Assembly (NCBI GenBank): GCA_000388065.2
Contig: KB932203.1
Direction: 5' to 3' (one strand)
DNA length: 49,695 nucleotides
Source: Fonticula alba ATCC 38817
Lineage: Eukaryota; Protista; Nucleariida
In this document: positions 1-49,695 of the stretch, piece by piece
How positions within the stretch are numbered: the first letter of the stretch is position 1
Layout: the number at the start of each line of letters is the position of its first letter
Translations under genes and position numbers: made by a program
Notes under the pieces: generated by a model
The model's input: the letters and a program-made list of their open reading frames with translations, nothing else
What the model was told of the DNA's origin: nothing
The model's database searches: none

Positions 1-712
1 CCCCCCCCCCCCCGGCGTCCCCAGCCCAGCCCGGCTCTGGAAGCCTCCCCTGCCCGAATCTCTCGGAGCAGGCCGGCGGGTCGGCCGGGGGGCCGTGCGA
101 GGAGACGGGGGAGACGCACGGCGCACCCCGGGCAGTCTGCCGGGCCCGAAGTCGCGGCACAGCTGCACCCATGGCCCGGGGGTGGGACCGCGGCCGGGGA
201 GGGTGGGCTGTGCCGGGGAGTGCGCCCGGCGCCGGCGGTTACCCGGCTGGGCGGCACCGCCCCCCTCTGCCCCGGGGGGGGGAGACACTGTGTGTGGTGC
301 GTGTGTGTCCCTGTGTGTGTGTGTGTGTGTGTGGGGGGGGGGGGGGGGAGGGGGGACTTGCGTCCCGGGTGTGGGTGCCGCGCCTCCTGCCACCACCGGG
401 GTGGAGGGGAGCCAACATTGATGAGGGCCTGGCGCGCCGTCCGCCGGCGCCCCAGCCCCCCCGGCAGAGAACTCATTCCTTCCGTTTCTGTGGTCCGTCC
501 TCTCGCCCCTCGCGCGCCTGCATCCCCCCCCCCCGCCTCGCTTGCTGGCCGTCCCCTCGCGGCGGCCTCCACCTGCCCCGCTCCCCGCTGACATGGCCCG
601 CCCCCCCGCCCTCCCCTTCTCCCTCCCCCCTCTCGTGCATGCCCTCTCGCGCTGCCCTCCCCCCCCCCCTCTGCAGTTCCCCTCCCCCGCACCTCTCTCC
701 CCCAAAGCAAAA

Positions 713-2651
713 ATGGCCGTTCCCCCCAAGTTCGCTGACGTCGGCAAGATCTACCGCGATCTCCTCGACAAGGACTTCCCCAAGCACGGCCTCAAGGTCG
801 AGGCCAACGTCAACGCTGAGCCCCTCGTGCGTATCGGCCTCTTTGCGTGTGCCAGCCCTCATGCTCGGCCCCCTCCATCATGCCCCTCGGGCCCGCAGTG
901 TGCCGCGCCTCTCCTTCCTGCCTTCTGACCGCCGTCTCTCCGTCCATCGCCCGGAGCACAGACCGTCACCGCCACCGGCACCCACACCGACGGCAAGATC
1001 GTCGCCGCCGACCTGAAGTTCAAGTACACCGACAAGGCCAAGGGTATGTCCGTCGCCCGCGCGCTCGCTTCCTTTCCGTCTCCCTGCTCTTCCCCCTGGC
1101 TGGTCCCCTCCTCCGCCGGGCACCCCCGGGCCCGGCTCTCCCGCACCGGCCGCTGACCACTGACCCGTCTCCCCCCCTCCCGACACACACAGGCATCACC
1201 TTCACCAACCTCGTCAACACCAGCTCCGACCTCAAGAGCACCTTCGAGGCCAAGAACTTCCTCGTCAAGGGCGCCACCTTCGAGCTGGAGGGTCTCTTCA
1301 ACCCCAACAAGAAGTGCGTCGGCCTCGGCCATGTGGCCTCCTTCTCCTTCCCGCCTCCGGGCCTGGCCCCAGGTCCCGGCGGTGGCGGCCCCCTCCTCCC
1401 CCCTTCTCCTCCCTCCTCTTCCTCCCCCCTTCCCCGTGGGTTCAGTGTTAGTGTCTTGCTTGGCAGCTGCCGGCCTGGTGGAGGTGGTGGCGGCGGCGGT
1501 GGCAATCGCACTGGTGGCAGTCAGCCCTGGCGGCGACCCCGGCCGCCTGATGACCTGCCGTCTCCCCTGACGGGGGAGGAGCCCTGGCGGTGGTCGCCCC
1601 CCGGGGGGCTCCGCTTCCAACTGGCCATCACCTATGTGTCCCCCCTGCCCGGGGTTGCCGCTGTCGATGGCCCCGACACCGGTGATGGTGGTCCCGGCCT
1701 CCTCGCCAGCAGCCAGGATGCCGCCGGCGCCACTATCAGCGGCGCCTCCCCTGCCAGTCCCGATGCTCCTGCCCCTGCTCCGCGGCCTGCCCGGCGCCGG
1801 TCCGGCTTCCCGCCGCCCCCGGTTCCCGGCCGCGCACCCCTTTCCACCACGCGCGCGCGGCCGCCGCCGCCCCTTCGCGCCTTCCTCCGCCTTTCCATCC
1901 AAGAACCCCCCTCCTCAACGTATCATCCCCCCCCCCTCCCCCTCGCCTTTCCTTGTCGCATGTCGCCGCTGACACCGAGCTGTCCCCTCTCTCTCTCTCT
2001 CTCTCCCTCCCCCTCCCCCCTGCGCTGCCGCCCTGTGTCGGTCGCGCGTGCGCGCGCCTCTGTGTGTGTGTGTGTGTGGGTCTGGCCGCTCTCTTGCCCA
2101 GCTGCCGCAACCTCAAGCTCGTCACCGGCTTCTCCCAGGCCCACATCAACACCGACCTGACCGTCGCCCTGGCCCACGCCGACAAGTGCACCTCCAACGT
2201 CACCCTCAACGCCGTCACCAACTACGACCGCGTGCTGCTCGGTGTCTCCGCCAATGTCGACCTGTCCGACAAGAAGTTCAACCTCAACAAGCTGAACACC
2301 GCCGGTTCCTTCCTCGGCAACGGCTACGAGGTCTCCGTCGGCACTGAGGCCGCCGGCTGCGCCGTCCCCAAGAACCTGTCCGTCTCCTTCGTCAAGGACG
2401 TCGTCCCCCGCGAGCTGACCATCGGTTCTTCCGCCAAGTACACCTTCGACAAGAAGGAGGTCAAGCTGGACCTCGCCTCGCGCATTGCCCTCAGCCCCAA
2501 CGCCTACCTCAAGGCCAAGGTCGACTCCACCGGTGTCGCTGGTGTTGTCTACTCTCAGCTCATCCGCCCGGAGGTCCGCATGACCGTCGGCGGTACCGTC
2601 AACAAGACCCTGGCCGACAGCCGCGTCGGTGTCACCTTCGTCTACAACTAA
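713..2651 (+). CDS. VDAC: Voltage-dependent anion channel (mitochondrial porin), 288 aa, 4 exons
   Basis: Exons 713-826, 962-1043, 1193-1313, 2102-2651 (867 nt), all GT-AG. N-terminus MAVPPKFADVGKIYRDLLDKDF matches the VDAC N-terminal helix. Alternating beta-strands follow, ending in ..LKAKVDSTGVAGVVYSQLIRPEVRMTVGG..SRVGVTFVYN. Length is typical for VDAC. Confidence 0.95.
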
Positions 2652-2659
2652 GCGCGTCT

Positions 2660-2699
<40 letters not shown>

Positions 2700-3105
2700 T
2701 CGCTTGCTGCCTCGCCCGTGTGGGGGATCGGCGGCCGGCGCGGGGCAAGAGGGGGGTGTGTGCGCGCGCGCGTGCCCGCTCGCTGAACGCGCACCTCTCC
2801 TCCCCCCGCCGCGGTGTGGGCCTCTCGCCCCGGGTGCTTTTCTCTTGCGCGCACGCGCACTCTCCCCCCTCCCAGCTATAAAAACAGGGGCAGGCCGGCT
2901 CAGTGCCTCCCTCTCTCTCGCGCCGGCCTTCCGCTTTTCTTTTTGCTGCGCGCGCGTGTGTGTGTGCGTGTATCTGCGCGCCCGCGCATATACGCACACG
3001 GCCTTGTTCTCTTTCTTTCTCCACTTCTAGTTTTAGTCCAATACAGCTATTCTGGGAGTGTCGCGCCTTGTGTGTTGTTCTCCGTGTGTGTGTGTGTGTG
3101 TGTGT

Positions 3106-3875
3106 NNNNNNNNNNNNNNNNNNNNNNNNNNNNNNNNNNNNNNNNNNNNNNNNNNNNNNNNNNNNNNNNNNNNNNNNNNNNNNNNNNNNNNNNNNNNNNN
3201 NNNNNNNNNNNNNNNNNNNNNNNNNNNNNNNNNNNNNNNNNNNNNNNNNNNNNNNNNNNNNNNNNNNNNNNNNNNNNNNNNNNNNNNNNNNNNNNNNNNN
3301 NNNNNNNNNNNNNNNNNNNNNNNNNNNNNNNNNNNNNNNNNNNNNNNNNNNNNNNNNNNNNNNNNNNNNNNNNNNNNNNNNNNNNNNNNNNNNNNNNNNN
3401 NNNNNNNNNNNNNNNNNNNNNNNNNNNNNNNNNNNNNNNNNNNNNNNNNNNNNNNNNNNNNNNNNNNNNNNNNNNNNNNNNNNNNNNNNNNNNNNNNNNN
3501 NNNNNNNNNNNNNNNNNNNNNNNNNNNNNNNNNNNNNNNNNNNNNNNNNNNNNNNNNNNNNNNNNNNNNNNNNNNNNNNNNNNNNNNNNNNNNNNNNNNN
3601 NNNNNNNNNNNNNNNNNNNNNNNNNNNNNNNNNNNNNNNNNNNNNNNNNNNNNNNNNNNNNNNNNNNNNNNNNNNNNNNNNNNNNNNNNNNNNNNNNNNN
3701 NNNNNNNNNNNNNNNNNNNNNNNNNNNNNNNNNNNNNNNNNNNNNNNNNNNNNNNNNNNNNNNNNNNNNNNNNNNNNNNNNNNNNNNNNNNNNNNNNNNN
3801 NNNNNNNNNNNNNNNNNNNNNNNNNNNNNNNNNNNNNNNNNNNNNNNNNNNNNNNNNNNNNNNNNNNNNNNNNNN
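3106..3875. other. Assembly gap (N run)
   Basis: 770 N. Smaller gaps at 7913-7922 and 14763-14836. Confidence 0.99.
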
Positions 3876-3885
3876 CCCCCCCCCC

Positions 3886-4290
3886 GTCGGGCATTGTCTC
3901 GGCTCGAGCGCAGGCAGGGGGGCACCGGTGCCCCTACCGGGCGCCGGCCATCAGCGGCGAGTGCGGGTGCTGACCCAGCGCGTGGTCCCGACCGGCGGAC
4001 ATGCCACCCCCGGCAGCGAGGGCCGGCCCCTCGGCGAAGGAGGATGCCGACCTGGAGAAGGACACCCCGCCGCGGTCGCCCCCCCCCCCCCCCCCCCGTC
4101 GGGCATTGTCTCGGCTCGAGCGCAGGCAGGGGGGCACCGGTGCCCCTACCGGGCGCCGGCCATCAGCGGCGAGTGCGGGTGCTGACCCAGCGCGTGGTCC
4201 CGACCGGCGGACATGCCACCCCCGGCAGCGAGGGCCGGCCCCTCGGCGAAGGAGGATGCCGACCTGGAGAAGGACACCCCGCCGCGGTCG
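3886..4290. repeat. Perfect 193-bp direct duplication (3886-4078 = 4098-4290) joined by poly-C, next to a gap
   Basis: The two copies are identical, each is preceded by a poly-C run, and they abut gap 3106-3875. The duplicated segment is the 3' end of the MFS CDS. Probably an assembly artefact. Confidence 0.85.
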
Positions 4291-7200
4291 ACAAAAGGCG
4301 AGGCAGGACAGCTGTCCCCGACCGCGGCGGCAGAGGTGACGGCCGCGGCTGCCGCCGCCGCCCGGTCCATTTCCGCCTGGATGTCCAGCAAATTGGCCTC
4401 ATACGACCGGAAGATGGTCGGGTGGTAGAGGAAGGAGCTGAGCCAGACCACCAGGAAGAGCAGACACACGGCCAGCAGGGCCAGGCCCGGCATGCCGGCG
4501 CGCTCGGCAGCACCCCAGATCAAGCCGATCAGGAAGGGCCCGATGGTGCGGCCCATGGCGGCCAGGGTCTGCCCCACGCCATTGGCCTCGCCGAGGCTGG
4601 GGGCCGAGAGGGATGGCACGCATACGAGTCAGTGTCACCAAGGGGGGAGGGGGGAGGGGGGGGGGGGGGGGAGGAGCCCAGCGAGCAAGGGCCCCCCTCC
4701 CCCGGCACACAGGCGGCCGCATGTGCACGCGTACCTCGATTGCGGGACCGAGTTGTTGATGTACACCATGACCGTGGTCAGGCCGGTGACATTGTTGACG
4801 CCGCGCGAAATGCACACGCTCACCAGCATCACCCAGAGGAGGGCCTCGCTGCCGGTCCACACGAAGACCCGCTGCGTCAGGCCCAGAGCCAGGGTGATGG
4901 GGATGACCATGAGCGCCCCGAAGCGCATGAGGGTCTGCCGGTGGCGGGGGCGCGTGCAGGCGTGCGAGCGCATGGGCGCAGGTGGCGCCAGGGGGGCCGA
5001 CGGGGCAGGTAGAGATTAGCCGGGGATGCGGGGGCCGGGGGCCGGGGGCCGGGCAGGCGTGTCGACCAGCGGAAGGTGGCTGGCGGGCAAGAGAAAGGCA
5101 CCACCAGACGGCAGGAGGCCGGTGGGGCGAGGAGAGGGGGGAGGGGAGGGGGGGGGGGACCAAGACCCCTGGCACCGAGGAAAGGCACGCACCACTAGGT
5201 GAAAACGCCGCGACACATGCCCATACAGGAACATGGAGTAGGGCGCGGTGGCGATGCCGATGGCCGCGAAAATGAGCCCCGATTGGCTGGATGTCCGGCC
5301 GAGGCCGCCCTCCTCCACCGGGAGCCGCGCAAACAGCGGCATCATCCCATCCCACGAGGAGTTGGACATCGAGAAAAGCCCGTACACCAGGGTGGCTATG
5401 AGTAGGTTGCGCCCGGCCGGCGGCAGGGCTGGGGCCTCTGCCGACTGGGCTCCCGCCTCGCCGGGGCCCAAATCCCGCAGGGGAATGGCCTCCCCGAGCC
5501 CCAGGGCATCCTCCTGCACCGGGGCGTATCGCCGGCTGGGGGAGGAGGTCCGTGCGCGGCGCACGCACCCCGCCAGCCCGGCATACAGGCGGCCGATGCC
5601 GCGGGTGGCGTCCGCATACAGGGCGGCAAGGGCCTCCGGCAGGAGGCCCCCAGGCGGCGGAGCCGGCGGCTTGATGGTCATCGATGCCTCGAGGCCGATC
5701 TGGTGCTCGAGCGGATCATCCGGCGTGGAGCGTGCCGACCCGGAGGACAGGCCGCTGTCCAGCAGCAGGATCGTCAGCACCAGCGACAGCAGGCAGAAGC
5801 AGGAGGCCAGCAGCAACGGCAGGAAGAAGGGCGACGCCAGCCAGAAGGGCGCCGGGAAGAGCCCGGGATACTGCCGGCCCGGATCATAAAGCAGCCCCCC
5901 CAGGAAGGGAGCCAGCACCGAGCCGATGGACCACACCGCCGACAGGTACGAGAAGGCCAGGCGTTGGTTGGTGTTGTCCGTGATCCGGCCCAGGTAGGAC
6001 TTGATGGTGCCGATGTTGCCATTGCATAGGCCGGCCAGGAAACGCAGGGCCAATGCCTGCCAGTAGGCCTTCGTCAGGCCGAAGAAGAAGGACGCGACAA
6101 AGGTCACCGACAGCGAGAAGGTGATGACCTGTGCCATCGGGTGGGGACGGCGAGCGCGCGCGCGCGCACACACACACACACACACGCACGGCAGGGAGCC
6201 GGGAAGGGGGGCGGCGATGGGGGGTGTTTGTGTCAGAATGTCAGCCGACGCCCCAGGCCAGGCGGGGGAGGGGGAGAAGGCGTCGAAAGGGGAAGAGGGC
6301 ATCCCAGCAAAAAAAGACCCAGCCCAACTGCAACAAGGAGGCAAATCCCGGCGCGATGCCGCCAGCGCGGCGGAGGGGGAGGGAAGAGGAGGAGGCAGGA
6401 TGCAAGCAGGCACGGGCACGGTACCTTCTTCGGGCCCAGGCGATCCGCCAGCCGGCCCCAGGCGTACGCCGAGCACAGCTGGCCCAAAGCAAAGGACGAC
6501 AGCAGGATCCCGGAATAGAAGCCCACCTGGCTGGGGTCAACTTCCGGGAAGCTGGCCACCATGAACGGCACAAAGGGCAGGATCATGTTCAGCTGCATGC
6601 CCTCGCTGAATTGCACCAACAACACAATGGACAACGATCGCCAGGGCAGCGGGGTGATGGCCGGCGGGGGGGACCCGGACAGGGTGGTCCCCGGGTCGCC
6701 GGACTCCGGCACCGGGGCCAGCCGCGAGCGCTGGCGCACCGTGGCCGATGAGGCGCGCCGTGGGAAGCCGGCACTCGCGCGGCCAAGCCCCGGGGTGGCA
6801 CTTCCCCATGGCCGCATGGTCGCCGGGTCCAGGCGCGACCCGCACTCCGGGCAGCAGGGCCCATCATCCACCGGCCCCGGGGTGCCAGCCTCCCCCAGCT
6901 GCAGGGCTTCCACCGGGAGGATGCGCGGCTCGATCGAGCCCCCGGGGCCCGGCGGCGGGGCATCCCCCCCGGGCCCGGCGGCGCCCACCGGCCCCAACAC
7001 CCCGGAGGAGAAGGGCTGCGCCGCGCCGCACTCCGCGCACCCGCGGTTCAGCAGGGTCAATGTCGTCAGCGGCGAGGCCATGTCCCCGAGGCTGGCCCGA
7101 CTGGCGGCCTCCTCCCGGGCCACGACCACCGCTCGGCGGAAGTCCGCACTATGGCGATGGGACACCCCGCTGCTGAAGCTCCCCCGGGGCCCGCCGCCGA

Positions 7201-7669
7201 AGGGGGCCAGCTCCGAATGCCGGCTGGCGAAGGACACCGGCGACGCCGAGCCCATCGGGTCCAGGCGCAGATCCGGCGACCAGGGCCCCGGCTGCGGGAC
7301 GGCCCCGAGCGCCATCGCCGGGGGCAGGGCCGCCGGTGATCCGGGTCCCGCCGTCCAACGGACCGCCAGATGGTCCTCCGAGTGCGAAGCGAGCACGCGC
7401 GGCCGGGCGCCAAAGCCCCCGGCCACCGGCAGGCCCATTTGCTCCGGCCCCGAGAGCGCCATGCCGGTTGTCAGTGCCACCGGCGAGACAGCGGCCGAGT
7501 CATCCCACAGCTCGGACGACGAGGGATCCCGCTCAGCCACCAGGTCCAGGGCCGAGGCCGACCTCAAGCCGGTGGACGACCCGGCCGGGGCGCCCGTCAG
7601 GAGGGGCCCCTCCTCATCGGAAGTGGACGAGTCGCCGCCGTGCCCGACGAGTAACCTGCCGTGTGGCAT
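4146..7669 (-). CDS. MFS transporter, ZIFL1/YCR023C-like, with long N-terminal extension, 943 aa, 4 exons
   Basis: Exons 7669-6425, 6128-5193, 4934-4735, 4596-4146 (2832 nt). Motifs: PLPWRSLSIVLLVQFSEGMQLNMILPFVPFMV, VGFYSGILLSSFALGQ, MFS motif A WGRLADRLGPKKV, RFLAGLCNGNIGTIKSYLGRITD, and GEANGVGQTLAAMGRTIGP. About 12 hydrophobic segments. The start ATG at 7669 is the most plausible choice but is not proven. Confidence 0.88.
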
Positions 7670-8209
7670 GGTTCCGAGGGGACCGGCGAGGGGGGACCGG
7701 CGAGGGCCGAAGTGGAGGGCAGGAAAGAAAAATAAAGGCCCCGGCGAATGGAGCAGCCAGGCGGGCAGAGACACGATTCGGACAAAGAGCAAGACAACGC
7801 AAAACCGAAGGCCGGCAGGGCGAGCTACGAGGCGCAAGGGAGAGTGGAGGATGACCCGTCCTCCGGTTCCAGGAGACCGGCCCGGGGCGCGGGCTCTCAA
7901 GGGACGCCCCCCNNNNNNNNNNGCGGCTGCGCGATCCGCGGGCACCCGGGCGCGATCGCGCCGCACAGAGCAGACGCGGCCAGCGCCGGGCACCGACCAC
8001 GCACGTCCTCTGCGCAGGACACCCCCCCCCCCCCCCAGACACACACACACACGCCCTACGAGGCACACGTTTTGAGGCGCCAGTCCGGCGCGGCGGGCGA
8101 AACCAGCGGCTGCACGCCACACGCTTGCCCCGCCAGCGGGGTGGGCTTCCTCCCGTGCCTTTCCTCCTGCAGGCCATCCTCCGACTCCTTGCCGGCCTCT
8201 CTCTCTCTC

Positions 8210-8265
<56 letters not shown>

Positions 8266-8869
8266 CTCCTTCCGTCGGGGCGTCCCCGCCCATGACCCGA
8301 CGGCGGGACGTCCTTCGATCGCTTGCGGAGGGGGGAATGCCGGGGGCGGGGGGCCCCCTTTTGGGGGCCGAGGCTGCGCCCCACTGACCGGGGACCGGGG
8401 AAACACCAGTCACATCAGTCTCCCCTCACTCTGCCCCCCCCCCCCCCCCCACCCGTACACCGCCGGCGCTAGCCCGATGCACCAGATTGCAGAGCATACT
8501 CGCGCGCGCGTGTGCGCGCTCGCGAACAGACACGACGGCCGCGCAGGTCATTGACAAGTGCCAACGCACGGGCCTCCGATCGTGTGCCAGGAGACAACAC
8601 ACTGTTCACAGAAAAAAGAAGGGAGCGGGGGGGGGGGGCCGGGCGAGGGTGTATTCCGTCTGGGGCCCGGCGTGCGTGTGCGCACGCACGCAGATCGGCC
8701 CCCAGGGCGGCAGAGAGGGGAGGCGGGGAGAGAAACAAGGAGGAGGACCCCCCTCTTTCGCCAGCCATATGGTACAAGGAGGAGGGGGAAGACGCATGAG
8801 GGGATGTGCGCGGACACACATTCACAAACACACAGGCACACGCACACAGGCATACAGCAGACGCACGAT

Positions 8870-17919
<9,050 letters not shown>

Positions 17920-18367
17920 AGCGCTCCCGGGGCAGATGATGCGGCGGCCGGCCTGGCGGGCGGCTCACGAGCGGCAGAAAGCCGGCTGTGTGTGTGTGTG
18001 TGTGTGCGGACACGCGCAGGCGCACACGCACGAAGCGCCAGCGGCGGTCGGTTCAGGTGTCACCAGTGCCGGTGCTCACTCGGCGCGACCGTTGGATTGA
18101 CACAGGAGGGCGGGCGGCGCCGGGGAGGGAACGCGAGCGAGCGATCGAATGAGCAGATAGGCAGGGCGGGGAGAGGGGAGGGGGGGCGGGGGAGGGGGGC
18201 GCCAGGGCGAGGAGAAGGGCAGCAAACAAAGCACGGGCAAAAGGGAGGGGCAGGAAGGGGAGTGGAGTGGGATGTTCGGGCGTTCGATCGGCCTCTCCAC
18301 GCGACCACTCTTTTCGTCGGGCACGGTATTCACCCCGTCGCGCGGTCTCCCCTCGTCCCTCGCCTCC

Positions 18368-18419
<52 letters not shown>

Positions 18420-19165
18420 GAGGGGGGGCGGGGGGAAGGGACCGCGCGCTCCCACGCGCGGTGTGCGCGTCGGGTCAGATTGCCACCTCTCGCCGAGCAT
18501 GCACGGCTCCCGGCCTGGTGGTGGGTATAGCGGGTGCAGGCGCGGACCAAGGCAATTTGCTCGGCCCCCCCCCCCCCCCCTGCAGGGGCGGCTTGCAGAC
18601 GGTGGTCGGGCCGCTCCGGCGTGCGGCCGCCGTTTCACGGCTCGCATCCCCCATGGTCTACGAGAGGTCCGGACCCTAGGGAGAAGAGCGCAAGTCCCAA
18701 CGCCGGTGCCCCCGAAACAGCCCTCCAGATGAGGTGCCTACCGACCGGCGGGGCCGGCCGCGATCGCGCGGCCTTTCGCCGGCAGATTGCGGCTCGCCCG
18801 TGTGTCGTTCGCCGGCCGATCGGGCCCGTCGCTCCCCCGCCCCCGCGCGCACCGCGCCGAGCCGCCCCGCCCAGCCCCGCCCCCGCACGACCCCTACTCA
18901 GAGCACACGCTCCCTCCCTCCCTCCCTCCCTCGGGCAGGGAAGGCATGCTTGCACATGTGCGAGTACGCCGCCTCCCGGGGGACGACCCGAGCCCCCCCC
19001 CCCCCCCCCCCACATACACACACATGCACCCTCCACCACCTAGACACAAGCACCCTTGTCCGCCCCTTTCCCCTGTGCCCCCTCTCCCCGGTCCCCCTTC
19101 CGCCGGCTCTCCCCTCGCGCTGCCCCAGCCTCGCAGTCCCGCCTTCCGATTGCGATACACGCCCA

Positions 19166-22100
19166 ATGTCGCGCCCCCCGGCCGGTGGCAAGTCCACCGG
19201 GCAGTCGTTTCTGGCCGGGATCCGTCTTGAACGGGATGCGCGCCCGGGCGATGTGGCCGACGTATCTGCCGGCCGGCTGGAATCCCGTCGGTCAACCAGC
19301 CGCCACACACGATCCCCCTCGCCGGGGCTGACCAGGAGCAACGACCACCACGACGATGATGGTGGCTCCAGCGACGATGGCCACAGCAGGTCGCCCGACA
19401 GCGGGCCCGAGGGTGTCCACGGCCGCCGGACAGGCAACGCCTGGCCGGATAGCCATGCGCGGCGGCCGCGGCGTCCCCTCCCACCGGGTGCCGCCCTCCA
19501 GTCGCCGCCGTCAGCAGCAGCCGCCGCCGCCGCCGCAGCACCAGCGCAGCGGCGACAACCGCAACCCCGCCCCACCGATACGCGCACCACCGCGCGTTCC
19601 TTCCTGTCTGGCATCCAATTCGAGCCAAGTCGCTCCGCAATCCCGCCCCTGGCCGCGTCGGATTTCCCCGGCTCCCGGCCGCATTACTCCAGCGACGACG
19701 AGTATACCCTCCCCTGGTCCGATGACCCGGCCGCGGAAGAGGAGGACGAGGACGAGGAGGAGGAGGAGGAGGAGTTCTTCGAGCTGTCGGACGACGAGTC
19801 CTTCGTATCGACGCGTGCCACGAATCGCTTCTACAAGCCGGCCGTCCGGGGGCGCGCCTCCCTGTCGGCCATCTCCCCAGGCGGAGTGTACTTCTCTCTG
19901 CGCGATCATCGTCGCCAAGTGGGGTCCTTCAGCTCGCTCAGCTTCCTCAGCGACGCGCCCACTGGCTATGAGCCTGGCATCTACTCCGATGAATACTCCT
20001 CCCGGTCACGGTCGCCCACTCCCTCGCCGCCTGGGGGCTTCCCCCGGCCCGGCGGCGGGCGCGCCTCGCCGGACCCGGTGCCAGATGCCCGGCGTGCACC
20101 GGATCCCCCTCCGGAGCCCTTGCCCTTGGCCGCCCCGGCCACAGCTGCCCTGGTCCCTGCCCCGGTGTCTGCTCCGGCCGTGGCCGATACCACGCCGGCC
20201 CCGGATCCGCCGGCCATCATTGCCAGTCCCCCTCCTGGTGCGCCGTCGCGCCGACTTGCCCCCCAGCTCGATCTATGCCCTCCCCTTCTCTCTTTCCTTT
20301 TTAGCATACATGGCCCGTGCATCTGGCGGCTGCTCCGCGCTCTAACAGCCCCCTCCCGCCCCGGTTGGTGGCGAGGCTCCCCTCCCCGATAGCTCCCTCT
20401 CGATATGTGTACATCGACAACCTGACGGCAGTTCTGCCAGCGTCCCTCAGTCACCCGCGGGGTGCCGACGAGGATGCGTATGCCGATGCCGATGCGGTTC
20501 TTCGTTTCAGTCTCGTGGCCAAGTCCATGGTGCGTGTATTCTCCCCCCCCCCCCCCCCCCCCCCCCTCTCCCTGCCAGGGGCATCCACATGTCACGCCAT
20601 GGCTGTCGAACACGCCATTTGGCTCTCTCTCCCTCCCTGTCTCTTTCTTTTTCCGGTCCCTGGAGCTTCTCTTGGGTCTCCCTTTTTTGACCCCCCCCCT
20701 CCCCGGGCCTCGGGCCTGTCCTGCTTCAGTCACCTGCCGGCTCGCTGATCGGCGGCTTTTCCACCATCCCCTTTGGGGCGTCCGGGCACCAGTCACGCAA
20801 GCAGTGCGTCCCTCCCTCTCCCTCTCTCTCTGTCTGCCATTCTCGTCCTTCCTCTGCCTCTTCCCTTCCTGCCGCATGGCGTCTTGTGCACGCCTGCCCA
20901 TGAGTCCATGCATGCCACCTTACACTGTCTGACATTTCCTCGCATGGCGCCAGGAAAACCAACTACATCCCCCTTCAGAAGACTCCTGTGCAAACCTATG
21001 ACTACCTTTTCGCCCCGGACGCCGCATCGGACTATGTCGACCGGAACTACACTCCCCTCACCCTGGACAATCCACAACTTCGTCGTGGGCGCTTCAAGAC
21101 CGTACAGTCGCTGCCCTTTATGATGGTGCGCTCCAGGCACCACGCCCCTGAAAGAAGACACCTCCCTCTTGCCGGGAACAATATGCTAACGCACACACGC
21201 ACACACACACACACACACACATGGGCACATGCGAGCCCAGTTCTCCACAATCCCACATGTCAAGTCGGTGGACTTGGTCAACGAACTGAATGAGCAGTTC
21301 CGCCTTCACAATCCCGGCCTCCCGGCCGATGTTACCTTGGATCTCATCCGCCAAACCAAGGACCGCATGGTGACTGTGGGAAAGGTGCGTGCTTGTCCTC
21401 TACGCCGGGTGGGGCAGGGCCAATCACGAGCACGCATCCGCCTTGAGCAACATGGCCATAGTGACCCTCTGTATCTGTATCCGCCTCGCCGCGCACACCG
21501 CAAGCACAGGAGGTTGACATGGAAGTGTTGGATATCGCCTGTGCCTTCGTGTATCTGGAGAAACTCATTCTGAAGGTACCTCTGGTGGCCCATGCCAGGC
21601 GTCCTCCCCTGGATTATCTTTCTCTTTCTCTCTCTCCCTCTCCTTTGTGTGTGTGTGTGTGCGCGCGCGCGCGCACGGCCGCTGACATGGCTCCCTTCTG
21701 GGTGTGTCCGTCCTGGCGCCATGCAGAAACGCGTGAACAAGGACACCATTCGCCTGGTGGCCGGGGTGTGTTTGCTGCTGGCGGCCAAAATCAGCGACCT
21801 CGACTCTCGGCCGCCGCCCTTCAACTACTACTACATGCCACCGGAGCCAAGCCAGCCCCCCTCGCGGCCGCCCTCGCCGAATAGCAGCTCCAGCCGGCTG
21901 TCACTGGGTGTAGATCGGCCGGCCGCGCGGGATGGGGCTCGCCAGGGCCCACAGGCGTCGGCGCCGACGCCGGCGCCGCCACTGCCGCCGCCCTCGCCGC
22001 CGCTGCTGCCGGCTGGCGAAACCGTGCTCGTGGCCCCGCCCTCCGCGGCGGAGCTGCGGCAACTCGCGCACCAGCACCCCGGCCCGGAGGGGACAACCAC

Positions 22101-22923
22101 CTCGGCCGCGGCGGACCCCATGGGCTTGCAACTGCCGGGGCTGAGCCCGGGGCTGCTGCCACCGCCCCCGCCGCCGCCCCTGCCCCCGGCGCACTATTTC
22201 TCGCCATCCTCCCGGACCCCGGCCGCGCCGGGCCTGCTGAAGCCCGGGAGCAAGTCCATGTCCGATGCGGCCCGCGAGGCGGACGCCAACGAAATGGAAA
22301 CCCGCCGGGTGCTGGCGTGCGAGGCGCAGGAACTGGCCGAGAATGCTCGCGAGCGCTCGCGCAAGTGGCTCATCTCGCTGATCGATGTGCGTCTGCGTCT
22401 GCGCCTGCCGAGCGAGGCGCGCAGGGGAGGGGGGGTCTCGCCTCTTGGATATTTTCCTTTTCTCCAGTTTCTCTCTCTCTCTCTCTCTCGCTCTCCCTCT
22501 TTCTCCCCCTGCCCGCCCCTCCTGTGCTCCCCTTGGCGGCGCCTCTGACCACACATGCATCGCGCCTGCCTCGGCCAGGCCATCACCCGGCATCTGGAGG
22601 TGTCGGCTCGATCGGTGCGGCAGTTTGAATTTGCGGTCATGTGCGCGCTGGACTTCAATGTCCAAGTGCCGCCGATGCTGTCGGTGCCGCACTTCCGGCG
22701 CATCCTCACCGAGCACGGCAGCTCCTTCGAGCCGGCGGATGACGATGACAGTGCCGGTGGCCGGGCCTCGCGCATGCGCATGCGCCGTCGCGGCACCGGC
22801 CGCTCGCCCAAGGGGCATCGGGCGGCCAAGCAGGACTACGAGAACCCCGGCGTGGCCGGCGCCCAGGCCTACCTGGGTGCCAAGATGTTCGACGTGTTCG
22901 AGCGCGAAAGAGCCGCCCAGTGA
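19166..22923 (+). CDS. CABLES1: CABLES-family (Cdk5/Abl substrate) cyclin-fold protein, 889 aa, 8 exons
   Basis: Exons 19166-20237, 20393-20529, 20730-20803, 20954-21125, 21241-21384, 21510-21575, 21727-22386, 22579-22923 (2670 nt). The C-terminal region follows the CABLES pattern: YTPLTLDNPQL, VKSVDLVNELNEQF, IACAFVYLEKLILK, VNKDTIRLVAGVCLLLAAKI, RQFEFAVMCALDFNVQVP..PHFRRIL. The symbol denotes family homology; CABLES1 and CABLES2 cannot be distinguished here. Confidence 0.87.
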
Positions 22924-24440
22924 ATGGGGCGTGTGCGCGTGCCACTTGCCAACCTCGGCCCCGGGGCGTGGAAATAACAACCACCCAACCACCCACACGC
23001 CTGGTGCATTTCTCCCGCCGCGCGCTACCACACATGCTCTGAGGGGCCCCCCTGCGGCGAGTCCACAAGCTGGCAGCAGACTCTTTTCTTGGGGGGCGGG
23101 GGTATGAGGGAGAGAGAGGGGGAGAGAAAGAGGCAGAGGGAAGACATCTGAGCGGCGACACGAGGGGGGAGGCGTGTTTGATGAGGACCCCTCTCTGCTC
23201 GCGGGAGAAAAAAAACCGCATGGCCTCTGCACGCAACGCTCCGTCATGCACACACCCCCCCCCTCTCCCCCTCCCCCCCCCTCTCCGCCTCCCCTCCTGC
23301 GTAGGAGAGCCAAGTGCCAGCGTGCCGGGCGACAAGGTCCCGCGCGAGGCGCTCCAGGCACAACAGACACAGATCCCCTGCCCCGCGCTCAGGCACAACT
23401 TGCATCCACGATGCCAAACGATCTCGCCCGGCGCGGCGGTCGCCTCGCGCGGCCCTCCCTTTCCGACGATGACGATGCGTTCGGCTGTGCCAATGCACGC
23501 CGCCTGGTGCCAACGGGCGGCGGGCCGTGTCGCGCGATCGTCCGGCGTCCGGGCCCGGCTCGCGCCCTGCGCCCTCGCACGCGCGCCGAGGCCGGCGGTG
23601 GGGGAAAAAAGGGGAAAGAGAAGGAGACACTCCCCCCTCCCCCCCCCCCCCCCCCCCCCCATCATAGAGGCTCTCCCTCTTGCCGGCGGCGGACGCGCGC
23701 GTACGTACGTCTGTGTGTGTGTGCGTGCGCACGCAGGAACACACACGCGCAGGACCGCACACGGACACAGCACACGGCGGGGAAAGCTCAAAAGAAAGGG
23801 GGCGCGATGATGCGCGCGCGTGCGCGGTGCGATTCGATTATTGAAAGAAAAGAGGAAGGAATGTTGTCCAGTTAAAATATGGCTATGACATTGGGAATTC
23901 ATAGCCACTCAGATACTGGACTCTCTCTAGAGCCCGAGCGAAAGGACTAGGGTTTGGACCACAGACCCAGATCCCATTAGCGGGCGCAGTTGGGATAGAA
24001 TAAGGCGTACTTAATCTATATATGATTTGAAAAACTTCCGTACCAAAAGATTCATCCCATCCGGCCACCGCGCCCGGCCTACTTGAAGCACATCCCGAAT
24101 CCGGCCGCGCCCATTTCAAAGTGGCCCCCTCAGAAATGCGTGACCTCCGGCCGGGCCCGCCTGCCACACGCCCCCCCAGCGCCCGTGGCAAAGTGGCATG
24201 AACGCGCGCACCCAGCGGGTGGCCCGGGAATTGTGTTCCGGAGTCACGCCACCCTCCCCCGGCCCCCGGTGACCTCCCAAGAATGGTCCCCCAATGATGA
24301 TCGCTTTGCATATTAGTCGGCGCGCCTGTGGATGCCTCCGGCAAACAAGTGGGGAAAATCGCTGCCAGGCATTGAATTTTTGACCCGCCCGGCGCCTGAG
24401 AACGCGCGCGCGCCGCCAGGCTGCAGGGGGGGGGGGGGGG

Positions 24441-25174
24441 NNNNNNNNNNNNNNNNNNNNNNNNNNNNNNNNNNNNNNNNNNNNNNNNNNNNNNNNNNNN
24501 NNNNNNNNNNNNNNNNNNNNNNNNNNNNNNNNNNNNNNNNNNNNNNNNNNNNNNNNNNNNNNNNNNNNNNNNNNNNNNNNNNNNNNNNNNNNNNNNNNNN
24601 NNNNNNNNNNNNNNNNNNNNNNNNNNNNNNNNNNNNNNNNNNNNNNNNNNNNNNNNNNNNNNNNNNNNNNNNNNNNNNNNNNNNNNNNNNNNNNNNNNNN
24701 NNNNNNNNNNNNNNNNNNNNNNNNNNNNNNNNNNNNNNNNNNNNNNNNNNNNNNNNNNNNNNNNNNNNNNNNNNNNNNNNNNNNNNNNNNNNNNNNNNNN
24801 NNNNNNNNNNNNNNNNNNNNNNNNNNNNNNNNNNNNNNNNNNNNNNNNNNNNNNNNNNNNNNNNNNNNNNNNNNNNNNNNNNNNNNNNNNNNNNNNNNNN
24901 NNNNNNNNNNNNNNNNNNNNNNNNNNNNNNNNNNNNNNNNNNNNNNNNNNNNNNNNNNNNNNNNNNNNNNNNNNNNNNNNNNNNNNNNNNNNNNNNNNNN
25001 NNNNNNNNNNNNNNNNNNNNNNNNNNNNNNNNNNNNNNNNNNNNNNNNNNNNNNNNNNNNNNNNNNNNNNNNNNNNNNNNNNNNNNNNNNNNNNNNNNNN
25101 NNNNNNNNNNNNNNNNNNNNNNNNNNNNNNNNNNNNNNNNNNNNNNNNNNNNNNNNNNNNNNNNNNNNNNNNNN
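24441..25174. other. Assembly gap (N run)
   Basis: N run following a poly-G tract. Confidence 0.99.
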
Positions 25175-26176
25175 CCGATCAAGGCCCCCGCGCAGCCGGA
25201 ACAGCCAGCACCCGGGCAGAGGAAGGCAAGAGCCGGAGGGGCGACGCACCCCCCCCCTCCTGGCCACTGGCGCTCGGGCGCCGTGCAGCCGCCGAGCCAC
25301 TAGCGCCATCCAATGCAAGGCAATGCCTTCGGGCCCGGGTGCGCGCGGCCGCGCATGTGGCCGGATAGCCGCCGGCCTCGACCGCCGGCAGGGGCGGGAC
25401 CTAGTCCGGAAAAAGGGTACGAAGACCGGGGGAAGGAAAGCCCGAGGCCGGTTGCTTGGACAGGGGGCCAACCCGCGGGGGGCAGGGAGATGGGGGGCGG
25501 GCGGGCGGGCGGGCGGGCGGGCGGGCGGCAGCAGAGAGGATGCCCCCTCACAGGCAAGAATGATGACCGTTGCTCACGATAAGCCCAGCCCCAACAGGCC
25601 CGGCCTGTGTCTTTGTCGCGCGAAGGCGTGCCCGCTGGCCGGGATTCCGTACCCTTTCAGCAATCAGACGCCAGCACCAACACGGCCGTCCTAGCTGACT
25701 TGGACCGGGCCTCTGTGTCGCTTTGATATATTGGCCACACTAAATTAGGTGCATTATCCTCGCGGTCGGCCCGTCGGCCTGGATGACCCCGGGTCAAGCG
25801 TTCCCCCGCCCCCCCCCCCCCCCCCGCCCCGTCCCGTCCCGCATGCCTGGACAGATCGTCGTGCTCTGCCCCCCTCCCCGGAGTGGGGGGGTGCGGGGGG
25901 GCGAAGCCCGGGGCTGCCGCGTCTGCCCGCACCGCACGCTCCCGCCGCCCTCTTCCCCGAACCCGGCCACAGAGGGCGACCGGGCCTGCTGCACGCCCAC
26001 TCGCCGGGGGACCAGGCCTGCCACTCCCCCCCCCCCCTCCCGGCTTCCCGGCTTCCCGGCTGGACGGCAGATGTCATTGGAGTTTCCCACCCCTCGCCCC
26101 TGGGGGGAATACACGAAACCGGCGACCAACAGCTGGCTGGGGCCGGGGAGCAGCAATGCCCCAGGGGTGGTGCCCC

Positions 26177-26740
26177 NNNNNNNNNNNNNNNNNNNNNNNN
26201 NNNNNNNNNNNNNNNNNNNNNNNNNNNNNNNNNNNNNNNNNNNNNNNNNNNNNNNNNNNNNNNNNNNNNNNNNNNNNNNNNNNNNNNNNNNNNNNNNNNN
26301 NNNNNNNNNNNNNNNNNNNNNNNNNNNNNNNNNNNNNNNNNNNNNNNNNNNNNNNNNNNNNNNNNNNNNNNNNNNNNNNNNNNNNNNNNNNNNNNNNNNN
26401 NNNNNNNNNNNNNNNNNNNNNNNNNNNNNNNNNNNNNNNNNNNNNNNNNNNNNNNNNNNNNNNNNNNNNNNNNNNNNNNNNNNNNNNNNNNNNNNNNNNN
26501 NNNNNNNNNNNNNNNNNNNNNNNNNNNNNNNNNNNNNNNNNNNNNNNNNNNNNNNNNNNNNNNNNNNNNNNNNNNNNNNNNNNNNNNNNNNNNNNNNNNN
26601 NNNNNNNNNNNNNNNNNNNNNNNNNNNNNNNNNNNNNNNNNNNNNNNNNNNNNNNNNNNNNNNNNNNNNNNNNNNNNNNNNNNNNNNNNNNNNNNNNNNN
26701 NNNNNNNNNNNNNNNNNNNNNNNNNNNNNNNNNNNNNNNN
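26177..26740. other. Assembly gap, probably hiding the first vinculin exon(s)
   Basis: N run ending 12 bp before the first visible vinculin exon. The family N-terminus (about 60-70 aa) is not found in the flanking sequence. Confidence 0.95.
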
Positions 26741-26752
26741 CCCGCCGCTCAG

Positions 26753-29700
26753 GATGAGGAGCTCCGCAAGTCCATGCCCCCGGCCATTGCCTTCGTCGAC
26801 GCCGCCTGCGCCAAGCTCGTGTCTTCGGCTGCCGGCCTCAACGACAACCCGGACAACTCGGCCCTCCGCCAGGAGATGGTCGAGGCCACCAAGTGTGCGC
26901 TTGTCATGGGTCGCCCAGGCGATGACACCCTCCCCTGCTCGCCTCCTCCCCTCGCACGCTGGTCCTCATGCCTGACCTTCCCACCTACGCCCACCGATAG
27001 CCATCCTCACGGGCACCCGCAGCGTGCTCGAGGTGTACGACGACTCCGAGGTCCGCCACATTGTCCGGTCGTGCGACGGGGCCACCGAGTCCCTGAATGC
27101 CATCATCGCGGCCTCCGAGCCCCAGGACATCATCCGCCACCTGCAGCCCGCTTGCCAGCGCATCCTGGCCGTCTCGCAGCTGGCCGAGCGCCGGTGCGCC
27201 CCTCCCTCCTCTTTTCTGTTTGCGCCCCCCCCCCCCCCCGCGCCTCCCGCCTCCCGCCTCCCCAATGCGCACATGCGCACATGCGCTGACCATTGCCCCC
27301 CCCCCTCCCCTTCATGCACGCCACCATCGCCCGTGCAGTGTCGCCGAGATCGTCGACCCCTGGCTCAAGGAGGACCTCGCCACCTCGAAGGCCCTGGTCA
27401 GCAATGTGTCCACCCGCTTGGTGGCCGTGCTCAAGGTGTGTGCTCCCCGCTTTCCATTCCTGCCTGCTCCGCCGCGCCTCGTCTGTCCTCGTTAGTATGG
27501 TGTTGTGGGCGCGCCTCCCCCCTTCCCCCCCCCCCCTCGCCCCCCTCCATCATCCCCGCTATCCTGCCATTGACCCTGTCCCTTTGTCATCCGCCGCAGA
27601 TGGCCGCTCTCAACCCGACCGACCCGTCGGCCAAGGAGTCCAAGGACTCCACCCTGCAGCGTCTGGTCCACGGCGTTGAGGAGATCCGCCGCATTGTCCA
27701 GATCGAGCCTGTGCGCCGCGCATGCATACACACTCGCACACACATGTGTACACATTGCGCTCGCTCCACTGTGTCCCCGCCCGGTGCATACCTAACACCA
27801 CGTCCCCCCCCCCCCCCCCCCGCGCGCACGCGCTCCAGCCCCCTCACAACGAGGACCTCCTCCTGGGCGACCACTCGCGCCACCGCGGCAACTTCGTCGA
27901 GAAGCTCGTCGACCTCAACCGCGCCACCCTCAACGGCAGCAAGGTGCATCCCCCTTCCTTCAGGCTTATGCGCCGGCCTCCTCCCTTTCGCTTCGCGCCT
28001 GCGACTGCCGCCACTCCCCTCTCGCTCCCATCCTGACTCTATGCATGTACACACACACGCACACACGCACACACACGCACACACACGCACACACACACAC
28101 ACACAGAGCGACATCCAGACCGCCCACACCGCCCTCAACGAGGCCTGCGAGCCGATTCTCGCGGCGGCGGCCGCCTCCCTGGCCCGCCCGGCGGTCGATG
28201 CCGACGCCCAGCATCGCCACACCATGGTGAACAAGTCGCAGGAGGACTTCCTGGCGGCCAAGCAGCGCCTCGACCTGGCGGTCAACCAGGCGGCCCAGTT
28301 CGCCGGGGACGACTCGCTGGAGGCGGTGGCCGCCCGGACCGAGGTCCTGGAGGCTTCGCGTTCCATCGACGCGGCGTACCTTTCCCTGGCCACCAATGTG
28401 GCCGGTGCCGATCTGGATGAGGCCCTGCGCCTGGTGGAGTCGCTGATCACCGCCGACCCGGCCTCCGGCACGGAGACCCTGCTCAACAAGCTGGGCAACG
28501 CCGCGCGCGCCGGCAACAAGGAGGACGTGGAGAAGTACCTGGCCAAGGTGCAGGAGGATCTGGCCGTGCTGGAGGCGGCGGCCGAGGCGGCTGCCGCCGC
28601 CGCGCCGGACGCCGAGCGCGCGCGCGCCATTCGCCAGGCCGCCGCCGAGCTGACCCAGGCCTACCCGGAGCTGGCGGCCGCCGCTCGCGCCCTGGCCGCC
28701 AACCCTGGCAATGCCCTGGCCGCCGAGTACTTCCAGCAGGTGTCCGGGTCGTGGGACAACTCGGCCCGTCGTCTGCGGGATGCCATGCTGGATGCCAGCA
28801 GCCCGGAGGCCATGGTGGCCTTCCACCGGGCCATGGCTGCCTCGCACCTGGATGACTTCCGCGAGGCCTGCCGCACGCAGGATCCCGGCCGTCTGATGGC
28901 GGCCTCGGTGGCCATCAGCGCCCGTGTGCAGGATGCCCTGACCGTGGCCAAGGCCGAGATGGAGCACTCCACCGATCCGGAGTATCGCCAGCGCCTGCAG
29001 GTGTGCATCGATGACACCATTGCCTCGCTGGCCGGTCTGCAGGAGGCCGCCAAGGGGGCCTTCCTGGCTCCGAACGACCCGGCCGCCATGGCCAAGCTCG
29101 ACGCGGCGGTGGCTCGCATTGATGATACCCTGGGCGAGCTGCATGCCACCATCGCGCGTCAGCATGGCACCGGTGCGGAGGCCGGCGCCTTTGCCGGTGC
29201 CACCGACGTCGACCCCGAGGCCTGGAAGGGCATCGAGGACTCGCTGTCGACCATGGCCCGCCTGGCGGAGGAGGCCGCCGCCGAGGAGGCCGCCCGTCTG
29301 GAGGCCGAGGAGGCTCGCAAGGCGGAGGAGGCTCGCAAGGAGGCCGAGGCCCGTGCGGCCGCCGCCGCGGCCGCCGCCGAGGAGGAGGCCCGCAAGGAGG
29401 CCGAGCGCCTGCTGCGCGAGGCCGAGGAGCGTGCCAAGGCCGCCGAGGCCGCCCGTGCGGCCGCCGCCAAGGCCCGCGCCGAGAAGGAGGAGGCCGAGCG
29501 CGCGGCCGCCGCCGCCAAGGCCGAGGCCGAGGCCGCCGCTCTGGCCGCCCTGGCCGAGGCCGGCGAGGTGGTCATCGTCGATGCCCCGGCCCCGCAGCTC
29601 CTGAACGCCGCGGAGGCCGCCGCCAACCCGGTGCGCGCCAACGCCATGCGTCTCAAGGTCGAGGCCTCCAAGTGGGACTCCGCCGGCAACAACCTGGTTC

Positions 29701-29891
29701 AGCTGGCCGAGTCCCTCTCCGAGCAGATGGCCCAGCTGGAGAACCTGGCCCGCTCCGGCGCCCGGCGCGAGCTCATCGATCTGGCCAAGAAGATCGCCAA
29801 GGTGCGTCACGACGCCCCCCCCCCCCCTCCCCCCGCTTTCCCCCCTTCCTCTGGGACACGGGAGGGTGTCTTTTTGCCGTGCTCTTCCCTG

Positions 29892-29941
<50 letters not shown>

Positions 29942-30423
29942 CCTTGTTTAGGTCCCCCTTACTGACTCGTCCTCTCTCTATCTCTGTGTGTGTTTCTTCT
30001 TCATGCACACGTCCTCTCGTCTCCCCCCCCCCCTCTCCCCCCTCCCCCCAGGATGCCAACTCCTTCGAGGCCCTTGCCCGGCCGATCGCCAAGGACTGCA
30101 CGGACCGCCGGCTGTCGCGCGACCTCGACACTTCGGCCGACCGGATCCCCACCGTGTCGACGCAGCTGCGTGTGCTGGCCACCGTGCGTGCCGCCAACCC
30201 CGGCACCGCCGAGGGCGACGAGGACTACCAGATGCTGGTCCAGTGTGCCCTGAGCCTGATGGACGGCGTGCGGGCCACGCTCAATGGCGCCCAGTCGGCT
30301 TCCATCCGCTCGTCCAACCCGGCCACCGCCCTGCCCTGGCGCCGGCGTGTGTACCGCGGCGGCGACAACGACGACGGTGCTCTCCCGGTCATGGCCCTGG
30401 CCGCTGAGGTTGCCAAGATGTAA
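26753..30423 (+). CDS. VCL: Vinculin (vinculin/alpha-catenin family); 5' exon(s) missing, probably in gap 26177-26740
   Basis: Exons 26753-26892, 27023-27193, 27339-27435, 27600-27710, 27839-27943, 28107-29801, 30052-30423. Head motifs: DEELRKSMPPAI, YDDSEVRHIVRSC, LAANPGNALAAEYF, AKAEMEHSTDPEYR. Vinculin tail: EASKWDSAGNNLV, LIDLAKKIAK, IAKDCTDRRL..DRIPTVSTQLRVLATV, MLVQCALSLMDGVRATL, LPWRRR. Confidence 0.92.
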
Positions 30424-31584
30424 GTGCGCACGCCGTCGTTTGACGGTGTGTCACCCTCTGCCATTGCGCCCATTGCCACGCTGCGTGCTGGCTGCGGTGC
30501 CGCGCCACCTTCGCGTGGATGTGTGGGTGGATGTGTGTGTGCCACGACACATCCCGCAACGTGTTTCCTTGTGCCCGCCCCTCGTGCCTCTGGCCTAGCC
30601 TCTCCTCCCCCTCCATGCCGCTTGCCATTCGGGGGAGTTGTCTTTTGCTCTGTCCCCCCCTTTCCGCGCACGACGCGGGCGGGAAGGGCGTGCGGCATCT
30701 TCCCTCCCCTGCCGCCGACGCGCGCTGTTCTCTCCTCCCCCTTTCAAAAATACACACATCGAATGTCCCCGCGCATCGCGCTTTTCTCGCCTTTTCACAC
30801 GCCACATGGGGAGCGGAGGAGAGAGAGAGAGAAAGAGAGAGGGAGGGCAAAGGCGAGAGAACAGACAAGGGCATGTGCATGCCCCGGTGCGCGCCGTGCG
30901 GGGCAAACGGGCGCCTCCTCCCCCCCCCCCGGCCGACCGTCGTGAGAGAAGCCCTCGCGCAAGGGCTGGGGAGGAAAAGAAAGGCTGCCAGGGGCAGCTG
31001 GCTGGTGGGGAGCCAGGCGGGCGGGGAAAAGCACGCCACACCCATGGAAGGCCGGGCGCATGGCTGGAGACTAGCGCCGGCAGTAGACTTTGCCCTCGGC
31101 CACATGACCACTCATAGTCTCCTGACGACCATGCCTCACGGCGGTCGCCCAGCCGACGGGGTGAAACCGGCCGCCGGCGGATCGCCCTGCCTGACGGCCA
31201 GCGCTAAAGCGCCCTCCTTTGGCTCGGGGTGTTCGTGACCCGGGCTCGGAGGAGGGCCGCCGCCGGGGCCCCTCGCCGCTGTCGGTGCTGCCGCCGATGC
31301 CACCGTTCGTTCCTCGGCCACCGGGGGCGATCGCCCTAAGTGCATGCGGCCTCCCAGGCACCGGGGGCCGTTCGCCCCCCCCGGGATTACCCATTCCTCC
31401 TCGCCCCCCTCCCTCCTCACCCCCCTCCCTCCTCGCCGCCCTTGAGCACACGCACACGCACACGCATACGCCACCCAACCGCATCCGCACCTCCACCCAC
31501 CCATCCACGCGCCTGGCCCTCTCTGCCTGGCCGTCTGCCCATCTCTCCTGTCTACTCCCTCGCACTCTGGCCACGCAGCGAGCA

Positions 31585-33966
31585 ATGAGCGCACTGTCCC
31601 TCACATTCCCCTCGACCGGCGATGCCGGCGATGATCGGCGAGAGGGAGCTCGGCCTCCCGCCCCGGGGAAAGGCAACTTCCAGATCACCTCATCCATGTC
31701 TGATGTGACAAACTTCAACTTCGGGGTGGCCCCTTCCACAGGGAGGCCCGGGGCATCGGACAGCAAGGCGGATGCGCCCGGCTCGGTGGCCCCTGCCCCC
31801 TTTGGCTTCCCCTTTGTCGGGGCCCCGGCGTCCAAGCCGGCGGCCAGTGACAAGACCACCGGCGCCCCGGGGTTCAAGCTGCCCGGAGCCACCCCGGCAA
31901 GCGCCGGCACCCCCTTCGGCCAGATGCAGGCCCCCTTCGGCCAGCAGCAGAAGTTCCTCTTCGGGCAGAACCCCTTCTCGACGGCGGCAGCTTCCGGCGG
32001 CGTCCCGGCCAACGAGCAGGCAGCCAGCGCGACGGCCAAGCCCAAAGCTCGGGGGCCCCTGCCGGAGGCCACTGCCACTGTGGCTCACGAAAGTGCACCG
32101 CCCGTCCGGGCAGACAGCCACTCGGACCTGCCCCGGGAGAACTCCCCCTCTGGGCCGGTCAACTTGCCCCTGACCACAGGGGACAACACGCCGGCCATTT
32201 GCTCTACCATCCAGACGGTTCCGACCACCGAGTCCAAGCTCCCAGGCTCCGGGTCACCCTTCCATTTCCCTGCCCCGGGCGCTGCCGCTGCCGCTGGGTT
32301 TGGTGGCTTCGGCGGCTTCGGCGCCGTGAAGTCGGTGAGCAGTGGTGCCACCACCACCTTCGGCACTGCTGGTCCCACGGCCACCACCGCCAGTGGTTTT
32401 AGCCCGGCCACCAGTACTCCCTCGGAGGCAGCGCCCTCTCCCTTCGGCAATCCCGCCACCGCAAATCCTCCCTTTGGCGCCCCTAAGTCTGGCACTGGTG
32501 CTGGCGACTCTGCGTCCAGCGGCTTCGGCTCCGGCGGCTTCGGCTTCACCGGCTCCGCTGGCTCCGGCGGCTTCGGCTTCACCGGCTCGGCTGGCTCCGG
32601 CGGTTTCGGCTTCACCGGCTCCGGCTCGGCTGGCTTCGGCTCGGCTGGCTTCGGCTCGGCTGGCTCCGGCTCCAGTGGTTCTGGCCTCACTGGCGCCACC
32701 GCCACCGCCACCGCCACCACCACCACCACCACCACCACCACCACCACGTTGCCCAGCCAGTCGGCTGATCCGTCCCTGGAACAGGCTCCGAGCCCGGCCC
32801 CCGCCCTGGCCCCGGCTCAGGACCACGGCCTCCCGGGCGATGGCCTCTCGCTGTCGCAGCTGTCCTCCAGCAAGTCCGACATCTCGACAGACCGTACTCC
32901 CGGGAGCACCTCGCTCGAGTGCACCAGCTCCGTGGTCAGCATGACGGTGGAGGTGGTCGAGGCAAAGCCCCCTGCCGGCCGAATGGAGCGTGCCCTGCAG
33001 GCTGCCATGCCGGGTGACTCGGCTGCCACGCCTGCCGATCTGGCTGAGGATTACCCCGCTCTCCAGGCGCGTGTGGTTGCCTCGTTGGCCGCCGGGAAGT
33101 CTCTCCAGGATGAGGTCACCCATTGGTATGTACCGGAGTTTGCTTGTCTCATTCTCCCGGTCCGCTACTCACCCCCCTGCTCAACCATAACCCCCTCGCC
33201 GTCGTCCCTCTTTTTTTCCCGCCCTCTCTCTCTCTCTCTCGCTCGCCCCTTTCCCCTCCTGCCACGCGTCACACACCTGCAGTCACGCGTCTCTGGAGCG
33301 CATCTGGCAGACGTTGCACACCCTGGCCGGGTCGCAGGGCGCCCCGGGGGAGGCCTCAGCCGCGCGGGCTTTCCTGCCGGAGCAGAGCGCCTCGCTGCAG
33401 GGGCTCCTGGCCAAGGCCAAAAGCCTGGCCACCGACTTGGACCTGACCGAGGCCCGGCTGTATGAGAGCAACTCCAGCCGGGTGCAGACGGTCCTCGGGG
33501 ACATCAATGCTGCCGAGCGCCGAGCCGAGGAGGCCGAGGCGCGCGTCGCCGCGCTGGAGGACCGCCTTCGGCAGGTGGCCCGGCAGGCCTCGGAGCAGGT
33601 CGGCTCCTCGGCCGCGGTCAGCAAGAGGAACCCGAAGACTCGGTCTTCGGTGCTCAAGCAGGCCCTGCGCATGTCGCTGGTCTTCCTGGTCATTGTCCAG
33701 TTCTTCTACATCGTCGTCTTGCGTGAGTGCGTGCCATCCCCCCCCCCCCCCGGGATTGTGGATTCTTTCCCCTCTGCCCGCCCTTGCGTCCGCCCTTGTC
33801 CGTGGTACTGACCTCTCTCTCTCTCTGTCTCCCCTCCCATCGCCTCCGCACGCGCCCCAGCCTCCTGTCGTATTGCCATGAGTCGCTTGACGAGCTGCAG
33901 TACGGGTATTTCTCGAGGATGCCCATGCTCAACATGTTCCTCTCGAGCGACAGCACGCTCCCGTGA
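31585..33966 (+). CDS. FG-repeat, coiled-coil, C-terminal single-TM protein (nucleoporin-like or tail-anchored; function unknown), 696 aa, 3 exons
   Basis: Exons 31585-33125, 33283-33726, 33861-33966 (2091 nt). About 400 aa of S/T/A/G/P-rich sequence with many FG/FGF motifs. A heptad-rich segment (LAKAKSLATDLDLTEARLYESN..AERRAEEAEARVAALEDRLRQV) precedes a hydrophobic helix MSLVFLVIVQFFYIVVL and a 36-aa tail. The last donor (33727) was chosen on reading-frame grounds. Confidence 0.7.
32521..32668 (+). repeat. Coding minisatellite: about three 33-nt units (GSGGFGFTGSA) followed by 15-nt units (GFGSA)
   Basis: Near-identical ggctccggcggcttcggcttcaccggctc units in tandem, encoding the FG repeats. 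Confidence 0.85.
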
Positions 33967-34397
33967 GGCGAGGGGAGGGGGGGGGGTCGTTCCTTCTCCT
34001 CTTTGTCCCCCTCCCCCAGGGCCCTTGTCCTCCTCACCATATGTCCCTTACACTATTGTGCACTCACAAGGCCCTACAGGGGCAAAAATACATACGGAAC
34101 ACGTCACAAATCACCACGTCAACGCATGGAGGGGGGGGGGGGGCGATATGGCAGAGAGGTTTATGCCATTTCTCAAAATGGATGCGTGCGTGTAGGGCAC
34201 TGCAGCTCTGCCAGCCGGATTGCGGGCCAACTTGGATGCGCACGCGCGCGTGCGCGCTGGGTTGTCTCGCGTCAGGTCACGTCGGCAGAGTGGAGCGGAG
34301 GGCAAGCCGGGGAAAGGGGAACAACACGAGGGTGCAGGCGCGGCTTCACCGTCTGGGAGGGCGCGTGTAGACATGTATGCACCGACCTCCACCCCCC

Positions 34398-37394
34398 TTA
34401 CCGGGCCTTGTACATCTCGGACAGGAAGCCGACGATGAACTCATTGATAACCGCATGGCTGGGCACCGCCATCACCATGCCATACACGGCGGCAGTCGAC
34501 CCGTCGGCGGCCTAGAGGGAGAACGAGAGAGGGAGCCGGTTTGTGTGTGTGTGTGTGTGTGGGAAAAGTGCCAGTCAGTCACTGGAGCAGACAAACATGA
34601 ATCATCGTTACGGCAGAAGGGGGAGGGGAGGAACCAAAAGAGCAGGGCCATTGGCGGCAGGCGGCCCACCAAGCCTGGGAGTGTTCCCACATACCACGCG
34701 CTTCTCCTTGACATCCTTGACGGCCTCGGCGATGTCGGCGATGAACTGCTGATGCGAGTCGATGTGGTTCGGCATGACCGAGCAGTGAAGGCTCGGAGGC
34801 TCGGACTGGCGCTGTAGACATGCGAGCGGTACCGCAACAAGAGTCGGGAGGGGGGGGAGGGGAAGGGGGAGAGAGAGAGAGAGAGGGGGGGGGGAAGTAA
34901 GGGTGTCAGCATGCGTCAGGCTCCGCCGTCGTTGTCCGCCCATTGGAGGCGAGGGAGCAAGAGCCGGTGCAGGCAAGAGAGCAAACATGGGCAAATAGAT
35001 GCACCACGCGCGCGAGCAGGCCAGCCTCGGCCCAACAGGCACACAGATATATATACATATACACATATATATATCTGTGTGTGTGTGTGTGTCTGCAGCA
35101 GGCACGCACCTCCATCTTCCAGCCGCGGCGCTCCATGGCGTCGGCCACAGAGAAAATGTTCATGCTCGGGTCGCTGGAGGAGAAGGCGAAGGCGGTCATC
35201 TCCGGCTTGCCGAGCACGCGCAGGTGCCCGGTAGCCTCAACACCAGCCATCATGGCCTGGGTGACTTCCATCAGCCGGCGCGCGGTTTCCATGTACCCGT
35301 CGCAGCCGATCACCCGGAGGGTGGCCCAAGCGGTGGCGATGTTGCCACCGGGCCGGGTGCCGATGATGGACGGCGAGCCGAACAGACCGCCCGGCCAGCC
35401 GGGGTACGCGAAGTACTGGTAGTGGCGGAGCTGCTCATTGCGGAAGAGCAGCACCGAGGACCCCTTCAGGGCGAAGCCATACTTATGCAAGTCCGCCGAG
35501 ATGGAAGTCACGCCGGGGACACGGAAATCAAAAGCGGGCACCGGGTAGCCGAGCTTCTCAACCCAGGGCAGCTATGGAATGGGGGGATGTACGCGTGTGA
35601 GAAAGAGGCGGAGAGGCGGAGAGGCGGAGAGGCGGAGAGGGGGAGGGGGAGAGGAGAAGAGGGGAAGAGGGGAAGAGAAAGACAATGAGGCAAAGAGAGA
35701 CCGAGAGAGGCAGAGCAAGGAGACATGTGGGTATGCACATGCGCGGGTGTGCTTGCGCGTAATGGCAGCTAGCCGCATCGCAGCATCAAAGGAAAAGGCC
35801 ACAGGCACGCACCATGAGGCCACCAAAGCAGGCATCAATGTGAAGGGGCAGCCCCTTGCTCTGGGCAATGGCCGCGATCTCGGCAATCGGGTCGCAGACC
35901 TGGGCAAGCCGGCGGGGCACGGAGGGCAAAAGGTCAGCACGAAGACGCAAACGCTCGGAGAAAAGGGGGCGGGGAGGGGGAGGGGGAGGCGCAGACACGT
36001 CGGGAAAGGACCTACACCGTGGCAGTATTGGACCGCGGAGGCCACCAGCAGAATGGTGTTGCTGTTGATGGCGCTGTACATGGCCGCGGTGTCGGCCTTG
36101 AAGTCGTCGGTGAACTGGACATAGACGGTCTCGACGCCGAAGTAGTGCGCGGCCTTCTCGAAGGCCGGATGCGCGGTGATCGGCAGAACCATGTTGGGCT
36201 TCTTGATGTGCGGCGAGAGATCGCTACACGAGCCGGACACCGGAGGAGCAAAGGTCAGCCGATGGGCGGTGCCGTCGGGCGAGGCGGGGGCGGCCAGGCC
36301 ATGGGATGTGCATGGGAGCTGGCATCAGGGAGGGAGGGAGGGAGGGAGGAGAGTAGTGGCGAGAATGGCACGCACCGGGCACGGTCGCGGTATGCCTTGA
36401 TGGCCAGCAGGATGGACTCGGTGCCGCCGCTGGTCATGGACCCGACCACCTGCGAGTCGCCATTCATCAGACTGGCCATCATGGCCACGGTCTCGGTCTC
36501 CATGCGGCGCAGCGAGGGGAAGGCGCTGGGGTTCAGGGCGTTGGTGTGGGCAAACTGGTTGAACACCAGGGCCACAAACTTGCGCAGGGACTCATCGCGA
36601 AGCTCCTGGTTCTCGCACGCCATGTGGAAGGCATTGCGCAGGGCCTCATTCCGCTCGGAGTCATTGTCGGTGTAGACATAGGCAAAGAGGCGGCCCTCCT
36701 CGGACTCGGTCTCGGTCTTGAGCATGTCCGCCAGCTCGGCCAGAACCTGCTCGTGGGGGAGGCCCTTCTCCGGGATGGAGTAAAGCTGGGCGCTGGAATG
36801 GGCGGCGGCGGCGGCGGCGGCGGCGGCCGAGTCAGCAGGTGCGCAGAGCAAGGGCAAGGCGGCGGGGAGGCGCGAGTGTATCGCGTGCGAAGGTGTGCGC
36901 GTACCCGCTGTCGGCGGTGCCGCCCTCGCCGGAGGTCTTGTCCAGCATCTTGATGGTGGATCCGACATTCTGGCGGATGATGTAGCGCACGAGGGGCTGC
37001 ACGCCGGGGATGGCGAAGAAGGCGCCGATGGCCTGAGAGGTCAGGCCGCGCAGACCTGCGTGCGTTCGAGCAGTGTAGGGATGTTAGGGTGCGAGCTGCC
37101 AGGCAATCGTGATTGCGCGCGTGCGCACACACACGCGAGAGAGAGAGAGAGAGAGAGAGGGAAAGACACGGGGAACGAGAGGGTCCAGGCATGGCGCGCT
37201 TGCGTACCGTCCTGGTAGAGGGACTGCAGGAGGTGCAGAAGACCACCAGCGGCGACGACATTCCGAGCGATGATGGCCCCGGACACGACATGCGGCGCAG
37301 CCGAGCGGGCAGCCTCATGCGCCGCCTCCAGGAGCGACTGCATGAAGGGCGGCATGGAGCCGGAGTTGATCAGAGCGCCGAGGAAGGGCGGCAT
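34398..37394 (-). CDS. SGPL1: Sphingosine-1-phosphate lyase (PLP-dependent), 580 aa, 8 exons
   Basis: Exons 37394-37208, 37055-36905, 36792-36376, 36223-36016, 35899-35813, 35571-35110, 34811-34695, 34511-34398 (1743 nt). Motifs: TNALNPSAFPSLRRMETETVAM, MTSGGTESILLAIKAYRDRA, TAHPAFEKAAHYFG, LHIDACFGG, the PLP lysine in SISADLHKYG, and FGSPSIIGTRPG. Confidence 0.95.
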
Positions 37395-39581
37395 GCTGGC
37401 GTGAGTGGCAGAGAGAGAGAGAGAGAGGCAGGGGAGGGCGGGGGCAGGAGAGATGGCGGCAGGGGCAGATCCGGCGGGCGAAGCTGGAGGGGGCCGAGGC
37501 GTGGGTGCCGGCTCGCGAGCACAAAGGCGCCACTTGAGCTAGCGAGGCCGCATCGACGCCTGGCCCGGCTCCTGGTTTGTCGGGGAAGCCGGCAGCATGG
37601 GGTCTCCGGCAGGAGGAGGGGGCATATGCTTGGGGCTGGGCGCTACACGGGGGCGGCCCAGCGGCCCGGGGGGGTGAGAGAAGCATGGAAAAAAAGCCCC
37701 CCCCCCCCCCCGGGGGGGGGAGACTGAGAGATGCCCAGCCCGGGGAGGATGCCGAGACTGGCGAAAATGGGCCGGGCAAGGGCGTGGCCGTGCCTTTGCC
37801 GGATGCCAGAGGCCCCTGCGATATGGGGCAGGGCCAGGTCTGGGAACAAGGGCGGCCATAAACAACAAACACCGGCCAACCGCCTCGCACACAGGGGGCG
37901 AGGGCGGAAAACAACAAACTGGCCCCGCCCCCGGCGGGCTGGCGGCCGGATTCAGGCAGCCACATGTTCGGGCGGGACCGCCGGCTGGAGCGCGCCCATG
38001 CGCCGGTGTGCGTGTATGTATGCATGCGTGTGTGTGTGTGTGTGTGAGTGTGCGTGTGTGTCATCGTTCCGCCCCCCTGCGCCGGGGGTGGGCTTCCCTG
38101 CAACCCCCCCCCCTCCCCGGTCCAGGAGACGGGGCAGGGGGCACGAGCGGGCACCACAGCCCTGAGTGGCCCGGGTGGGCCAGCGGACTGGCAGACCGGC
38201 CGGCGGTTGTGCATCGCCCGCCTGGTTCCATGAGGGAGGGGCGCGCGCGTGCACCTGGGCCGGACCAGCCTGGCCTGTACCCTTCCGGATGCGTGGGACG
38301 CAGGGCGGGGGCGGGCGGGCGCACACATCAGCCCACACCCCGCCCGGGCCCGACCCGCGCATGCGGCCGGCCCTGCGCGACTCTGTTTACTCCCATTGCT
38401 GGCGCGCTGCGCCACACGGCGGGTCGCCGGGGACGCACGCACCCGCCGGCCGGGCGGCCGAACCCGCGAACATGCGCACCCCCACCCGGAGGGGACCCCC
38501 TGCGCGAAGGCCCCGCCCCGGCCCCCGCCAGCCGAGTGGGGCACGAGGATGGGGGTCCGGCCGATGCGCGCGGCTCGGGCCGACCCCTTAGCATCTATCC
38601 CCCCCCCCCCCCCGCCAGGCATGCGCCAGCCTGGGGGAGGGGGGCAGGAAACGCCGAGAAACGCACCCCGGCACTGCGCGTACCCTCGCGCACGCGCGTG
38701 AGCGCAGAGGCACAGACACACACACAAAAGCCCCGAAAGGCGATGGGGAGCAGGGAATGTGCACGCCTGGAAACCGCGCCCCACAAGCCTCAGCGGCACT
38801 TTTCACATGCATTCTCGTGCGCCCCGCCGGGCTCCCCTCCCGGGGAGGGCGCCCGCATGCGCACGTTGTCTTGCCCCTCTCCCTGGCCTCCCCCCCCCCC
38901 CCGCCCCCGGGCTCCAGCTCGTCGGTGTGGCCCTCTCTGTGGCCGCGCGAGCGTGAAGCATACCAGGCCGACGCGGAGGGACCACGATGCTGGTGCGGCC
39001 CATTGTGGCGCTGCACACTCGTCGTCCAGCTGCGATGCGCCAGCATGCATTACCGTGTCATGGCGCGACCATTTCCAGCAGGAGCGGATCCCAGGCCTGG
39101 TGATGGTTCCCCCCCCCCCCCCTCCGCCGCTCCCAGAGAGTCCCCTCGGTGTGCCCGGTCCTTCTGACGAGCACGGGGGCCGGGCCTCCGGCGGCTCCCG
39201 CCGCCCCCTCCGCGCACACAATAAACACTGGGAGGGGGGGGCGGCCGGGGCTGGGGGGACGTGCCAGCCACCGGGCGCCGGTACCGCCCCCGGTATCTCG
39301 GAAGAGGGCGCAGCCAGGAAGAAACCGCCACCGAGAGCAGACGAACCGGGGGGAGGGGGCGGCGCTCTGCCCCTGGCACCACCCCCCGAGCAAGGCGCAG
39401 GACCCAGCAATTGGCATGGAGGGCCGCCAGCCCGGGCGGGACCAAATAACACACTCCGAAGCGCCTGCATACACACACATGCACATTACATCCACACCCA
39501 GCCACATGCACGAATGCGCGCGCGCGCACGCGCCCAGGCGGGCCAGCGAAAACAACCCCCGCACAAGGCGGCCCTGCGCCT

Positions 39582-39583
<2 letters not shown>

Positions 39584-39662
<79 letters not shown>

Positions 39663-39694
39663 CCGGGCCCCCCCCCCCCCCCCCCCCCCCCCCC
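39584..39694. repeat. Very long poly-C tract (C78, short spacer, C27)
   Basis: Read directly from the sequence. The length may be inflated by assembly. Confidence 0.85.
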
Positions 39695-40211
39695 GCCGGC
39701 AAAGGTCCCTCTCACCGGCCCTCTCGCACCATCAGCCCCCCCCCCCCTGGCCGGAGAGTGGGGGCCAGCCGCTCGCGCGCCACCCGCCCGGCCCACATGC
39801 CCGCACCCACGGCGTGCATATTTATTTAGGCCCCGGCCCCAAAGCCCCAGGCGTCGAGAGGGGGACCGAGGCGACGAGGAAAAACACGTATGGTCGCCGG
39901 AGCCGCTTCCATGGCCCCGGCATTTGCGCCGAGCGCACGCCTCCCGTGATGTGCTCGTGATCGCCGTCCAGGGGGCATGATGATCGTCCTTAATGCCTCC
40001 GCTCCCCCCACCAAAGACACCAGCCCTTCGGGGCTCCCTCCCCGGCCCGCCTTGCCCTGACCACTCTGCCGCAGGAACACACGCACGAAGGAGGCAAGAG
40101 AAACAAACCATGGCTCGGGGTGCATTCCGGACAGCGAGCCCAGCAGACGTGCCCCCCAATAGCAAGGGAGGGGAGGGGGGGGGGGGGGGGGGAGAAACAT
40201 GCCCCTGGGTG

Positions 40212-40273
40212 CTGGCGTGTACATGGACAGGTGTATGTGAGCACGCCAGGGGGGAAAAGGGGGGGGGGGGGGG

Positions 40274-40305
<32 letters not shown>

Positions 40306-40363
40306 AGAAAGTGGACCCGTGGGGGGGGCGTGTACATGGACAGGTGTATGTGAGCACGCCAGG
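40212..40363. repeat. 37-bp direct repeat (40214-40250 and 40327-40363) separated by poly-G; the first copy is closed by the inverted repeat CTGGCGTG/CACGCCAG
   Basis: ggcgtgtacatggacaggtgtatgtgagcacgccagg occurs twice, about 135-285 bp downstream of the Tim21-like stop codon. Confidence 0.8.
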
Positions 40364-40497
40364 TGCGACAATGGGGGGGGGGGGGGGCAGAGCGGGAGAG
40401 GAGGAGAGACGGGGCACAGGGCGCGCCTTTCTCGGCTCCTCGGTTCTCTCTCTCTCTCCCTCGCCCTCGCTCTCGGTCTATTTGCTCCCCACCCATA

Positions 40498-42259
40498 TTA
40501 CAGGAACGGCCCGGGCATCTCCTTGCCGTTGAGTCGATCACGGACCACCGCTTCCGGCGGGCCCTGGTAGATCAGGCGCTCCTTGGTCAGGTCAATGTCA
40601 ACGCAGATCGACCGGAAGGAGAAGAGGTTCGGCGCCCGGCGGGACTTGACCACCTCAAAGGAGAGCACCGCCACGGGGTACATCTGCGACCGGCGCCGCT
40701 TGGCAATCAGCCGGCTGGAGAGGGTGATCGGAACCACCACCTGCAGGGAGCCTGTGCCCGGGCGAGGGGAGCAAGGGGGGGGGGGGGGGGGCACCAAACG
40801 GCCGAACACGGGATCAGCTGGGCCACCAGGCAGGGGGGCAAAACGAGGGGAAAGAAAAAGGGCAGCCCAGGGAGGCAGCAAGAGGCGCGCGCGGGGACGG
40901 ATGGACACGCACGTGGCTCGATGCGCACAAAGTTCCCGGTCCAGCCGACCCCCGACTCCAGCACCGTGGAGGGCCGGTTGCCGATGACAAAGCGGTTGCC
41001 GATCACCGCCCCGCCGCCGGTGATGCGCTGTGCCTGGAAGGCGCCGGGGACGATGATGGTGTTGCGGTTGGCCATGGTCGGCGCATTGAACACCGGCAGG
41101 TACTGGGCGATGTTGGCCGGGGAGAGCTTGCTCAGCATGCGGCCCACCGGGTTGGACGTCCAGAGGCTCTGCAGCTCGAGATCCGTCTCGGAAATGGACA
41201 CACCATGCGAGGAGGGGATGGACGCCTCGTCGCGGGCCTCCTGCAGCAGAAGCGCCGCCTCCTGCATCTTCTCATTGAAAGTGGTGTCCTTGGACAGCTG
41301 GCTGAGGACTGTGGCCGGATCGCAGCAGGGAACCGGAGGCATGTGCGGGGGCGGTAAGGAAGGGGTGGCAAAGGGCGGAGGGAGGGAAGGAGTGGCGCCG
41401 CAAGGAGAGGAGGAGCCGTGCTGAACCGGCATACGACGCCGCTGTACGCACCATGGGACACGGCCGGGTCGAAGCTAACCGGCCCGAACCAGCGCCGGGT
41501 CAGCGACCACGTTCCCACGAAGAAGGCCGTGGTGACAATGCCGCCGGCATAGAACCCGAGCTCGCCCAGGTCGACTACGTCGACAGAGCCCCGGGATGGA
41601 GAGAGGGACGTGGAGGAACACCAGGGCAGGATCGTCAGAGGGGAGCCCGAGGGGCAGGGGTGTGGCATGCCGAGAACGCACGGACGGTGAAGTTGAGATA
41701 GGCCCCGGTGATGCGGTAGAAGCCCTTGGCAATCAGGTACACGATGGTCGAGGCTGGCGGCGTGTGTGTGTGTGTGTGTGCGTGTGTGTGTGTGTGTGTG
41801 GCGCGCGCGTGGCGCACATGGCGGTCAGCAATGGCAAGCGGCCGAGCCGGCTGATGCGTGGCACGGTGGAAGGGCAATGGCCCGGCGCGTACCGAGGGAG
41901 ATGTTGACCGCCCTGCGCGGCGTCATGTTGCCGAGCAGGCCCATGCGGAAGAGCGGCCGGTCGAAGATGTGCGTGTCCGAGGATCCGGACCGGTCAATGT
42001 CTCCGGACGGCGGCGCCGAAGAGTAGTAGCGCAGTGCACCGGCCCCGGAGGCGAGCTGCGCCCGGGAAAGCAGCAGCCCCGGCCCGGTGGGGGCAGGGCG
42101 CGCGGTGAGCGCCGCCGGGGTCGTCGCGCGGCTGGACAGCTCACGCTGCTGCATGAAACCGAGGGGCGCGCCGGCGACGCGCACGGCCGATGCGCTCCCC
42201 CAGGCGGTGGACAGGGGAGCCACCCCCCGCTGGGCGCGAGTCGCAAGTTGCCGGAACAT
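40498..42259 (-). CDS. Mitochondrial inner-membrane protein, Tim21/Coa1-like, 394 aa, 5 exons
   Basis: Exons 42259-41893, 41753-41682, 41574-41452, 41308-40929, 40740-40498 (1185 nt). The N-terminus is an Arg/Ala/Ser-rich, nearly acid-free presequence (MFRQLATRAQRG..LRYYSS). A TM (LGFYAGGIVTTAFFVGTW) is followed by RRWF..DP. The C-terminal strands VAVLSFEVVK..FSFRSICVDID..ERLIYQG resemble the Tim21/Coa1 intermembrane-space domain. The family call is by motif recall only. Confidence 0.55.
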
Positions 42260-42691
42260 GGGCGAGGAGGGCGGGAAGGGGGAAGGGGGGGGGGACTAAG
42301 AAAACAGGAACTGGGCGGGAGGGGGGAAGACGGGCTGCTGGTGACCAGCCGAGATTCGGCGGAAGGAGGGATCGGGGCGCCGAAAAGGGGGATCGCATGC
42401 CAGGCAGAAAGAACCCAACCCACCAAAAGAGAGGAAGATGCTCTCCGGCCAGGGGGAGGGGGCGGGGGGGGGGGGGGAAGGACCTGGGCCTGGCCGGGCG
42501 CCCTCAGCATCTGCGTCCGGGCGTGCGCCCGCACATTCCCCCCCTCTTGCGCCCGCGCCCGCCCGCCTTCCTCTCGCTCTGCCTGCGGCCCTGGACTGAG
42601 GGTCTAGGCGCGGCCCAAGCGCTGGCAGCTTATCAGTGTGTGTTGTCGGAGTGTTCTATTTTGACAGAGTGGTTCTGGATCATGAGCACGG

Positions 42692-43337
42692 CTAGCGGTG
42701 CTTGTTGCCAGCCGCCAGGCCAACCCGGTTGGTGAAGAACACCAGGCTGTTGACCATGCCCGGAGCATCGGCCAAGCACCCGGGGAAGCGCTCAGCAATG
42801 AGCTGTGTGCCGGGGGGGGGGGGCGGCGCAAAGGAGAGGGAAAACCAGGCGTCAGTGAAAAGGGGGCGGGGGATGAGAGTTGCGAGCAGCCACACGTCGC
42901 GGGCACGATCACTGAGGGTGGGGCGCGGACCTCGAGGGCCTTCCGGCGTGTGGCATCGAACCGGAAGTACGAGATGACCTTCATGAACTGCGGTGCGAAT
43001 GGGAGGGAGGGTGCGGGGAGGGCGGTCAGGCGGTGGCCAGCACCGGGGGCGAAAGGGTCAGCAAGTGGACGGTGAGCCGGGGGGGGGGGGGAATGACATA
43101 GGCAAGGCGGCTGCTGTGTACGTACCTCATCGGGCGACGTCTTGGGCGAGGATAGCCCGGACGAGGAATGGTCAATGAAGGCGACCAGGAGGGCCAGGCG
43201 CTGGTCGTCAGAGAAGTCCGGGAGCGACACGGTCACCAGGAGGTCCTCATACTGTGGGACGGGGAGCCGCGAGACGAAGGGCAGGGCCTGCGTTAGTCAT
43301 TGCAAGTGAAGGAGGCAGGCAGGCCAGTCGACGGAGA

Positions 43338-43381
<44 letters not shown>

Positions 43382-45181
43382 CGGCCCGCTGAAAACGCAC
43401 CGACTGCACGACCGGCAGGGCCAACGTGTCCCAACGGTCCGAGTCGAAGATGGCCGCCTCGGCCGAGAGGAAGCCGGCCGAGCCGCACTTGGACAGGGCA
43501 GAGCTCAGCTCCGAGGCCACCAGGCCCGGGCACACGCGCAGGCGGATCCACCGCCGGCGTCGGACAGCGCTCATCCCGCCGGGAGTGGCGGACCAAGTGT
43601 TGGAACTCCACTTGTTGGCGTACTGAGGGAGGAGAGGCGAAGGGAGGGGGGAGATGGGCACAAGAAAGATGTTGGACGGTGTCAGCTCCGGGGCAGGCCA
43701 GCGGCGGCGCTGAGGGGGAGGAATCACCGGGCCAGTGGGATACGCACCTGCCAGCCGGCGGCATCGCAGCTGGCGAACTCCTCCGGCCCGGCGGCCTCGG
43801 CCGGCATGAGCACCGAGGACGCTGAGGAGGCCACTTCGGCCACCGGTTCCAGCGGCGAGCTCGGGTCTTCGGGGATGGAGTCGGGCCGCGACCGGGACCG
43901 GGCATGTGACCCGGATCCTGTGGCCGGCATCGAGCCGACCTTCTTCGGGTTGATGTACCGCCGGGGGCGGTCGTCAACGACCCATGTGTCCCAAAGCCAC
44001 TCCCAACTGGAGTTGCCGGCCGGGGTCATGGATGCCGGCGGCAGGGGGATATACTCCAATGGAAGGCGCGACTCGCCCCAGAGCGTGCTCCAGGGGCTGC
44101 GCTCGGAGGAAGTGAGATCTACACGCGGCGCGGCGAGGAGAGGGGGGAAGGGAGGGGGGGGGGGGGGGTCAGAAAGGTGGGACGGGGGCGAGAACGCATG
44201 TTGGGCGGCGCGACGTGGCATGTACTTCGTGCCGAGAAGGAGTTCACGCCGACAAGACGTCGCTGGTTCTCGTAGACCTCTTCCAGGACAAAGCCGCGGG
44301 GCTGGCAAGGGGCCGAGGTGTGTCAGTGATGGGGCAGAAATCGAGCCCAGGGAGGCGACACGGGGAATCGCGCACAAGACTGGCCTCGAAACTCAGCTTT
44401 GCCAGGAAGGCCTTCGGCTCGCGTAGGGTCGGGGCGTCGATCTTGAGGTCGGTGTCCTCGCTGGGGATGTCGCAGATGGTGTACTCGAAGTCGTCGTCCT
44501 GCATCGAGAGGAGGCAAGGCAGGTTGCGCGTTTGTGTGGGCGTGTGGGCGTGTGGGCGTGTGGGCGTATGCGCGTATGCGCGTATGTGTATATGTGTGTA
44601 TGTGTGTATGTGCGTATGCGCGTGCGTGATGGTGAGATCGGGGATGAGCAAAATGCAAGCGGACGGCGGCCTCGCAGGACGACGCACCCCCGCACGAGAC
44701 TTGATCACTCGCAAGGACACATAGAACCGGGGCAGGGGGATGGGCGATTGGGGGTCGGCCCCGGCAACTGTGGCCCCAGCCGGCGGGGACACGATGACAG
44801 TGCGCGTGACGGCCTGCGGTCGATTCATGGACGAGGAGAGTCAGTGGCCGAGCAGGGACGCGGGATCGTGCAGGATGGGGCAGGGCACGCACATTGGTCG
44901 ACCAGCCGACCACCGAGGAGAGACTGCCCGAGGGCCGGGAGTCGAAGGCCACCTCGCACCTGGACCCGAGCGTCGAGGAGGAGGGGAAGATGCGCTGCTT
45001 CAGCAGGAAGGCGAAGGGGGCCGGCGCGTCGCCGAGCAGGTTCCGCGAGGACCCCTCGGATAGGCTGTCAGAGAACTTGGCCGTGCCCGGGGGGGCGGTG
45101 GCCTGGTCGCTGACCGCGTAGGGCACCAGGACGGTGAGGATCTCCACCGGCTGTGGCCAATTGCATCAGTCGCGTGCGGGG

Positions 45182-45215
<34 letters not shown>

Positions 45216-45645
45216 AGGTCAGAATGGAGCGCCGCCAAGCAGGGGCCAGCGCAAATGCATGCAACCGTGGACCGGGACGCACCTCGCGGAACTTGAGCGA
45301 GTGCCGGCTCAGCGACAGGAGGGTGGACTTGGTGGCCGGATCGATGTGCTGGCGCTTGGTGCGGACCAGCTTCTTCATCTTGCGCCGGGCCGGGACATTT
45401 GCGGAGGTGGAGGAGGAAAGGACGGACGAGGCGTCGTCCTGGTCATCTGAGGCGCTGTCATCGTCTTCGGGCACGCTGGCCAGGATGTCGGCGCTCCCGG
45501 CATTCCGGACCACGGGGATCTCCTCCGCGGTCTCGGACTGGTCGACGAGGTTCAGGACATCGGGAACCGATGACCGGACGTGCAGGGAGTGCACTCGCAG
45601 GCCGAAGGCCGCGCAGCGGTTGTTGACGAGGATCGAGCTGACCAT
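42692..45645 (-). CDS. Dysferlin (DysF/Pex24-type) domain protein with C-terminal DUF4476-like helical domain, 610 aa, 10 exons
   Basis: Exons 45645-45283, 45150-44893, 44813-44688, 44498-44376, 44301-44226, 44118-43748, 43622-43401, 43251-43126, 42987-42931, 42802-42692 (1833 nt). DysF hallmarks assemble only after splicing: EEVYENQRR, ERSPWS, WEWLWDTWVVD, GWQYA, SAVRRRRWIR. The C-terminus FSDDQRLALL..EFMKVISYFRFDATRRKALELI resembles DUF4476. Confidence 0.7.
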
Positions 45646-48533
45646 CGCACGGTGTTGTTGGGGAGGGGGAGGGCGAGAGAGAGAGAGAGAGGGAGGGAAA
45701 AGGAGAGGGGGGAGGGAGGGGAGATGGGAGGAGATGGGTGGACGAAACGCGCGCCAGGCGCCCGCTGCCGGTGCCAGGGCCACGGAAATGTTGACCAGCG
45801 GGCGTGCGGCGGGGCGAGGCGGGGGCGGCGGAGAGGCGGCCCCGCCACCTGGACCGGTGGAGATCTCGATCGCGCAGCCAGAGCTCTCTTGACCGGCGGT
45901 CGGGCGCCGGCGCCGGCCGGTACACCGCAGCAGGGCCGCGACACCCCGGGCTCGGCGCCAGGCCCCTCCCCCTGCGCGGGCCAAGGCGCACGCGGCGCGG
46001 GCGTTGGCCGAGACGGTCTGCCTACGGTGGTCCCGTTCCCCCCCCCCCCCCCCCCCCCCCCCTGGCGCCCGTGGACTGGCGCTGGATAGCCTCCAATCGC
46101 CGCCGTGGGCGCCCGGCCCTGTGCCCCCCTGTCTCCCCCCCCCCTTGAGGCGGCCAATTTCCCGCCGAACGGGGGGGCCCGCCCCCTCGACGAGAGACGG
46201 CCCCGCGCGATGCCGCGTTCGGGGAAGGAACCCGCCGCCCTGGTGGGCGCAGGGGAGGGGTCCAGAGAAGCCGGGCGCCCCGCTCCAAAAAAAAGATGCA
46301 CCCGTCCCCCGGTCTGGGATCTGGCGGGCGGGCGGGCGGGCGGGCGGGCGAAGAGAAAAGGCGTGGCCGATCATGCGGCGGGCCTCTTCTTGGAAGGGCT
46401 CAGGGGCGAGCGCAAAGCTGGCCAATGTTGTGACGGCGCGCTTAACCCTCGGATCGTGTGATCTCCCTGCGCCTCAGTTGAGGACTCCGTGGATAGATGA
46501 ATGGCATTCGTGTTGTATCTCGTGGGGAGTGTCCTCGTGAATGGCTTTCCCTCCCGGGCGCGCCTCGGCCCTGTCCCCTTTTCTGGTGCTGGAGGCCCGG
46601 CGTGTCTGCGACGGGCCGGCGCGCGCGCGCGCGCTTCTCCTTTCTTTTCGGCCCGAGCAGCTGGTCCACCGGTTGGGTCGCGCGCGCGCGCGCGCGTGCG
46701 CACACACACACACACACACGTCCCATGTCCAGGCGCGTGCAACGTGCCGAGTCCCCGGGACACGAGGGGGCAGCAGGCCGCGGTGCCGTCCCACACACGA
46801 CCCCGGGGAGGGCGCGAGCCAAGGACACCCCACGCGCGCATGCCCTGCGCGCGCCCGGTGGGCGGGCGCTTGCGTGGCCTCCTGCACAGTACGAGGGTGG
46901 GGCAAGGGTTGAGGGAGGGGAAGGCCCGGTACAGCCCGGGGGGGGGGGGGCGTTGCGCCCGACGCCTGCACCCCGGGGCGAGGGCGAGGGCGAGGGCGGG
47001 CGGGGGCCTAGTAGGTTCTTAAAACCCCTCGCGACCTCCTTGCTGGCAGAGCCGTCTCCAGTCTCCTCTGGGGCCCGAGGAGGTGATGGCTTGATCGGCG
47101 GCCGGTGGACGGGCCTCCCCCGGCTCCGGGGGGGAGGGGGGGGGGGGGAATGTTGCGGTCCGGCGGTCGCGCCGCGTCGTTCTTGCGCAAGCCGGCGGCG
47201 CCTCCCGTCCGGGAGCCGGTCGTCCACATGCGCACGGGGGGTATTCCCCCCTGCCCCCGCCCGGCCGGGGGAATAGTGGGCCCCGGCGGGCTGGGCTCCG
47301 GTTACTTTCGGTGTGGCCGCCTCGGGACTTCGGCGGGCGCTTTCCGGGCGGGCCTGCGCCTTTTTGGGGGGACGGCTTTCCTGGCCCCGCCCTCCGGGAG
47401 GCCCTGCGCCCCCCCCCGGTCCCGCCGCCCTCCGCGGGCGGCAGAGAGTGTCCTCTGTGGGGGCGCCTCCGCCGCGCCTGCGGGGCTGGCACCACCCAGC
47501 CTCCAGCACAGCTGATGGCCAGGTTCTGGATGGTGTTCTGCTGGGGATACTGGCGACCGCGCCTGCCCCCCCCCCCCCCCGGGGGGGGAACCACGCGCAC
47601 AACACGCCCCTGCTCACGCCCCCGCCTCAGGCGGCCCGGCACGCCCCCTCCCGCCACCTGGCCCCGCTGCCCACTCTCCTGGCGACTAGTGCCTGCGATT
47701 CGGGTGTTCCGGGCGGCCGGGCGGCCGGGCGCATGCCCCCCCAGGCACCTCCCGGCCGCGCTGCGCCCTCTCCGCCGCCTCCCCCCCCCCCCCCCAGGCT
47801 GACGGCCTACGTCCGGCTCCTGCACACGCCCTGAGAGAGAGAGAGAGAAGGAAAGAGCCCGCACACGCACACGCGCGCAGATGGGCCCGCTGTGCGCTCC
47901 TGGAGCCCCCCCTCTCGCCGCGCCCTGCGCCACTCGGCACACCACACGCAACAGAGACGGAGACGGAGACGGAGACGGAGGCCGAGGGAGGGGCGGGCGC
48001 ACAACCAAACGGCAGGAGTCTTTCTTTCGGATTTGTTTGTATTGTGCCATACACATGGGGAAAAACGCGCAGAGGGCCACAGGAGAGGGACGCGCCGCCC
48101 CCCCCCACTCCCCCACCCGAAGAACAGGGGAGGGGGGAAGGGGGCGGGGGGGATGTGACAAGGACGAGAGGGAGGCGGGGGGGGGGGGGGGGGGAAGAAA
48201 AGGGGAGGGGGGGGGGAGGAAACGGCGCCGCCCTGCGGAAGAGCTTTGGGGGAACGGGCGCGCGCGCGCGCGCATACACGCGCGCGAGCGTGCCCCCCCG
48301 CGGAGGCTGAAGGGAGGAAAGGAGAGGAGCTACATGTACAGGGCCAGACACACACACGGAGAGGGGGCGCGCACGCGCGCGCGCGCGCAACGCAGGCAGA
48401 AGGGGAGGGGGAGGAAGGTAGGAGCGCGCACGCTTGCTCGTCCCAAAGCGTGTTCCGCGAGGCGGAGGGGGAGAGGGAGAGGAACGGAGGAACGGAGGGA
48501 ATGGGGGAGGGGGGGAGGGGGGGAGGGGCTGCT

Positions 48534-49685
48534 TTACTCGTCGTCCTCGTCGTCCTCGTCGTCGTCCTCATCGGGATCGGCAACCGGGATGGTCGGGTCG
48601 TCCATGGTCTCGTCCTCCTCCTCGTCCTCGCCAACGGGGAAGGCGTCATGGTGGAGGGTGGCCACCTCGCCGGCCTCGGTGCGCTGCTTCTTCACGCGAG
48701 CGGCGGCGGCGGTGGCGCGGGCCGGGCTGCGGGCATTGGTGGTGGTGGCCGCGCGGCGGCGCTTGGGGGCGGTGGTGGTGGGGTTGTGGCCGCGCTGGAC
48801 AAGGGCCGCATTCACCTCACGATGCGAGGGGGGAGTGTACTCGGGCAGGTGCTTGCGCAGGATGGCCAGCACCGAGGGGGGGGCCATGCGCACGCGCCGG
48901 GCAATGTCCGAAGTCCGGGGGGTCAGCCCGTGAATCGGGTCCGGGCGCTGGGCCAGGGCCACGATCAGCTCCGGGATCAGGTCGGTCCGCGGGCGGAAGG
49001 TCGGCATCTCGGCCAGGACGATCTTGCGCACGGTGCCCGGGGTCATGCCGGTGCGCCAGGCGATGTCGGAGTAGTCCATGACCGCCGGCGACAGGGCAAT
49101 GATCTCGCCATTGCACAGGAAGTGGCGCGGGCCCTCGCCGGAGAGGATGGCCTCGATCTCGGCGGTGCCGGCCGCCTGCGACTCGCGGGCCAGCTCCAGC
49201 ACCCGACGGCGGCGGGTGACCTCCGGCTGCTCGTAGTGCGGCACGAAGTCCCGGAGGACGGCGCGCACCTGGGCCTTGGTCAGGCGGGTCTTGTTGGCGA
49301 TGTCCTGCAGGGCCAGGTGGGTGCTGTCCGGGAGGACGCGGTTGCCCAGGCGCTCGGCCTTCAGCAGGCTCTTGGCATGGGCGCGGCGGTAGTGGCTGAA
49401 GTTGTCCATCAGCACGCGGTGAACCTGGTTCACCTTGAGCCCGAGCCGGGGGGCCAGCTCCGAGGGGGAGGGGATGGCATTGGCCCCGGTGGGCGGGGGG
49501 GACGAGTCGGAAGGCGACTCGGGGTTGTTGCCGTCGGCGCCCTCGGCGGCGGCCTGGCCGCCCTCGGCCTGGAAGGCCCGCACGGCATCGAGCACGCGGT
49601 CGGTGATGGCCTGGCGCTGCTCGCGCTTGATCTGGGAGGCGGAGGGGCCACCCTCAGCGGCGACGGGGGAGGAGGCTTCGGTCAT
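48534..49685 (-). CDS. Intronless 383-aa protein with four tandem helix-turn-helix motifs, basic NLS-like motifs and an acidic tail
   Basis: Single ORF with coding-like GC3 and a CCACCATG start context. Repeats: SELAPRLGLKVNQVHRVL, QDIANKTRLTKAQVRAVL, SDIAWRTGMTPGTVRKIV, SDIARRVRMAPPSVLAIL. Also PKRRR, RVKKQR and a D/E-rich C-terminus. An upstream exon beyond the window edge cannot be excluded. Confidence 0.8.
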   Translation of the reverse strand: MTEASSPVAAEGGPSASQIKREQRQAITDRVLDAVRAFQAEGGQAAAEGADGNNPESPSDSSPPPTGANAIPSPSELAPRLGLKVNQVHRVLMDNFSHYRRAHAKSLLKAERLGNRVLPDSTHLALQDIANKTRLTKAQVRAVLRDFVPHYEQPEVTRRRRVLELARESQAAGTAEIEAILSGEGPRHFLCNGEIIALSPAVMDYSDIAWRTGMTPGTVRKIVLAEMPTFRPRTDLIPELIVALAQRPDPIHGLTPRTSDIARRVRMAPPSVLAILRKHLPEYTPPSHREVNAALVQRGHNPTTTAPKRRRAATTTNARSPARATAAAARVKKQRTEAGEVATLHHDAFPVGEDEEEDETMDDPTIPVADPDEDDDEDDEDDE

Positions 49686-49695
49686 GGTGGTGGGG

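Follow-up and report, generated by a model that had tools for sequence, protein, structure and literature searches.

A single-exon Fonticula alba gene for a candidate lineage-restricted DNA-binding protein with four tandem repeats of helix-turn-helix signature

On scaffold KB932203.1 of the Fonticula alba assembly GCA_000388065.2 lies a genuine, transcribed, single-exon gene whose 383-codon ORF carries four tandem repeats with the sequence signature of a helix-turn-helix (HTH). It was found at one end of a stretch of 49,695 nucleotides, hereafter the window, which has a G+C content of about 70% and is broken by several runs of N. The reading that we favour, with somewhat more confidence than doubt, is that this gene encodes a lineage-restricted nuclear nucleic-acid-binding protein with a core of four tri-helical HTH modules. 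Judged by sequence searches, the kind of protein is a known one, that of tandem HTH DNA readers, while its family is undescribed and, at present sensitivity, consists of this protein alone. Within the opisthokonts, Fonticula alba branches at the base of the fungal side, and its set of transcription factors bears on how regulatory toolkits came about before fungi and animals split. An abundant-looking transcript encoding a protein with four prokaryote-style HTH modules, and with no relative detectable among about 1.8 billion representative proteins, would suggest that new DNA-reading architectures can emerge and become fixed within one lineage.

The ORF runs uninterrupted for 1152 nt on the minus strand and has a Kozak-like start-codon context (CACCATG). 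The G+C fractions at its first, second and third codon positions are 0.72, 0.50 and 0.93, and this third-position bias is as strong as that of adjacent spliced exons; in the neighbouring Pex24p-domain gene, which served as the comparison, the third-position values of the exons are 0.78-0.95. Transcript evidence came from RNA contigs of four public runs, all belonging to one study. In every one of the four runs, window positions 48583-49695 lie without a joint in one contig, 1182-1248 nt long, which reaches 27-90 nt beyond the last base of the window on one side and 42-66 nt beyond 48583 toward the stop codon on the other, with the reservation that contigs are no proof of transcript ends. As these contigs span the ORF without a joint, the coding sequence is transcribed and unspliced. 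The Pex24p-domain neighbour (window 43748-45522, minus strand) provides an internal RNA control. Its five introns, of 74-189 nt, are confirmed by RNA contigs, which skip them with CT..AC ends, i.e., GT..AG on the minus strand, and the runs therefore do contain spliced RNA. The initial annotation had called the 383-codon gene intronless, and for the coding sequence this holds. The word depth of the ORF contigs is 93-136 vs 4-8 for the spliced neighbour, a difference of about 12- to 30-fold, to be read with the caution that expression levels are poorly reflected in the depth of contigs.

The window ends at 49695 because an assembly gap adjoins it there. A run of about 3.25 kb of N begins 9 nt upstream of the ATG (positions 6740-9990 of the 21-kb locus L001), just past the final base of the window. 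The annotated ATG is probably right, since it has the CACCATG context and the RNA contigs end within 90 nt of the window end; it is still conceivable that the protein extends further at its N-terminus or that another exon lies upstream, the sequence at that place being N. Further runs of N lie elsewhere in the window, at 3106-3875, 14763-14836, 24441-25174 and 26177-26740. Beyond the gap, L001 2216-6740 is a 4.5-kb region of 76-80% G+C with no called gene and with poly-G runs of up to 73 nt (L001 3051-3123).

The features of the gene and its product are collected in Table 1. The protein as a whole has a pI of 5.8, and its charge is unevenly distributed: aa 1-65 have a pI of 4.3, and aa 66-300, which include the four units, have a pI of 10.5. 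The basic NLS-like motifs and the acidic tail described in the initial annotation are both present, following the last unit in that order, as the charge counts in the table show.

Table 1. Position of the ORF and of protein features in the window, with the basis of each assignment (AF2, AlphaFold2 models; helix limits in aa).
Feature	Window position	Strand	Basis and details
Complete ORF, 383 aa	48534..49685	(-)	stop codon 48534-48536; ATG 49683-49685; CACCATG context
Long N-terminal helix, aa 16-50, within acidic part	49536..49640	(-)	AF2, pLDDT 67-82
HTH unit R1, aa 73-99	49389..49469	(-)	Pfam Sigma70_r3, Rv2175c_wHTH; predicted helices 74-81, 85-95
HTH unit R2, aa 125-151	49233..49313	(-)	Pfam HTH_IclR 123-148; predicted helices 123-133, 137-147
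HTH unit R3, aa 204-230	48996..49076	(-)	weak Pfam DprA_WH, HTH_23, HTH_AsnC-type; predicted helices 205-212, 216-226
HTH unit R4, aa 257-283	48837..48917	(-)	weak Pfam HTH_24 259-278; predicted helices 258-265, 270-279
Basic NLS-like region, aa 301-340	48666..48785	(-)	charge count; 10 K/R, pI 12
Acidic tail, aa 341-383	48537..48665	(-)	charge count; 23 D/E of 43, no K/R

The four units share the pattern S/D-[ED]-[IL]-A-x-[RK]-x-[GR]-[LM]-x4-V-x2-[IV]-[LM]. Every unit has an invariant Ala and, 10 residues after it, an invariant Val, and the position four residues after the Ala is occupied by Gly in R1 and R3 and by Arg in R2 and R4. The HTH motif of Dodd and Egan is characterized by Ala5, Gly9 (for which another residue that is small or fits a turn may stand) and Val/Ile15 with flanking hydrophobic positions, and all four units carry this sequence signature at the classical spacing. 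Each unit closes, after hydrophobic residues, with a [PS]-x-[YF] cap, so that the aromatic cap attributed to every repeat in the initial annotation is found at all four. Successive units are spaced 52, 79 and 53 aa apart.

That these are true repeats can be seen from comparison of the protein with itself. The best ungapped self-match of 27 residues scores 57, whereas 500 shuffled versions of the core gave 22.5 on average and 40 at most, half of the unit pairs (3/6) lie above the 95th percentile, and an HMM built from the units recovers exactly four copies. The claim of four tandem repeats with an HTH signature is thereby borne out. Additionally, BLASTP aligns the R1-R2 half with the R3-R4 half over 86 columns at E = 2e-5. 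Because R1-R2 aligns on R3-R4 in this way, the four-unit array probably arose by duplication of a bipartite block, i.e., a block of two modules.

Profile searches place the units among HTH domains in general without placing the protein in a particular family. With the whole protein as query, seven of the eight Pfam matches are to HTH or winged-HTH models, each aligned to one unit through its helix 2-turn-helix 3 core, and all seven models are given beside their units in Table 1. Two of them exceed their cut-offs, Sigma70_r3 with 29.3 bits vs 25.3 and HTH_IclR with 25.6 bits vs 22. When the units were scanned separately, none reached a Pfam cut-off and the best score was 17.9 bits. The two passes therefore come from the summed repeats, and as such they are no proof of membership in the Sigma70_r3 or HTH_IclR families; the isolated R3 segment, for its part, matches Sigma70_r4_2. 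The identity of the protein as a sigma-70 factor or an IclR regulator was rejected, as only 23-26 residues are matched per model and the remaining domains of these families, sigma regions 2 and 4 or the IclR effector-binding domain, were not found. The best NCBIfam match, at E = 2.5e-4, is to Cbp1 (NF040595) and covers R3-R4, and membership in Cbp1/Cbp2 was likewise rejected at 21 bits, far under the NF040595 cut-off of 140. Searches of PHROGs gave weak HTH-type matches, all with E >= 0.01. We also considered and rejected the RNA polymerase III subunits RPC82 and RPC31, to which HTH_9 and Rpc31 gave weak matches (E 0.05-0.24), the Rpc31 one in the low-complexity acidic tail.

Structure predictions are consistent with this picture at low confidence. 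The AlphaFold2 models, built without an alignment, have a mean pLDDT of 52.5 for the full protein and 50.2 for aa 66-300 alone, so the core-only run was no better. Nevertheless, both runs predict helix-turn-helix secondary structure at all four units, at low confidence. The initial annotation had placed an amphipathic helix before each repeat. In the models R2, R3 and R4 each follow a helix, the one before R3 being a long helix at aa 155-182 accompanied by a short beta hairpin; R1, in contrast, follows a stretch predicted to be disordered, and the long helix of the N-terminal part lies further upstream of that stretch. The claim is thus borne out in part, at the last three units of these low-confidence models.

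Comparison of the models with known structures gave matches of the same general kind. Foldseek, run on the full low-confidence model vs the PDB, returned nothing at E <= 0.001, and a sequence search of the PDB with the protein and with the four-unit profile returned nothing below E = 0.05. A VIA-align search vs 48,161 chains had a best Z of 5.5, a value of the sort that, by the tool's own account, helical models often reach. Most entries in the VIA-align list for model ranges 14-107 and 154-239 are HTH regulators at Z 4-5, including ROK, Fur, LexA, CRP/FNR, TetR, DtxR/IdeR, Z-alpha and sigma types; these matches are consistent with an HTH fold, though not decisive. A separate model of the protein is available in the ESM Atlas (pTM 0.46). 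The ten nearest structural neighbours of this model there are all multi-HTH or AraC-type proteins, with scores of at most 0.79 and a TM of at most 0.42 by query, and they are to be taken as leads only, with Atlas feature scores in a range that shuffled proteins reach too. The description of the product as a modular multi-HTH protein therefore has sequence-level backing, from HTH-class Pfam models on all four units, and is structurally plausible.

Searches for relatives point to a protein that stands by itself. An exhaustive phmmer search of 1.84 billion representative proteins at E <= 0.001 found no true relative, whether prokaryotic, viral or from elsewhere in Fonticula. Apart from the query, it returned a single protein, P0002 (E = 4.6e-5), which we rejected as a repeat-inflated chance match: P0002 is 281 aa long and consists of four perfect tandem copies of 68 aa, it matches the non-HTH part at aa 267-328, and it reached its E value only because a weak match was counted four times. 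It is probably a translated satellite. Word-index protein searches with the whole protein, with aa 66-300 and with aa 197-292 each returned the protein itself only, and its sequence cluster has one member. A scan of viral contigs gave no relative of the 383-aa protein, and tblastn vs the window and the 21-kb locus L001 gave no paralogue. The taxonomic distribution and paralogue count that the initial annotation had proposed to establish are accordingly those of a singleton in these collections. A full-text literature search on Fonticula alba and helix-turn-helix brought up no such protein, as far as the titles and abstracts of the results listed tell. Because no relative appeared in any public collection searched, the product is probably a species-restricted nuclear DNA-binding protein.

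If this reading is right, a mode of action can be proposed from the layout and by analogy with other linked HTH proteins. The third helix of every module would enter the major groove of DNA. The four recognition helices differ from one another and are carried on short linkers, and they may contact successive major grooves, so that the protein would read one extended or composite site. The basic patch could serve in nuclear import. The tail, acidic and dotted with hydrophobic residues, might act as an activation domain or, alternatively, as an autoinhibitory DNA mimic that masks the basic core.

Several systems are known in which linked HTH domains together read a long site, among them the paired domain, Myb, and the archaeal CRISPR repeat-binding proteins Cbp1, with three linked HTH repeats, and Cbp2, with two (PMC3597662). 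The likeness to Cbp1 and Cbp2 lies in a small protein built from tandem, imperfect HTH repeats with short basic linkers between them; in Cbp1 and Cbp2 these repeats jointly bind one extended DNA site, and the NCBIfam match to Cbp1 spans the consecutive units R3 and R4 in register. However, Cbp1 and Cbp2 are archaeal and lack the N-terminal helix, the basic patch and the acidic tail, and the Fonticula protein has four units. A eukaryotic counterpart is offered by Drosophila Pipsqueak, whose DNA-binding domain reportedly consists of four tandem Psq HTH repeats of about 50 aa (Siegmund & Lehmann 2002, as cited in PMC6754745). With this nuclear protein of a eukaryote the Fonticula protein has in common the number of HTH repeats and their period, as the unit spacings given above show. 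In contrast to Pipsqueak and to the CENP-B/pogo group, the Fonticula protein has no match to HTH_psq, CENP-B or Tc5 in Pfam at E <= 10, and it also differs from Pipsqueak in having no BTB domain and no visible transposase ancestry. In AraC, linked HTH domains likewise read an extended or composite site. The nearest Atlas neighbours, multi-HTH proteins of Bacteroidota and phages (with HTH_23, HTH_7, HTH_Tnp_1, Sigma70_r4_2 or DUF7317) and AraC-type bipartite HTH proteins, resemble the Fonticula protein in having runs of small HTH modules, but they are bacterial or viral and have no sequence relationship to it by exhaustive HMMER search.

The ligand and the compartment are the parts of this proposal at which a different reading has most room. 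It is conceivable, though we hold it to be unlikely, that the ligand of the HTH array is RNA or protein, or that the array functions inside an organelle, and that the protein is not a nuclear DNA-binding factor. DNA as the ligand is something that we infer from the HTH signature, and helical-repeat arrays such as those of PPR and OPR proteins often read organellar RNA. Against this, the N-terminus is unlike an import leader: the first 30 residues include four acidic ones, aa 1-65 have the low pI noted above, and nothing of the mitochondrial type is recognizable there. In addition, a K/R-rich patch and an acidic tail are present, and the array has four modules only.

Given the prokaryote-style character of the repeats, the origin of the gene also has to be considered. 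The initial annotation had suggested a domesticated transposase or viral DNA-binding module, and one may also imagine a mobile element whose catalytic gene and terminal inverted repeats (TIRs) lie inside the assembly gap; we regard either as improbable. Tandem or bipartite HTH arrays are typical of the N-termini of Tc1/mariner, pogo and IS630-type transposases, the gene is intronless in an intron-rich genome, its closest Atlas neighbours bear HTH_Tnp_1, HTH_7 and HTH_23, and the upstream flank is the gap, for which reason claims on the origin of the gene call for a better assembly. Nevertheless, what can be read of the locus does not have the marks of a transposon. The sole transposase-type Pfam match is HTH_23 at E = 0.14, with no HTH_psq, Tc3, Tc5 or HTH_Tnp match. 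A DDE or other catalytic domain appeared neither in the ORF, in agreement with the initial annotation, nor past the gap, where Pfam matched none of the ten longest ORFs in the 4.5-kb region. The repeat search around the gene found only low-complexity repeats in the 3' flank (homopolymers and (GA)n/(GC)n) and no TIR. Neither the window nor L001 nor the protein collections contain a second copy, and there is no viral relative. Furthermore, the RNA contigs end 27-90 nt upstream of the window end, which argues for a 5' UTR that is short and against fusion to a gene upstream. The suggestion of a domesticated module thus found no backing in a transposase HTH family above noise, a DDE domain, a TIR on the readable side, a paralogue or a viral relative.

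Horizontal acquisition was the other origin put forward in the initial annotation. The donor would be a bacterium or phage, for instance one with the multi-HTH proteins of Bacteroidota and phages that are most similar to the Fonticula protein, and the gene would later have been assimilated by the host; we give this still less credence. The prokaryote-style signature, the bacterial or phage nature of the Atlas neighbours, the lack of introns and the fact that Fonticula eats bacteria would all accord with it. However, no prokaryotic or viral protein was found at E <= 0.001 among the 1.84 billion representatives and none in the viral contigs, and the Atlas scores are also reached by shuffled proteins. 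The third-position G+C of 0.93 is indistinguishable from that of adjacent spliced exons and hence host-like, and the basic patch with an acidic tail is the layout of a eukaryotic nuclear protein. With neither a prokaryotic relative nor a foreign composition, this suggestion was not upheld.

Very improbable, finally, is a non-functional chance ORF in DNA of 72% G+C under a non-coding or spurious transcript, since, although chance ORFs of 200-400 aa are abundant here in several frames and no homologue is at hand to reveal purifying selection, the ORF has strong codon periodicity like that of nearby real exons (0.50 at second vs 0.93 at third positions), a four-fold internal repeat that fits a known fold signature, a Kozak-like start context, and contigs of high depth whose 1182-1248 nt match its extent of 1152 nt.

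Between the 383-codon ORF and the Pex24p-domain gene lie 2.9 kb without genes (window 45650-48530), rich in tracts of (GA)n, of alternating (GC)n and of G or C alone (15-25 nt). Several RNA contigs stop or form chimeric-looking joints in this stretch, and many of its frames have chance ORFs of 200-400 aa. An Rfam search of window 45600-49695 gave nothing. Close to the stop codon of the 383-codon ORF on its 3' side, past a C-rich tract on the mRNA strand, window 48307-48495 is covered by short RNA contigs with a depth of 8-10, ten-fold below that of the ORF contig; these could come from a minor form of the mRNA with a long 3' UTR or from a transcript of their own.
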